From contig JAAYGY010000050.1 of assembly GCA_012735575.1 (NCBI GenBank), positions 9,020 to 73,019 of the forward strand: a stretch of 64,000 nucleotides of DNA, given 5' to 3'. The number at the start of each line of letters is the position of its first letter. Within the stretch, counting starts at the first letter, position 1. This document shows, in pieces, positions 1 through 64,000 of the stretch. The stretch comes from Clostridiales bacterium (lineage in GTDB: Bacteria; Bacillota; Clostridia; Caldicoprobacterales; UBA3941). The notes under the pieces were generated by a model that was given only the letters and a program-made list of their open reading frames with translations, searched no databases and had not been told where the DNA came from. The position numbers and the translations under genes were made by a program.

Positions 1-38
1 AAAAGGTAAATGGAGACAAAAAGCACTTTCTGATAATA

Positions 39-73
39 CCCTTAACGTGTAGTACACGTTCAAGGGTTTTTTT
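39..73 (+). terminator. Rho-independent terminator of a transcript that starts upstream of the window
   Basis: Inverted repeat cccttaacgtg / cacgttcaaggg (39-49 / 55-66) followed directly by a T7 run. Confidence 0.7.
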
Positions 74-259
74 ATTATTTGGAAAAAGACTTTCATTTGT
101 ATTAAAAAAGATATAGAATATACCTATAAATTTCTATATTTTTTGTAACATATTCTATACATAACACGTCTAATATTATAGGGTTTACCAGGTGCTCAAT
201 ATATACACAACACATACAACTATACAATTAATTATAAAATGTGGGAAAGGAATAGGCAT

Positions 260-1183
260 ATGGAACTTTTAAAAATTCAAGGTTTAACCAAGATCATAAA
301 AAAGCGCAAAATACTGGACAATATCTCTTTGACCGTTAATTCCGGGGAGATTGTGGGTTTTCTCGGGCCTAATGGTGCAGGCAAAACCACCACTATTAAG
401 CTGATTATGGGGCTGTTTCATATCACTGAAGGTGAAATAAAAATATGTGGTCACGATATTGTTACGGATTTTGAAGCTGCCATGGCTAATGTAGGAGGAA
501 TCATAGAAAATCCTGATCTTTATAAAAGAATGACGGGTAGAGAAAATCTGGAGTATTTTGCTTCTATGCATGAAAATGTAGACAAGAAAAATATTGATGA
601 TATTGTGAAACTGGTAAAAATGTCAGAGCGCATCGATGATAAGGTCAAAACATATTCACTGGGTATGTGTCAGCGTGTAGGTATAGCACAAGCTCTTCTT
701 CATAATCCCCGTCTTTTGGTGTTAGACGAACCTACCAACGGGCTCGATCCTATTGGTATCAAGGAACTGCGGGATTTATTAAAACTTCTCGCCAAAGAGG
801 CAGGTGTAGGAGTATTTATCTCCAGCCACTTATTGTCTGAGATGGAGCTGATGTGCGATAGAATCTATATCATAGACGAAGGTGTTATTATTGGTGAGAA
901 GGCCATAAATGATAATGGAGAAGCTGAGGAAGAGTTAATATTCGAATATACCTTTATTACAGACAACAACTCTAAAACCTTTAATTATTTCAATGAACTG
1001 CAGACAAATTGTAGGATGGAAAACAGCGGGGTAATTGTTGTCATGAAACGTAGTGAGATGCCCAATTTAATAAGAAATCTTGTAGATCAAGGTATTGGCA
1101 TTTATGCTGTAAATGAGAAACACAGAACTCTTGAACAAGATTTTATATCTATAACTACAGGGTCAAAACATCAAATCCGATAA
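260..1183 (+). CDS. ABC transporter ATP-binding protein (ABC-2/bacitracin-type exporter ATPase)
   Basis: Walker A GPNGAGKTT, signature-like YSLGMCQR, Walker B LLVLDEP and H-loop SSHLL. The ATG at 260 has GAAAGGA 8 nt upstream. The track start at 239 lacks an RBS. Confidence 0.9.
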   Translation: MELLKIQGLTKIIKKRKILDNISLTVNSGEIVGFLGPNGAGKTTTIKLIMGLFHITEGEIKICGHDIVTDFEAAMANVGGIIENPDLYKRMTGRENLEYFASMHENVDKKNIDDIVKLVKMSERIDDKVKTYSLGMCQRVGIAQALLHNPRLLVLDEPTNGLDPIGIKELRDLLKLLAKEAGVGVFISSHLLSEMELMCDRIYIIDEGVIIGEKAINDNGEAEEELIFEYTFITDNNSKTFNYFNELQTNCRMENSGVIVVMKRSEMPNLIRNLVDQGIGIYAVNEKHRTLEQDFISITTGSKHQIR

Positions 1184-1215
1184 TAAAAATATTAATAGTT
1201 AGAGAGGATATTGCC

Positions 1216-3015
1216 ATGAGTTTTTTAAGACAAATAAAAGTTGAAATAAAAAGTATACTGAAATCAAGGTTTTTATTGATTATAGGTATATTGGTTATTG
1301 CCTCTAGTGTTTTGGTGCCGGTTATGAGTTTTTTTGTACAGAAACAAAGTACTGGGGGTGGCGGAGTTGTCCGACCTTTACCCATTGCTTCACCTGCTTA
1401 TAGTGTCGTGGATATAGGTATTGCCTATCCAGAAATGTCAGGCGAAGAACCAATTGTGGTAGAGGATATAACAATACTTCCTGACAACCCATTCTATTGG
1501 CAAATCAATGGATTAATGCATGAAAAGGAATCAATGGAACTGGACAAAGGACGTTTTTCTGAGATTGAAGTTTTAGATCTGGCACTTTCCTTGGTAGATG
1601 AAGAAATCAAATATTATGCTCGTTTTGCTCAGCATATAACAAAACATACCGATTACCGAATGGAGTTAGCCTGGATGGGAACCCAAACAATCTATGAAAA
1701 ATTTATCTACGAGCATAATGACGTACCAGAAGACAGGCTTTATGAGGCTGTATCCTATAAAATGGGCCTGGATCCTGATTCCTTTAAAGAAAAGTATATT
1801 AGTATTACTCCAGAGCAAAGACTGGCAGCTTTGGATAAACTGGAAGGCAACCTAAATAGCATATATAAAGTGGTAGAAGATAATGATTTTCCTCAATATA
1901 TTAATTTAAGAATAGAGCAGGAAAAGGACAGAATAGCAGACTTTGAGGAGCAGATTGCTATACATGAAGAATCTATAATCCAAAATCCTTCGCAGGAGGA
2001 AGGACTAAGTGTAGTGATAGAGGATTTGAAAAGAAACATAGAAATTATAGAGACCAATACTATTCCTATTTTGCAGCTAAGGCTGGAGAGAAACATTATC
2101 CCGGGAGAGGACACTTGGGAAAATCGTGCCCTTAATGAAATAGAAATGAACCGTAACCAGCTATTGTATACGGAAATTATAAGCGAAGAGGAATTTAATA
2201 AAGAAAGACACTATGTTATGCAATACGGTAGCTATGACAAATATGTAAGAGCTATACAGGCACAGATTGATGAGTACAATACAGCTATTATGATAGGTGA
2301 AAGGTCCTTGGATGAAGGAAAGCCGGATATGAGATTTGTTCCTGAAGGCTCAAGGAATAGGACAGTAGAATTCCTTAGTTACTCTATTTTTGTAGCCTTG
2401 TTTGCAGTGCTTTTAGGGGGTTGGTCTATAGCCAGTGAGTTTCAGCAGGGTACCATTAGGTTATTGATGATCCGCCCAAAAACCAGAACAAAAATATTAA
2501 TGGCTAAGTTTATTGGGGCTTTGATCCTTTCATTTGCTATTTATATATTAGGCAGCTTGCTAAATCTTATAAGCAACGGAGCATTGTTTGGGTTTTCCGA
2601 CTATGCCTATCCCAACTACACTATTTCTGGTGATATTAACTTCTTTGCCTATTATTTACCAAAGCTTCTGGCATGTACAGTATCCATTATATTTGCCTTC
2701 ACTGTTGCCTTTATGTTATCTGTGGTCATAAGAAATGTGGCTGTTGCCGTAGCTGTTCCAATAGCCTGCTTTATTGGCTGTAATATAGTGTTGGCGGCCT
2801 TTACCTATAGTGATGCAATGAATTGGGTGGCTTATACTCCTATACCCTTTGTTCAGATTTCCTCCTTTTTTACTAGGAATTCAATGGTAAGTTATATCAT
2901 TCAAAGGGGTATCCCTCTTAGTCTACCCTATGGTATAATGTTATTGTTGGTCTTGTCAGTCATATGTACTTTTGTTTCTATATTCAATTTCAAGAGAAGG
3001 GATATAACAGGTTAA
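1216..3015 (+). CDS. ABC-2 family permease with a large (about 370 aa) charged, coiled-coil-looking extracytoplasmic insert
   Basis: One N-terminal TM helix, a long hydrophilic E/K/I-rich segment, then 5-6 C-terminal TM helices. RBS AGAGAGGA. It starts 33 nt after the ATPase gene. Confidence 0.75.
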   Translation: MSFLRQIKVEIKSILKSRFLLIIGILVIASSVLVPVMSFFVQKQSTGGGGVVRPLPIASPAYSVVDIGIAYPEMSGEEPIVVEDITILPDNPFYWQINGLMHEKESMELDKGRFSEIEVLDLALSLVDEEIKYYARFAQHITKHTDYRMELAWMGTQTIYEKFIYEHNDVPEDRLYEAVSYKMGLDPDSFKEKYISITPEQRLAALDKLEGNLNSIYKVVEDNDFPQYINLRIEQEKDRIADFEEQIAIHEESIIQNPSQEEGLSVVIEDLKRNIEIIETNTIPILQLRLERNIIPGEDTWENRALNEIEMNRNQLLYTEIISEEEFNKERHYVMQYGSYDKYVRAIQAQIDEYNTAIMIGERSLDEGKPDMRFVPEGSRNRTVEFLSYSIFVALFAVLLGGWSIASEFQQGTIRLLMIRPKTRTKILMAKFIGALILSFAIYILGSLLNLISNGALFGFSDYAYPNYTISGDINFFAYYLPKLLACTVSIIFAFTVAFMLSVVIRNVAVAVAVPIACFIGCNIVLAAFTYSDAMNWVAYTPIPFVQISSFFTRNSMVSYIIQRGIPLSLPYGIMLLLVLSVICTFVSIFNFKRRDITG

Positions 3016-3028
3016 AAGGAGTAATTCC

Positions 3029-4825
3029 ATGGAAGGAAATAATAATTTTTTAGAAAACTACAAAAAAAAGTTAGATTTAAAATTTGAGCAAAAAACCGAC
3101 TTCGTTAAGCCAGATAATACTGATAGGGATATAATTACGCCCAAAAGTCCATCAAACAGGAGAAAAATCTGGATAAGTATTGTCAGTGGCGCTGTAGTTT
3201 TGGTGGCTATATTAATAGGTTTGATACTTTTCTTCAATAGAGGAGTAGAGGTTATCGATCTGACTGGATGGATAGAAAATGATGCCAGGCTTTGGGCTAA
3301 TGAAAATGGTCTTAAGCTTCAGATAGAACAGGAATATAATGACGACTTCGATGCCGGAAGGATAATTTCTCAAAGCGTGCCCAAAGGTACCAAGGTAAAA
3401 AAAGGGGAATTCATAAAGGTAGTAGTTTCCCTAGGTCATGACCTGTCTGTTACCTTACCCCTTCCAGACTTTATGTCCATGACCAGGGAGGAAATAGAAA
3501 CCTGGGCTGAGGAAAACTATATGGCCAGAGTACGTATAACTGCAGAATACAGCGATGAAGTTCCCGTAGGGCGTGTTATAAGGTTTGAGATTAATGATGA
3601 AACTGTAATTGATGAGGTAAACCGAAATACCCCTATATATATAGTGGTTTCAAAAGGACCTGAGGATGAATCGGTTTTAGAGGTTGTTGTGCCTAACTTT
3701 AAGGAAATGGCCATTGGAGAATCTTATATATTTGCCAATGAAAACGGTTTGGTACTCCAAATAGAAGAAGAGTATGATGATTTTGTGCCAGAGGGTGCAA
3801 TAATTTCTCAGAGCATCAAAGCTGAAGAAAAAGTTAAAAAGGGTACCGAGATTACCCTGGTGGTTTCCAAGGGCAAGATGATTACTGTTCCTGACTTTGC
3901 TGGATACTCCAAGGAAAGAGCTACTGCTGTGGCAGGGGAGCTGGGGATTCCTGTGACCATAAAAGAAAGATACTCCACGGCACCTCCCAATACCTTTATA
4001 TCTCAAAGCATTAAAGCAGGTACTGAGTATAAGAAAGGGGATATACTAGAGCTGACTTATTCTATCGATAATAAGATAGTATTACCCTCCTTTGTAGGTC
4101 AAACAAGAGATGCCATTGAACTTTGGGCAAAGGAGTTAAATGATCAGGGAGCCGGTATCTCAATAAAGGTTACCAATACAAAAAGCAATTCTCCAAAGGG
4201 TACTATTCTTCATCAGGATAAGGCCAATACAGTAATTGGCATAAAGGATACTATTAAAGTTACTGTATCCCAGGGCAAGGTGGTGTATGTTCCCGATTTC
4301 GTTGCACCGGCGGGTTCAGGTTACGATATTGCTATAACCAGAGATAAGGCTTTGGCCATGTGTGAAGAACTTAATATAGTGCCTATATTCCAAGAGGCTA
4401 ATAAATCCGGTAGATTGCCAGGTGAGATATGGCATCAAAGCATAGAGGCAGGAAAGGAGATAACCGAAGGCTCTACCATTGTACTAAAATATGTGCCTGC
4501 CAATGTAAAAGTCACAGTACCAAACTTTGTTGGCATGACAAAAGAGGAAATACTAAAAGGCAAACACAACAAAAATCTGGATATAAGATTTGTAGAAGGC
4601 GTAGAATATGTTGAGGGCTACGAAGGAAAGGTTTATGAACAATCCCTAAGTGCCAATACTAAGACTGCGGCTGGCAGCATTATAACTCTAACCATTGGCC
4701 CCAATCAATTTATTGATGAAATAGAAGGTATAGAGGATATAGAGAATATAGAAGATATAGAGGAAACACAAAAGGAAGAAGTATCAGAAGAAGGAAAAGA
4801 TGTAAATCAAGATAGCAAAAAATAA
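3029..4825 (+). CDS. Membrane-anchored PASTA-repeat protein (7 PASTA-like modules, no kinase or PBP domain)
   Basis: A 46-aa cytoplasmic tail and one TM helix (IWISIVSGAVVLVAILIGLILFF). Seven repeats of about 65-70 aa each start with a [VL]P[DNS]F-type motif (e.g. VPNFKEMAIGES, VPDFAGYSKERA, LPSFVGQTRDAI, VPNFVGMTKEEI) and end with ...VVSKG/VSQG/LTIG. The tail is acidic. It starts 14 nt after the permease stop. Confidence 0.8.
   Translation: MEGNNNFLENYKKKLDLKFEQKTDFVKPDNTDRDIITPKSPSNRRKIWISIVSGAVVLVAILIGLILFFNRGVEVIDLTGWIENDARLWANENGLKLQIEQEYNDDFDAGRIISQSVPKGTKVKKGEFIKVVVSLGHDLSVTLPLPDFMSMTREEIETWAEENYMARVRITAEYSDEVPVGRVIRFEINDETVIDEVNRNTPIYIVVSKGPEDESVLEVVVPNFKEMAIGESYIFANENGLVLQIEEEYDDFVPEGAIISQSIKAEEKVKKGTEITLVVSKGKMITVPDFAGYSKERATAVAGELGIPVTIKERYSTAPPNTFISQSIKAGTEYKKGDILELTYSIDNKIVLPSFVGQTRDAIELWAKELNDQGAGISIKVTNTKSNSPKGTILHQDKANTVIGIKDTIKVTVSQGKVVYVPDFVAPAGSGYDIAITRDKALAMCEELNIVPIFQEANKSGRLPGEIWHQSIEAGKEITEGSTIVLKYVPANVKVTVPNFVGMTKEEILKGKHNKNLDIRFVEGVEYVEGYEGKVYEQSLSANTKTAAGSIITLTIGPNQFIDEIEGIEDIENIEDIEETQKEEVSEEGKDVNQDSKK
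4718..4765 (+). repeat. In-frame 9-bp tandem repeat (ATAGARRAT x5) encoding IEGIEDIENIEDIEE in the PASTA protein tail
   Basis: Direct reading: gaa-ata-gaa-ggt-ata-gag-gat-ata-gag-aat-ata-gaa-gat-ata-gag-gaa. Confidence 0.85.
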
Positions 4826-4829
4826 CAAA

Positions 4830-4882
4830 AGCTAGGACAAGGGATATCTCTTCATAGAATATATACCCTGTCCTAGCTTTAT
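4830..4882 (+). terminator. Terminator-like long hairpin after the ABC/PASTA operon
   Basis: agctaggacaaggg (4830-4843) pairs with ccctgtcctagct (4866-4878). The following T tract is weak (ttta). Confidence 0.55.
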
Positions 4883-4954
4883 ATTGTGTTATTATATTAT
4901 TATATCTTATATAAAATTAATATGTATTAAATAGGTTTTGAAAGGGGAGTAGAA

Positions 4955-6424
4955 GTGGCAAGAATTTCTGTCAAAGGAGATCGCTTTGTTGATAATCAGG
5001 GCAGGCATGTTATACTTAGGGGCATTAATTTAGTACATAAGGGAAACTGGGAAAATGGTATAATAAACTACATACCCTCCTGGGACGAAAGAGTATTTAG
5101 CAATTTAAAAAAATGGGGATTTAACCTGGTTCGTCTAGGGATTATATGGGATGCTGTTGAACCTAGACCTGGTGAATATGATGAAAAATATTTGGACTGG
5201 GTAAATAGGATGCTGGATCTATGTGAAAAATATGGAATATATGCTTATTTGGATATGCATCAGGATTTATACAGTGTCCTTTATAGCGATGGGGCCCCTG
5301 AATGGGCTACAATTACAGATAGTCAACCCCATATAGAAGGGGATATTTGGAGCGACGCCTATATAATTAGTGATGCTGTTAAAAGATCCTTTGATAATTT
5401 TTGGAATAATACTCCAGCATCAGACGGAGTAGGTTTGCAGGATCATTATGTTAATATGTGGGTACATATTGCTAAACGGTTTGCAGGGCATCCTGCATTA
5501 ATAGGGTATGATTTTTTAAATGAACCATTTCCTGGGACCCAGGCCACTGCTATTTTTGAGGCCTTGGTATCATCTTTAAAGGAAGCACTCAGTCAGGCCA
5601 AGGGAACTCATTATGCCTTCGAAGAAGTAATGGAAATGCTATCCCATCCAGAGGGAAAAATAAAGATACTAGATTTTATAGAGGATAAAAAGATATACCA
5701 ATCAGTTGCAAAAGCAGTGGAGCCCTTAGTTGAAAAGTTTGATAAAGGTGCTTTGGACGGATTTTACCGGAAAATCTCACAAGCAGTGCGTACAGTTGAT
5801 AGAGATACCATAATAATGAGAGAAAACAGCTATTTTTCTAATATAGGGATTGAATGTAAGGCCCAGCCTATTGTTTATGAAAATGGTACAAGAGAACCCC
5901 AACAGGCCTTTTCCCCTCACGGTTATGATCTGGTAGTAGATACAGAAGGGGTTCAATGGGCTAGCAACAACCGGATAGATGTTATTTTTGACGCACATCG
6001 TCGTACACAGCAGCGCATGGGTGTACCTGTTATGGTGGGTGAATGGGGTGCTCATGGAGATTATTCAGAAGGCTTATATCATATTGAACATATACTTCAA
6101 ATTTTTGATAAATATATGTGGAGCAGTACTTACTGGTGCTTTTATGATGGATTTGAAAATACTCCCGTTCTAGGTGTCTTAAAAAGACCTTTTCCACAGG
6201 CTGTTTGTGGCCGAATATTACATTTTAGATACGATTATCAATCAAAGAGGTTCTATATGGAATGGGATGAGGAAAATGGGCATGCTCCAACCATTATCTA
6301 CTTACCACAAAAGGAGTTTGAGGTGGAGAATATAAAAGATTTTTCAGTGGAACGAATGGGCCAAAGCTCACTAGTGGTAATTGAACCTACTGGCAGAAAG
6401 CGAAGTATATCTATAAGCCTTTAG
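4955..6424 (+). CDS. Glycoside hydrolase family 5 protein (cellulase/endoglycoceramidase-like), apparently cytoplasmic
   Basis: GH5 hallmarks GFNLVRLGIIWDAVEP and acid/base motif FLNEPFPG, with a later GEWG nucleophile-region motif. No signal peptide. GTG start with RBS AAAGGGGA. Confidence 0.8.
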   Translation: MARISVKGDRFVDNQGRHVILRGINLVHKGNWENGIINYIPSWDERVFSNLKKWGFNLVRLGIIWDAVEPRPGEYDEKYLDWVNRMLDLCEKYGIYAYLDMHQDLYSVLYSDGAPEWATITDSQPHIEGDIWSDAYIISDAVKRSFDNFWNNTPASDGVGLQDHYVNMWVHIAKRFAGHPALIGYDFLNEPFPGTQATAIFEALVSSLKEALSQAKGTHYAFEEVMEMLSHPEGKIKILDFIEDKKIYQSVAKAVEPLVEKFDKGALDGFYRKISQAVRTVDRDTIIMRENSYFSNIGIECKAQPIVYENGTREPQQAFSPHGYDLVVDTEGVQWASNNRIDVIFDAHRRTQQRMGVPVMVGEWGAHGDYSEGLYHIEHILQIFDKYMWSSTYWCFYDGFENTPVLGVLKRPFPQAVCGRILHFRYDYQSKRFYMEWDEENGHAPTIIYLPQKEFEVENIKDFSVERMGQSSLVVIEPTGRKRSISISL

Positions 6425-6564
6425 ATTTGGGATTATAAAAGATTATTAGTTCATTTTATCGCTTATTCCAGATAATATATTTGAAAGTTATACTATTATT
6501 GATTATAATTAGTATGTGTATTATCACAAACCACAAATGACTAAAAGTGGAGGAGGATTTATAA

Positions 6565-7632
6565 ATGGTAGGAAATACATACCAGCTGGCTATTGTCGGC
6601 TTAGGTGGGATGGGGAATTGGCATCGAGAAATTATTGAAACCATCGATGGAATAGAAGTATGCGGCAGCTTCGATATCAAAGAAGAAAGACAGCAGTTTG
6701 CTAGAGACCATGGTATAACTCCTTATAACAGCTTTGAGGAACTGCTGGCAGATGAAAAAGTTGACATTGTTCTTTGTGCAACACCAAATGACTGCCACAA
6801 GGATATCGTTATTCGCTCACTGCGAGCTGGAAAACATGTAGTATGCGAAAAACCTGTAACTCTAAGTTCCAAGGATTTACAGGAAATGATAGATGTTGCG
6901 GAGGAAACAGGAAAGCTTTTTACCGTTCATCAGAATCGTCGTTGGGATGAAGATTTTCTAACAGTAAAGAAAATATACCAAGAAAATATGTTGGGTGATA
7001 TTTTCCGTATTGAATCCCGTGTTCATGGGTCCCGTGGAATACCAGGAGACTGGCGTCAGTTACCAGAACATGGTGGAGGCATGGTTCTGGATTGGGGTGT
7101 TCACATTTTAGATCAGGCATTAATGATGATTCCTTATAAGGTTAAATCCGTTTATGCCACCCTTACCCATGTAACAAATGAATTAGTAGATGATGGTTTC
7201 ACAGTTGTATTGACTTTCGAAAATGGATTGGAGTATTTACTGGAAGTGGGAACCAGCAACTTTATTAATCTGCCTCGTTGGTATGTTCTAGGGCAGAATG
7301 GAACTGCTGTTGTTAGAGACTGGGATATATCAGGAGAAATTGTACGAATTACCGACTGGAGTAAAAACGATGCAGTGCCTATTCGAACAGCGGCTGGTTT
7401 AACCAAGACCATGGCGCCTCGAACTGAGGATACTATAAAGACAGAGCCCCTACCCATTGTTAGAAGCGATATACGCGATTACTACAAGAATGTAATGGCT
7501 GCTATCGAAGGAAAAGAAGAGATTATAGTAAAATTACCAGAAGTAATGAGGGTAATGAAATTAATGGAGGCAATTTTTGAAGCTGCTGAAAAGGAACAAA
7601 TTATTCCTTTTGAATATGATTTAAACAATTAA
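6565..7632 (+). CDS. Gfo/Idh/MocA family NAD(P)-dependent oxidoreductase
   Basis: N-terminal Rossmann motif AIVGLGGMGNWH, an EKP motif (VVCEKPV) and a family-typical C-terminal alpha/beta domain. Confidence 0.85.
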   Translation: MVGNTYQLAIVGLGGMGNWHREIIETIDGIEVCGSFDIKEERQQFARDHGITPYNSFEELLADEKVDIVLCATPNDCHKDIVIRSLRAGKHVVCEKPVTLSSKDLQEMIDVAEETGKLFTVHQNRRWDEDFLTVKKIYQENMLGDIFRIESRVHGSRGIPGDWRQLPEHGGGMVLDWGVHILDQALMMIPYKVKSVYATLTHVTNELVDDGFTVVLTFENGLEYLLEVGTSNFINLPRWYVLGQNGTAVVRDWDISGEIVRITDWSKNDAVPIRTAAGLTKTMAPRTEDTIKTEPLPIVRSDIRDYYKNVMAAIEGKEEIIVKLPEVMRVMKLMEAIFEAAEKEQIIPFEYDLNN

Positions 7633-7646
7633 GTTACCCAAATACA

Positions 7647-7690
7647 TTGACCGCCTAATATCATCATAAATTAGGCGGTCAATATATTTT
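7647..7690. terminator. Bidirectional terminator between convergent genes
   Basis: ttgaccgcctaat / attaggcggtcaa 13-bp stem, flanked by A/T runs on both sides. Confidence 0.75.
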
Positions 7691-7698
7691 AAGCATGT

Positions 7699-8949
7699 TT
7701 ACAGGCTGTATACTTTTCCTATGAAAAGAATTGAATCAGTTTTAAGGTCTGCAATTATAAAGACAAAGGGACGGTCTGCAGAAAAGATTGTGGGTTCTAA
7801 AGCGCTTGTTACCATCTCTACCACTGTTGCTGCGGCTGCCTCACTACCTTTTTCATTTACTTCTATTACAGCCTTGTGGAGTACGTCATATATAGACAGG
7901 TCATTTCTTATACCAGAAAAATCTGCCATGTCTGAGAATGCTTCCTCCATACCCAGGTCGATTAAGCAGTTCTTTAGGCTTTTTATGCCGTATTCAAGTT
8001 TGAAACGGGGTATTTTCAATATTACATCGTTTGTTTGTTCTATACTACTCTTGATATCATCCCATTTCTCCTTATCTAGATTTTCAACAAACTCATTTAT
8101 AGGAGTTTCTGATTCCGGCAAGATGCAGTACATGGCTAAATCACCCTTGCCATAGGGTAGTCTAACAACTTGAAAATCATTGCCCTGCCCATATTCCACT
8201 TCTCCATTTAAGGTCATCATCATTACATCCTGAGTGCTGCCATCACCGCCATGAAATGGGGCATTATAGGTATTCTTTTCATCGAATTTCTTGGTCCATT
8301 CTCCTTTAAAATATATGGCGTTTATAAGATACATAAGAGTTTCTGGTGCTATGGGCGGTTCTATCATTTCCTTTATTTTTTGTTTGGTAGCTTGGGATAT
8401 CCAGTCATTGATTGTATGGGCAGCACTGTCCTTAGAAAAATCCAGCTCCTCTATAAAAGCATAATAGTATTCTTTATTTACTGAAAGGAAATTTTCTAAA
8501 ATAGGTTCGCCATCTCTTATCCAGATTGAATTGGCCATATTTAGTTCAACCTTCTTGTCTAGCCTGTTTAAATACTGCAGTATATTTTTATAATTTTCAT
8601 TCAGAGTTTCCAAATCCATATTAGTGTATTCCAGAGTTTTTGCCATAACTTCCTTGGTAGTACTTTGAGCACCCTGGTAAGTCATGGCAAGGGCAGTGGA
8701 TATACTTATAGGGGATATAATTATGTTTTTATCTTTATCCTCACTATTTATCTGTCTAAAGATTTTAAAGGCAAATTCAGTATTCCTTGAAACAAAATCT
8801 GAATCTACTTTATTTGTTGTAATATTATTTGCAGACTTGGTATTGGGTATATTATCTGATATATTATCTGATGACAGATCAAGAGAACATCCTATAACCA
8901 AGCCGAGGGATATGGTTATACACAATAGAAGACATAGACACACTTTCAT
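7699..8949 (-). CDS. Serpin family protein, predicted lipoprotein, inhibitory-type reactive-centre loop
   Basis: Serpin length and C-terminal signature NEKGSEAAAATVVEMVTSALEPTIFSADRPFVFII (hinge E-K-G-S-E-A-A-A-A). Signal peptide with lipobox LVIG-C. The ATG at 8949 is preceded by GGAGG (ggaggatttaatATG). The track start at 9000 has no RBS. Confidence 0.85.
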   Translation of the reverse strand: MKVCLCLLLCITISLGLVIGCSLDLSSDNISDNIPNTKSANNITTNKVDSDFVSRNTEFAFKIFRQINSEDKDKNIIISPISISTALAMTYQGAQSTTKEVMAKTLEYTNMDLETLNENYKNILQYLNRLDKKVELNMANSIWIRDGEPILENFLSVNKEYYYAFIEELDFSKDSAAHTINDWISQATKQKIKEMIEPPIAPETLMYLINAIYFKGEWTKKFDEKNTYNAPFHGGDGSTQDVMMMTLNGEVEYGQGNDFQVVRLPYGKGDLAMYCILPESETPINEFVENLDKEKWDDIKSSIEQTNDVILKIPRFKLEYGIKSLKNCLIDLGMEEAFSDMADFSGIRNDLSIYDVLHKAVIEVNEKGSEAAAATVVEMVTSALEPTIFSADRPFVFIIADLKTDSILFIGKVYSL

Positions 8950-9066
8950 ATTAAATCCTCCTGGAATGAATTCTACATCTATGCAGACGTATCTATGCAT
9001 GGTTTTGTTTCAGTCACATATGTTTGACTTCTCTAGAAGTTTTGTTTTAGCTTACAAAAATTTCTA

Positions 9067-9094
9067 TTGACCTTAGTGATAAAAATGATATAAT
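9067..9094 (+). promoter_or_regulatory. Strong sigma-A-type promoter (TTGACC-16 nt-TGaTATAAT)
   Basis: ttgacc at 9067-9072, tataat at 9089-9094, and TG one base upstream of the -10 hexamer. Confidence 0.65.
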
Positions 9095-9100
9095 AATTAT

Positions 9101-9362
9101 AGAAAAGAGATCAAGATTTTCTGAGATATCCGTGTCGCTTTTATTTTGAACCTACATTGTAAATAAGGGAGTCCAAATCTAAAGGACTGATATCAGGCCT
9201 TTGTAAGTCCAATATGGCAGGGGAAGATAGATGCCTTTATGAGGACACCCACCTATCCGAGAGATAGGTGTCAAAATAGGGGCAACGGTATCTTGGATAA
9301 TGTATTAGAAATTTGATTATAAGACCATAAGTGCGTACAGACAACACTTATGGTCTTTTTTG
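9101..9362 (+). ncRNA. Unassigned structured RNA (about 260 nt) bounded by a promoter and an intrinsic terminator
   Basis: No ORF. Long-range closing helix: atcaagattttct (about 9110-9122) with agaaatttgat (about 9308-9320), and agata..ccgt (9123-9134) with acggtatct (9284-9292). Internal hairpins: cacctat-ccgagag-ataggtg and ggca..tgcc. Terminator: aagaccataagtg...cacttatggtctt followed by T6 (9321-9362). Confidence 0.5.
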
Positions 9363-9622
9363 TCTTTTGCTTTGAAAATTCACATTAATTTAACCCCTTG
9401 TGTTAGTTCGACAGTTATTGGTATATAATGGCTATTGATCCTTCATTTATCAATTACCATTATGTACATGGCAAACTAAAGGTTGAACTGGCACAATCAT
9501 TTAATTTAATATAGATAAGTGAATTTTATGTTATGATATCCAATTATGTGGTATTAATTAGAGGCAATGAGACAAATTATTAGTATAAATAAATATTTAA
9601 ATAGTATAAAGGAGGAATGATT

Positions 9623-10207
9623 TTGGCAAAACCAAAAAAGCCTAGATTTAAGGTAGCTAGGCATCTGGGGGAAAATGTATATAATCACCCTAAAGCCCTT
9701 AAAAGAGGGGTAAAGGTTCATAGAAAACAGTCGGAATATGGCAAGCAGTTATTGGAAAAACAAAAGCTAAAGGCATATTACGGACTCAAAGAGCGCCAGT
9801 TTAGGCGTTATGTAAAAGAAGCCTTAAAAACAAAGGAGAATCCAGGTGTTGTACTGATCCAGAATTTAGAATTAAGGCTAGATAATATAGTATACAGGCT
9901 GGGTTATGGTTCTACCTTACGTCAAGCCAGACAAATTGTAAACCATGGACATATTCGCGTAAATGGAAATAAAGTGGATATACCTTCTTACCTTCTAAAG
10001 GTTGGAGATGAAATCAGCTTAAGTGAGAGGGCAAGTAATAAAGATTTGTTCCGTGAAAATTTCCAGTCTGCGCCCCTGAATCTGAGCTATCTGACTAAAG
10101 ATGTGGAAACTTTAAAAGGCCAACTGGTAGGTGTACCTGATATAGATGAAATACCAATAAACGTTGAAATACAGCCCATAATAGAATTTTACTCCAGAAG
10201 GCTGTAG
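9623..10207 (+). CDS. rpsD: 30S ribosomal protein S4, divergent stand-alone copy
   Basis: S4 domain LDNIVYRLGYGSTLRQARQIVNHGHIRVNGNKVDIPSYLLKVGDEISL. The N-terminus MAKPKKPRFKVARHLG is atypical. The TTG at 9623 lies 7 nt after AAGGAGG, while the track ATG at 9617 is only 1 nt from the RBS. Confidence 0.85.
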   Translation: MAKPKKPRFKVARHLGENVYNHPKALKRGVKVHRKQSEYGKQLLEKQKLKAYYGLKERQFRRYVKEALKTKENPGVVLIQNLELRLDNIVYRLGYGSTLRQARQIVNHGHIRVNGNKVDIPSYLLKVGDEISLSERASNKDLFRENFQSAPLNLSYLTKDVETLKGQLVGVPDIDEIPINVEIQPIIEFYSRRL

Positions 10208-10230
10208 GACAAGGTTTTTAGATCTTTACA

Positions 10231-10269
10231 AGAATCGGAATTTTGCAAATCCCGATTCTTTTTATTTTT
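10231..10269 (+). terminator. Rho-independent terminator after rpsD
   Basis: agaatcgg / ccgattct stem followed by tttttattttt. Confidence 0.75.
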
Positions 10270-10273
10270 AAAA

Positions 10274-10289
10274 TGTGAGCCTGATCACA
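10274..10289. promoter_or_regulatory. CRP/FNR-family palindrome TGTGA-N6-TCACA upstream of the DUF1858-hemerythrin operon
   Basis: tgtgagcctgatcaca is a perfect inverted repeat. Its centre is about 41.5 nt upstream of the TSS predicted from the -10-like tattat at 10311-10316. Confidence 0.55.
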
Positions 10290-10500
10290 GATTTATCCCT
10301 TTAAGTCTTATATTATAAATTTGAAGCAAATAAATAACCAGTCAATTTTAAGACTATACTATGGACAAGATAATGATTGGAGGGATAGATTAAATTAATC
10401 CGTTTAAATTATTGTTTCAATAGATTTGATTGAGGGTAAGATGTAAAAGATTTAAAAAGATTATTTGGAAGTTAATATTAGAAACAGGAGGAAGATAGTT

Positions 10501-10692
10501 ATGAAAATTAAAAAGGAAATGACCATAGGAGAATTACTTAGAACCTATCCTCAAGTGATAGAAGCTCTTTTAGAGTTTAATATGGGATGTATTGGATGCC
10601 CCTCTGCACAGAGTGAAACTTTAGAAGAGGCAGCTATGGTTCATGGTATCAACGTAGATAAGCTTCTTGAAAGATTAAATGAGGCGGTATAA
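10501..10692 (+). CDS. DUF1858 / hybrid-cluster-protein-associated redox disulfide protein
   Basis: Small protein with a CIGCP motif (FNMGCIGCPSAQSETLEEAA). ATG at 10501 after AGGAGG. Lies next to hemerythrin and hcp. Confidence 0.75.
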   Translation: MKIKKEMTIGELLRTYPQVIEALLEFNMGCIGCPSAQSETLEEAAMVHGINVDKLLERLNEAV

Positions 10693-10697
10693 GTAAC

Positions 10698-11258
10698 ATG
10701 GACAGCATAAGCCTTATGGTTGAAGAGCATAAAAATATTAAGCGAATGCTCAAAGTTATCCGCAGGTATTGCTTTAGAATACTAAAAGGTCAGGAAGTTG
10801 ATTATAAAGATTTTTATAAAATAATTGACTTTATAAGGAATTACGCTGATAGCCATCACCATGGTAAAGAAGAAAAGATGCTCTTTAATAGAATGGCAGG
10901 TGAACTGGGGCCAGCAGCAGAAAAACTTGTAACCCACGGAATGTTGGTAGAACATGATCTAGGAAGGCTATACACAAAACAGTTGGAAGGAGCCATATCA
11001 AAGGTTTTAGATGGCGATGAAGAAGCCAAACTGGATGTAATTGGCAATGCCATAGGCTATGGGGATTTGTTAAATAGACATATCGATAAAGAGGATAGGA
11101 TAGTTTATGAATTCGCTAGAAAAAACCTAGCAGAGGATACTCTGAAAAAGATAAACTATGAGACCCAAGTATTTGAAAACAGGGCAAAGGAAAAGAATAT
11201 ACAGCAAAATTATCTGGATCTACTGAATGAATTAGAATCAAAGGTTTCAGAATCATAA
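10698..11258 (+). CDS. Hemerythrin (HHE cation-binding) domain protein
   Basis: H/E-rich metal-ligand pattern (EEHKNIKRML, HHHGKEE, VEHD, RHIDKED). Starts 6 nt after the DUF1858 gene. Confidence 0.75.
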   Translation: MDSISLMVEEHKNIKRMLKVIRRYCFRILKGQEVDYKDFYKIIDFIRNYADSHHHGKEEKMLFNRMAGELGPAAEKLVTHGMLVEHDLGRLYTKQLEGAISKVLDGDEEAKLDVIGNAIGYGDLLNRHIDKEDRIVYEFARKNLAEDTLKKINYETQVFENRAKEKNIQQNYLDLLNELESKVSES

Positions 11259-11278
11259 AAGATTTTATAATAAAATAG

Positions 11279-11301
11279 GGACTGCTACAGCAGTCCTTTT
11301 T
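11279..11301 (+). terminator. Rho-independent terminator
   Basis: ggactgc-taca-gcagtcc stem-loop followed by T5. Confidence 0.75.
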
Positions 11302-11334
11302 AATTGCAAGCATATTACAAAAAACTTTCCTGTG

Positions 11335-11348
11335 GTAACTAATGTTAC
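11335..11348. promoter_or_regulatory. GTAAC-N4-GTTAC palindrome (CRP/FNR/HcpR-like site) at about -41.5 of the hcp promoter
   Basis: gtaactaatgttac is a perfect inverted repeat. TATAAT lies at 11371-11376, so the predicted TSS is about 11383 and the site centre (11341.5) sits at about -41.5. Confidence 0.55.
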
Positions 11349-11492
11349 ATACTTTAAAATATACATTATTTATAATACAAAATGTAATGTTGGTGTGTCA
11401 ATTGCCTAATAAACGGGTAAAAAAAAGCAAGAGCATGTCTAACTTTCTGTTATGAAAATTAAATTATTAAAAAACTGGGAGGTAGGAAAAAA

Positions 11493-13124
11493 ATGAATAT
11501 GTTTTGTTATCAGTGTCAGGAAACCGCAAAGGGCACAGGTTGTACCCTAAGGGGTGTCTGCGGGAAGACTGCCCAAGTTTCAAATTTACAAGATCTACTA
11601 ATTTATACTGTAAAAGGCATTTCTGAGGTAGTGGTTAAAGGTGGATTAGATGTTAAAGAACTAGGTGATGTAAATCATGAGGTACTCAACAGCCTTTTTA
11701 TCACTATTACCAATGCTAACTTTGATGATGACGCTATTGAAGGACAGATCAAAAAGATGCTGGCTGAAAGGGATAAGCTGAGAGCAAAGGTAACCGCTGA
11801 AAATCTGCACGATTGCGCTACCTTTGAAGTCGGCGACAGACAATCCATGTTGGAAAAGGCTGTTAATGTAGGTATCTTATCCACAGAAAATGAAGACATT
11901 AGGTCTTTGAGAGAGATGATAACCTACGGTATCAAAGGTTTAGCTGCTTATGCTCATCATGCACTAAACATTGGCAAGGAAAACCCTGATCTTTATGCTT
12001 TTATCTATGAGGCTATGGCAGCTACAGTGGATGACAGCTTAACCGTTGATGATTTGGTTGCTCTAACTTTAAAGACTGGTGAACATGGAGTTGCGGCCAT
12101 GGCACTATTAGATGAGGCCAATACCTCAAAGTACGGTAACCCTGAGATCACTGAGGTAAATATCGGTGTACGCAATAATCCCGCTATTTTAGTCTCCGGC
12201 CACGATCTGACGGATTTGGAGCAGCTATTAGAGCAGACTAAGGGCACTGGTGTTGATGTCTACACCCATGGAGAGATGCTGCCAGCTCACTACTATCCAG
12301 CTTTCAAAAAGTATGATCATTTTGTAGGCAACTATGGAAACGCCTGGTGGAAACAAATAGAAGAGTTCGAATCCTTTAATGGACCTATTCTGTTCACCAC
12401 AAATTGCTTGGTTCCTCCAAGAAGTGAAGAGGTAAGATCAAGAATCTTTACCACTGGAGCAACAGGATACCCAGGATGTGTTCATATAGAAGCTGATGAG
12501 AACGGTAAAAAAGATTTCTCACAAATCATTGAAATGGCCAAGAAATTAAATCCTCCTAAAGAAATTGAAAATGGTACCATAGTGGGTGGCTTTGCACACA
12601 ACCAGGTATTTGCACTGGCTGATAAAATAGTTGATGCAGTTAAGAGTGGTGCCATCAGGAAGTTCTTCGTAATGGCCGGCTGCGATGGCAGGATGAAATC
12701 CAGGGAATACTATACCCAGTTTGCCGAAAGATTACCCAGGGATACTGTAATCCTGACTGCCGGATGTGCCAAATACAGATATAATAAGTTAGATGTTGGA
12801 GATATTGGAGGAATTCCAAGGGTACTTGATGCAGGACAGTGTAATGATTCCTACTCCCTTGCACTAATAGCACTGAAACTAAAGGAAATCTTTGAGCTAG
12901 AGGATGTTAACCAACTGCCCATAGCTTACAATATTGCCTGGTATGAGCAAAAAGCTGTTATTGTACTACTGGCTCTACTTTACCTGGGAGTTAAAAACAT
13001 CCATCTAGGACCAACTCTACCTGGCTTCTTATCTCCAAACGTAGCTAAAGTATTGGTAGAGCAATTTGGAATTGGTGGTATCACCGAAGTTGATGAAGAT
13101 ATAAAAATGTTCATGAGTGCATAA
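11493..13124 (+). CDS. hcp: Hydroxylamine reductase / hybrid cluster protein
   Basis: Canonical N-terminus [23 protein letters not shown] and full-length Hcp architecture. The true start may be the ATG at 11499. Confidence 0.95.
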
Positions 13125-13145
13125 TAATTACAAACCCCTATAATA

Positions 13146-13180
13146 AAAACCCTAGCATGATTAAAAAGCTAGGGTTTTTT
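13146..13180. terminator. Bidirectional terminator between hcp and the MFS gene
   Basis: aaaaaccctagc / gctagggttttt stem with A and T runs on either side. Confidence 0.8.
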
Positions 13181-13204
13181 ACTTTAGTTTTAGAACATCC
13201 TTTT

Positions 13205-14485
13205 TTATGCCTTTATTGTATCAGCATCTTTATTATTATCGTGCTGTGCCAGGGGGCTTGAGAACAGTACCAGTACTGCACATGCAACATAAAGAATTAT
13301 ATTAAGGACAAAGGGTAGTATCCTGTTGATCTCAGACAGTTTTCCCGTTATCCAACCAAAAGGAGAAGTAATGGCAAGCATCATAACAGACATTAGACCT
13401 ACAATCCTTGCCCGCTCCTTGGGATCTACAGATAGAACCAGCAGGGAATCCTTTCTGGGAATCAACAATGCATGGGCAAAGGATTCACACAGCATATAGA
13501 GGAGAAGAATGCCATAGCCTTGAGGTTTAGACAATATAAGGAGGGTATTACTCAAAATATATAAACCAGCACCAATGGTCATTACAGGCTTATAAGGCAA
13601 GTCATTTATAAAAGCCTGAACCGTAAAAATAAATATCAGCATGACAGCCGCCCGAACTATGGGGAAATAGGCAATGTATGATTCCGGTATTAGTAAGTTC
13701 ATATTGATATACAGGCCAAAGAAGTTGTTGGTAATCATTGTGCCGATATTTATAATGGTCATTATAGCAAGTATCATTCTGGTAGCAGGGGTACGAACTA
13801 TGAGCAAGAATATATCCTTATATCCGGCTAGCATTTCACTTGTTTTTTGATTTTTAGTCTCTTCCAGTCTACGAAGTCCCTGTTTTGTTTCTGTGCTATA
13901 AAAATATAATATAAAGAACTTAGCTGTCATTACAATAAAAGTGAATCCATATATAATCCTCATAGCAGGTATCAATGTAGCTTTAGAAACCAATATTCCA
14001 GCCAAGGGGGCAAAGAAAACTGACAACAATCCTGATACAGTACACCATGTATATATACTTACCAGGAGATTAGGTGGACAATCCTCTACCATAAGACAAT
14101 TCCATGAATTACTGGTTATCTGCCACAGAGAATTAAAGATGGTTGCTGCAAGAAACCACCAGAAATTCTGTGATAGGGTCCAGATCAATGCAGGAATAGA
14201 CCATGATATCAGGTCAAAAATAAAGGTACATTTTCTTCTACCTAGCTTGTCTGTAGCAATTCCTCCAAATAGGGCAGCAAATACCTGAAGCACCGTTCCG
14301 ATACTGAGAAGGAGACCTATCTGTTGATCCTTTACACCTAGAGCATACATATATAATGTAGCATATGGTGCATAAAGATTGTAGGGAATTCCCCAGAGAG
14401 GTTCAGTATAGACACAGGCTTTTTGGTTGCCTTCCAAGTTGATTAGAGTATTTATTAGAGGATGTTTTTTAATCTGACTCTTCAT
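13205..14485 (-). CDS. MFS transporter
   Basis: About 12 TM helices and MFS motif A GGIATDKLGRRK. Confidence 0.8.
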   Translation of the reverse strand: MKSQIKKHPLINTLINLEGNQKACVYTEPLWGIPYNLYAPYATLYMYALGVKDQQIGLLLSIGTVLQVFAALFGGIATDKLGRRKCTFIFDLISWSIPALIWTLSQNFWWFLAATIFNSLWQITSNSWNCLMVEDCPPNLLVSIYTWCTVSGLLSVFFAPLAGILVSKATLIPAMRIIYGFTFIVMTAKFFILYFYSTETKQGLRRLEETKNQKTSEMLAGYKDIFLLIVRTPATRMILAIMTIINIGTMITNNFFGLYINMNLLIPESYIAYFPIVRAAVMLIFIFTVQAFINDLPYKPVMTIGAGLYILSNTLLILSKPQGYGILLLYMLCESFAHALLIPRKDSLLVLSVDPKERARIVGLMSVMMLAITSPFGWITGKLSEINRILPFVLNIILYVACAVLVLFSSPLAQHDNNKDADTIKA

Positions 14486-14875
14486 AAAGCCTCTCCTTTC
14501 AAAAAATTAGTGGGTATACATCAAAACTGTTTTTATAACACTTGTTATATTCTAATACAAATATTAGAAAAGTACAATGTAGAAAAGTATAATAACCAAA
14601 TGAGCCTTGATTTCATGGCACAATTGTTTATAAGTTTTATAGGAACCATCTTGTTTTAAATTGTACTTTATGGTAGAATGAAAATGTATTATGAATAGAC
14701 TTGTTTATAACTTATACTTAATTTAGTAAAATTAAATATTGTTTTTGTGGAGATTAGGAGTCGTGTAAAAATAAGGCTGTGAAAGCCTTAGTTTGGCACG
14801 GCTTGTTGTTTTCCATTAACGTATTTGATTAAGTTTCTTGGATAGCAATAAAAACTAAAAAAAGGGTGGTAGATT

Positions 14876-15976
14876 ATGCAGGAAAATATCAAATGGATTG
14901 ACTTTGACACTATGGAAAGATTTATGGTTGATGTTTTTAAAGGAGTAGGAGTGCCTGAAGAAGATGCCAAGATTTGTGCTGAGGTACTTATATGGGCTGA
15001 CAAGCGGGGAATAGACTCCCACGGAACTAACAGGTTAAAACCCATATATTATGACAGGATTAATGACGGTATTCAATTCCCCAAGACAAATTTTGAAGTA
15101 GTTAAGGAAGGTCCTACCACTGCTGTTGTAGATGGACATCACGGTATGGGTATGGTAATTGGTAAAAGATCAATGGACATGGCTATAGAAAAAGCCAAGA
15201 AATATGGTATGGGTATGGTGGCTGTAAGAAATTCCACCCATTATGGTGCTGCTGGCTACTATGCTGATATGGCTGTTAAGGCTGGGATGATAGGTATTAC
15301 TGGAACTAACGCTCGTCCTTCCATAGCGCCAACCTTTGGTGTTGAAAATATGCTGGGTACTAATCCTCTAACCTTTGGTATGCCCACTGACGAAGATTTC
15401 CCCTTTTTGCTGGATTGTGCTACATCCATAACTCAACGTGGTAAAATTGAAGTTTATGCAAAAATAGGCAAGAAAATGCCTGAAGGTTGGGTAATAGACG
15501 AAAACGGAGACTATCAAACTGATCCTGATAAAGTTCTTGAAGATCTGGTAAAAGGTACTGCTGCTTTAACACCCCTTGGCGGAGCCGGTGAAGAATTAGG
15601 TGGCTATAAAGGATATGGTTATGCAACAGTGGTAGAGATACTATCTGCTGCTCTGCAGGGAGGAAGTTTCCTTAAAATGCTGACAGGTTTTAAGGATGGC
15701 AAAAAGGTTCCCTATTGCTTGGGACATTTCTTTATTGCTATTGATGTATCTGCATTTACTGAGCTTGAAGATTTTAAAAAGACCACTGGAGATATTTTAA
15801 GAGAACTACGAAATTCTAAAAAGGCTAAAGGCCAAGACAGGATATATACAGCAGGTGAAAAGGAATATGATACATGGACTTACAGAAAGGATAAAGGAGT
15901 ACCAGTAAATCCAGAATTATTAAGAGAACTTATTACTGTTAGGGATGAACTAGGATTAGAAGGATATGACTTTTAA
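14876..15976 (+). CDS. Ldh_2 family (malate/L-lactate/L-sulfolactate/ureidoglycolate-type) dehydrogenase
   Basis: Family-typical blocks WADKRGIDSHGTNRL, VAVRNSTHYGAAGYY, LGTNPLTFGMP and GYKGYGYA. Confidence 0.8.
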   Translation: MQENIKWIDFDTMERFMVDVFKGVGVPEEDAKICAEVLIWADKRGIDSHGTNRLKPIYYDRINDGIQFPKTNFEVVKEGPTTAVVDGHHGMGMVIGKRSMDMAIEKAKKYGMGMVAVRNSTHYGAAGYYADMAVKAGMIGITGTNARPSIAPTFGVENMLGTNPLTFGMPTDEDFPFLLDCATSITQRGKIEVYAKIGKKMPEGWVIDENGDYQTDPDKVLEDLVKGTAALTPLGGAGEELGGYKGYGYATVVEILSAALQGGSFLKMLTGFKDGKKVPYCLGHFFIAIDVSAFTELEDFKKTTGDILRELRNSKKAKGQDRIYTAGEKEYDTWTYRKDKGVPVNPELLRELITVRDELGLEGYDF

Positions 15977-16002
15977 TTTAATGGCATATGAGGGGGATAA
16001 AA

Positions 16003-17175
16003 ATGGATATAAAAAAGGAAGCTTTGGAGTTACACCGTAAGTGGAAAGGGAAAATTGAGGTAGTAAGTAGGGTAGAGGTAAAAACCAGCAGAGATCTTTC
16101 ACTGGCTTATACACCAGGAGTAGCTGAGCCGTGTCTGGCAATAAAGGATGATGTAAATCTTTCCTACGAATATACCAGGAGATGGAATACTGTAGCGGTT
16201 ATTACCGATGGTAGCGCAGTGCTAGGTTTAGGGGATATAGGACCTGAGGCTGGAATGCCTGTTATGGAAGGTAAATGCGTGTTGTTTAAGGCTTTTGCCG
16301 ATGTGGATGCCTTTCCCCTTTGTATAAAATCTAAGGATGTTGATGAGATAGTCAATACCATCAAGCTTATATCTGGAAGTTTTGGCGGCATTAATTTAGA
16401 GGATATTGCTGCCCCCAGATGTTTTGAAATCGAGAGAAGGCTGAAAGAGGAATGTGATATACCTATTTTCCATGACGATCAGCATGGAACAGCTATTGTA
16501 GTCTTGGCGGCTATGATAAATTCTCTAAAAATTGTAGACAAGGACATAAAGGACATAAAAGTTGTGGTGAATGGTTTAGGTGCAGCAGGAACCGCCATAA
16601 TTAGGTTACTTATGAGCATGGGGTTAAAAAATGTGATAGCATGTGACAGAAGTGGTGCAGTATATGAAGGTAAAGAAGGGCTTGACCGTGAGAAATCGGC
16701 AATAGCAAAGGTTACCAATCCAGAAAAACTAAAGGGTACACTAAAGGATGTAATAGTGGGAGCAGACGTATTTTTAGGTGTATCAGCAGCAAATGTACTG
16801 ACCCAGGATATGGTAAGGACTATGGCCAAGGATGCTATAGTATTTGCTATGGCAAACCCTGTTCCTGAGATAATGCCTGATCTGGCTAAAGAGGCGGGAG
16901 CAAGGGTAGTAGGAACAGGCAGATCGGATTTTGCAAATCAGATAAACAACGTACTGGCTTTCCCTGGCATCTTTAGGGGTGCCCTTGATGTTAGAGCCAG
17001 TGATATAAACGATGAAATGAAGATAGCAGCAGCAGAAGCGATTGCATCACTCATTAGCCCTGAAGAATTGAACGAAGAGTATGTAATTCCTGCGGCTTTC
17101 GACGAAAGAGTGGCCAAGACAGTAGCTCAAGCTGTAGCAAAAGCAGCCAAAGAATCTGGAGTCGCCAGAATATAG
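16003..17175 (+). CDS. NAD(P)-dependent malic enzyme (short MaeA/YtsJ type)
   Basis: LSLAYTPGVAEPC, GLGDIGPEAGMPVMEGK, FGGINLEDIAAPRCFEIE and HDDQHGTAIV. The ATG at 16003 follows GAGGGGGA. Confidence 0.9.
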   Translation: MDIKKEALELHRKWKGKIEVVSRVEVKTSRDLSLAYTPGVAEPCLAIKDDVNLSYEYTRRWNTVAVITDGSAVLGLGDIGPEAGMPVMEGKCVLFKAFADVDAFPLCIKSKDVDEIVNTIKLISGSFGGINLEDIAAPRCFEIERRLKEECDIPIFHDDQHGTAIVVLAAMINSLKIVDKDIKDIKVVVNGLGAAGTAIIRLLMSMGLKNVIACDRSGAVYEGKEGLDREKSAIAKVTNPEKLKGTLKDVIVGADVFLGVSAANVLTQDMVRTMAKDAIVFAMANPVPEIMPDLAKEAGARVVGTGRSDFANQINNVLAFPGIFRGALDVRASDINDEMKIAAAEAIASLISPEELNEEYVIPAAFDERVAKTVAQAVAKAAKESGVARI

Positions 17176-17183
17176 TATTATCA

Positions 17184-17213
17184 AGGAATGGATAACATCC
17201 ATTCCTTTTTTTT
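17184..17213 (+). terminator. Rho-independent terminator after the malic enzyme gene
   Basis: aaggaatgga / tccattcctt stem followed by T8. Confidence 0.85.
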
Positions 17214-17329
17214 GTAAAAAAATCGTGTAAAATTCAAAAGAAATTAGTAAAATGATTCTTTTGGAAATATCTTTGGAAATAAAGGGAATGTGAAAACAAT
17301 ATCAAATAATAAAAGTATCAAATAATAAA

Positions 17330-17415
17330 AACTGTGATAAGGGCAAACTATCCGAAAGGGTAGGACGCAAAGTCAGGAGTCTAAGACATTTATGTTATGA
17401 CCGTCCGACTGCCAC
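17330..17415 (+). promoter_or_regulatory. c-di-GMP-I (GEMM-I) riboswitch aptamer
   Basis: GGGCAAAC-tatcc-GAAA-gggta-GGACGCAAAGTC-aggagTCTAAG...ATGACcgtCCGACTGCC matches the class-I layout: a GGCAAAC core, a GNRA-capped P1b, GACGCAAAG, and a P2 with a tetraloop-receptor-type arm. Confidence 0.85.
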
Positions 17416-17443
17416 AACATTTATTAATGGCAGTCGTTTTTTT
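17407..17443 (+). terminator. Riboswitch expression-platform terminator
   Basis: gactgcca (17407-17414) pairs with tggcagtc (17428-17435), followed by T7. The 5' arm is the 3' end of the aptamer. Confidence 0.8.
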
Positions 17444-17736
17444 GGCATAAAAACCCTGTTAAATGGAATAATAATGTAAAGATGGACAAATAAAAGATAT
17501 TCTATTCTAATCTATTGAAACTTATCAAAGGGTAATATATATAAGAATATCCGATAAGTATAAGAAGAAAGGTGATTATATGAATTAAAAAAAATCACTT
17601 ACAAGGAACTTATTATAGAACTAGATCTTTTGAACTAGAAAAATCAAGAGAACATTTTAAATGAGCATAAGTAAAATATTAATGGCCAAGGCTAGTAAAA
17701 GATAAGCGACTAATAGGAAGAAAGGCTGGGCTAAAA

Positions 17737-25475: not shown

Positions 25476-27044
25476 GTGAATACAATAAGATTTAGTGATT
25501 TGAATTTAGACCCAAAAATACTGAAAGCCATCGATGATATGGGCTTTGAAGAACCATCAAAGATACAAATAGAGGTTATTCCCGTTTTATTACAAGGATA
25601 TGATGCTATTGGTCAGGCACAGACGGGAACAGGTAAGACCTTGGCTTTTGGGGCACCTATATTAAATAACATGGAAAGTACTGGGTATATAAATAGTTTG
25701 ATACTGACCCCAACCAGAGAGCTGGCTGTACAGGTAAATGATGAATTAGTCCGTATTGGGAAATATACCAACGCAAAGTTATTGCCTGTATATGGGGGAC
25801 AACCTATTGAGAGGCAGATAAGGGCTATCAAAAGGGGAGTTGATATAATAGTAGGAACTCCCGGAAGGGTACTGGACTTAATTAGAAGAAATGTTATCAA
25901 TCTAAAGCATATCAAGTTCCTTATCCTGGACGAAGGGGATCAGATGTTGGATATGGGATTTATCAGTGATATTGAAGCCATAATTAAAGCTTCAAATCAT
26001 GATAGGCAAACCATGATTTTTTCGGCTACCATGCCTGATGCTATAAAGAAGCTAGCAAAGCAGTATATGAGACCAAACGCTAAGCATATTTCAGTCATTA
26101 GGAATGTAATGACTGTATCTACTGTTGAACAGTACTATTATGAAATTAAAAATAAGGATAAATTTGAATCACTATGTAGAATATTGGATGTTGAGGAGCC
26201 TTCCAGCTCAATAATCTTTTGCAGAACAAAAAGAGGGGTAGATGAGCTGACACAGGCTCTACAAGCTCGTGGTTATAATGTAGAAGGTATGCACGGTGAT
26301 ATGAATCAGAATCAAAGGCTTCAAACCCTAAATAGATTTAAAAATGGTAATGTAGAATTTCTTGTAGCAACAGACGTGGCTGCAAGAGGGATAGATATAG
26401 AGGGAGTATCCCATGTCATAAATTATGATCTTCCCCAGGATACTGAATCTTATGTTCACAGGATAGGAAGAACGGGTCGTGCCAATAGGGGAGGTATAGC
26501 CTACTCATTGGTAACCCCTAAGGAATACTCTATGTTAAAGCTAATTCAAAGAACTACCAAATCTAAAATCAAGAGAAAAGAAATACCAACCATTGATGAG
26601 ATTTTTCACTCAAAATACCACAGTATAGTTAGTCGTGTAAAAAAATCCCTGGAAAAGGATGATTTTAAGAAATTCATCCCTTTGGTATCCGAACTGGATG
26701 AAGACTACAGTTTGGTGGATATATCGGCAGCTTTGATGAGTTTAGTATATGATAAGGAAGTAACCTTCGATTATACTAATGATGATATTGGCCATTCCAA
26801 TGATTATACCAGGTTATTTATATCCGTAGGAAAGAAGGACAGATTAAAGCCCAAAGTATTAGTCCGGTTTTTATGCAGTAATGCCCAAATAAGCAGCGAA
26901 TCCGTCGGAGATATAGATATCATGGACAAATTTTCCTTTGTCAACGTAGATAAGAATGCAGTAAAGCCCATATTAAAGCATTGTTCTGGTAAAATGTTAT
27001 CAGGTCGAAGGGCAATAATACAGATATCAAAACCAAAGAAATAG
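25476..27044 (+). CDS. DEAD-box ATP-dependent RNA helicase (CshA/DeaD-like with DbpA-type C-terminal RNA-binding domain)
   Basis: Q motif GFEEPSKIQ, motif I AQTGTGKT, a DEGD variant of the DEAD box (LILDEGDQM), SAT, and HRIGRTGRA. GTG start after AAGAGGA. Confidence 0.9.
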   Translation: MNTIRFSDLNLDPKILKAIDDMGFEEPSKIQIEVIPVLLQGYDAIGQAQTGTGKTLAFGAPILNNMESTGYINSLILTPTRELAVQVNDELVRIGKYTNAKLLPVYGGQPIERQIRAIKRGVDIIVGTPGRVLDLIRRNVINLKHIKFLILDEGDQMLDMGFISDIEAIIKASNHDRQTMIFSATMPDAIKKLAKQYMRPNAKHISVIRNVMTVSTVEQYYYEIKNKDKFESLCRILDVEEPSSSIIFCRTKRGVDELTQALQARGYNVEGMHGDMNQNQRLQTLNRFKNGNVEFLVATDVAARGIDIEGVSHVINYDLPQDTESYVHRIGRTGRANRGGIAYSLVTPKEYSMLKLIQRTTKSKIKRKEIPTIDEIFHSKYHSIVSRVKKSLEKDDFKKFIPLVSELDEDYSLVDISAALMSLVYDKEVTFDYTNDDIGHSNDYTRLFISVGKKDRLKPKVLVRFLCSNAQISSESVGDIDIMDKFSFVNVDKNAVKPILKHCSGKMLSGRRAIIQISKPKK

Positions 27045-27151
27045 TTAATGTAGGAAGAAACAATAAAATAATAGTTTTTTGAAGGATTTTTTCTAAAGCT
27101 GTAGAACTATTTTCATAGTCAAAATATTACCGGAAAGGATTATTTTAGGCT

Positions 27152-27832
27152 ATGAGTAAAAATCTACATGCTGGTCATAGACAGAGACTAAAAGCCAGGT
27201 TTTTGTCTGAGGGCCTGGATGCTTTTGAGGATCATCAGGTATTAGAACTATTACTCTTTTATGCAGTACCTAGAAAGGACACCAACGAGCTGGCACATAG
27301 GATGATAAAGGAGTTTGGATCCTTAGCGGGGCTTTTTGAGGCCGATGTTAAGGATATTGTCAGAAGATGTGGTGTGTCAGAGCATACTGCTATTTTGTTA
27401 GCATTAATACCATCTCTGTCCAGGAGATATTTTTTAAATAAATGGGGAGAAAAACCCCTTATAAACAGTTCATCCAAAGCTGGGGAGTATGCTATATCTC
27501 TCCTTGCTGGAAGGATATACGAGGCATTCTATGTAATATGCCTTGATAGTCAAAATCGGGTAAATCATGCCGATATGGTTCATGAAGGAACCATTAACGA
27601 AGCAGTTGTCTATCCAAGGCTTATAGTTGAAACTGCACTTAGGCATCAGGCTAATAGTGTAATTTTAGCTCATAATCACCCAGGGGGCAGCACCCGTCCT
27701 TCAGCAGCTGATATTAATGTGACTAAAAGGATTGTCACAGCTTTAGAGAGTATTTCTATAAAAGTTTTGGATCATATTATTGTTGCAGGAGATAAATATG
27801 TTAGCTTTGCAGAAAGAGGTTTATTAGATTAA
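27152..27832 (+). CDS. radC: RadC-family JAB/MPN domain protein
   Basis: N-terminal HRQRLKARF...LELLL and C-terminal JAMM motif ILAHNHPGGSTRPSAADINVT. Confidence 0.9.
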   Translation: MSKNLHAGHRQRLKARFLSEGLDAFEDHQVLELLLFYAVPRKDTNELAHRMIKEFGSLAGLFEADVKDIVRRCGVSEHTAILLALIPSLSRRYFLNKWGEKPLINSSSKAGEYAISLLAGRIYEAFYVICLDSQNRVNHADMVHEGTINEAVVYPRLIVETALRHQANSVILAHNHPGGSTRPSAADINVTKRIVTALESISIKVLDHIIVAGDKYVSFAERGLLD

Positions 27833-27866
27833 TATATAATATAGCAACTTTTTAGGAGGAAAAGCC

Positions 27867-28340
27867 ATGAAGGAGATTGTTTTAGCGGGAGGATGCTTTT
27901 GGGGTGTAGAAGAATTCTTTTCCAGAATAGATGGTGTTGTTGATACCAAGGTTGGATATGCTAATGGAACTGTTGATCATCCAAGCTATGAAGATGTATG
28001 CACCGGAACTACAGGGCATGCAGAGGCATGCTATGTAAAGTATGACGAGAATAAAATAAGCCTGAAGGAATTATTGGATAAATTCTGGAGTGTCATTGAC
28101 CCCACAGTATTAAACAGACAGGGAAATGATGTGGGCAGCCAATACCGAACAGGAATATATTATATTGATGACGATGATTTGGAGATTATTAATGAGAGTT
28201 TAAAGAGGGAGCAGGCAAAGTATGAAAAGCCTATTGTAACTGAAGTAGTGCCCCTATCCTGCTTTTATAATGCTGAGGAGTATCATCAAAGATATCTAAA
28301 AAAGAATCCTGATGGCTACTGTCATATTAAGCTTGACTAG
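27867..28340 (+). CDS. msrA: Peptide-methionine (S)-S-oxide reductase
   Basis: Active-site GGCFWGVEE and SQYRTGIYY blocks. Confidence 0.95.
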
Positions 28341-28406
28341 AAAATATACATTAAGAAGTAAGTTGCCAGGCAGGGTCTTAAAAGGTGACAGAGGGAGAGA
28401 GGGAAT

Positions 28407-28706
28407 TTGAAAATTAGTTTTATAAAATTATTGTCTGTTTCACTTTTGATAATAGCTATGTTAATGATTCTAACAGGCTGTATTCCTGGTGATGGCCGAA
28501 ATACTCAGCAAAAGCCGGCAGGTTTCTTTTGGGGAATATGGCATGGCTGGATGGCTCCCATATCTTTGATAATAGGTATATTTGATGATAGAATACGAAT
28601 ATACGAGGTCTTTAACAAGGGATGGACCTATGACTTTGGATATTATATAGCTATTATAAGTGGCTTTGGCAGCATATCCCTTTTTAGAAAAAAGGACAAA
28701 AAATAA
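28407..28706 (+). CDS. Small membrane lipoprotein, unknown function
   Basis: TTG start after GAGGGAGAGAGGGAA. Lipobox LTG-C, two further hydrophobic helices and a KKDKK tail. Confidence 0.5.
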   Translation: MKISFIKLLSVSLLIIAMLMILTGCIPGDGRNTQQKPAGFFWGIWHGWMAPISLIIGIFDDRIRIYEVFNKGWTYDFGYYIAIISGFGSISLFRKKDKK

Positions 28707-28739
28707 GGAAACAATTAATAAGGAAGGGGAAGGAGTAAG

Positions 28740-29354
28740 TTGGGTAAAAATCTATTACTGGATATAAAGGAGCAAAAGGTGGCTCCTTTTAATTGGAAGA
28801 ACCAGGCCGATTTCACACTTTTGCCTGAAGGTGGAATCCGAATCTTTGCGCCAGGAAAAACTGATTTTTTCTGCAATCCTGACGGGACAAGTGTACAACA
28901 TTCAGCACCTTATCTTTATTTAAATGTAACAGGTGACTTTGTCATGAAGGCACATGTTTGCCATCCATTTAAGCATAAATGGGATGCTGCGGTCTTGATG
29001 GTACGTGAGGATGCCAACCGCTGGGCAAAGCTTTGCTTTGAAGGATCAGATTTTGGAACTCAGGCAGTGGTAAGTGTGGTTACTAATAACGGCCTGTCCG
29101 ATGATGCTAATGGGGTAAACTACCACTGGCCCAGTGTATGGCTTCAGATAGTCCGAAAAGGCAATCTATTTGGCATGCATTACGGACCCGACGGCCAAAC
29201 ATGGAACATGGTGCGTTACTTTACTTTAGATGTTCCAAAAACCATTAAGGCTGGAATGGTAGCCCAGTGTCCTGTTGGGCAAGGAACCTATGCTGATTTT
29301 ATGTATTTTAGTATGGAAAATAGATCTGTAGATGATATTCGTGCTGGTATTTAG
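28740..29354 (+). CDS. DUF1349-like (concanavalin A-like lectin/glucanase fold) protein
   Basis: FNWKNQADF...APGKTDFFCNPDG... pattern and a length typical of DUF1349. TTG start after AAGGAG. Confidence 0.55.
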   Translation: MGKNLLLDIKEQKVAPFNWKNQADFTLLPEGGIRIFAPGKTDFFCNPDGTSVQHSAPYLYLNVTGDFVMKAHVCHPFKHKWDAAVLMVREDANRWAKLCFEGSDFGTQAVVSVVTNNGLSDDANGVNYHWPSVWLQIVRKGNLFGMHYGPDGQTWNMVRYFTLDVPKTIKAGMVAQCPVGQGTYADFMYFSMENRSVDDIRAGI

Positions 29355-29390
29355 TTATAGTTGGTATTTAAATTTAATGGAGGATAATCA

Positions 29391-30086
29391 TTGAGTAAAA
29401 TACATTATTCTGACATAAACATTATTTACGAGGACAATCACCTATTGGTTGCAGAAAAGCCGGTTAATATACCATCTCAGCAGGATAGGTCAGGAGATAA
29501 GGATATATTGACCCTTTTGAAAGAGTATATTAAAGAAAAGTACAACAAGCCTGGAAATGTATATCTGGGCCTGGTTCATAGATTGGACAGGCCTGTGGGA
29601 GGGGTTATGGTATTTGCCAAAACTTCAAAGGCTGCTTCCCGTCTATCAGAACAGATACGTACCAGACAGTTTGGCAAAAAATATCTGGCGGTTATCCACG
29701 GGATACCGCCAGTTAAATCTAACAAAAATCTTGTACACTATCTCATTAAGGATAGACACAAAAACATAGTAAAAGTTGTAGACAGTGGAACAGAGGGGGC
29801 CCAAAAAGCTATATTGGATTATAAGGTTATTGGACAATCATCTGGTATGGCTTTAGTTGAAATAGATCTTCACACAGGACGCCCCCATCAAATAAGGGTA
29901 CAGTTTGCTGAAATTGGACATCCATTATATGGTGACCAAAAGTATGGCTACTACTTAAACCAGCCAGGGCAGCAAATTGCTCTTTGGTCCAGATCCATAA
30001 CTCTTATACATCCAACCATGAGGGAAACTATGACCTTTTCTAGCTTACCCCATTCTATATATCCTTGGAATCTTTTTGATTATTAG
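29391..30086 (+). CDS. RluA-family pseudouridine synthase (no S4 domain)
   Basis: Catalytic HRLDRPVGGVMVFAKT and TGRPHQIRVQ motifs. TTG start after GGAGGA. Confidence 0.85.
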   Translation: MSKIHYSDINIIYEDNHLLVAEKPVNIPSQQDRSGDKDILTLLKEYIKEKYNKPGNVYLGLVHRLDRPVGGVMVFAKTSKAASRLSEQIRTRQFGKKYLAVIHGIPPVKSNKNLVHYLIKDRHKNIVKVVDSGTEGAQKAILDYKVIGQSSGMALVEIDLHTGRPHQIRVQFAEIGHPLYGDQKYGYYLNQPGQQIALWSRSITLIHPTMRETMTFSSLPHSIYPWNLFDY

Positions 30087-31263
30087 AGTTTCTCCAGGCC
30101 TTTACTGCCTTGTTAAGTCTATTTAAACCTTCCTCCAAGGTGACTCGGGGGCAGGCTATGTTCATTCTTAGAAAACCTTCGCCGTCAGGACCAAAGTCCA
30201 GTCCATTATTAAGACCTAATTTCCCTTTATTAATCATGAATTTATGAAGAGTTTTTCCATCCATGTTAAGAGCCCTGCAATCAAGCCAAACCAAATAGGT
30301 GCCTTGAGGTTTTGTGACCTTTATTTCAGGAATGTTTGTTTCAAGGTATTCCATAAGACAATTAATGTTATCATCCAGATATATAATCAAATCTTCCAGC
30401 CATGATTCCCCATGAGTATAGGCTGCTTCCATGGCTACCATACCAAAGACATTGCTCATGCCTATTCCGATGCGGTTTATGGTTTTTTTAAACTCCATCC
30501 TGAGCTTTGGATTGGGTATAATTACAGCTGATGTTGTCAACCCGGGAACATTAAAGGTTTTACTGGGTGCGATGCATGTAACTGAATTTTGTTTAATATA
30601 CTGTGATACAGTTGCAATAGGCGTATGCTTATGTCCTGGCATTATAAGATCTGAGTGGATCTCATCAGATATCAATAATACTTCATATTTTTCACATAGT
30701 TTTGCTATCCTATCAAGTTCAGTTCTAGTCCATACTCTGCCTACAGGATTATGGGGACTGCAGAGAATCATCATTTTACACCCGGAGGCCATTTGATCTT
30801 CCAGGTTTTTGAAATCTATAGAATAATACCCGGATTTTTCAATCAGGGGATTAACAACCAGTGTCCTGTCATTGTTTTTGACAACTGAGAAAAAAGGCGG
30901 ATAAACTGGTGATTGAATGATAACAGAATCTCCAGGCTGAGTAAAGGACATAATAGCTAAGTTCAGGGAGGTAACTACTCCGGGAGAGTATAAAATCCAT
31001 TCCTTAGCCACATTCCATCCATGTCTCTTTTTCATCCATCCAATGACGGATTCATAAAGGGAATCTGGATGAGTAGTGTATCCAAAAATTCCATGCCTGT
31101 TTCTTTCTTCTATACTATCTAAAATTGGCTTTGGACAGGCAAAATCCATATCAGCCACCCACATGGGGAGGACATCGGCTGCACCAAAAGTTGTATCCAG
31201 ATTGTCCCATTTTACGCTATGAGTGTTGCTACGTTCAATAGGTTTATCAAAATCAAAGACCAT
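30055..31263 (-). CDS. MalY/PatB-type PLP-dependent cystathionine beta-lyase (class I/II aminotransferase fold)
   Basis: N-terminus FDFDKPIERSNTHSVKWD, DEIHSDL and SPSKTFN (PLP lysine) blocks. Confidence 0.85.
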   Translation of the reverse strand: MVFDFDKPIERSNTHSVKWDNLDTTFGAADVLPMWVADMDFACPKPILDSIEERNRHGIFGYTTHPDSLYESVIGWMKKRHGWNVAKEWILYSPGVVTSLNLAIMSFTQPGDSVIIQSPVYPPFFSVVKNNDRTLVVNPLIEKSGYYSIDFKNLEDQMASGCKMMILCSPHNPVGRVWTRTELDRIAKLCEKYEVLLISDEIHSDLIMPGHKHTPIATVSQYIKQNSVTCIAPSKTFNVPGLTTSAVIIPNPKLRMEFKKTINRIGIGMSNVFGMVAMEAAYTHGESWLEDLIIYLDDNINCLMEYLETNIPEIKVTKPQGTYLVWLDCRALNMDGKTLHKFMINKGKLGLNNGLDFGPDGEGFLRMNIACPRVTLEEGLNRLNKAVKAWRNSNNQKDSKDI

Positions 31264-31337
31264 CTAATAACCCCCCATCTTAATATAATTATAGCTAATA
31301 TTTTACTACTTATTTTAACTCTGTGCAAACATGATAT

Positions 31338-31372
31338 GGGAAAAGCCGCTGATTATAGCAATCAGCGGCTTT
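31338..31372 (-). terminator. Terminator after serA (minus strand)
   Basis: aagccgctgat / atcagcggctt stem. On the minus strand it is followed by tttt. Confidence 0.6.
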
Positions 31373-31404
31373 GCTTATACATATCTTACTTTCGACAAAA
31401 CTTA

Positions 31405-32586
31405 CTATGGATGTAATTTTATTGATCTCATCTTTATTATGCCAGGAATGCAGGACAGGTGCTTTAGTGTTTCTTCTTTTACTTCGGTTTCGATATCGAT
31501 AATGGTATAGGCATATTCCTTCTTACTCTTGTTTATCATATTAGATATATTAATATGCTCTGAGGCCAGGCATGAGGTAATTTGTCCTACCATGTTAGGC
31601 ACATTTTTATGAGCAAGAGTTATTCTCTGGTGCGAATCAGCAGCAGGGGCTAGTTCGCATTCCGGATAGTTTACGGAATTTGAGATATTTCCGTATTCAA
31701 GGTAATTTCTTAGTTCTTTAACTGCCATATATGCACAGTTCTCTTCAGACTCAGGAGTAGAGGCACCAAGATGGGGAATAGCTATAATATTTTCCACGCC
31801 TATAAGCTTTTCATTTGGGAAGTCTGTTACATATTTACTAATATGACCACTAGCTAAGGCTTCTAATAGATCCTCATCATTTACCAGCTGTCCCCTGGAA
31901 AAGTTTAATAGGCGAACGCCCTTTTTCATTTTTGTGATAATCTCCTTGTTAATCATTCCACGGGTTTTATCCGTTAGAGGGACGTGGATAGAGATATAAT
32001 CCGATTCAGCTAACAGCTCATCTAAAGTTTCAGCTCTATGAATACCTCTAGATAATCTCCAGGCCGAAGTAACTGAAATGAAAGGGTCATAGCCTATGAC
32101 TTCCATACCAATGGCATGAGCATCATTAGCCACCATGACACCAATGGCTCCTAAGCCAATTACACCTATTTTTTTACCTTTGACTTCAGGTCCTGCAAAA
32201 TTCGATTTACCTTTTTCTACTATGGCAGCGATATCAACATCTTTGTCCTTGAGGGAATTAACCCATTGAATACCTTCTACGATTTTTCTGGAGGATAAAA
32301 GTATTCCTGCCAGCACTAGCTCTTTAACAGCGTTAGCGTTAGCCCCTGGCGTATTAAATACTACAATACCATTCTCTGTATATTTATCTACAGGTATATT
32401 GTTTACTCCTGCGCCAGCACGAGCAACCGCCAGCAGGGAAGGAGGGATTTCCATATCATGTAAATCATAGCTTCGGAGTAAAATGCCATGGGGGTCCGAA
32501 ATATCTGCAGAAACCTGATAACTATCTTCTGGTAATAGCTGCAAACCATTTTCAGATATATTGTTAAAGACCTTTATTCTATACAT
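31405..32586 (-). CDS. serA: D-3-phosphoglycerate dehydrogenase with C-terminal ACT domain
   Basis: 2-hydroxyacid dehydrogenase NAD motif GVIGLGAIG and catalytic-region blocks, in an operon with serC. Confidence 0.9.
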   Translation of the reverse strand: MYRIKVFNNISENGLQLLPEDSYQVSADISDPHGILLRSYDLHDMEIPPSLLAVARAGAGVNNIPVDKYTENGIVVFNTPGANANAVKELVLAGILLSSRKIVEGIQWVNSLKDKDVDIAAIVEKGKSNFAGPEVKGKKIGVIGLGAIGVMVANDAHAIGMEVIGYDPFISVTSAWRLSRGIHRAETLDELLAESDYISIHVPLTDKTRGMINKEIITKMKKGVRLLNFSRGQLVNDEDLLEALASGHISKYVTDFPNEKLIGVENIIAIPHLGASTPESEENCAYMAVKELRNYLEYGNISNSVNYPECELAPAADSHQRITLAHKNVPNMVGQITSCLASEHINISNMINKSKKEYAYTIIDIETEVKEETLKHLSCIPGIIKMRSIKLHP

Positions 32587-32610
32587 AACTACTCCTCTTT
32601 CCTAATGTTT

Positions 32611-33693
32611 TTACTTATTCTCTAGTTCAAACTTATTCATAAAATCTACCAGAGCCTTTACCCCTTCTATGGGCATTGCATTATATATGCTGGCTCTTAT
32701 ACCCCCAACAGACCTATGTCCTTTTAGGGATACCAGTCCATTTTGTTCTGCTTCTTTTATAAACTTGGAGGTTAGTTCCTCGCTCGGCAATGTAAAGGTA
32801 ACATTCATAATGGAACGATCTTTTGGGTTGGCAGTGCCTTTATACATACTGGAATTATCTATACAATCATATAGAAGCTTTGCTTTTTCTTTATTAATTT
32901 TTTCCATGGCTGGAACTCCTCCTAGATCCTTTAGCCATTCAAAGACCAGCTTTGCCATATATATGCTAAAGGTAGTCGGGGTATTGTATAGTGAGTTGTT
33001 ATCAACATGTACTTTATAGTTTAACATAACAGGAGTTATGTCCATAGCTCTTCCCACAAGATCTTCCCGGATTATTACAATAGTAACACCCGATGGTGCA
33101 ATATTTTTCTGGGCACCTGCATAAATAAGGCCAAATTTTGATACATCGTAAACTTCAGATAAAATGTTGGAGGACATATCTGCCACCAGAGGAACATCTC
33201 CTGTATCGGGCAGCTTAGTAAACCTTGTTCCATAGATAGTGTTGTTGGTAGTAATATGGAAATAATCTGAGTCCGGACTAGCCTTCATAGAATCAACATC
33301 AGGAATATAGCTAAAGTCCTGATCCTCAGAGGAGGCCACGATATTAACCTGGCCATAGCGTTGAGCCTCTTGTGCCGCTTTTTTCGCAAAATTACCTGTA
33401 ATAGCATAATCAGCCTTTTTATATTTGCTAAATAGGTTTAAAGGCACCATGGAAAACTGGGTAGTTGCCCCACCCTGTAAAAATAAAACCTTATAGTTTT
33501 TAGGAATGTCCATTAATTCCATAAGTAACTCTTGTGCACTATCAACTATGTCTTGAAAGGTCTTGGACCGATGACTCATCTCCATAGTAGACATGCCTGT
33601 ATCTTGATAATTTAATAATTCCTTTTGAGCTTTTTCAAGCACAGGTAAGGGTAAGGTAGATGGTCCCGGTGAAAAATTATACACTCGTTTCAT
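32611..33693 (-). CDS. serC: Phosphoserine aminotransferase
   Basis: MKRVYNFSPGPSTLP N-terminus, GAQKNI (PLP lysine) block and 360-aa length. Confidence 0.95.
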   Translation of the reverse strand: MKRVYNFSPGPSTLPLPVLEKAQKELLNYQDTGMSTMEMSHRSKTFQDIVDSAQELLMELMDIPKNYKVLFLQGGATTQFSMVPLNLFSKYKKADYAITGNFAKKAAQEAQRYGQVNIVASSEDQDFSYIPDVDSMKASPDSDYFHITTNNTIYGTRFTKLPDTGDVPLVADMSSNILSEVYDVSKFGLIYAGAQKNIAPSGVTIVIIREDLVGRAMDITPVMLNYKVHVDNNSLYNTPTTFSIYMAKLVFEWLKDLGGVPAMEKINKEKAKLLYDCIDNSSMYKGTANPKDRSIMNVTFTLPSEELTSKFIKEAEQNGLVSLKGHRSVGGIRASIYNAMPIEGVKALVDFMNKFELENK

Positions 33694-33980
33694 AAGAATC
33701 CTCCTAATTGCTTGTAGTTAATATTTAAAGAATGCATTTTATAATAATTGCATTCAATATTTCAGTCATCAGCATTTATGTATTATCAAAGATGCAAAGC
33801 ATATTATAATTCGGCCTAGATATTAATATAAGTATAATACATTTTATCAGAAATGGATATAAAAATATTATACTACATAATTTAATGAAGTAAAACATTA
33901 AATCAACATAATTTATCAAAATTCCATCAATTGATATAATAAAGATACTAATAAAAATTCAGTAAATACTCTTTGAGGAT

Positions 33981-34022
33981 AAAAAAAGAGCAACACAGTG
34001 TTTGTTACTCTATGTTGCTCTT
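33981..34022 (-). terminator. Terminator of the pot operon (minus strand)
   Basis: agagcaaca / tgttgctct stem. The A7 run on the plus strand is a T7 run after the hairpin on the minus strand. Confidence 0.8.
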
Positions 34023-34039
34023 TGCACTTATTTAATTTT

Positions 34040-35092
34040 TTATTTAGCCTTTATTTCAGTCCAAATTCTATCGTAGATCTCCAGGGCATCACTGACATCA
34101 TCAAAGACTTCAGCGTTTGCTATATCTTCATCGGAAGGATATGCAGCAATGTCATTAAGAAGTTCTTCATCCAGCATTTTCATAGTTTCAATATTAGGAG
34201 TGGAGTAGCCTATATAGTCGGTATTGCGGTAGGCAATTTCAGGATCACATAAGTAGTTGATAAACAACTCTGCTTCTTCTTTATTTTTACTTACTTTTGG
34301 TATTACAGCACAATCAAACCATAGGTTGCCTCCCTCTTTGGGTATAACGTATTCCAGATCTGGATTTTCCCATTTCATGGCCACTGCTTCTCCTGACCAT
34401 ACTACTGCCAGTGCTGCTTCTCCACCTACCATTTTATCCTTGACCTCATCTCCTACATAGGCAAGAACCAGAGGTTTTTGCTCAATAAGTTTCTGCTTGG
34501 CCTCTTCTAGCTCATCCAAGTTCCTGGTATTCATAGAATAGCCTAGCATCTGCAAGGTAAGACCTATGGAATCCCTTTGGCTGTCCACCATCAAAATTTG
34601 TTTGGCATATTTTTCATTCCACAGAATTTCCCAGCTGTCTACGGGATCATCTACCATGGTCTTGTTATATACAATACCCAGCGTACCCCAGAAGTAGGGA
34701 ACAGAATATTCATTATTAGGATCAGCAGGTAGATTTTTAAATTTATCATCTATATATTTGTAGTTAGGTATATTATCTAAATTGATTTTATGAAGCATAT
34801 CTTCATTTATCATCCGCTTTACCATGTATTCAGATGGGAAAACCACGTCATAAGTACTGCCACCTGACTTTAAACTCACATACATATCTTCATTTGTGGT
34901 AAAGGTAGTGTAAATGACTTTAATGTTATACTCTTTTTCAAAATCTGTGATTATACTTTTGTCAATATAGTCCCCCCAGTTATAGACCCTTATAGTTGCC
35001 TTATAGGACTGTCCGCAGCCGCTAAGTAAAAGAATGGAGACTATAGATACTGCCAGCAGCAAGGTGAACTTTAATTTTAAACTTCTTTTCAT
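34040..35092 (-). CDS. potD: Spermidine/putrescine ABC transporter substrate-binding lipoprotein
   Basis: Lipobox LLSG-C and PotD-like blocks (VYNWGDYI, PYFWGT), last gene of the potABCD order. Confidence 0.9.
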   Translation of the reverse strand: MKRSLKLKFTLLLAVSIVSILLLSGCGQSYKATIRVYNWGDYIDKSIITDFEKEYNIKVIYTTFTTNEDMYVSLKSGGSTYDVVFPSEYMVKRMINEDMLHKINLDNIPNYKYIDDKFKNLPADPNNEYSVPYFWGTLGIVYNKTMVDDPVDSWEILWNEKYAKQILMVDSQRDSIGLTLQMLGYSMNTRNLDELEEAKQKLIEQKPLVLAYVGDEVKDKMVGGEAALAVVWSGEAVAMKWENPDLEYVIPKEGGNLWFDCAVIPKVSKNKEEAELFINYLCDPEIAYRNTDYIGYSTPNIETMKMLDEELLNDIAAYPSDEDIANAEVFDDVSDALEIYDRIWTEIKAK

Positions 35093-35874
35093 ATGGCATT
35101 CTCCTTTCGAGAGTTATTTGAACTTCTCTTATTGACAATGAGTAGCAATAAGAGAACTGTAACAAACATAAGGGTTGACAGAGCATTGATTGATGGATTT
35201 ATACCTAGCCGTGCCATGGAATGGATGACTATGGATAGATTTGAAACTCCTGCTCCTGTAGTGAAATAACTAATAACAAAATCATCGATGGACAGGGTAA
35301 AAGCCAAAATCAATCCGGTTATCACACCTGGCATAATTTCCGGCAATATTACTTTTCTAAATGCATAGGAGGGGGTAGCTCCTAGATCTAAAGCCGCCTC
35401 ATACAGATGTTTATTCATCTGCTTGAGTTTGGGCATTACAGCAAAAATGACATAGGGAATATTAAATGTTATATGAGCCAGCAAAAGGGTTACAAATCCT
35501 CTTTCAATTTTGGCAAAAACAAAGAGAATCATTAGGGATATACCCGTTACTATATCAGGGTTTAGCATGGGCAGATAACTCAGGTTAATGATCACGTTTT
35601 TGCCTACTTTTCCCATATTATGAATGCCTAATGCAGCGATGGTACCGATTATAGTAGCAATAAGGGAAGCAAGCACTGCAATAAGTACTGTATAGTAAAG
35701 AGCAGACATAATCTCCCTGTCCCTAAAAAGCTCAACGTACCATCTTAGGGTGAAACCACCCCAATGACCTCTAAACTTTGAGTCGCTGAAGGAAAATATC
35801 ATTAGAATAATAATGGGGGCGTATAGAAAGAAAAATACCAATCCTACATAAAACCTTTTTATAAAACGAATCAA
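35089..35874 (-). CDS. potC: Spermidine/putrescine ABC transporter permease
   Basis: 6-TM permease with EAA-loop YEAALDLGATPSYAFRKVILP. 4-nt overlaps with its neighbours. Confidence 0.9.
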   Translation of the reverse strand: MIRFIKRFYVGLVFFFLYAPIIILMIFSFSDSKFRGHWGGFTLRWYVELFRDREIMSALYYTVLIAVLASLIATIIGTIAALGIHNMGKVGKNVIINLSYLPMLNPDIVTGISLMILFVFAKIERGFVTLLLAHITFNIPYVIFAVMPKLKQMNKHLYEAALDLGATPSYAFRKVILPEIMPGVITGLILAFTLSIDDFVISYFTTGAGVSNLSIVIHSMARLGINPSINALSTLMFVTVLLLLLIVNKRSSNNSRKENAI

Positions 35875-36695
35875 AACAATCCCCCTCCTTCACTTTCTTT
35901 TTCATATTTGGACATTATGGCCATACTAAATAATATGAGTATCATCATTAAAAGGGATAAGGCCGAACCAAAGCCCCATTCTCCTGTATATAAAAACTGC
36001 TGTTCTATAAGGTTTCCTATAAGAGTGAACTGTCCTCCACCTAAAAGCCTTGATATAACGAAGGTAGTTACCGCTGGCATATATACCATGGTTATACCGG
36101 AAACAACTCCTGGTAAACTTAAGGGAAAGATAACCTTCCTAAAGACTGTCCTGGAATTAGCACCTAGATCTTCCGCTGCCTCTATAATACTCTTGTCAAT
36201 CTTTATTAACACAGAGTAGATGGGCAGTACCATAAAGGGAAGGAAGTTATAAACCATTCCCAGAACTACAGCACCTTGATTGTATAATAGTTCCATTTTA
36301 GGTAGTCCAATAAAAGAAATAAAAGTATTGATTACACCGTTTTTTTCCAGCAAGGTCAACCATGCATAAGTACGGAGCAAAAAGTTCATCCACATTGGTA
36401 TAACGACTAACAGCAATAATACTCTTTTATGCCTGAATTCTTTACTGGCCAGAATCATGGCTAAAGGATAGCCTAGAAGCAAACATATTATTGTGCTGAT
36501 TAAAGCCAGGTATAGAGATCTTAGCAAAACCATAATATATATGGGCTCAAAGAACCTCTTAAAATATTCCAATGTAAACACTATTCCCTCATCAGTAGTT
36601 TTAGTAACGCTGTAAAAAACTATTAGCAGCAAGGGAACGAAGATAAATATAACCAGCCAAACCACATAGGGGTAAGCAATCCAGCCCTTCTTCAT
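35871..36695 (-). CDS. potB: Spermidine/putrescine ABC transporter permease
   Basis: EAA-loop IEAAEDLGANSRTVFRKVIFP. Confidence 0.9.
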   Translation of the reverse strand: MKKGWIAYPYVVWLVIFIFVPLLLIVFYSVTKTTDEGIVFTLEYFKRFFEPIYIMVLLRSLYLALISTIICLLLGYPLAMILASKEFRHKRVLLLLVVIPMWMNFLLRTYAWLTLLEKNGVINTFISFIGLPKMELLYNQGAVVLGMVYNFLPFMVLPIYSVLIKIDKSIIEAAEDLGANSRTVFRKVIFPLSLPGVVSGITMVYMPAVTTFVISRLLGGGQFTLIGNLIEQQFLYTGEWGFGSALSLLMMILILFSMAIMSKYEKESEGGGLF

Positions 36696-36697
36696 AG

Positions 36698-37741
36698 CTA
36701 TCTCACCTTCTTCATTATATGAATATCGTCAGGAAGAATATTTATTCCTACAATTGAATCAACGGGCTCCATAAGGGTGCTATGGACCAGCCATTTTATT
36801 CCATTAGACTGTACCAGCATCTCATAGTGGACCCCCTTAAAGAGGACAGATAGTACCCTACCTTCGATCATACCCTGTCCCTTGGGTACCAACTTAACGT
36901 CCTCAGGTCGGACTACAACGTCTACATTTTCATTAGGCTCAAAGCCACTATCCAGGCATTTGAAACGGTGATTAGCAAACTCCACCAGATAGTCTTCAAT
37001 CATAACTCCATCTATAATGTTACTTTCACCGATAAAGTCAGCAACAAAAGCATTTTTAGGCTCGTTATATATATCAATGGGGGTGCCAATTTGCTGAATA
37101 ACTCCTTCATTCATGACCACAATGGTGTCAGACATGGTCAAAGCTTCTTCCTGATCGTGGGTTACATAGACAAAGGTTATTCCCAGCTTTTTCTGAATGT
37201 TTTTAAGTTCTATTTGCATCCCCTTGCGTAGCTTTAAATCAAGGGCTCCCAGAGGTTCATCAAGAAGAAGAACATCTGGCTCATTTACCAATGCTCGAGC
37301 TATAGCTACTCTTTGTTGCTGTCCGCCGCTTAGGGAATCAACGGAACGTTTTTCAAAACCCTGCAAATTTACAAGGTTTAACATGTTTTCAACCTTTTCT
37401 TTAATTAGTTTTTTATCAATCTTTTTAATATTGAGGCCAAAAGCTATATTTTCTGCTACATCCATATGGGGAAAGAGAGCATACCTTTGAAAAACCGTAT
37501 TTAGCTTTCTTTTATAAGGAGGTATATTGGTAATGTCTTTCCCTTCAAACAAAACTTTACCTGTAGTGGGCTCTTCAAATCCCCCTATAATCCGAAGGGT
37601 AGTTGTTTTTCCACATCCACTGGGTCCAAGTAAAGTGACAAATTCATTGCGTCTGATATATAGATTTATATTCTTTAACACGGGAGTGTCATCGAATGTT
37701 TTTGAGATATCTACGAGTCTGATGATTTCATGATTGGTCAT
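36698..37741 (-). CDS. potA: Spermidine/putrescine import ATP-binding protein
   Basis: Walker [36 protein letters not shown] and a C-terminal TOBE-like domain. Confidence 0.95.
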
Positions 37742-37847
37742 TTTATCATACCCCCTGATTTTAATGATCTCCTTTAAAATAAAACAAATTACTTTTCGAA
37801 AGCCTTACTTAACACATAAACATATATAGAAATTTCTAATCATAAAG

Positions 37848-38387
37848 TTAAAAGCTGGGCGGTGATGATACCCAAAGCACCGTGGCAGAGTATTTGGATT
37901 CGTTAGAAATAAAATGAACCAGTGAAGGCCTAAAGTAAAAGCTCTCACCTTTCTTTACTTTAAACTTCTGGTTCCCTAGGTGCAAAATTATAGTGCCTGA
38001 CATAACATATCCAAATTCCTCCCCGTCATGGGGGTCATCAGGTTCTGAGGCACCGCCTGGCTGTATTTGCATCAAAATAGGCTCCATACTATTTTTTTGA
38101 GAATTTGGGACAATCCATTTAATAGTATGCCCCAGATCTTTATCCTCCTGTATAAAAACATCATCTTTATGGAAGATGATTTTTTCGTCATCTTTATCAT
38201 TGAAAAAATCCTTTAAATTGGTACCTAAGCATTCCAAAATATCCATAAGTGTAGCTATGGAAGGAGAGGTCAAATCTCGCTCTACCTGGGATATAAAGCC
38301 CTTGGAAAGCTCGCAGCGATTGGCCAATTCCTGCTGGGTAAGCCCATTCTTTACCCTAAGATGTTTGATTTTTTCTCCAATATTCAT
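37848..38387 (-). CDS. XRE-family HTH regulator with C-terminal cupin domain (PuuR-like)
   Basis: HTH IKHLRVKNGLTQQELANRCELSKGFISQVE plus a cupin beta-barrel region. Lies directly upstream of potA on the same strand. Confidence 0.85.
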   Translation of the reverse strand: MNIGEKIKHLRVKNGLTQQELANRCELSKGFISQVERDLTSPSIATLMDILECLGTNLKDFFNDKDDEKIIFHKDDVFIQEDKDLGHTIKWIVPNSQKNSMEPILMQIQPGGASEPDDPHDGEEFGYVMSGTIILHLGNQKFKVKKGESFYFRPSLVHFISNESKYSATVLWVSSPPSF

Positions 38388-38420
38388 AGCTATTACTCCT
38401 TTAGTGATAGTTTCGAGTAA

Positions 38421-38448
38421 CTAAACTTTTTGTTTAGACTTGCTAAAC
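38421..38448. promoter_or_regulatory. Triple half-site operator candidate CTAAAC-N5-GTTTAG-N5-CTAAAC upstream of the XRE-cupin gene
   Basis: ctaaac 38421-38426, gtttag 38432-38437 and ctaaac 38443-38448, lying 34-61 nt upstream of the regulator start codon. Confidence 0.4.
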
Positions 38449-38559
38449 AAAAACAACAATATATTTTTAACATAATAATATATAAATGTCAATAACATAA
38501 AGTGAATTTTTTTAAGAAATTTATTAACAAAATAAATAGAAATTTATTCTAAAAAAGGA

Positions 38560-38588
38560 TTGAATTTATATAATAAATAATATAGAAT
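38560..38588 (+). promoter_or_regulatory. Sigma-A-type promoter of the LacI operon (TTGAAT-17 nt-TAGAAT)
   Basis: ttgaat at 38560-38565 and tagaat at 38583-38588. Confidence 0.5.
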
Positions 38589-38594
38589 TAATGA

Positions 38595-38666
38595 TGTAAT
38601 CCATTACATATGACTAGTTTAAAATTCATTCAACTCATTGACAGAGGTCATATGTAACCCATTACA
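38595..38666. promoter_or_regulatory. Pair of LacI-type operators (TGTAAT-CC-ATTACA and TGTAAC-CC-ATTACA) embedded in a 20-nt inverted repeat
   Basis: tgtaatccattaca at 38595-38608 (at the predicted TSS) and tgtaacccattaca at 38653-38666 (abutting the RBS). Extended arms: tgtaatccattacatatgac / gtcatatgtaacccattaca. Confidence 0.65.
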
Positions 38667-38678
38667 TAGGAGGAGTAG

Positions 38679-39671
38679 ATGATAACTATACAAGATGTGG
38701 CAAAAGCAGCAGGTGTTTCCGTTGCCACAGTATCTAGAGTTTTAAACAATCATCCCTCTGTTAGTGAAAAAACCAGAGAAAAGGTACAGAGGACAATAGA
38801 CCAGTTAAATTACCAGCCCAATCTATTAGGAAGAAATTTAAGAAGATCAGAGACCAAGATGATATTAGTATTGCTTCAGAATATAGCCAACCCCTTTTAT
38901 TCCAAAATAGTTAAAGGAATGGAGGATGTAGGATATAAAAATGGGTATCATATAATGATATGCAATACTGATTCTGATCCTATCAAGGAGAATGCATATT
39001 TAAAGCTGCTGAAAAATAGATTAGTAGACGGGGTTGTTTTTATGGCACCAGTCATTTCAGATGAAGAGCTTACAGAGATAAGTAAAAACTATTGTGTAGT
39101 TCAGTGTTGTGAGTATAAAGAGTTTGCAGATGTATCCAGTGTATCCATAGATAATGAAGCTGCTGCCTACAAGGCGACACAGCACCTCATCTCCCAAGGT
39201 CATAGGAGAATTGGATTGATAAATGGAAATAGTGGCATCATATCCGAATCTCAAAGGGAAAAGGGATACAAAAGGGCTTTGCAGGAGGCGGGTATTGAAA
39301 TAGATTCCCAGCTGATTATGTATGATAGTTATGGATATAGGGGTGGACAAAGAGCTGCAAAGTACTTCCTGTCTATTGATAAAAGACCAACGGCTATATT
39401 TGCTGTATCGGATATTATTGCTATAGGAGCTATTAAGGAGATAAAGGAGAAGGGACTGTCTGTACCTAAAGACATGGCAGTAGTAGGTTTTGACGATACT
39501 GGTATTGCATCCATGTATGATCCTCCCTTAACTACTGTAGCCCAGCCACGATACGATTTGGGACGAGTTACCATGGAGATAATGCTTGAGCGCATAAGGA
39601 ACAACGAGGCTGAGAGTAAAAGAGTCTTTTTGGAACATAGTCTTATAATACGTGAATCCACTGTAGGTTAG
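38679..39671 (+). CDS. LacI-family transcriptional regulator
   Basis: N-terminal HTH ITIQDVAKAAGVSVATVSRVLNN plus a periplasmic-binding-protein-like sugar-binding domain. Confidence 0.95.
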   Translation: MITIQDVAKAAGVSVATVSRVLNNHPSVSEKTREKVQRTIDQLNYQPNLLGRNLRRSETKMILVLLQNIANPFYSKIVKGMEDVGYKNGYHIMICNTDSDPIKENAYLKLLKNRLVDGVVFMAPVISDEELTEISKNYCVVQCCEYKEFADVSSVSIDNEAAAYKATQHLISQGHRRIGLINGNSGIISESQREKGYKRALQEAGIEIDSQLIMYDSYGYRGGQRAAKYFLSIDKRPTAIFAVSDIIAIGAIKEIKEKGLSVPKDMAVVGFDDTGIASMYDPPLTTVAQPRYDLGRVTMEIMLERIRNNEAESKRVFLEHSLIIRESTVG

Positions 39672-39742
39672 ATTATGAAAACAAAGATTGTTATTGCCCC
39701 ATGGGCAATACAATATAAAATAATAATATAGGAGGAATGGAG

Positions 39743-40840
39743 ATGACTGCACAGACAAAGGATCGCAAATTAAGGGTAGCTATAATTGGCTGCGGAGGAA
39801 TCGCAAATGGCAAGCATATGCCTAGCTTGGCTAAAGTAGAGGCCGTAGAAATGGTTGCTTTTTGCGACATAATCAAAGAAAGAGCAGAAAAGGCAGCAAA
39901 AGAATATGGTACTCCCGATGCCAAGGTCTATACTGATTACAAGGAACTATTAAAAGATGAGAGCATTGATGTAGTTCATGTATGTACCCCCAACAAATCC
40001 CATGCTGACATAAGCGTTGATGCTCTTGAGTCTGGCAAGCATGTTATGTGTGAAAAACCTATGGCAAAGACTGCTGCTGATGCCAGAAGAATGGTTGAAG
40101 CTGCAAAGCGGACTGGTAAGAAGCTAACCATTGGCTATCAGAATAGATTCCGTGCTGATTCCGAATATCTAAATGCTGCATGCCGTAGAGGAGATCTAGG
40201 AGAAATTTATTTTGCCAAGGCACATGCACTTCGCAGACGTGCTGTTCCCACCTGGGGAGTATTCCTCAACGAAGAGGAACAGGGTGGAGGACCTCTTATT
40301 GATATCGGAACTCATGCTTTAGATCTGACCCTTTGGATGATGGACAACTACAAACCCAAAACTGTTGTGGGAACCGCTTATCGCAAGCTGGCGGATCAAC
40401 GCAATACAGCTAATGCTTGGGGAGACTGGGATCCTGAGGAGTTTACTGTTGAGGATTCAGCTTTTGGATTTGTTGTTATGGAAGATGGAGCAACTATCAT
40501 CCTGGAATCCAGCTGGGCTCTTAACACTTTAGATGTAGGCGAGGCTCAAACCACTCTATGTGGAACAAAGGCAGGCGCAGACATGAAGGACGGCCTCCGT
40601 ATAAACGGCGTTGATCTGAATAAGATGTACGTTAAGAAACCGGCTCTTGGAGCAGGTGGGGTTGACTTCTATGAAGGCCATTCTGAAGATCCTGGCTACA
40701 AAGAAGCAAAAGCCTGGATTGACGCAATTCTCAATGATACTGATCCCGTAGTATTACCAGAGCAGGCACTGGTAGTAACTGAGATTTTAGAAGCCATCTA
40801 TGAATCTGCAAAGACTGGAAAACCTGTTACATTTGAATAA
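39743..40840 (+). CDS. Gfo/Idh/MocA family oxidoreductase
   Basis: VAIIGCGGIANGKH Rossmann motif and MCEKP motif. The ATG at 39743 lies 7 nt after AGGAGG, while the track ATG at 39737 is 1 nt from the RBS. Confidence 0.85.
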   Translation: MTAQTKDRKLRVAIIGCGGIANGKHMPSLAKVEAVEMVAFCDIIKERAEKAAKEYGTPDAKVYTDYKELLKDESIDVVHVCTPNKSHADISVDALESGKHVMCEKPMAKTAADARRMVEAAKRTGKKLTIGYQNRFRADSEYLNAACRRGDLGEIYFAKAHALRRRAVPTWGVFLNEEEQGGGPLIDIGTHALDLTLWMMDNYKPKTVVGTAYRKLADQRNTANAWGDWDPEEFTVEDSAFGFVVMEDGATIILESSWALNTLDVGEAQTTLCGTKAGADMKDGLRINGVDLNKMYVKKPALGAGGVDFYEGHSEDPGYKEAKAWIDAILNDTDPVVLPEQALVVTEILEAIYESAKTGKPVTFE

Positions 40841-40856
40841 TTAGAATGCTTTAATG

Positions 40857-40890
40857 GATTAACGGACTGTATTATTATAGTCCGTTAATC
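40857..40890 (+). other. Intercistronic 12-bp stem-loop without a T tract (mRNA processing/stability element candidate)
   Basis: gattaacggact / agtccgttaatc form a perfect stem between two operon genes. Confidence 0.4.
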
Positions 40891-40923
40891 TCAATATAAA
40901 ATATATAATAAGGGGGACAAAAC

Positions 40924-41889
40924 ATGAAATTAGGAGTAATGACTGTTTTGTTTGGTAACAAGACCGTTGAGGAGACATTCAAATATCTTAGCGAGTCCGG
41001 CGTTCAGGCAGTGGAATTGGGTGCAGGTGGATACCCAGGCAAGGCCCATGCAAATCCTGATGTATTATTGAACGATGATAACAAGTTGCAAGAACTGAAG
41101 GATCTCGTTGAAAAATATAACCTGGAAATCAGTTCCCTTAGCTGCCATGGAAATCCCGTCCATCCTCAAAAAGAGATAGCAGATGCCTTTCATGAGGATT
41201 TTGAAAAAACGGTTCGACTAGCAGAAAAATTAGGAGTAACCAGGGTTAATACATTCTCAGGTTGCCCCGGAGATTCTCCAAATTCTATGTACCCCAACTG
41301 GGTTACTTGTCCATGGCCAGATGATTTTCTAAAGATATTAGACTATCAGTGGAATGAAGTCCTAATCCCTTACTGGGAAAAGGCTGGTGCTTTTGCCAAG
41401 GATCATGGAGTAGATATGATATGCCTTGAAATGCATCCTGGCTTTGCAGTATATAATCCGGAGACCCTATTAAAACTCAGATCAGCTGTGGGAGATGTTA
41501 TTGGAGCAAACTTTGATCCCAGCCACCTGTTCTGGCAGGGAATTGATCCAGTAGCAGCTATCCGCAAACTGGAAGGGGCTATCTATCACTTCCACGCAAA
41601 GGATACCAAGATTGACGCTATGAATACTGCAGTTAATGGAGTTCTGGACACTAAACACTATAGCGATGAAATTAACAGATCCTGGATTTTCCGATCTGTA
41701 GGTTATGGTAATGACTATCAGCTGTGGAAGGATATAGTAAGCACACTCAGAATGGTAGGTTATGATTATGTACTTAGCATTGAGCATGAAGATAGCTTAA
41801 TGACTCCCACAGAAGGATTGCAAAAGGCTATATCTTTCTTAAAGGAAGTTATGATGTTTGAAGACAAGGGCGAAATGTGGTGGGCATAA
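40924..41889 (+). CDS. Sugar phosphate isomerase/epimerase (xylose isomerase-like TIM barrel)
   Basis: Length and family-like blocks (ELGAGGYPGKAH, CLEMHPG, SIEHED). Confidence 0.8.
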   Translation: MKLGVMTVLFGNKTVEETFKYLSESGVQAVELGAGGYPGKAHANPDVLLNDDNKLQELKDLVEKYNLEISSLSCHGNPVHPQKEIADAFHEDFEKTVRLAEKLGVTRVNTFSGCPGDSPNSMYPNWVTCPWPDDFLKILDYQWNEVLIPYWEKAGAFAKDHGVDMICLEMHPGFAVYNPETLLKLRSAVGDVIGANFDPSHLFWQGIDPVAAIRKLEGAIYHFHAKDTKIDAMNTAVNGVLDTKHYSDEINRSWIFRSVGYGNDYQLWKDIVSTLRMVGYDYVLSIEHEDSLMTPTEGLQKAISFLKEVMMFEDKGEMWWA

Positions 41890-41910
41890 TTTAATAACAG
41901 GATAAACAAG

Positions 41911-41945
41911 AGGGAAGGCGATATGTTTCGTCTTCCCTTTTCTAT
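41911..41945 (+). terminator. Rho-independent terminator
   Basis: agggaaggcg / cgtcttccct stem followed by ttttctattt. Confidence 0.7.
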
Positions 41946-42185
41946 TTATTATCAAAGGTATATAACATTATATAGTTTCTCCTTTTGACCATCTGTTTTT
42001 CTTATCCCAATTGTCACATCCTTTATAATGCTTAAATATAACTATCATATCAGCCATATGTATTAGTAAGAACTTAATAAGAGCAATTTATTTCAAAACC
42101 GTTTCACATATGTTAGAGTTATGTAACCTTTTTAACGTGTGGATCTCATATTAACAGTTTATCTATATCAAAAGGAGGATGGCCT

Positions 42186-43646
42186 ATGAAACAATTAAAA
42201 TCACTACTAGTTTTTATACTTATACTACTGATACTTAGTTTGACTGCTTGCCTGGCCTTGCCTGTTGATAAGTGGAAAGTAAACAATGTAAGAAATGAAA
42301 GGGAAGAAAACCAGGAAATCCTGGATAATAATATGGAAGAAATTGCTGATGAACAGCAGCAAGTTCAGGAAAATGATATAGATGATGAATATATAGATGA
42401 GGGGTTCGTTGAAGAGGAATATAATATTGAAAAAAACAATGATGATATTGAGGCAGAGGAGATTAAAGGTGATAGGGAGGAATGGGAAGAGGAAATAGAA
42501 GATGAAGAGGATGATAGTAAAGAGATAAACGGAACTGAAAATCAGCAGCAAGCAGAACAAGGACTTGAACTTACACAGGTTTTCAATACCAAAATGCCAG
42601 AGAATATAGCTGTTGAACTTAAGTACGATAAATATTTGATGGTATATGATTATTTGTTAATTTTGAAGAATGCCAATATTCGCCAATTACCTTCATTAGA
42701 AGGTGAGATAATCGGCAAGATAGGTGCCATGGAAAGAATAGGTTTAGTTGCAGAAGTTAAGGGAGATTATGTAGAGAAATGGGATGAGGATTCCTGGTAT
42801 CAGGTTGAGTGGGAGGAAAATGGAGATATTAAAACTGGCTTTATACTTTCTAGTTTAGCTGAAGTAAGACAGTTTCAGTTTGACAAGATGGTAAAGAGTA
42901 TTGAAGTACTTGAACAGTCACTTTTGTTTGGTGAGTTGGCTCATATAAGCAATTATAAGAATGTAAACGGTATTCCGCCAAAAATAAATGGTAGTACATG
43001 GGATTCTTATGGCTATAGAAGAAGTCAAAGTGCTGCAGGTTATGAGAAGCCTGACAAATCTTCTAAATTTAGATATATTCCCGATGGTATGCTGGTACAG
43101 GTATTAGAAAAAGAAAAGGGCTTCACTAAGGTAAAAGTTGTAGGATTTGAAGGGGAATATTGGGTTTTAGATAAATATATAAATACAAAAAAACCTTTAA
43201 CTAATCTTAATAAAATAATAATAGTAGATCGTAAAAACCAAAATCAAGGAGTGCTTGAGTTTATAGACGGACAATGGACACTAATATCTTATGGTCTTTC
43301 TACAACGGGAGTAAAGGGTACCTATTCTTTAGAAACCCCATTGGGATATTATATGGCCATTGAAAAGAGAGATAAATTCTTATACTTTGAAGATGGAACA
43401 ACAAAGATTGCTGGTTATGCACCTTATGCAATACGATTTTCAGGCGGTGGGTATATACATGGTGTTCCCGTTAACTATAAGATAAAAGATGATAATAAGA
43501 TGATAGATCCGGGTATGATAGAATACCTCCATTCTATAGGAACAACTCCCCGTTCTCATATGTGTGTAAGAAATTACACCAGTCATGCAAAGTTTTTACA
43601 CAGCTGGGCGGATATTGGAGAGACAGCACTCGTTGTTATAGAATAG
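42186..43646 (+). CDS. Lipoprotein L,D-transpeptidase (YkuD domain) with acidic linker and two SH3b-like domains
   Basis: Lipobox LTA-C and an E/D-rich stretch of about 100 aa. Two SH3-like segments. YkuD core IIIVDRKNQ...TPLGYY...YIHGVP...TPRSHMCVRN with the catalytic Cys. Confidence 0.8.
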   Translation: MKQLKSLLVFILILLILSLTACLALPVDKWKVNNVRNEREENQEILDNNMEEIADEQQQVQENDIDDEYIDEGFVEEEYNIEKNNDDIEAEEIKGDREEWEEEIEDEEDDSKEINGTENQQQAEQGLELTQVFNTKMPENIAVELKYDKYLMVYDYLLILKNANIRQLPSLEGEIIGKIGAMERIGLVAEVKGDYVEKWDEDSWYQVEWEENGDIKTGFILSSLAEVRQFQFDKMVKSIEVLEQSLLFGELAHISNYKNVNGIPPKINGSTWDSYGYRRSQSAAGYEKPDKSSKFRYIPDGMLVQVLEKEKGFTKVKVVGFEGEYWVLDKYINTKKPLTNLNKIIIVDRKNQNQGVLEFIDGQWTLISYGLSTTGVKGTYSLETPLGYYMAIEKRDKFLYFEDGTTKIAGYAPYAIRFSGGGYIHGVPVNYKIKDDNKMIDPGMIEYLHSIGTTPRSHMCVRNYTSHAKFLHSWADIGETALVVIE

Positions 43647-43820
43647 CTTCTTCATTTGAATTTAATCAAAACTAATTGACTATTATAAATACTTGTGATA
43701 ATATATGTACAAAATGTGAAATATTTGTAACATTAACGTATAAAACTAGAATATTTAACATCTATATTTGGATTATATACTATACACTGTAAATACTTTA
43801 TTGTATTGGAAGTGATCAAA

Positions 43821-44579
43821 TTGCATATTCATAGACGAAATACTATAAATGCATATATTCAAGAAAAAGGTGAAGTACGACTTAAAGAGCTTGAAGAAAT
43901 GTTTCCAGAAGTATCTTCTATGACTTTAAGGCGGGATCTGATTTATCTCGAAAAAGAAGGGACTATAATACGAGTTCGAGGTGGAGCCAGGAAAATATCC
44001 CATTCATCAAATTCCATTGAGGATGTATATAGTCGACGGGCTACCACTAACATGGATGCCAAGGTAAGGATTGCAAAGAAAGCAGTTAAATATATAGAGC
44101 CGGGACGTTCGGTATTTATAGATTCAGGTACTACCATGATGTGTTTGGCAAAAATTCTGCCTGATGAGGACTTTTCCATTATGACCAGCGGTCCCAATAT
44201 AGGTATGGAGATATGCAAAAACTCTAAACCTTCGGTCACTCTCATAGGAGGCCATCTAAATAGGAACAATCTATGTACATCTGGCATATATGCTCTAGAA
44301 TTTCTTAAAAACATCAATATTGATATAGCTTTTCTTGCAACCTCCAGTTTCTCTATGGATAGTGGTTTTACCTGTGGTAACTTCAATGAATGTGAGTTAA
44401 AGAAAGCAGTTATAAAAAAAGCCAGGCATAAGATTCTCCTAATGGATACCAGTAAACTGGACAAAAGCCTACCATACACTTTTGCCACGCTGGAGGATAT
44501 AGATATATTAATATGTGAAAAAGAATTGCCTGAAAATATTAAGAAAGCTGCGCAGGATGCGTCAGTGACTCTTATATAA
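43821..44579 (+). CDS. DeoR-family transcriptional regulator
   Basis: HTH ELEEMFPEVSSMTLRRDLIYLEKEG plus a DeoR C-terminal sugar-phosphate sensor domain. The start is uncertain: TTG 43821 lies after GGAAGTGA, and the track uses TTG 43806. Confidence 0.8.
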   Translation: MHIHRRNTINAYIQEKGEVRLKELEEMFPEVSSMTLRRDLIYLEKEGTIIRVRGGARKISHSSNSIEDVYSRRATTNMDAKVRIAKKAVKYIEPGRSVFIDSGTTMMCLAKILPDEDFSIMTSGPNIGMEICKNSKPSVTLIGGHLNRNNLCTSGIYALEFLKNINIDIAFLATSSFSMDSGFTCGNFNECELKKAVIKKARHKILLMDTSKLDKSLPYTFATLEDIDILICEKELPENIKKAAQDASVTLI

Positions 44580-44605
44580 TAAAAAGATTATTATGGAGGG
44601 TTGAG

Positions 44606-45862
44606 ATGAAAACAAAAGCGGTTAGACTTTATGGTGTAAAGGATCTGCGTCTTGAGGAGTTTGAGTTGCCATCAATCAAAGAGGATGAAATTCTGGCACA
44701 GGTAGTATCTGACGGTATTTGTATGTCTTCTTATAAGGCAGTTATTCAGGGACCTAATCATAAGAGAGTTCCCGAGGATATAGCTGAAAATCCTGTTATG
44801 ATTGGGCACGAACTCTGTGGAGTTATTTTAGAAGTGGGCGAGAAATGGAAGGACCAGTTTAAGCCAGGTCAGAAGTTTACCATTCAACCGGCTATTAACT
44901 ATAAAGGCAGTTTAGCCGCACCAGGATATTCATATCCCTATATAGGTGGTGCTGCTACCCACATTATAATTCCCAATGAAGTAATGGAAACGGGATCATT
45001 GCTTGAGTACAATGGTGATGCATATTTTTATGGGTCACTAGCAGAGCCCATGTCCTGTATTGTAGGAGCATTCCATGCTAGTTATCATACCGAACCTGGT
45101 AAGTATGAGCATAAGATGGGGATAGTTGAGGGCGGTAACATGGCCATTCTGGCCGGAGTAGGTCCTATGGGTCTGGGTGCTATAGATTATGCCATTAATT
45201 GTGATAGAAGGCCAAAACTTCTGGTAGTTACGGATATCAATGAGGAAAGACTGGAGAGGGCAAAAAGGGTTATTTCTGTGGAGCAGGCTGCAGAGAACGG
45301 TGTCGAACTACATTATGTTAATACAGCCAAGGTTGAAGATCCTGTGGCCCATTTGATGTCTCTAACCCAGGGTAAGGGATATGATGATGTGTTTGTTTAC
45401 GCTCCTGTAAAGCAAGTAGTTGAGCAGGGAGATGCCATTTTAGGCAGGGATGGATGTCTTAACTTCTTTGCAGGGCCTACCGATCCCAATTTCAAGGCCA
45501 GTTTTAACTTCTACAATGTGCACTATGCTTCCACCCATGTTGTAGGAACCAGTGGAGGAAATACCGACGATTTAAAAGAGTCCCTGGATTTAATGGGTAA
45601 GGGTATTATCAATCCTGCATCCATGATCACCCATATAGGGGGTCTGAATAGCGTAGTAGACACAACTTTAAACTTGCCTAATATTCCTGGAGGCAAAAAA
45701 CTAATCTACACTCATATTGATATGGAACTTACCGCTATAGATGATTTTAGGGAGAAAGGTAAGGCAGATCCCAGGTTTGCAAAGCTGGCTGAAATCGTAG
45801 AGGAGAATAATGGATTATGGTGTTCTGAGGCCGAAAAATATCTATTGGAAAATTTTAAATAA
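44606..45862 (+). CDS. Zinc-binding MDR-family dehydrogenase, L-sorbose-1-phosphate reductase (SorE)-like
   Basis: 418 aa with an N-terminal GroES-like region (DGICMSSYK, IGHELCG) and Rossmann GVGPMGLG. Confidence 0.65.
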   Translation: MKTKAVRLYGVKDLRLEEFELPSIKEDEILAQVVSDGICMSSYKAVIQGPNHKRVPEDIAENPVMIGHELCGVILEVGEKWKDQFKPGQKFTIQPAINYKGSLAAPGYSYPYIGGAATHIIIPNEVMETGSLLEYNGDAYFYGSLAEPMSCIVGAFHASYHTEPGKYEHKMGIVEGGNMAILAGVGPMGLGAIDYAINCDRRPKLLVVTDINEERLERAKRVISVEQAAENGVELHYVNTAKVEDPVAHLMSLTQGKGYDDVFVYAPVKQVVEQGDAILGRDGCLNFFAGPTDPNFKASFNFYNVHYASTHVVGTSGGNTDDLKESLDLMGKGIINPASMITHIGGLNSVVDTTLNLPNIPGGKKLIYTHIDMELTAIDDFREKGKADPRFAKLAEIVEENNGLWCSEAEKYLLENFK

Positions 45863-45875
45863 TAAAGAAAGAAGA

Positions 45876-45908
45876 AAAAGTGGATCCACTTAACTGGATC
45901 CACTTTTT
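45876..45908. terminator. Bidirectional terminator between convergent genes
   Basis: aaaaagtggatcca / tggatccacttttt stem with A and T runs on either side. Confidence 0.8.
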
Positions 45909-46681
45909 TATCGCATTTCTTGACCGCCTGTAACGTTTAGGGCCTGACCTGTCATATAGCTGGAACTATCAGAAGCCAGGAAAACCATGACATTGGCTAC
46001 ATCCTCATATGTGCAACCCCGTCCCAAAGGTACCTGATTTAAGTATTTCTGTCTAACCTCTTCCTTGGTTATCCCTTGATTGCGTGCATATTGCTCATAG
46101 AGACTGTTAACCCACAGAGGGGAGTCTAACAGGTTACCGGGGCATATGGCATTTACTCTTATATTATGGGGTGCTAGCTCTAAAGCAAGGCTTTGGGTAA
46201 GTCCAATTCCTCCGAACTTACTAGCTGCATAGGCGGAGTTTTTAAAGGACCCTTTCTTTCCTGATTTGCTATTAATCTGTATGATATTGCCATAACCTTG
46301 TTTTATCATTACGGGGGCTACAGCTTTGGCGCAGTTGAAATATCCTACTAAGTTTACATCTATAACCTTTTTCCATTCTGCGCTTGTGAATTCGTCTATA
46401 GCTTTGGCTATAAGAATAGCTGCATTGCTGACAAGGAGGTCAATTTTGCCGTATTTGTCCATGACTTGACCAATCATTTCCTCACATTGAGAATAATCAC
46501 ATACATCTACTTTTACAGCCATAGCATCTTCCAATTGACTGGCAGTCTGCTGTGCGGCATCCAGGTTGATATCAGCCACCACTACTTTTGCTCCTTCTTT
46601 GCTAAGGCGTTCACATAGCGCCTGTCCCAGGCCTTGTCCACCTCCGGTTACAATAGCCACCTTATCCTTTAATTGTTGCAA
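45908..46681 (-). CDS. srlD: Sorbitol-6-phosphate 2-dehydrogenase-like SDR
   Basis: TGGGQGLG cofactor motif and a long block IIQINSKSGKKGSFKNSAYAASKFGGIGLTQSLALELAP...GNLLDSP...VPLGRGCTYEDV...TGQALNVTGGQ that closely resembles E. coli SrlD. TTG start at 46681 after GGAAAGGG. Confidence 0.8.
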   Translation of the reverse strand: MQQLKDKVAIVTGGGQGLGQALCERLSKEGAKVVVADINLDAAQQTASQLEDAMAVKVDVCDYSQCEEMIGQVMDKYGKIDLLVSNAAILIAKAIDEFTSAEWKKVIDVNLVGYFNCAKAVAPVMIKQGYGNIIQINSKSGKKGSFKNSAYAASKFGGIGLTQSLALELAPHNIRVNAICPGNLLDSPLWVNSLYEQYARNQGITKEEVRQKYLNQVPLGRGCTYEDVANVMVFLASDSSSYMTGQALNVTGGQEMR

Positions 46682-46801
46682 AAAAATCACCCTTTCCAAT
46701 ACAAATACTATGTAACAGGTAAATAACACATTCTTAACATTAATTATACATTACCTAATAACTTATTTCAATGTAGACCGGGAAAAAACCAGCAAATTAA
46801 A

Positions 46802-46830
46802 TTGACATATACAAGACACTTTGATAAAAT
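46802..46830 (+). promoter_or_regulatory. Near-consensus sigma-A promoter (TTGACA-17 nt-TGaTAAAAT)
   Basis: ttgaca at 46802-46807 and taaaat at 46825-46830, with TG at 46822-46823. Confidence 0.7.
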
Positions 46831-46840
46831 ATACTTAATG

Positions 46841-46860
46841 TTTGTTATATATATAACAAA
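46841..46860. promoter_or_regulatory. Perfect 20-bp palindrome TTTGTTATATATATAACAAA just downstream of the predicted TSS (operator candidate)
   Basis: The sequence is self-complementary over all 20 bp. Confidence 0.55.
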
Positions 46861-46949
46861 TATAACATGATATATAATGTTTTAACATATTTATCACATT
46901 CTGCTTGGAACAAATACATTTCACTATAATTTTTTAATAGGAGGTACGT

Positions 46950-48338
46950 ATGGCTACACCAGTTATTATGCCCCGACAGGGATTAAGTGTGGAAAGTTGT
47001 ATTATAACAAAATGGCATAAGCAAAAAGGCGACAGGGTTGAACCTGGAGATGTTTTATTTACCTATGAGACAGACAAGGCTACTTTTGAAGAAGAGGCAC
47101 AGCATTCAGGGATACTATTAGAAATCTTTTTTGAAGAGGGAGATGATGTCCCTGTTTTGACAAATGTATGCGTTATTGGCGAAGAAGGCGATGATGTATC
47201 TCAATATTCCCCTCATAAAACCGAAGATGTCAAAGATGACGAAACGGTTGAAGAACCTTTACAGTCAGGGTCTCAGGCAGAGGTAGAGGAAGAATCAGAC
47301 ACACCTACAATAGTCCCACAAGAACAGGATAATGAGAAAGGCATTATAAAGATATCTCCCAGAGCCAGAAATCTGGCAAAAAGGGCAGGAGTTAATATTG
47401 AGCATGCTATTCCTACGGGTCCTGAAGGACGCATAATAGAAAGGGATATTATTGATCTAATGGAAAAAGGCAAGGTATTTACTCCTGCTGCAATGGATCA
47501 ATACAAGCCAGGATTTTCTGATTTGCCAGCTGTAGGAACAGGACTGGGTGGACGAGTAACTACCTATGATCTGGAGATGGCCCCTAAAGAAGAAAGGGCA
47601 ACTGTTGACTCTGCTGAAGAAAAAGTGAAAGCTGACATCAGTTCAGACTTTGAGGAAGTTAAACTAACCAATATTCGCAAGGTAATAGCCAGGACAATGC
47701 ATCAGTCATTGGCTAATACTGCCCAACTAACCCTTAATTCTTCCTTCGATGCTACAGATATTTTGAATTTCCGGGCTAAACTAAAAGGCAAGGGTCAAAG
47801 CCTAGGCTTGGACATAATAACCATTAATGATATTATTCTGTATGCTGTTTCCCGAACTCTTTTAAATCATAAAGAGCTGAACGCTCATTTCCTTGAGGAT
47901 TCAATGCGTTTATATAATACAGTAAACCTGGGTGTTGCTGTAGATACTCCTAGAGGACTTATGGTACCTACCATAATCAATGCTGAAAAGAAATCATTAC
48001 TGGAAATATCTAAAGAGGTTAAAGAGTTAGCTTCAGCCTGTCAGTCAGGCACCATTAACCCAGACTTACTTACCAATGGAACCTTTACTGTTACCAATCT
48101 GGGAGTTTTGGGCGTAGAGTCCTTTACACCAGTACTTAACCCGCCTCAAACTGGTATCTTGGGGGTTGGCAGTATTGTCCATAGGATAAGAGAAGTCCAT
48201 GGAGAGATTGAAAATTATCCTGCCATGGGTCTGTCCTTAACCTTTGATCATAGAGCAATAGATGGTGCACCTGCAGCAAGATTCCTTAAGGAATTAGCTG
48301 AAAACCTTGAAAACTTCAGCCTGCTGTTAGCTAAATAG
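46950..48338 (+). CDS. 2-oxo-acid dehydrogenase E2 (dihydrolipoamide acyltransferase)
   Basis: Lipoyl domain with ETDKA, E3-binding domain ISPRARNLAKRAGVNI and catalytic DHRAIDGA. Confidence 0.9.
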   Translation: MATPVIMPRQGLSVESCIITKWHKQKGDRVEPGDVLFTYETDKATFEEEAQHSGILLEIFFEEGDDVPVLTNVCVIGEEGDDVSQYSPHKTEDVKDDETVEEPLQSGSQAEVEEESDTPTIVPQEQDNEKGIIKISPRARNLAKRAGVNIEHAIPTGPEGRIIERDIIDLMEKGKVFTPAAMDQYKPGFSDLPAVGTGLGGRVTTYDLEMAPKEERATVDSAEEKVKADISSDFEEVKLTNIRKVIARTMHQSLANTAQLTLNSSFDATDILNFRAKLKGKGQSLGLDIITINDIILYAVSRTLLNHKELNAHFLEDSMRLYNTVNLGVAVDTPRGLMVPTIINAEKKSLLEISKEVKELASACQSGTINPDLLTNGTFTVTNLGVLGVESFTPVLNPPQTGILGVGSIVHRIREVHGEIENYPAMGLSLTFDHRAIDGAPAARFLKELAENLENFSLLLAK

Positions 48339-48349
48339 GAGGGATTTTA

Positions 48350-49714
48350 ATGAGTTATGACTTAATCGTTATAGGTGGTGGTCCGGCAGGATATTTAGGA
48401 GCATTAAGAGCTGCCGGTGAGGGCCTTAATACTTTATTGATTGAAGGAAGAAGAGTAGGAGGAGTTTGCCTTAATGAAGGATGTATTCCTTCCAAAACCT
48501 TGCTTCATTCCGCAAAAATTTATGATTATACCAGATTTAGCGATAAATATGGCGTAACAGCCAAAGAGGTAGAATATGACCATGCAAAGGTCATAAAACG
48601 AAAGAATAAAGTGGTAAGAACCTTGGTAGCGGGTATAAATTCCCAGTTAAAAGCTGCTAAAGTTAACCTGGTAACGGGATATGGACGCATTGAAGGCAGA
48701 AATTCTCAAGGGTATGTTGTAAGAGTTGGTGATGATACCTATACTGGTAGCAGGCTCTTGATTGCTACTGGTTCTCAGCCCATTATTCCTCCTATACCTG
48801 GAGTAAAAGAGGGAATAGAAAAAGGAATTGTGCTAACAAACCGGGAGATTCTTGACCTGGAAGAGGTACCAAAATCCCTTGTTATTGTTGGCGGAGGTGT
48901 AATCGGGCTAGAAATGGCTTCCTACTATAATTCTGCAGGTAGTCAAGTTACCGTTATAGAGATGCTAGACCATATTGGGGGAGAAACAGACAGGGAAATA
49001 TCCCAGATCCTCCTTAAAAATTATAAGGCCAAGGGCATAGATTTTAAACTGGAAGCCAGAGTAGTATCCATAGATGGAAATAAGGTTGTATATAAATCCC
49101 AGGGGCAGGAAACTGTCTTAGAAACCGATAAGATATTGATGAGCGTTGGAAGAAGGCCGGTTACAGAAGACTTAGGTCTAGAAACCATAGGAGTTGAGGT
49201 AGAGAATGGCAGAATAAAGACTGACGAGACTGGACTAACCAATATACCCAATGTATATGCTGCCGGAGATGTAAATGGTAAGTCACTCCTTGCTCATACT
49301 GCCTATAGAGAAGCTGAGGTATGCGTTAATAATATGGTGGGGCGCAGGGATATAATGAGATATAACGCCATTCCATCGGTAATCTATACAAATCCAGAGG
49401 TTGCTTCAGTAGGTGAAACCGAGGAAACCGCCAAGAAAAAAGGGTTGGATGTAGAAACTGTCAAACTGTCCATGCGCTATAGTGGAAGATATGTGGCAGA
49501 GAATGAAGGCGGAGATGGAATTTGTAAGTTGGTGATAGATAAAAAGTACAACAGGTTATTAGGTGTCCATATGATTGGAAACCCGGCTTCCGAAATAATT
49601 TATGGTGCTGCTCTTATGATAGAGACACAAATGCGAATCAAGGATATAAAGGAACTGGTATTTCCTCATCCCACCGTAGCGGAGATTATCCGTGAGGGTA
49701 TATTTCAGTTGTAA
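48350..49714 (+). CDS. lpdA: Dihydrolipoyl dehydrogenase (E3)
   Basis: FAD motif GGGPAGY, redox disulfide GGVCLNEGCIPSK, and HPT in the C-terminal interface domain. Confidence 0.9.
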   Translation: MSYDLIVIGGGPAGYLGALRAAGEGLNTLLIEGRRVGGVCLNEGCIPSKTLLHSAKIYDYTRFSDKYGVTAKEVEYDHAKVIKRKNKVVRTLVAGINSQLKAAKVNLVTGYGRIEGRNSQGYVVRVGDDTYTGSRLLIATGSQPIIPPIPGVKEGIEKGIVLTNREILDLEEVPKSLVIVGGGVIGLEMASYYNSAGSQVTVIEMLDHIGGETDREISQILLKNYKAKGIDFKLEARVVSIDGNKVVYKSQGQETVLETDKILMSVGRRPVTEDLGLETIGVEVENGRIKTDETGLTNIPNVYAAGDVNGKSLLAHTAYREAEVCVNNMVGRRDIMRYNAIPSVIYTNPEVASVGETEETAKKKGLDVETVKLSMRYSGRYVAENEGGDGICKLVIDKKYNRLLGVHMIGNPASEIIYGAALMIETQMRIKDIKELVFPHPTVAEIIREGIFQL

Positions 49715-49790
49715 AAGATGGAGATAGAGCTTAAGACAAGAGTTAATTAACTCAGTGAGTAATATATAACTAATAAAGGAGGACTCATCA

Positions 49791-52262
49791 ATGCCTAAAA
49801 ACCAATTTATCAATCCAAACCAGGTACGCAAGAGTGGTTGGATTAAATTTAATGATATTCCTGTAAATCAATATCAAAAGACTATTGAAGAGGAGAAAGA
49901 AAACTATTCTAAAGAGGACTTCTTAAGAATCTATCACCATATGGCCATTATTCGTGAATTTGAAACCATGATAGACCTTGTTAAAAAGACCGGGCAATAT
50001 AATGGGGTTGAGTATAATCATCCTGGTCCCGCTCACCTGTCCATAGGTCAGGAGGCATCAGCTGTAGGGCAGGCATATCTATTGGATGAAGATGATTTTA
50101 TATTTGGTTCACATCGAAGCCACGGAGAAGTGTTAGCCAAAGGTCTATCAGTCATCCATAAGATGGACAATGAAAGGCTGCTAAAAATCATGGAAGAGTT
50201 CTTTGATGGAACTGTCCTTAGAATAGTAGAGGAAAACAACAAAAACAGTAAAGATGTAAAGGAACTGGCCATTGATTTTCTAATATATGGAACCTTGGCC
50301 GAGATATTTGCAAGGGAGACTGGATTTAACAAGGGTCTTGGAGGTTCAATGCACGTATTCTTTACACCCTTTGGCATTTATCCTAATAACGCTATTGTTG
50401 GCGGCTCTGCAGATATTGCCATGGGATCCGCACTTTATAAAAAGGTAAACCAAAAAGATGGTATAGTTATAGCTAACATTGGTGACGCATCTATGGGCTG
50501 TGGACCAGTATGGGAGGCAATGAACATGGCAGCCATGGACCAGTTCAAGCTGCTGTGGGATGAGAGTCACAGAGGTGGATTGCCAATAATATTCAATTTC
50601 TTCAACAATCAATATGGCATGGGCGGCCAGACCAGCGGAGAAACCATGGGTTATGGCATTCTAGCCAGGGTTGGAGCAGGTATAAATTCAGAACAGATGC
50701 ATGCTGAAAGAGTGGACGGCTTTAATCCTTTAGCTGTAATCGATGCTATTAGAAGAAAGAAAGAGGTTCTAGAGAACAATCAAGGTCCAGTATTACTGGA
50801 TACCCTGACCTATAGATTCTCTGGGCATTCACCTTCCGATGCTTCCAGTTATCGCACAAAAGAGGAAGTAGAAGCCTGGATGGAGCATGATCCTTTAGAA
50901 GTCTTCAAGAAAGACTTAATTGAGGCTGGTGTCGCAAGTCAAGAGGAATTTGACCATATTTGGGAAAATACTAAAGACCTTATTTTTAGAAACTTTAAGA
51001 TATCCATAGATGAGAACATTTCTCCTTATATGGATTTAAAGAAAAATCCCAATATAATATCAGATCTAATGTTCTCCAATGAGAGAATAGAAAAGATGGA
51101 GGACAGAGAACCCGATGTATTGATTCCTAAAGAGGAGAATCCCAGGGTTCAACAGATAAAACGAAAGGTAAGAACTGCCTACAAGGATGGAAAACCAGTT
51201 CCAAAGACCAGGGTATTGCAGTTAAGAGATGCTATTTTCGAGGCTCTATTAGATAAATTCTATACAGATCCTACCTTGGTAGCCTACGGTGAGGAAAACA
51301 GGGATTGGGGTGGAGCCTTTGCTGTATACAGAGGCTTAACCGAATCTTTACCCTATCATAGATTGTTCAATGCACCTATATCGGAGGCCGCAATTGTGGG
51401 ATCAGCCGTTGGATATGGACTTTCAGGAGGTCGAGCTGTTGTAGAACTTATGTACTGTGACTTTTTAGGTCGTGCAGGTGATGAGGTTTTCAATCAGCTA
51501 TCCAAGTGGCAGGCTATGAGTGCAGGAATACTGAAAATGCCTGTTGTACTAAGAGTGTCCGTAGGTTCAAAATACGGTGCCCAGCATTCCCAGGACTGGA
51601 CATCCTTATGCGCCCATATACCTGGCCTAAAGGTAGTTTTTCCTGCTACACCATATGATGCTAAGGGATTGATGAATAGCGCATTGATGGGAACAGATCC
51701 TGTAGTTTTCTTTGAGAGTCAAAGGCTCTATGATATTGGTGAGATGTTTAACTCAGAAGGTGTACCAGAAGGGTATTATGAAGTGCCCATTGGCGAACCG
51801 GATATCAAGAGACAGGGTAGCGATATAACCATATTAACCATTGGCGCCACCTTATATAGAGCATTAGAAGCTGCCGATATATTAGAAAAAGAATATGGTT
51901 TAAGTGCAGAAGTTATTGATGCTAGAACCTTGGTACCCTTTAACTATGAGAAGGTATTGGAGTCTGTCAAGAAAACAGGTAGAATTCTGCTGGCCAGCGA
52001 TGCATGTGAAAGGGGTTCCTATCTGAATGACGTGGCACGGAATATAAGTGAGTTGGCCTTCGACTATCTTGATGCACCGCCAGTTGTTTTAGGAGCAAAG
52101 AATTGGATTACTCCGGCTTTTGAACTGGAAGAGTATTTCTTCCCACAACCCGACTGGTTTATTGACATAATACATGAAAGAATTTTACCTTTGAAGGGCC
52201 ATGTAGTTAAAAATAATTTCACCAAAAATGAACAGATCCGTTGTAACAGACTGGGAGTATAG
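49791..52262 (+). CDS. Fused E1 alpha/beta thiamine-diphosphate-dependent 2-oxo-acid dehydrogenase component
   Basis: Alpha part: GQEA, HRSHG, TPP motif GDASMGCG...NNQYGMG and [10 protein letters not shown]. Beta part begins near residue 480: [32 protein letters not shown]. One continuous 823-codon frame. Confidence 0.85.
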
Positions 52263-52273
52263 TTATTAAAAAT

Positions 52274-52305
52274 TTAGGGGCTGCTTAGCAGCCCCTAATT
52301 TTTTT
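52274..52305. terminator. Bidirectional terminator
   Basis: ttaggggctgc-tta-gcagcccctaa stem followed by T7. Confidence 0.85.
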
Positions 52306-52990
52306 AAAGTGATGTCTTTTTAGCGTCAGTAGCATAAAAATCCTTTTTTGAAATAAAGCTGGGTACCTTGTATATGGCAATATACAATACAGTTGCTAGC
52401 AGTGCAGCCCACATAACATCCTTTATTGAATGCTGTTTTATAAAGACTGTGGAAAGACTAATAAGTACTGCGCTTATAAAAGATAACCAGCGCCATATTT
52501 TTGATTCCTTTTTAAACTCTTCACAATTAACCAGTGCTACATGAACTGCTATTGAATTAAGCACATGGATGCTAGGTGCAACATTAGTATTGGTATCCGT
52601 ACTATATATATGCTTAATCATTCTAGAGAATATGTCATCTTCTACAATAACAGGCCTTAAGTTCTGAGCATTGGGGAAAATCATATATAGTGCATAACAA
52701 ATACACATTCCTCCGAATATAAACCAGCAAAGTCTATAATAATCCTTTTTTGATACCATGCCCAGGTATAAAAAGCCAATAGCCATGTAAATAAACCAAT
52801 ACAGGTATGGTAATACAAATATTTTAATAAAAGGTATGTAACTATCTAATGGTGAGTACATAAAATATTTAGGCCGTATTGTTCTTTCACAGTAATAAAA
52901 CCAAATTTGGCAAACCCCATAAAGGGAAAGAAGGATAAAATGCCGATATCTATACCACAGGTTCATTAGTTTTTCTTTTTTTATCTCCAT
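52304..52990 (-). CDS. PAP2-superfamily membrane phosphatase
   Basis: Polytopic membrane protein with PSIH and KQHSIKD (C2/C3-like) motifs. The ATG at 52990 follows GAGGTG. Confidence 0.65.
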   Translation of the reverse strand: MEIKKEKLMNLWYRYRHFILLSLYGVCQIWFYYCERTIRPKYFMYSPLDSYIPFIKIFVLPYLYWFIYMAIGFLYLGMVSKKDYYRLCWFIFGGMCICYALYMIFPNAQNLRPVIVEDDIFSRMIKHIYSTDTNTNVAPSIHVLNSIAVHVALVNCEEFKKESKIWRWLSFISAVLISLSTVFIKQHSIKDVMWAALLATVLYIAIYKVPSFISKKDFYATDAKKTSL

Positions 52991-53346
52991 ATTTTCACCT
53001 CTCATACACAAGTAAGTCAAAGGATACAGGTACCAATCATCAATAATTTAATAGACCTTAGCAATGGTATTACAATATATTACAAATTATATTATACAAT
53101 ATGTAACGCCTTACAATTCTTAAAAGTATCTTAAAGAATATATGGTACTATGCTATTAATCCTTCACTTTATCACTTGATATGGCTACTGCTTTCAAGCA
53201 GGAATGTTCACTTGTCAATAGTATGGTAGTATTACACAGAATAGATTTGTATAGTACTTAAATAAATATGGTTGTGAATAGAGTTTGGGTATGCTAGAAT
53301 AAACGGGAGGATAAACTAGAAGAAAAGAATGATAAGGAGGAAAAAA

Positions 53347-54009
53347 ATGTACATAGTATTACTGGGTGCACCTGGATCCGGTAAAGGGACTCAGGGCGGT
53401 ATGATATCAGAAAAGCTATCTATTTCCCATCTATCAACGGGAGATCTTTTTAGGGACATTCTGGCCAATCCCGACCATGAATTATATAGTGAGCTTCAGG
53501 TTATTAAAGAGGGCAAACTTGTTTCAGATGAAATTGTAAATAGCGTAGTAGAGGATGGATTAAAAAAACCAGAGTACAAAAATGGAGTTATTTTCGATGG
53601 ATATCCAAGAACAGTCGCTCAGGCTGAGGCTCTTGATAAGATGCTGGAGGCAATGGGTAAAAAAGTAGATGTTGTCATAGACATTCAAGTAACTCAAGAG
53701 GTATTATTAGAACGTCTGTTAGGGCGTAGAAGCTGCCCCAATTGCAAGAGTATTTTCCATGTAAATGATGGTATAGATAAATGTCCTGATTGTAACCTTG
53801 AGCTTGTACAGAGGGATGATGATAATGAGCAGACCATTATGGAGCGATTTGAAGAATATAAGACAAAAACTGCACCTCTCCATGATTATTACAAGAAGGG
53901 AAACACTAATTATATAGAGATTAATGTTTCTGACTCTGCCAGAACGGCAACTAGCGTTAATCAGGAGATAATGGATAGACTAAGTGAGCTAGGACTTGTA
54001 CAAAAATGA
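53347..54009 (+). CDS. adk: Adenylate kinase with zinc-finger lid
   Basis: P-loop GAPGSGKGTQ, STGDLFR, and lid CPNC...CPDC. The ATG at 53347 follows AGGAGG. Confidence 0.9.
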   Translation: MYIVLLGAPGSGKGTQGGMISEKLSISHLSTGDLFRDILANPDHELYSELQVIKEGKLVSDEIVNSVVEDGLKKPEYKNGVIFDGYPRTVAQAEALDKMLEAMGKKVDVVIDIQVTQEVLLERLLGRRSCPNCKSIFHVNDGIDKCPDCNLELVQRDDDNEQTIMERFEEYKTKTAPLHDYYKKGNTNYIEINVSDSARTATSVNQEIMDRLSELGLVQK

Positions 54010-54704
54010 AAATTTTCGCCATAAGCGATTTACATCTCCCTGGTGGGCAAGATAAGCCCATGGATGTGTTTGGGGACAATTGGAAGAATCATTGGGAGAA
54101 GATTAAGAAAAATTGGGTTGAACTTATAAGTCCCCAGGATATAGTTTTAATACCAGGGGATATTAGCTGGGCTATGACATTGAAAGAAGCCATGGTAGAC
54201 TTAGACGATATTGCTACTTTACCTGGCAGGAAAATACTTACAAAGGGAAATCATGATTACTGGTGGTCTTCTATTACCCGGCTAAGGGAATCAGTACATC
54301 CTTCTATATATGCCATACAAAATGACAGCCTTAAATTCGATGATTTACCTGAAATAGCTTTTTGTGGCACAAGAGGGTGGGCTGTTCCGGGTATAAAGGA
54401 GTTTACTAGTCATGATCAGAAAATATTTAACCGAGAGCTCAACAGGTTAAAGATGTCCCTGGATGATGCTAAAGAATGCCAAAATATTATAGTGTTACTT
54501 CATTTTCCCCCATTTGATGATAAAGGAGAGGAAAGTGACCTTTGCCACCTTATTAGGCAGTATCCCGTTCAGCATGTAGTCTTTGGACATCTCCATGGCG
54601 ATAGCTTAAAGGAAGTCATTGAAGGCGAAATTAATGGATTGACATATCATCTAGTATCATGTGATTATCTAGATTTTAGACCTAAGTTGATAGTAGAGAT
54701 ATGA
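54006..54704 (+). CDS. Calcineurin-like metallophosphoesterase
   Basis: Motifs ISDLH, GDISW, GNHDYW and GHLHG. ATGA overlap with the adk stop. Confidence 0.8.
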   Translation: MKIFAISDLHLPGGQDKPMDVFGDNWKNHWEKIKKNWVELISPQDIVLIPGDISWAMTLKEAMVDLDDIATLPGRKILTKGNHDYWWSSITRLRESVHPSIYAIQNDSLKFDDLPEIAFCGTRGWAVPGIKEFTSHDQKIFNRELNRLKMSLDDAKECQNIIVLLHFPPFDDKGEESDLCHLIRQYPVQHVVFGHLHGDSLKEVIEGEINGLTYHLVSCDYLDFRPKLIVEI

Positions 54705-54750
54705 TTAAGCTTTATGACAAAATATATAGCTAAATGTTGTATATCGATAA

Positions 54751-54778
54751 AAAAACACGGTATTTTACCGTGTTTTTT
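54751..54778 (+). terminator. Rho-independent terminator
   Basis: cacggta / taccgtg stem followed by T6. Confidence 0.75.
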
Positions 54779-54853
54779 GTGATTTTAGGACTTATTTACT
54801 ATTTTTATAGGTTTTTGTTTATTTTAGCCCTAGATAAGAAGGAAATTATAAAA

Positions 54854-54900
54854 AAGTAGAGAATAAGTAATTAAAAGTGGTTGAAAGTGGAGGCAAGTGG
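54854..54900 (+). promoter_or_regulatory. MraZ-box array: five AAGT(R)(R) repeats phased about 10 bp apart (three exact AAGTGG)
   Basis: aagtag 54854, aagtaa 54865, aagtgg 54875, aagtgg 54885 and aagtgg 54895. The array starts next to the candidate promoter TTAGCC-17 nt-TATAAA (54824-54852). Confidence 0.65.
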
Positions 54901-54929
54901 TGAGATAATATAGGAAAGAGGTGAGAGTG

Positions 54930-55361
54930 GTGTTCATTGGGGAATATCAACATATCCTTGATCCAAAAGGGCGAGTCATTATGCCGTCTAAGTTTCGTGA
55001 TGGGTTAGGCGATAAATTTGTTGTGACCAAAGGCTTGGATCATTGTCTGTTTGTTTATCCCCAAAATGAATGGCAGGAGCTAGAACGCAAACTCCGCACT
55101 CTCCCCCTAACAAGCAAAGATGCAAGGGCTTTTACCAGGTTTTTCTTTGCAGGAGCCACTGAATGTGAATTGGACAAACAGGGAAGAATTTTGATACCTG
55201 CCAATCTTCGTGAATATGCCGAATTGACTAAGGAATTGGTCATAATCGGAGTAGCCAGTAGAGTTGAAATCTGGAGCAAGGAAAAATGGGATGACTACAA
55301 TGATGATGCCAATCTGGATCATCAATCCATTGTAGAAAAGATGGCAGAGTTAGGAATTTAG
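54930..55361 (+). CDS. mraZ: Transcriptional regulator MraZ
   Basis: [22 protein letters not shown] and a second SpoVT/AbrB-like half. GTG start at 54930 (alternatives 54921 and 54927). Confidence 0.9.
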
Positions 55362-55371
55362 GAGGATACAG

Positions 55372-64000: not shown

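Follow-up and report, generated by a model that had tools for sequence, protein, structure and literature searches.

PASTA domains are understood almost wholly as the inputs of Ser/Thr kinases or as appendages of penicillin-binding proteins (PBPs). The locus described here, at one end of a 64-kb window (the whole stretch of DNA that was analysed), raises the question of what a membrane protein bearing seven such domains and no kinase is doing directly behind the two genes of an ABC transporter. The reading that best accounts for the observations, to which we give a probability of about 0.45 on sequence evidence, is that the PASTA protein would act as a dedicated accessory subunit tying an ABC machine of the cell envelope to peptidoglycan or lipid II.

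Three open reading frames are read on the plus strand at positions 239-1183, 1216-3015 and 3029-4825, in the order ABC ATPase, ABC-2 permease and PASTA protein (Table 1). The tight co-directional arrangement proposed by the first-pass annotation holds, with its gaps of 33 and 14 nt recounted as spacers of 32 and 13 nt. Across the loci compared, the spacers of the unit measure about 13-30 nt, a length compatible with co-translation. The ATPase probably starts at the ATG at 260, in agreement with the public annotations, the longest frame running from 239. The unit is bracketed by two terminator-like hairpins that can be read by eye at 39..73 and 4830..4885. Both were missed by pattern scans for promoters and terminators, which were uninformative; the first of them escaped because one of its arms is bulged. 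A search of positions 1-5200 against Rfam gave no match.

Table 1. Coordinates of the three genes, of the domains they encode and of the flanking hairpins, in positions of the window.
Feature	Position	Strand	Evidence
Terminator-like hairpin closing the preceding transcription unit: 12/13-nt arms, 3-nt loop, T run	39..73	+	Read directly from sequence
ABC ATPase, 307 aa from the probable start ATG 260	260..1183	+	Pfam ABC_tran, E 2e-33; start as in public annotation
ABC-2 (type V fold) permease, 599 aa	1216..3015	+	Pfam ABC2_membrane_2; AF2 model; Foldseek; PDB profile search
Gly/Pro-rich linker that follows TM1, aa 44-75; disordered, differs among family members	1345..1440	+	pLDDT <50; low alignment occupancy
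Family-specific all-alpha ectodomain, aa 76-378	1441..2349	+	Ectodomain-only AF2 model; invariant columns
Beta-hairpin and DNPFYW element, aa 76-105	1441..1530	+	Alignment occupancy; invariant P92, W95
Kinase-less single-pass PASTA protein, 598 aa	3029..4825	+	Pfam PASTA, 7 stretches
Two cytoplasmic N-terminal motifs	3029..3118	+	Alignment of homologues; conservation 0.64 against 0.30 for the following linker
Single transmembrane helix, about aa 47-69	3167..3235	+	Hydropathy; weakly conserved, 0.45
Seven PASTA repeats, aa 73-557	3245..4699	+	Pfam; homologue alignment
PASTA2, most conserved repeat	3449-3661	+	Homologue alignment
PASTA6	4277-4501	+	Divergence tracks permease ectodomain
Acidic C-terminal tail, of variable sequence and Pro/Thr-rich in the other family members	4700..4822	+	Homologue alignment; conservation 0.28
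Imperfect, terminator-like hairpin at the close of the three-gene unit: 13-bp stem, loop of about 22 nt, T-rich tail	4830..4885	+	Read directly from sequence

The first protein is an ABC transporter ATPase, as indicated by its match to PF00005 (ABC_tran; 116.4 bits, E 2e-33). All its motifs are intact in the translation (Walker A GPNGAGKTT, signature YSLGM, Walker B LLVLDEPT and H-loop SSHLL), and its C-terminal domain counts about 85 aa. Its orthologues are 65-90% identical across the loci compared. Among the NCBIfam models, the lantibiotic-protection ABC subfamily matches it best; GldA, DrrA, the PmtC/PmtA PSM exporters and others come next. All of these best matches fall under their cutoffs: 225.3 bits against 309.75 for the lantibiotic-protection family (TIGR03740), 209 against 402.6 for GldA (TIGR03522), 195 against 312 for DrrA (TIGR01188) and 163 against 375 for PmtC (NF047568). 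The positions of the ATPase that are specific to the clade form a partial cluster in its last 25 residues or so, to which little weight is given since that C-terminal motif is common in ABC-2 ATPases.

The second protein is an ABC-2, or type V, exporter permease by its Pfam family, its six-TM topology and its fold. ABC2_membrane_2 (PF12679) scores 68.9 bits against a cutoff of 27.2 (E 5.5e-19), covering aa 335-597 only, and PF12730 scores 38.6 bits against 27. Hydropathy and the full-length AF2 model (pLDDT 82.5) give a first TM segment, about 340 extracytoplasmic residues and then five TM segments. When this model was compared with the PDB by Foldseek, PmtD and NosY came out on top and ABCG and TarG were also found, with a probability of 1.00 and weak E-values (at least 6e-3). 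These matches involve the membrane domain only, for which PmtD ranks ahead of ABCG2/ABCG25, TarG and ABCA7. A profile search of the PDB sequences designates NosY as the closest solved relative (E 1.6e-3). The permease is not PmtD itself, its NCBIfam score being 15.5 for a cutoff of 220. The unit is not NosDFY either: the similarity to NosY is remote, the third gene encodes PASTA domains and there are no nos genes and no copper or N2O-reductase context nearby.

Several known systems resemble this transporter in part. NosDFY(L) (PDB 7O0Y, 7QBA, 7ZNQ) shares its membrane fold and has an operon in which an extracytoplasmic component is likewise added to an ATPase and a permease. The partner found here is however a membrane-anchored PASTA array instead of the beta-helix NosD, and NosY is devoid of the 300-aa helical ectodomain. 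The type V exporters PmtCD, ABCG, TarGH, Wzm-Wzt and ABCA have the same membrane-domain fold, and the ABCA proteins, which carry large ectodomains in extracellular loop 1, offer the same placement between TM1 and TM2. A PASTA partner is not known for any of these exporters, and the ectodomain described here has no match in the PDB and no relative outside its own family. YhgE/Pip and EsaA/YueB, which are ABC-2-like proteins with long extracellular domains, show the same succession of one TM segment, a large ectodomain and five TM segments, and some homologues of the permease produce weak ABC2_membrane_3 matches. The permease differs from them by its dedicated ATPase and by its best Pfam family, ABC2_membrane_2, and the 50 Foldseek matches listed for either the full permease model or the ectodomain model include no structure of EsaA or Pip. 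On the basis of scores, folds and context, the identities ruled out for the unit are a PASTA kinase, a class B PBP, LanFEG/Bcr, GldAFG, NosDFY, FtsEX and YhgE/Pip/EsaA.

The ectodomain is the most singular part of the permease. Modelled alone with AF2, it is all-helical (pLDDT 92.6, pTM 0.82), apart from a short beta structure at aa 76-105, the only one it contains. Its longest helices have 24-35 residues, and its main feature is a long hairpin formed by helices 225-256 and 258-292. The conserved motifs are DNPFYW, NPSQEE at the invariant turn joining the longest pair of helices, IPxLxYRLExNIxPGxDxW, and KPDM, which directly precedes TM2. This region had been described at first as a heptad-like segment of about 370 aa. 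It is indeed large, helical and rich in Glu and Ile, but its length is closer to 340 aa and the confidence of the model corresponds to a folded domain, not to a plain or low-complexity coiled coil. Foldseek returned no structural neighbour of the ectodomain model in the PDB (best E 0.8). A phmmer search with the ectodomain among 1.84 billion representatives produced only 88 matches, and all those of at least 500 aa (539-674 aa) share the permease architecture; by these searches, the sequence relatives of the ectodomain are confined to this permease family. Being confidently predicted and without a solved match by Foldseek, it constitutes a good structural target.

The third protein exceeds by far the cutoff of PF03793 (226.4 bits against 23.2, E 2.4e-68), in seven stretches. 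A repeat HMM built from the family also counts seven, so that the seven repeats announced by the first-pass annotation are borne out, together with the short tail, the single TM helix and the lack of a catalytic domain, no kinase or transpeptidase family being matched. Hydropathy and conservation divide the protein into about 46 cytoplasmic residues, one TM helix, the repeats (aa 73-557) and an acidic tail. The alignment of homologues reveals two motifs on the cytoplasmic side, M..NN.FL..YKKK, with F7 and Y11 invariant, and (Y/F)E.KS.F.KP, with F25 and P28 nearly invariant, separated in most homologues by a variable linker. Each of the seven repeats is conserved as a separate orthologous unit, from PASTA2 with 18 invariant positions to the distal PASTA7, the least conserved, with 2. 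Among 101 full-length homologues, seven repeats are counted in 91, six in seven, eight in one and eleven in one, the short ORF L147, included in this number, giving a single repeat.

The closest solved sequences are those of the PASTA region of S. aureus Stk1 (3M9G and 3PY9, E 2e-15). The resemblance to the PASTA Ser/Thr kinases (PknB, PrkC, Stk1/StkP, IreK) extends to the single-pass topology and the extracellular array. It stops at the membrane: the kinase model NF033483 reaches 283 bits for a cutoff of 450 and matches the PASTA part only, in four stretches, no Pkinase match is found, and the cytoplasmic part is reduced to its two short conserved motifs. The array is also longer, seven repeats instead of the 3-4 that PASTA kinases usually carry, and its output would be an ABC transporter and not a phosphorylation. 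Likewise, a class B PBP of the PBP2x/SpoVD type is rejected for this 598-aa protein, which has no Transpeptidase or PBP_dimer match. The window contains one such PBP at 56850-59051, rightly seen from the start as a normal example, with two PASTA repeats, transpeptidase and dimerisation domains and a location inside the dcw cluster.

The association of this protein with the transporter was examined in related genomes. Although initially qualified as an orphan, the PASTA protein belongs to a conserved family with several hundred homologues in uncultured Clostridia (Caldicoprobacterales, Christensenellales and others). All carriers are uncultured MAGs, and every homologue from P0001 to P0120 is PASTA-only. 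The synteny sample comprised the 105 loci with a full-length permease of the close clade and at least 400 nt downstream. The PASTA gene lies directly 3' of the permease gene in 103 of them, and a 104th, L126, shows the start of the gene with its N-terminal motif, leaving one true exception. The order ATPase-permease-PASTA is kept at 50-84% PASTA identity with differing flanking genes, and the clustering of flanking ORFs at some 80 loci detected no conserved neighbour, the best family being present in 10 loci. No PASTA gene detached from the ABC genes was seen in the loci examined. A conservation of this order between unrelated flanks is far beyond chance, and the genetic coupling is near-obligate. 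The first-pass annotation knew of no precedent for it, and the literature searched contained no PASTA-only partner of an ABC-2 transporter; the pairing itself is genuine and, within that literature, previously undescribed.

More distant permeases of the same architecture provide a counterpart. In these sister clades, the PASTA gene is found at 0 of 21 loci, and inspection disclosed no alternative third gene in its place. Because they possess the core and the ectodomain without it, the PASTA protein is an add-on to a machine able to work alone and is not required for core activity. The element at aa 76-105 of the permease follows the same division: it is occupied at 0.99-1.0 in the PASTA-linked clade against 0.39-0.72 in the PASTA-less clade, where it is largely absent. 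P92 and W95 are invariant in the permease alignment. This beta-hairpin and DNPFYW element is hence proposed as a candidate docking site for the PASTA subunit.

The three subunits can also be compared through their rates of evolution. Over 72 non-identical ATPase-permease-PASTA triplets, the divergence of the N-terminal motif correlates better with the ATPase (rho 0.72) than with the ectodomain (0.51), and that of PASTA2 and PASTA6 follows the ectodomain when the membrane domain is controlled for (partial rho 0.51 and 0.45, with reverse partials of 0.20 and -0.04); these differences, stable under taxon subsampling, are soft evidence, as common compartment-specific evolutionary rates could yield the same pattern.

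In the mechanism that we infer, the three genes would encode one cell-envelope machine. Its core is a type V (ABC-2) transporter comprising two ATPase and two permease subunits, with a family-specific ectodomain of about 300 aa, predicted to be alpha-helical, inserted in each permease between TM1 and TM2. A large clade of uncultured Clostridia would have added to this core a dedicated single-pass subunit whose seven kinase-type PASTA repeats project into the wall. Repeats close to the membrane and in the middle of the array, chiefly PASTA2 and PASTA6, would touch the permease ectodomain, possibly at the clade-specific beta-hairpin/DNPFYW element, and the N-terminal motifs would touch the ATPase on the cytoplasmic side. 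The weak conservation of the TM helix in the PASTA protein speaks against docking through a specific helix-helix interface. PASTA domains of PknB/PrkC/Stk1-type kinases have been reported to bind un-crosslinked stem peptides or lipid II, and some PASTA domains bind no muropeptide. By analogy with those families, the array is assumed to bind un-crosslinked peptidoglycan stem peptides or lipid II, which might position the transporter's ATP-driven cycle where wall is being made, or gate it there. Candidate cargoes are amphipathic or lipid-linked molecules of the envelope; alternatively, force may be transmitted with no transport at all.

This last possibility, as an explanation of the whole unit, is the alternative that survives best, even if it seems unlikely. 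By analogy with NosDFY, or with FtsEX and its partners PcsB, EnvC or CwlO, ATP hydrolysis would then move no substrate but change the conformation of the helical ectodomain and of the PASTA array attached to it, and a peptidoglycan hydrolase or synthase, or some other extracellular partner, would thereby be switched on or put in place. NosDFY is an ABC-2 complex that acts through a docked extracytoplasmic partner, and NosY is the closest solved relative by sequence profile, with NosFY among the top structural matches; no NosD-like partner is present, however, and PmtCD, a genuine exporter, fits the membrane domain equally well. The long helical hairpin with its invariant turn would suit a transmitter, as would the lack of a conserved regulator or cargo-biosynthesis neighbour at about 80 loci, but the same loci contain no linked hydrolase or other effector gene. 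The resemblance to FtsEX with PcsB, EnvC or CwlO/SweCD is one of concept, an ATPase cycle being relayed by an ectodomain and a helical element to peptidoglycan. FtsX is a type VII protein with four TM segments and a Porter-type ectodomain, whereas the permease has no FtsX Pfam match, six TM segments and the ABC-2 fold.

Next comes a rather improbable reading in which the PASTA protein works independently of the transporter, as a wall-binding scaffold or as a sensor separated from a cytoplasmic Hanks kinase or phosphatase whose gene lies elsewhere, and merely shares a transcript. The near-obligate synteny in divergent genomes with otherwise unrelated neighbours, the fact that the gene is never detached in the loci examined, and the covariation of the N-terminal motif with the ATPase and of PASTA2 and PASTA6 with the ectodomain argue against it. 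No Hanks kinase was found within the window by tblastn with an approximate sequence of the kinase domain of M. tuberculosis PknB. What such independence would explain is the kinase type of the repeats, nearest to Stk1 and recognized by NF033483, and the functioning of the transporter family without a PASTA partner in the sister clades; a soluble kinase or phosphatase, or a protein of the division machinery, could dock just as well on the cytoplasmic motifs.

The first-pass annotation had offered the gating of an exporter of antimicrobial peptides or cell-wall precursors as an example of what the PASTA protein might do. A LanFEG/Bcr-type pump that protects against antimicrobial peptides or lantibiotics, in which the PASTA array would shield lipid II or hand a lipid II-bound peptide to the exporter, is quite improbable: the best NCBIfam match of the ATPase, its YSLGM signature variant, which we take to be typical of the lantibiotic-protection subfamily, and the lipid II binding reported for the PASTA domains of S. 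aureus PknB all point to it, but the ATPase stays at 225 bits for a cutoff of 309, nothing of the LanE/G type matches the permease, whose 300-aa ectodomain is foreign to such pumps, no two-component system or biosynthetic cluster befitting an inducible pump is conserved nearby at about 80 loci, and the varied chromosomal contexts over an order-level clade, combined with a highly conserved ATPase, look like a housekeeping function.

If the PASTA protein is indeed an accessory subunit of the transporter, a third output of PASTA sensing would be added to those known, namely the direct control or targeting of a membrane machine. A more ambitious and rather doubtful extension would see in this unit a new class of Gram-positive envelope machine, where a type V ABC engine, equipped with a helical ectodomain of its own kind and a built-in arm of seven PASTA repeats, would couple the state of peptidoglycan or lipid II to the ATPase cycle without phosphorylation, as a PknB-like sensor with a transport output or as an FtsEX-like force transmitter of unrelated parts. 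The carriers, relatives of Caldicoprobacterales and Christensenellales, abound in anaerobic digesters; most of them have not been cultured, and next to nothing has been described of their envelope biology. The PASTA-less sister clades provide a natural control for the contribution of the PASTA arrays. Finally, at one of the loci, two paralogous permeases precede the PASTA gene, as expected of a dimeric permease.

The first-pass annotation had described, from the sequence alone, a tight co-directional three-gene unit whose last product carries seven PASTA repeats and neither a kinase nor a transpeptidase domain. This observation is confirmed by the open reading frames and by the Pfam and NCBIfam searches, with small corrections to the spacers, which measure 32 and 13 nt instead of 33 and 14 nt, and to the description of the permease ectodomain. 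The first gene, whose start is placed at the ATG at position 260 in the public annotation (307 aa), encodes an ABC ATPase with intact motifs (ABC_tran, E 2e-33), and the second an ABC-2 permease of 599 aa matching ABC2_membrane_2 (68.9 bits) over aa 335-597 only. In the third product, a single-pass protein of 598 aa, the Pfam PASTA scan proposed at the outset returned seven stretches (226 bits, E 2.4e-68), and no other family was found there with Pfam or NCBIfam; the NCBIfam PASTA-kinase model reaches 283 bits for a cutoff of 450, the repeats being the sole matched part.

Features of the three-gene unit, of its proteins and of other genes in the window (conservation is majority-residue conservation)
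Feature	Position	Strand	Remark
Terminator-like hairpin and T run	39-73		5' of the unit; read straight from the sequence
ABC ATPase gene	239-1183	co-directional	ORF read, window 1-5000
ABC-2 permease gene	1216-3015	co-directional	ORF read, window 1-5000
PASTA protein gene	3029-4825	co-directional	ORF read, window 1-5000
Terminator-like imperfect hairpin, 13 bp	4830-4885		directly 3' of the unit; read straight from the sequence
GH5 glycosidase	4955-6424
Gfo/Idh/MocA oxidoreductase	6565-7632
Serpin, full-length bacterial	7699-9000	-	Pfam Serpin, E 1.4e-119
479-aa ORF	21206-22645	+	no Pfam match with E of 1e-5 or lower
L,D-transpeptidase (YkuD) with SH3 domain	42186-43646	+
E2 gene	46950-48338		adjoins fused E1 region
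E3 gene	48350-49714		adjoins fused E1 region
Fused E1 alpha/beta 2-oxoacid dehydrogenase component, 823 aa	49791-52262	+
dcw cluster	55372-63221		mraW, DivIC-like gene, class B PBP and Mur ligase confirmed by Pfam
Permease TM1	about aa 18-43		hydropathy, AlphaFold2
Permease linker, disordered, Gly/Pro-rich	aa 44-75		hydropathy, AlphaFold2
Permease ectodomain, all-helical	aa 76-378		hydropathy, AlphaFold2
Permease C-terminal part			five TM helices; hydropathy, AlphaFold2
PASTA protein, N-terminal motifs			conservation 0.64
PASTA protein, linker			conservation 0.30
PASTA protein, TM helix			conservation 0.45
PASTA1			conservation 0.65
PASTA2			conservation 0.77
PASTA3			conservation 0.75
PASTA4			conservation 0.71
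PASTA5			conservation 0.74
PASTA6			conservation 0.72
PASTA7			conservation 0.59
PASTA protein, C-terminal tail			conservation 0.28

The permease had been credited with a giant coiled-coil ectodomain, of which the extracytoplasmic segment stands and the coiled coil does not. On the basis of hydropathy and of an AlphaFold2 model (pLDDT 82.5), the order of TM1, ectodomain and five further helices indicates that the ectodomain is inserted into extracellular loop 1 of what is otherwise an ordinary ABC-2 permease with six TM helices. When it is modelled separately (pLDDT 92.6, pTM 0.82), the ectodomain is predicted to be a folded domain and not a low-complexity coiled coil, its longest helices spanning residues 225-256, 258-292 and 340-367 and its single small beta-hairpin residues 80-87 of the full protein. 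Its composition is rich in Glu and Ile, yet conservation is strong, the invariant positions including P92, W95, D146, Y147, P258, E261, R289, L290, P296, W301, N303, P370, D371 and M372. A Foldseek search of the PDB returned no structural neighbour for this domain (best E 0.8). With the full model, the membrane domain resembles the type V exporters PmtD, NosY, ABCG2/ABCG25, TarG and ABCA7, at probabilities up to 1.00 but with weak E-values; by family profile, the sole solved sequence relative is NosY (E 1.6e-3). The ectodomain retrieved only 88 proteins with phmmer from 1.84 billion cluster representatives, and the matches of at least 500 aa were all proteins of 539-674 aa with an architecture identical to that of the permease of the window. 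As far as such matches can tell, the ectodomain is confined to this family of large-ectodomain permeases. The precomputed annotations of some of its members (P0121-P0124 and others), including a protein identical to that of the window, carry PF26999.

The PASTA protein was mapped on an alignment of 35 homologues. It starts with a conserved motif, M..NN.FL..YKKK, in which F7 and Y11 are invariant, followed by a linker that differs greatly in length between homologues, another motif, (Y/F)E.KS.F.KP, a weakly conserved linker, the TM helix, the seven repeats and a variable tail that is acidic or rich in Pro and Thr. The repeats are old and mutually distinct, with pairwise identities of 21-48% (PASTA1 and PASTA3 being the closest pair), and each is kept as its own orthologous unit. 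Their number is seven in 91 of the 101 full-length homologues, six in seven others, which apparently lack the distal repeat, and eight and eleven once each (P0054, 658 aa, and P0010, 859 aa, respectively). The nearest solved sequences belong to the PASTA region of S. aureus Stk1 (3M9G and 3PY9, E 2e-15), M. tuberculosis PknB being a weak match. Judged by these relatives, the repeats are of the kinase type, the kinase having been lost or never present.

For the PASTA protein as for the permease, well over a hundred full-length homologues are listed, at about 50-85% identity, under generic names and all from metagenomes or from MAGs assigned to Clostridiales, Caldicoprobacterales, Christensenellales and the like. 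A scan with one genome per GTDB species gave 204 matched stretches for permease relatives, the best 80 of which all lie in MAGs. Among the carriers of the unit are MAG chromosomes that are complete or nearly so, such as CAXXTQ010000001.1, CAXXFB010000001.1 and OY776634.1. The synteny check proposed in the first-pass annotation was made on pooled genome and metagenome loci, in which six-frame ORFs were scored with family profiles. Among the 105 loci in which a full-length permease scores 255 bits or more and is followed by 400 nt or more of sequence, some of them present in both collections so that the counts are partly non-independent, the PASTA gene lies immediately 3' of the permease in 103. 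This operon linkage is near-obligate within the clade, and the gene order is retained amid unrelated flanking genes; clustering of the flanking ORFs of about 80 loci produced no family present in more than ten of them. At L126 the contig breaks off inside the PASTA gene, whose N-terminal motifs are still visible, and only L059 is a true exception. There (316-3042), as at the partial-permease locus L132, a second ABC ATPase gene occupies the place of the PASTA gene about 230 nt after a close-clade permease; the same MAG, bin112, holds a second copy (L066), and the arrangement may reflect a duplication or a tandem array of the unit. Another partial-permease locus, L122, is likewise devoid of the PASTA gene; immediately after its permease gene comes a long inverted repeat rich in GC (gggcgggagtaagcccaacgcccacaactt … aagttgtgggcgttgggggcaagccgcccgccc, within 1590-1830), possibly a scar left by a mobile element or by recombination that would explain this exception. 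In an Oscillospiraceae MAG (L075, the same as L116, 3257-9161), the ATPase gene is followed by genes for a pair of paralogous permeases with large ectodomains (636 and 677 aa) and then by the PASTA gene, which suggests a heterodimeric permease there and fits a dimeric permease. The unit also occurs in MAGs labelled Atribacteria, Kiritimatiellae and Burkholderiales (L008, L021 and L055); since the distribution is otherwise strictly Clostridia, contaminated bins or wrong labels seem likely here.

Permeases scoring below 255 bits share the architecture, with an ectodomain identity of only about 24%, and none of their 21 loci contains a PASTA gene. Their operons are of the ATPase-permease or ATPase-permease-permease type, and no recurrent alternative third gene was found in the PASTA-less loci. 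The transporter with its ectodomain would therefore be the older core, and the PASTA protein appears to be an accessory component that became fixed within a single large clade. Two lines of evidence, both indirect, bear on which of the proteins are in contact, namely a clade-specific element and rate covariation. When representatives were put into clades by a score threshold learned from the loci, ectodomain residues 76-105 (the beta-hairpin and DNPFYW) proved conserved in the PASTA-linked clade (occupancy 0.99-1.0) and mostly absent from the PASTA-less one (0.39-0.72). Rate covariation was measured from pairwise divergence over 72 non-identical triplets. The divergence of the N-terminal motifs follows best that of the ATPase (Spearman rho 0.72), then those of the membrane domain (0.59) and ectodomain (0.51). 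With the membrane domain controlled, PASTA2 and PASTA6 retain partial correlations of 0.51 and 0.45 with the ectodomain, for reverse partials of 0.20 and -0.04. These differences, stable when 45 taxa were drawn at random 300 times, fit a subunit that meets the ATPase on the cytoplasmic side and the ectodomain on the outer side; they are treated as suggestive, because shared compartment-specific rates could give such patterns.

The function of the unit, whose carriers are all uncultured, can be inferred along these lines. The PASTA protein would be a stoichiometric accessory subunit of the transporter, its proximal and middle repeats docking on the permease ectodomain and its N-terminal peptide contacting the ATPase. 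Kinase PASTA domains are reported to bind un-crosslinked stem peptides or lipid II; by analogy, the array may bind the same ligands, and this binding would target the transporter to wall-synthesis sites or gate its ATP cycle there. The probability of this whole package, from docking and ATPase contact to ligand binding and targeting or gating, is put at roughly 0.45. Solved type V exporters carry amphipathic peptides (PmtCD), lipids and sterols (ABCA, ABCG) or lipid-linked glycopolymers (TarGH, Wzm-Wzt), which makes an envelope amphiphile or a lipid-linked precursor the natural guess for the cargo. That the same unit acts purely by mechanotransmission, like NosDFY or FtsEX, is unlikely, and a PASTA protein working on its own, or for a kinase whose gene lies elsewhere, is slightly less likely still. 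A lantibiotic or bacitracin-type protection pump is the least probable; it is weakened by family scores that stay below threshold, by the lack of a linked two-component system among the flanking ORFs of about 80 loci, and by a housekeeping-like distribution.

The component families (PASTA, ABC_tran, ABC2_membrane_2) are known. On the features tested, membership was rejected for the PASTA kinases (third protein), the PASTA-bearing PBPs, the LanFEG-type pumps, the GldA, DrrA and Pmt equivalogs, NosDFY, FtsEX and Pip/EsaA. The unit is classed as an ABC-2 machine with an accessory extracytoplasmic subunit, its new features being that this subunit is a PASTA array and that the ectodomain is devoid of a solved structural relative. 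The literature searched, which leaves most subscription journals outside, describes no PASTA-only protein as the partner of an ABC transporter, and this amounts to absence of evidence only. The conserved ABC-PASTA association is clear and testable, and would broaden the view of the roles of PASTA domains.

Elsewhere in the window, the PBP cited at first as a normal PASTA example is indeed a class B PBP with two PASTA repeats by Pfam, encoded in the dcw cluster, where the murF- and mraY-like ORFs are assigned by position only. The glycosidase, oxidoreductase and serpin genes all lie between the PASTA gene and rpsD. They look like an insertion, since the PASTA gene of the related locus L001 has rpsD as its immediate downstream neighbour. 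The signal peptide of the serpin is lipoprotein-like (…LGLVIGC).

Follow-up and report, generated by a model that had tools for sequence, protein, structure and literature searches.

The window, by which we mean the whole 64-kb stretch of DNA analysed, carries a structured RNA gene on its plus strand between two protein-coding genes. On one side, a serpin of 433 aa (PF00079, E 1e-119) is encoded on the minus strand at 7699-9000, divergent from the RNA gene, and a GH5 cellulase lies near the serpin at 4955-6424. A serpin with 66 % identity occupies the same position in L004, which together with L001 forms the pair of syntenic loci used throughout for comparison. On the other side, a gene for an S4 protein follows on the same strand (9617-10207). 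The conserved start codon is probably the TTG at 9623 rather than the ATG at 9617, as the latter is missing from L001 while the Shine-Dalgarno sequence and TTGGCAAAACC are conserved. Of about 185,000 species-representative genomes, no more than two have a copy of this S4 protein with over 55 % identity, and the rarity of the lineage suggests a divergent stand-alone S4 paralogue. Downstream of S4, genes for a DUF1858 protein, a hemerythrin-domain protein and a hybrid-cluster protein (prismane) stand in a row on the plus strand (10465-13124) and look like a nitrosative or oxidative stress cluster. Further along, a c-di-GMP-I riboswitch (RF01051, 80.3 bits) was identified at 17332-17416 on the plus strand. 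A terminator-like hairpin, GACTGCCA...TGGCAGTC with a T-run, lies behind it at about 17408-17445, and some 290 nt past this hairpin there come a 94-aa ORF for which no Pfam match was obtained, a HisKA_3 histidine kinase (17996-19780) and a LuxR-type response regulator (19777-20391).

The RNA gene itself comprises the following features, all on the plus strand:

9067..9094, plus strand: sigma-A-type promoter, with the -35 element TTGACC at 9067-9072, a 16-nt spacer and the extended -10 element TGaTATAAT at 9086-9094
9101..9114, plus strand: predicted 5' leader, deduced from the promoter position and the start of the 6S model at 9115
9115..9303, plus strand: 6S RNA (SsrS) core, as matched by RF00013 and syntenic in L004 and L001
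9120-9133 with 9285-9297, plus strand: closing stem of 13 pairs, 9 of them compensatory, with 89.8 % of cells paired across 71 sequences
9137-9152 with 9267-9283, plus strand: helix beside the central bubble (P2, 'downstream duplex'), from fold and alignment
9150..9166, plus strand: 5' strand of the central bubble, predicted single-stranded, being unpaired in the minimum-free-energy and consensus folds
9167-9174 (GGGAGUCC) with 9243-9250 (GGACACCC), plus strand: internal stem, 90.1 % paired, with 3 compensatory pairs
9178..9242, plus strand: apical arm, with stems 9181-9186/9234-9239, 9191-9193/9227-9229 and 9198-9201/9220-9223 and an apical loop
9251..9270, plus strand: 3' strand of the central bubble, with an invariant CACCCACCU block and a hairpin, 9252-9257/9263-9268
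9304..9320, plus strand: 3' trailer from the core to the terminator, poorly conserved and partly deleted in L001
9321..9361, plus strand: intrinsic terminator, with stem 9321-9333/9345-9357, an 11-nt loop and the T-run 9356-9361 (T6)

The promoter, already described in the earlier note, scores 11/12 and has the TG extension in addition; no site in a scan of 8700-9900 is better. In a three-way alignment of the window with L004 and L001, the -35 and -10 hexamers and the TG are invariant, and from the promoter spacing transcription is expected to start at about A9101 or G9102. The terminator was likewise described correctly as a 13-bp stem followed by T6; the two outer A-U pairs of the stem use the first two Ts of the T-run, and its free energy is -17.5 kcal/mol. 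In L001 the stem is retained despite changes in both strands (AGCCATAAACGC / GCGCTTGTGGCT). The consensus terminator scanner is restricted to loops of 3-8 nt and reported no terminator at this position, where the loop has 11 nt; its result reflects the loop limit and not absence of a terminator. Among the homologues introduced below, a promoter-like site was seen in 41 of 69 and a terminator-like site in 44 of 69, which are purely descriptive counts. No ORF of at least 30 aa is present on the plus strand between 9071 and 9616, in agreement with the earlier reading, and the only antisense ORFs overlapping the RNA are two of 31 and 36 aa. The picture of a structured small RNA that is non-coding, stands alone and is bounded by a promoter and a terminator of its own is upheld.

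Initiated at its own strong sigma-A promoter at about 9101 and ended at its own terminator at about 9361, the primary transcript would be about 260 nt long. In B. subtilis, 6S RNA precursors lose their 5' leader and are trimmed at the 3' end (PMC10578484), and the leader of 6S-1, comparable to the one predicted here, is removed by RNase J1 (PMC10578484). Because such processing is documented there, the mature RNA is likely to measure about 190 nt here as well: leader and trailer would probably be trimmed from the precursor of about 260 nt, leaving the core at 9115-9303. For the 5' leader, trimming or retention as a precursor form are both probable fates, and the 3' trimming is proposed by analogy with B. 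subtilis (PMC10578484).

The identity of the core was established by covariance models. Comparison of the whole window with Rfam 15 at gathering thresholds returned two hits, among them the 6S/SsrS family RF00013 at 9115-9303 on the plus strand with 75.7 bits (gathering score 46.4, E 3.9e-13). The match is full-length, covering model positions 1-187 of 187, and the 189 nt of the core fall within the approximately 180-200 nt of a 6S-type non-coding transcript. A second scan restricted to 8900-9700, with more permissive filters and E <= 1, found RF00013 again, and its sole other match was tsr26 at chance level (E 0.71), whose 22.5 bits compare with a cut-off of 141. The locus had been called an orphan of unresolved identity, a label that does not survive this match; the Rfam scan proposed at the same time, with 6S among the models listed, thus settled the question by a confident hit. 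We conclude that the locus is almost certainly the 6S RNA gene (SsrS, ssrS) of a low-GC bacterium within the Clostridia that is uncultured, and none of the observations speaks against this identity.

Homologues were collected by two routes. With the neighbouring S4 protein as query, 79 loci were obtained in species-representative genomes, and only 2 of them carry a 6S gene, hence the S4 synteny is shallow. The only close S4 loci are these two, L004 (89 % identity) and L001 (74 %), both from Clostridiales metagenome-assembled genomes, and in both a full-length 6S match lies directly upstream of S4 (74.5 and 70.4 bits). A metagenome search with a pattern of two conserved 6S blocks, TTTTGAACCNAC and CACCCACCT separated by a gap of 78-108 nt, gave 119 loci, from which four chance hits and two copies too near a contig end were dropped. 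The usable homologues number 113 with the window, L004 and L001 included, and clustering at 90 % identity left 71 sequences, which share 52-83 % identity with the window. Invariance of TTTTGAACCNAC and CACCCACCT in the metagenome set is a product of ascertainment through the search pattern and not evidence; for these blocks the independent sequences are L004 and L001, which were found via the S4 protein. When 16 loci were re-scanned with Rfam, all 16 exceeded the 6S threshold with 50.2-105.2 bits. Three of the homologous loci have notable surroundings. At L140 (4486-4765) a tRNA ends 10 nt ahead of the 6S gene and co-transcription is possible; at L095 (447-1678) the 6S gene is immediately followed, on the other strand, by pieces of a group II intron; and at L081 (10354-11576) an Acido-Lenti-1 RNA is located about 1 kb from the 6S gene.

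The earlier note had leaned towards a riboswitch for c-di-AMP (ydaO/kimA-type) or a riboswitch-like element of some unnamed class, and a ligand-sensing leader of this or another kind controlling the downstream S4 gene has to be weighed against 6S RNA. Its appeal lay in loose likenesses of short words (CGCTT...GAACC, AAGGGAGTCCAA, GGGGAAGATAG and CACCC...CCGAGAG) and in the presence of the S4 gene downstream on the same strand. The words, however, are conserved 6S blocks, and the RNA resembles the ydaO-yuaA riboswitch (RF00379) in similar length and in a few short G/C-rich words but differs in architecture, in its own terminator and in having neither a conserved downstream gene nor a model match. 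RF00379 gave no match at the gathering threshold in the whole window, and in the permissive scan of 8900-9700 no match at E <= 1 was obtained with RF00379, raiA, the Rfam S4 and alpha-operon leader models or any other riboswitch or leader model. Moreover, the 13-bp terminator (-17.5 kcal/mol) would end the transcript about 260 nt ahead of S4, and S4 has a conserved promoter-like block of its own (TGTGGTATTAAT) downstream of the 6S terminator. Among the 91 loci with at least 900 nt of downstream sequence (of the 119 metagenome and two syntenic loci), S4 follows the RNA only in L004 and L001, the two closest genomes. This bears out the doubt already voiced about S4 as an atypical target, and the adjacency of 6S and S4 is local gene order only. 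A c-di-AMP riboswitch is effectively refuted by the covariance-model scan, the RNA's own terminator and the lack of a conserved downstream gene, and an S4 leader was rejected on the grounds that no leader model matched 8900-9700 at E <= 1 and that the terminator stands between the RNA and S4; to ligand sensing as a whole we assign next to no probability. As a separate observation, the roughly 135 nt (about 9383-9495) between the 6S terminator and the S4 promoter block are absent from L004 and L001, and a TATAAT occurs within this stretch at 9424-9429.

The fold of the RNA accords with 6S RNA in detail. The segment 9100-9362 folds at -81.4 kcal/mol (z = -5.03), and none of 200 dinucleotide shuffles folds as well. 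We aligned the 71 sequences with MAFFT without reference to structure (alignment A2); RNAalifold recovers the 6S layout from this alignment, with compensatory changes in 22 of 30 pairs. An explicit structure of 41 pairs was then compared with controls: 89.7 % of its cells are paired, against 36.6-52.8 % with partners slid by 1-3 columns; cells with double changes number 338 against 112 ± 12 in shuffles; and the covariation score is 0.378 against 0.190. Double changes occur in 25 of the 41 pairs, and none of 500 shuffles attained the observed values on any of five measures. The 6S fold is thus strongly supported, with the conservation and covariation in relatives that the earlier note had named as a check. 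The alignment shows a conserved rod: a closing stem, then the large central bubble, and beyond it the internal and apical stems. The long terminal helix described previously is confirmed, and the closing stem at 9120-9133/9285-9297 is its conserved part; the outer extensions, 9116-9118/9299-9301 and 9109-9115/9312-9318, occur only in the fold of the window sequence itself. The second of these, which is deleted in L001, was rejected as conserved structure.

Towards the centre of the rod, the bubble-adjacent helix has 13 bp in the window's own fold (9137-9149 with 9271-9283), and the alignment pairs 9144-9152 with 9267-9276 at 98.8 %. This helix is nearly invariant and its 5' strand belongs to the search pattern, so covariation neither supports nor refutes it. 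The internal stem reads GUCC/GGAC, GUUC/GAAC and GCCC/GGGC in the three syntenic genomes, and the apical stems have compensatory changes in all 13 of their pairs and are 78-90 % paired. The two strands of the bubble are not paired together in the predicted folds, where 9251-9270 pairs only within itself. The hairpin in the 3' strand is already present in the fold of the free RNA and is 95.5 % paired across the alignment, with covariation; at columns 188:197, 49 sequences have GC and 13 have UA.

Another suggestion was that the RNA switches between three states through mutually exclusive pairings of AGTCC, GGACT and AGTCC, and the same words could serve a base-pairing small RNA that has nothing to do with RNA polymerase. 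All three words exist. The second (GGACT, 9184-9188) and the third (AGTCC, 9206-9210) lie where they had been placed, and the first is at 9170-9174, one base off the 9169-9173 given before. Over the 71 homologues, however, 9170-9174 and 9184-9188 are paired in 47.3 % of cells against 48.0 % in shuffled controls, and 9184-9188 and 9206-9210 in 42.2 % against 38.5 %. Neither alternative pairing does better than shuffled or slid controls and both were rejected. Furthermore, the conserved, covarying partner of the first AGTCC is GGAC at 9243-9246, a fourth complementary word that the earlier note had missed, and the third AGTCC lies within a lineage-specific motif of the apical loop. An RNA of this switching or base-pairing kind is accordingly given a vanishingly small chance, and 6S RNA accounts for the conserved pairing of the first word as part of the internal stem.

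6S RNA is known to mimic an open promoter, to bind the housekeeping holoenzyme, to serve as a template for a short product RNA (pRNA) copied from the 5' bubble strand, whose synthesis unwinds the helix beside the bubble, and to be released as a result (PMC8876501, PMC12005410, PMC9670815). By analogy with the family, we infer the same functional steps, namely polymerase binding, pRNA synthesis and release, for the RNA at 9115-9303. The rod with its open bubble would mimic an open promoter and would occupy the active-site cleft of the sigma-A RNA polymerase holoenzyme, so that housekeeping transcription would be damped when nutrients run out. Once nucleotide levels rise, the polymerase would copy the 5' bubble strand as template from about C9155. 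The short pRNA made, predicted as 5'-GUAGGUUCAAAAUA, would lead to unwinding of the helix 9137-9152/9267-9283, upon which the RNA would refold and the enzyme would be released. C9155 is predicted to be the template for the first pRNA nucleotide from the Rfam register and the similarity to the B. subtilis 6S-1 pRNA, and 9137-9152 is predicted to be the part of the pRNA template that must be unwound. The B. subtilis 6S-1 pRNA is GTP-initiated with the sequence 5'-GUUCGGUCAAAACU (PMC12005410). The predicted pRNA, 5'-GUAGGUUC... and complementary to 9142-9155, is identical to it at 9 of 14 positions, with UCAAAA (positions 7-12) in register.

Comparison with known 6S systems suggests a subtype. 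Firmicutes RNAs of the 6S-1 type have a hairpin in the 3' bubble strand (PMC8876501), and the predicted fold of the free RNA in the window has this hairpin together with an open 5' bubble strand. The pre-formed hairpin and the predicted G-initiated pRNA place the RNA with the B. subtilis 6S-1 type. With 6S-1 (bsrA) it has in common the Rfam family, the rod with a central bubble, the pre-formed 3'-bubble hairpin with the 5' bubble strand open, a pRNA (predicted here) that begins with G and carries UCAAAA, and a longer precursor with a 5' leader, here deduced. In contrast to 6S-1, the window sequence is divergent, the implied primary transcript is longer (about 260 nt, where the B. subtilis precursor has 208 nt), and the apical loop contains a lineage-specific UAAGUCC motif. 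In addition, the 'central bubble collapse helix' that arises in 6S-1 once the pRNA has been made was not predicted when the RNA was refolded with 8-16 nt of template held unpaired, for which a minimum-free-energy fold is a weak test. As this constrained refolding gave no such helix, the rearrangement upon release may differ in detail from that of B. subtilis 6S-1.

E. coli 6S (ssrS) belongs to the same family and resembles the RNA in open-promoter mimicry, sequestration of the housekeeping holoenzyme and pRNA-driven release. The Rfam alignment sets C9155 in register with the E. coli pRNA start, U44. E. coli ssrS is co-transcribed with ygfA and its pRNA starts with A. The 3' bubble strand of E. 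coli 6S is unstructured when free and forms an extended 9-bp hairpin only after pRNA synthesis (PMC8876501), whereas the hairpin is pre-formed in the RNA of the window. The pRNA of Aquifex 6S has its GUAGG start in common with the pRNA predicted here.

Two 6S genes exist in some Firmicutes (PMC10578484), which raises the question of whether the RNA is the main one, of the 6S-1 type, or a second paralogue that has diverged in function, comparable to B. subtilis 6S-2. The sequence at hand amounts to 64 kb of the genome and a further 6S copy is possible outside it; in addition, a putative terminator hairpin is mentioned for B. subtilis 6S-2 (PMC10578484) and the gene in the window has a terminator too. 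Against this, the structured 3'-bubble hairpin and the open 5' bubble are of the 6S-1 type and 6S-2 is less structured in the bubble (PMC8876501), the predicted pRNA starts with G and has 9 of 14 positions in common with that of 6S-1, and the Rfam scan found no second 6S match within the window. We therefore regard a divergent paralogue as unlikely and retain assignment to the main, 6S-1-type RNA.

The apical loop has an insertion, marked by the conserved motif U[AG]A[GAU][UA]CC, that is common to 17 of the 71 representatives and lies at 9202-9219 in the window (columns 116-146 of A2). Within it, a 3-bp mini-hairpin is possible at 9209-9211/9215-9217; its third pair occurs as A-U, C-G, G-C or U-A in 11 of the 17 sequences, as counted by a crude pattern match. 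Conceivably, the clade has added a functional apical-loop module made of motif and mini-hairpin and its working RNA may also retain the unusually long extensions at the 5' and 3' ends, although we consider this very unlikely. If it were true, either the apical module or the retained extensions would provide the RNA with a second partner, or with some control of its stability, in addition to the textbook cycle of polymerase sequestration.

6S RNA is among the most widespread bacterial RNA families, and since standard annotation would name it, the locus is an ordinary one of an already known kind. It should be labelled ssrS (6S RNA) and not as an unknown riboswitch-like element; beyond the correct annotation the finding has little significance and opens no new question. 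The by-products of the analysis are modest: a non-redundant set of 71 6S sequences of the Clostridia type, in which covariation is clear, a predicted pRNA start and a subgroup-specific apical-loop motif, all of which could serve comparative work on 6S RNA.

What the first reader, a model, noticed from the sequence alone, without database searches (positions are those of the whole stretch)
17330..17443. c-di-GMP-I riboswitch whose terminator 5' arm is the aptamer 3' strand (predicted ON switch), heading a two-component operon
Seen in sequence: the conserved aptamer 3' end CCGACTGCC (17404-17413) supplies the 5' arm (gactgcca) of the terminator hairpin, which is closed by tggcagtc and followed by T7.

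Inference: ligand-stabilised aptamer folding would sequester that arm and prevent termination, so c-di-GMP would turn downstream expression on.

Why it matters: known GEMM-I regulons are mostly flagella, pili, adhesins and proteases. A sensor kinase/response-regulator pair as the first downstream genes would couple a second messenger to a phosphorelay.
Basis: partly seen in the sequence, partly recalled or inferred. Interest (0 to 1): 0.65.

Follow-up and report, generated by a model that had tools for sequence, protein, structure and literature searches.

The report
c-di-GMP ON riboswitch before kinase operon
This is a genuine but ordinary class I c-di-GMP riboswitch, probably turning on a sensor-kinase/regulator pair beside biofilm-matrix genes; in most related bacteria a class II c-di-GMP riboswitch sits at the same spot.

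Summary
**Observation confirmed.**
- Window 17332-17416 (+) matches Rfam RF01051 (c-di-GMP-I) at 80.3 bits (threshold 35).
- A 9-bp terminator follows (17406-17414 / 17428-17436, then T7 at 17437-17443). Its whole 5' arm lies inside the aptamer.

**Predicted ON logic is well supported in silico, but untested.**
- The two folds exclude each other.
- The nascent RNA folds as the aptamer; the full leader prefers the terminator by about 7 kcal/mol without ligand.

**Downstream unit.**
- It holds a 94-aa remnant ORF, a HisKA_3 kinase and a REC-GerE regulator, and ends at a terminator at 20415-20437.
- A SipW peptidase and BsaA/TasA-like matrix genes follow.

**Novelty claim not upheld.**
- The 2007 GEMM paper already describes terminators overlapping the aptamer, infers ON logic, and lists histidine kinases among regulated genes.
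- C. difficile cmrRST is a riboswitch-controlled signalling operon.

**New here.**
- 50 of 76 orthologous kinase loci across Clostridia and Bacilli carry a c-di-GMP riboswitch upstream: class II only in 45, both classes in one.
- Class I alone occurs only in the window's small clade, at the same operon position and with the same terminator overlap.
- Two upstream operon genes have decayed in the window.

Verdict: new member of a known kind, modest interest.

The parts
17183..17207 (+). Intrinsic terminator of the upstream malic-enzyme gene (15988-17175). It marks the start of the intergenic region that holds the riboswitch.
   Evidence: 11-bp stem followed by a T run. Malic-enzyme Pfam domains.
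17245..17289 (+). Conserved upstream block containing a tandem TTTGGAAATA repeat (17260-17269 and 17272-17281). It is a candidate promoter or operator region; the transcription start was not determined.
   Evidence: Repeats found. About 35 nt are nearly identical in the syntenic locus L015 while the flanks diverge. No consensus sigma-70 promoter was called on the + strand here.
17332..17416 (+). c-di-GMP-I (GEMM-I) aptamer. It has a GAAA tetraloop hairpin (17348-17363) and a second hairpin carrying a UCUAAG/UAUGA tetraloop-receptor-like motif. P1 is UGUG 17333-17336 paired with CACA 17413-17416. Ligand-contact equivalents (Vc2 numbering) are G20 = 17342, A47 = 17369 and C92 = 17412.
   Evidence: RF01051 at 80.3 bits, E = 3.4e-14. 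In 10 related aptamers the structure including P1 is 91.8% paired and 17 pairs show compensatory change. Model position 11 equals Vc2 G20 (PMC9262584). The A47 and C92 assignments rest on my own count of the Vc2 sequence.
17406..17443 (+). Intrinsic terminator: 5' arm CGACUGCCA 17406-17414, 13-nt loop, 3' arm UGGCAGUCG 17428-17436, then U7 17437-17443. The 5' arm consists of five nucleotides of the aptamer's second-hairpin 3' strand (17406-17410), G17411, the C92 equivalent (17412) and the first two nucleotides of the P1 3' strand (17413-17414).
   Evidence: Read directly from the sequence. Hairpin energy -13.3 kcal/mol, overlapping the aptamer by 11 nt. The arm is conserved in four related class I loci.
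17444..17492 (+). Leader segment just after the terminator (GGCATAAAAACCC...TTAAATGGAATAATAATGTAAAGATGGACAA). It is conserved in all five class I relatives although the region upstream of the aptamer is not. Its function is unknown.
17567..17588 (+). Remnant of gene A, a signal-peptide protein in relatives. The ribosome-binding site AAAGGTGA (17567-17574) and ATG AAT are conserved, and are now followed at once by TAA.
   Evidence: Aligns with the start of gene A in L001 and L003 (MNLKRL...). Intact gene A follows the riboswitch in 15 related loci.
17737..18021 (+). 94-aa ORF. It is an in-frame deletion remnant (first ~70 and last ~23 residues) of a ~372-aa DUF5305 membrane protein (gene B).
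   Evidence: Alignment to L002:2966-4084. Intact gene B matches PF17231 DUF5305. The same 94-aa ORF was called in independent assemblies.
18014..19780 (+). Sensor histidine kinase, 588 aa: a multi-pass membrane N-terminal domain followed by HisKA_3 and HATPase_c.
   Evidence: Pfam hits. 99% identical to an NCBI protein named 'MAG: sensor histidine kinase [Caldicoprobacterales bacterium]', which starts at this ATG.
19777..20391 (+). Response regulator, 204 aa (REC + GerE/LuxR DNA-binding domain, NarL class). Its start overlaps the kinase stop codon by 4 nt.
   Evidence: Pfam hits. Best NCBIfam similarities are NarL, MadR and MctR, all below their cut-offs.
20415..20443 (+). Intrinsic terminator that closes the riboswitch-led transcription unit.
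   Evidence: 9-bp stem followed by a T run. Between the riboswitch terminator and this one, the only + strand terminator-like site is a weak 5-bp hairpin at 18121.
21206..25289 (+). Adjacent matrix-fibre cluster, the likely target of the regulator (inferred). It holds a secreted acidic protein with a weak SpaA-like domain (21206-22645), a SipW-type signal peptidase (22655-23242) and three camelysin/TasA/BsaA-like proteins (23269-23817, 23860-24567, 24630-25289).
   Evidence: TIGR02228 at 111 bits (cut-off 51.85) for the peptidase. TIGR04090 'BsaA family SipW-dependent biofilm matrix protein' at 82.2 bits (cut-off 60) for 23860-24567. Weaker hits for the other proteins.

Best explanation
A transcriptional ON riboswitch for c-di-GMP.

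**Mechanism**
1. Transcription starts somewhere in 17210-17330; the start site was not mapped.
2. The class I aptamer (17332-17416) folds first.
3. If c-di-GMP is bound, the junction holds the P1 3' strand, the C92-equivalent base and the 3' strand of the second hairpin in place.
4. Those same nucleotides (17406-17414) are the 5' arm of the terminator. The 3' arm (17428-17436) therefore cannot invade, and RNA polymerase reads through the U7 tract.
5. Without ligand, the 3' arm displaces the aptamer's closing helices, the 9-bp terminator forms, and transcription stops near 17443.

**Consequence (inferred)**
- Read-through transcripts carry a decayed leader (gene A start remnant, 94-aa DUF5305 remnant), then an intact membrane histidine kinase and a NarL-class response regulator. 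The unit ends at the terminator at 20415-20437.
- High c-di-GMP would therefore raise the amount of this two-component system.
- The regulator most plausibly activates the adjacent SipW/BsaA-TasA-like matrix-fibre genes.

**Shown:** aptamer identity, terminator overlap, domain content of the downstream genes, and conservation of the arrangement.

**Inferred:** ligand binding, ON direction, co-transcription of the kinase and regulator with the leader, and the regulator's targets.
For: **Aptamer**
- RF01051 at 80.3 bits.
- The fold, including P1, is supported by covariation.
- G at the position that selects c-di-GMP (alignment).

**Mutual exclusion of the two folds**
- Read directly from the sequence.
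- A transcript ending at 17427 has the aptamer with P1 as its minimum-energy fold (-21.9 kcal/mol).
- In the full leader the terminator state is -30.2 kcal/mol and the enforced aptamer state is -22.9 kcal/mol.

**Comparative support**
- The terminator arm and its overlap are kept in four related class I loci.
- Of 48 class II aptamers upstream of orthologous kinases, 42 have a terminator whose 5' arm overlaps the aptamer's 3' end by 9-23 nt.
- In C. difficile class II riboswitches are experimentally ON.
- The 2007 GEMM paper draws the same ON inference for this configuration. Bc2 and pilM are experimentally characterised ON examples.

**Operon**
- Kinase and regulator domains.
- Overlapping stop and start codons.
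- One strong terminator, after the regulator gene.

**Link to matrix genes**
- A SipW-type peptidase lies within 8 kb of the kinase in 43 of 80 loci.
- A BsaA-family protein is encoded next door.
- In C. perfringens a two-component system in the sipW-bsaA operon is required for its transcription.
Against: - No experiment of any kind supports this; ligand binding and termination are predictions.
- The promoter was not identified.
- 598 nt of decayed leader separate the aptamer from the kinase start.
- A promoter-like site (TTTGCA-16-TATAAT, 17895-17922) lies inside the remnant ORF. It could drive the kinase independently of the riboswitch, although such sites are no more frequent here than in shuffled sequence.
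- Genes A and B have eroded in this lineage. Close relatives show further erosion: L015 has a decayed aptamer and a truncated kinase, and L005 has a truncated kinase. The unit may therefore be under relaxed selection.
- The five class I relatives are too similar to show covariation in the terminator itself.
- Homology of this kinase and regulator to BsaS/BsaR was not tested, and the gene order differs.
Confidence: 0.72

Rival explanations
1. The riboswitch works, but it contributes little to kinase and regulator expression. They would be transcribed mainly from a riboswitch-independent promoter inside the decayed leader, with the riboswitch now gating mostly relic sequence.
For: - The leader is 598 nt long and made of gene remnants.
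- A promoter-like site lies at 17895-17922, upstream of the kinase start.
- In C. difficile cmrRST, additional promoters lie between the riboswitch and the genes.
Against: - Promoter-like matches are at chance frequency (17 found against 18.9 expected).
- The aptamer and terminator are intact and conserved in four relatives, while the sequence upstream of the aptamer has diverged.
- In L001 the leader has shrunk to 329 nt with the riboswitch retained.
Confidence: 0.14
2. It is a decaying, non-functional relic: the locus is eroding and the riboswitch no longer regulates anything.
For: - Gene A is lost and gene B is reduced to a 94-aa remnant.
- The syntenic relative L015 has a degenerate aptamer and a kinase lacking its membrane domain.
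- L005 also has a truncated kinase.
Against: - The window's aptamer scores as well as any in the set: 80.3 bits with Rfam, 97 bits with my own model.
- The key nucleotides and a full 9-bp terminator with U7 are intact.
- The kinase and regulator are full length, with all catalytic domains.
Confidence: 0.07
3. It is an OFF switch: ligand binding promotes termination.
For: - All functional class I riboswitches in C. difficile are OFF switches.
- Regulatory direction cannot be read from the aptamer class alone.
Against: - An OFF switch needs the aptamer and terminator to coexist, with a separate anti-terminator, as in Cd1.
- Here all nine nucleotides of the terminator's 5' arm lie inside the aptamer's model span; seven are paired in the folded aptamer and one is the ligand-contacting base, so the two folds cannot coexist.
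- I found no alternative anti-terminator pairing.
Confidence: 0.04
4. The aptamer senses a different ligand, for example 3',3'-cGAMP or an unknown molecule as proposed for variant GEMM-I families.
For: - GEMM-I includes cGAMP-sensing members.
- Two close relatives (L001, L005) carry a G in the conserved GAC triplet, and Rfam assigns L001 to the c-di-GMP-I-GGC variant family.
Against: - The window has the canonical GAC triplet.
- It has G at the G20-equivalent selectivity position.
- Its best match is RF01051 itself.
Confidence: 0.03

Closest known systems
GEMM-I / c-di-GMP-I riboswitches with a terminator overlapping the 3' side of the aptamer (Weinberg 2007, PMC1950547); experimentally, Bc2 of Bacillus thuringiensis (ON, read-through of cap) and the pilM GEMM-I ON switch
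   Same: - Same aptamer family.
- Same expression-platform design, in which the 5' arm of the terminator is the 3' strand of the aptamer. This is reported for 78 of 322 GEMM instances, with the same ON inference.
- In pilM the aptamer and terminator folds are mutually exclusive.
- Bc2 is a class I c-di-GMP ON switch acting by read-through.
   Different: - The downstream genes differ: cap for Bc2, pilus genes for pilM.
- pilM senses cGAMP.
- Nothing about the RNA itself sets the window's element apart from this known configuration.
C. difficile Cdi-2-2 riboswitch upstream of cmrRST
   Same: A c-di-GMP riboswitch positively controls transcription of an operon that encodes response regulators and a sensor kinase. 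The second messenger thus sets the level of a phosphorelay that governs surface behaviour.
   Different: - Cdi-2-2 is class II; the window's element is class I.
- cmrRST has two regulators, an invertible phase-variation switch and extra promoters.
- I did not compare the proteins, so homology of the two signalling systems is untested.
Class II c-di-GMP riboswitches upstream of the orthologous A-DUF5305-kinase-regulator operons in other Firmicutes
   Same: - Same operon and same position: upstream of gene A, or directly upstream of the kinase.
- Same strand and same terminator-overlap design.
   Different: - It is an unrelated aptamer fold (RF01786, not RF01051).
- Class I alone occupies this position only in one tight kinase clade, which is nested within class II-bearing lineages.
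C. perfringens sipW-bsaABCRSD operon with the BsaS/BsaR two-component system
   Same: - A kinase/regulator pair is encoded with a SipW peptidase and BsaA-family matrix proteins.
- There, the pair is required for sipW-bsaA transcription, BsaR binds the sipW promoter, and the signal sensed by BsaS is unknown.
- The window encodes a protein that passes NCBIfam's BsaA-family cut-off.
   Different: - No riboswitch is reported in that operon.
- The gene order differs: regulator before kinase there, inside the sipW operon.
- I could not obtain the C. perfringens sequences, so homology is untested.

Membership tests
c-di-GMP-I riboswitch (Rfam RF01051, GEMM-I) | Covariance-model score at or above the curated gathering threshold | tested here: met
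   80.3 bits against a threshold of 35, E = 3.4e-14, full-length match to model positions 1-87.
c-di-GMP-I riboswitch (Rfam RF01051, GEMM-I) | Two adjacent hairpins closed by a P1 helix, with a GNRA tetraloop and a tetraloop receptor | tested here: met
   - GAAA loop at 17354-17357 and a UCUAAG/UAUGA receptor-like motif in the second hairpin.
- Across 10 aptamers the helices are 91.8% paired and 17 pairs show compensatory change.
- P1 (17333-17336 / 17413-17416) has three covarying pairs.
c-di-GMP-I riboswitch (Rfam RF01051, GEMM-I) | Ligand-contact nucleotides (Vc2 G20, A47, C92), with G rather than A at position 20 for c-di-GMP selectivity | tested here: met
   - G17342 at model position 11, which equals Vc2 G20.
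- A17369 and C17412 are present at the consensus positions. Their mapping to A47 and C92 rests on my own count of the Vc2 sequence.
c-di-GMP-I riboswitch (Rfam RF01051, GEMM-I) | Specific, high-affinity binding of c-di-GMP | not testable with these tools
   Needs in-line probing, ITC or an equivalent assay.
Transcriptional ON riboswitch (aptamer acts as anti-terminator) | Intrinsic terminator (G+C-containing hairpin followed by a U tract) directly after the aptamer | tested here: met
   9-bp stem at -13.3 kcal/mol, followed by U7.
Transcriptional ON riboswitch (aptamer acts as anti-terminator) | Terminator and ligand-bound aptamer are mutually exclusive because they share nucleotides | tested here: met
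   - The arm 17406-17414 lies entirely within the aptamer.
- Enforced aptamer state -22.9 kcal/mol against terminator state -30.2 kcal/mol.
- The nascent transcript ending at 17427 folds as the aptamer.
Transcriptional ON riboswitch (aptamer acts as anti-terminator) | Ligand-dependent increase in read-through | not testable with these tools
   Needs single-round transcription assays or reporter fusions.
NarL-class two-component system | Kinase with HisKA_3 and HATPase_c domains; regulator with a receiver domain and a GerE/LuxR helix-turn-helix | tested here: met
   - Kinase: PF07730 (51.5 bits) and PF02518 (54.2 bits).
- Regulator: PF00072 (86.5 bits) and PF00196 (67.9 bits).
- No NCBIfam equivalog cut-off was reached, so there is no named orthologue.
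BsaS/BsaR system of C. perfringens | Sequence orthology to BsaS and BsaR, and location inside the sipW-bsaA operon | not tested
   - No C. perfringens sequence could be retrieved.
- The gene order differs from sipW-bsaABCRSD.
- Only the neighbourhood matches (SipW plus a BsaA-family protein).
DUF5305 protein (putative SipW-type signal-peptidase accessory subunit) | Match to PF17231 over the extracellular and cytoplasmic modules | tested here: not met
   - The window's 94-aa ORF has no Pfam hit.
- It retains only the two ends of the protein.
- The intact relative L002:2966-4084 does match (49.3 bits against a cut-off of 29).
- The window copy is a remnant, not a member.

The most novel reading that the evidence does not exclude
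In many Firmicutes, c-di-GMP would control TasA/BsaA/AbpX-type matrix-fibre production through a riboswitch-gated operon. That operon encodes a signal-peptide protein, a DUF5305 signal-peptidase accessory protein, a RegB-like membrane kinase and a NarL-class regulator. The riboswitch would be ancestrally class II. In the window's lineage an unrelated class I aptamer would have replaced it without changing the ON logic. This would give a concrete RNA-level route from c-di-GMP to biofilm matrix in Gram-positive bacteria, where such routes are poorly defined. It would also be a clean natural case of one riboswitch class displacing another for the same ligand at the same gene.
Probability: 0.45. 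Interest if true: 0.55.

Novelty: new member of a known kind. Interest (0 to 1): 0.33.

Why it matters
**The window's element on its own**

It adds one more well-formed example of a configuration described in 2007, so it matters little by itself.

**The comparative picture**

The pattern I found around it is more useful.
- A single kinase/regulator family, usually sitting next to SipW-type peptidase and TasA/BsaA-like matrix genes, is headed by a c-di-GMP riboswitch in about two-thirds of 76 loci from Clostridia to Bacilli.
- The class differs between lineages, but the terminator-overlap design is the same.
- A 2026 preprint on these matrix loci notes nearby kinases and c-di-GMP enzymes but never mentions a riboswitch.

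If confirmed, this would explain how c-di-GMP reaches matrix-fibre genes in these bacteria. It would also offer culturable test organisms, for example the Sporosarcina and Psychrobacillus strains with complete genomes (L024, L028).

Tried and rejected
1. **A second regulatory RNA in the leader or in the gap after the regulator gene.** An Rfam search of 17150-21300 at E <= 1 found only the one aptamer. A GEMM-like string at 20951-21001 scored 4.2 bits with my unfiltered model, so I rejected it.
2. **A shared operator motif.**
   - TACTAAAGTATA-like sites cluster in 20468-21006 but are not enriched across the window (18 found against 15.3 expected).
   - TTTGGAAATA has exact copies only at 17260-17281 and is at chance frequency otherwise.
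   - Neither motif links the two promoter regions.
3. **Reaching the C. perfringens bsa locus** by searching with the window's BsaA-family protein. There were 56 hits, none from C. perfringens, so BsaS/BsaR homology stays untested.
4. **Reading the 2008 and 2010 Science papers** on the two riboswitch classes. They are not held in the library. I used PMC1950547, PMC6366702, PMC11477304 and PMC8844915 in their place.
5. **A motif screen of the window's ORFs for GGDEF, EAL or HD-GYP proteins.** It gave only one weak HD-GYP-like pattern, at 53320-54009. This is uninformative for a 64-kb sample, and I did not follow it up.
6. **An HMM for TasA/BsaA-like proteins** built from close homologues. It found them in only 8 loci. 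The model is too narrow, so I use SipW presence (43 of 80 loci) as the synteny marker.
7. **Identifying the promoter.** No + strand consensus match lies between 17208 and 17331. A candidate -10 box (TATCAA, 17316-17321) aligns with TATAAT-like boxes in relatives, but it is weak, so the transcription start is left undetermined.
8. **Correction to my notebook.** An early note called the A-to-G change in L001 and L005 'A47G'. By my later count it lies in the GAC triplet, next to Vc2 C44, and is not A47.
Full report
**1. The observation**

- CCGACTGCC is at 17405-17413.
- The 5' arm gactgcca is at 17407-17414 and its partner tggcagtc at 17428-17435.
- The pair C17406:G17436 extends the stem to 9 bp. 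The loop is 13 nt, and seven T's follow at 17437-17443.

Rfam's c-di-GMP-I model (RF01051) matches 17332-17416 on the + strand at 80.3 bits against a gathering score of 35. The E-value is 3.4e-14 for the whole window against 4227 families, and the match covers the full model. It is the only cyclic-dinucleotide riboswitch hit in the window. A permissive search of 17150-21300 found nothing else.

The minimum-energy fold and my own scan both recover it at -13.3 kcal/mol.

The same 585-nt leader is 100% identical in four other assemblies, three of them NCBI MAGs. The closest kinase homologue is named by NCBI as coming from a Caldicoprobacterales MAG.

**2. Anatomy of the RNA**

The aptamer has these parts:
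- A first hairpin with a GAAA tetraloop.
- A second hairpin with a UCUAAG/UAUGA receptor-like motif.
- The conserved GGCAAAC and GGACGCAAAG junction strands.
- A four-pair P1 helix, UGUG 17333-17336 with CACA 17413-17416.

Seventeen pairs show compensatory change, and no shuffle or register shift comes close to that.

Model position 11, which the literature equates with Vc2 G20 (the selectivity position), is G17342. By my own count of the Vc2 sequence, the A47 and C92 equivalents are A17369 and C17412.

The terminator's 5' arm (17406-17414) is made up of:
- five nucleotides of the second hairpin's closing strand,
- G17411,
- the C92 equivalent,
- the first two nucleotides of the P1 3' strand.

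The aptamer and the terminator therefore cannot coexist.

**3. Energetics**
- A transcript ending at 17427, just before the 3' arm is made, has the aptamer with P1 as its minimum-energy fold (-21.9 kcal/mol).
- For the full leader, the terminator state is -30.2 kcal/mol and the enforced aptamer state is -22.9 kcal/mol.
- The aptamer thus forms first. Without ligand it is about 7 kcal/mol less stable than the terminator fold.
- From my memory of published Vc2 affinities (picomolar to nanomolar), ligand binding would be worth more than this gap. That figure is recalled, not computed here.

This is the standard design of an ON riboswitch in which the aptamer itself is the anti-terminator.

**4. 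What lies downstream**

The leader after the terminator is not empty.
- At 17567-17588 there is a strong ribosome-binding site, then ATG AAT TAA. This aligns with the start of a real gene ('A', MNLKRL...) in relatives.
- The 94-aa ORF at 17737-18021 joins the first ~70 and last ~23 residues of a ~372-aa membrane protein ('B'). B is intact in L002 and matches Pfam DUF5305.

Then come two intact genes:
- A 588-aa kinase (18014-19780): multi-pass membrane domain, HisKA_3 and HATPase_c.
- A 204-aa regulator (19777-20391): REC and GerE.

Adjacent genes overlap by a few bases. A clean terminator at 20415-20437 closes the unit. Between the riboswitch terminator and that one, the only + strand terminator-like site is a weak 5-bp hairpin.

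After a gap of about 760 nt comes a matrix cluster:
- a secreted acidic protein;
- a SipW-type signal peptidase (TIGR02228, 111 bits);
- three camelysin/TasA-like proteins, one of which passes NCBIfam's cut-off for the BsaA family of SipW-dependent biofilm matrix proteins (82.2 bits against 60).

Papers on archaeal and bacterial TasA-like fibres regard DUF5305 proteins as accessory subunits of this kind of signal peptidase. Genes A and B therefore belong with the matrix machinery rather than with signalling.

**5. Related loci**

I aligned 22 kinase homologues and fetched 80 genomic loci encoding relatives, from Clostridia, Tissierellia, Peptococcia and Bacilli. I then built covariance models for both riboswitch classes from Rfam-confirmed hits and searched every locus.
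- All 13 class II hits that I re-checked with Rfam passed its threshold.
- Eight loci with no hit were also negative with Rfam.

Of the 76 loci with enough upstream sequence, 50 carry a c-di-GMP riboswitch on the kinase strand within 2.6 kb upstream:

| Riboswitch upstream of the kinase | Loci |
|---|---|
| Class II only | 45 |
| Class I only (L001, L002, L003, L005) | 4 |
| Both classes (L057) | 1 |
| None | 26 |

The window is a fifth class I case.

The operon layout riboswitch - A - B(DUF5305) - kinase - regulator recurs under class II in 13 loci and under class I in L002 and L003. In other loci the riboswitch sits directly in front of the kinase.

A SipW-type peptidase lies within 8 kb of the kinase in 43 of 80 loci.

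In a neighbour-joining tree of 76 kinases, the class I kinases form one tight clade. It is nested among lineages that carry class II. The simplest reading is that class II is ancestral here and that class I replaced it in this lineage. The tree has no support values, but the clade is also obvious from identity levels: 59-76% within it and 49% or less outside.

**6. Direction of regulation from comparison**
- All four related class I loci keep the same arm and a 10-11-nt overlap.
- Of the 48 class II aptamers upstream of orthologous kinases, 42 are followed by a hairpin-plus-U-tract whose 5' arm overlaps the aptamer's 3' end by 9-23 nt.
- Class II riboswitches in C. difficile are experimentally ON.

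Two unrelated aptamers have therefore been fitted with the same kind of expression platform in front of the same operon. This supports ON logic independently of the folding argument.

ON logic also makes biological sense. High c-di-GMP generally favours sessile growth. In C. perfringens a two-component system encoded with sipW-bsaA is required for matrix-gene transcription. I could not test whether that system is homologous to this one.

**7. What is known already**

- The 2007 GEMM paper reports that 78 of 322 instances have a terminator whose 5' side overlaps the 3' side of the aptamer stem. It infers that more ligand means more expression. [quoted passage not shown]
- Class I ON switches are documented: Bc2 in B. 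thuringiensis and Vc1 in V. cholerae.
- The pilM GEMM-I switch has the same mutually exclusive design.

The window's element is therefore a new member of a known kind.

**8. What may be new**

I found no paper describing riboswitch control of this kinase family or of TasA/BsaA/AbpX-type loci.
- A January 2026 preprint on those loci notes neighbouring kinases and c-di-GMP enzymes, but the word 'riboswitch' does not occur in it.
- The C. perfringens paper mentions no riboswitch in the bsa operon.

The library covers only open-access papers. It lacks the 2008 and 2010 Science papers and their supplements, so I cannot rule out prior description.

**9. Caveats**
- Nothing here is experimental.
- The promoter is unidentified.
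- The locus is eroding in this clade:
  - A and B are lost in the window and in L001.
  - L005 has a kinase without its membrane domain.
  - L015 has the window's synteny, but its aptamer is degenerate and its kinase truncated.
- A promoter-like site at 17895-17922 could feed the kinase independently of the riboswitch. Such sites occur at chance frequency.

I put about 0.72 on the full statement: class I c-di-GMP aptamer, ON by terminator competition, gating the kinase/regulator unit. Most of the remaining weight goes to 'functional but largely bypassed' and 'relic'.

**10. Verdict**

Novelty is 'new member of a known kind'. Interest is modest at 0.33. What interest there is comes almost entirely from the comparative result, not from the window's element itself.

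Noticed in passing
L001-L080, upstream of the kinase (e.g. L037:7720-7803, L044:7760-7843, L024:6029-6112): Class II c-di-GMP riboswitches (RF01786) precede the orthologous kinase operon in 46 of 76 loci. Class I alone does so only in the window's clade. The layout suggests that one riboswitch class replaced the other at the same operon position.
   Followed up: yes
window 17737-18021 and 17567-17588: The 94-aa ORF is an in-frame remnant of a 372-aa DUF5305 protein. The 'M-N-stop' mini-ORF with a perfect ribosome-binding site is the remnant of the start of a lost signal-peptide gene.
   Followed up: yes
window 17444-17492: About 50 nt just after the riboswitch terminator are conserved in all five class I relatives, although the region upstream of the aptamer has diverged. 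I found no explanation.
   Followed up: partly
L015:7700-7850 and L015:7971-9287; L005:985-1070 and L005:1210-2448: L015 shares the window's synteny, but it has a degenerate aptamer (no GGACGCAAAG core) and a kinase lacking the membrane domain. L005 keeps a class I aptamer in front of a similarly truncated kinase.
   Followed up: partly
L001:155-239 and L005:985-1070: These aptamers differ from the window's by a G in the conserved GAC triplet (GGGCGCAAAG). Rfam assigns L001 to the c-di-GMP-I-GGC variant family (RF03167). I did not find out what that variant binds.
   Followed up: no
L037:522-602 (- strand): A class I aptamer with A instead of G at the G20-equivalent selectivity position (AATAGCAAAC). 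That is the signature associated with cGAMP-sensing GEMM-I variants.
   Followed up: no
L007:6643-6726 and 7808-7891; L045:6684-6767 and 7862-7944: Two class II riboswitches lie in series about 1.2 kb apart upstream of the same kinase. Each has its own overlapping terminator, and a gene lies between them.
   Followed up: no
L056:10409-10491; L080:11414-11497 and 13889-13973; L017:12075-12164: Further c-di-GMP riboswitches of either class lie downstream of the regulator gene on the same strand. In some genomes the neighbouring genes are therefore also directly riboswitch-controlled.
   Followed up: no
window 18014-18600 (kinase residues ~69-193): The membrane domain weakly matches the RegB/ActS/PrrB kinase family (NF033792, E = 2e-8). 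It carries an invariant TGG..SPFIWYA.NP motif; GGLDSPF resembles the RegB ubiquinone-site motif GGXXNPF (PMC3000548). This hints at quinone or redox sensing.
   Followed up: partly
window 20468-21006: Four TACTAAAGTATA-like sites cluster in the gap between the regulator gene and the secreted-protein gene. They include the window's only three matches with at most one mismatch. They could be regulator-binding sites, but the motif is not enriched across the window.
   Followed up: partly
window 17260-17281 and 17295-17326: Two tandem direct repeats lie upstream of the aptamer: TTTGGAAATA twice, and a 16-nt unit AA(C/A)A(A/G)TATCAAATAAT twice. The first lies in a block conserved with L015.
   Followed up: partly
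window 9115-9303 (+): A 6S RNA gene (RF00013, 75.7 bits).
   Followed up: no
window 20951-21001: The string GGGCAAACTATA...GATACGC looks superficially like the 5' half of a GEMM-I aptamer. It scores only 4.2 bits, so it is chance or a very degraded remnant.
   Followed up: yes
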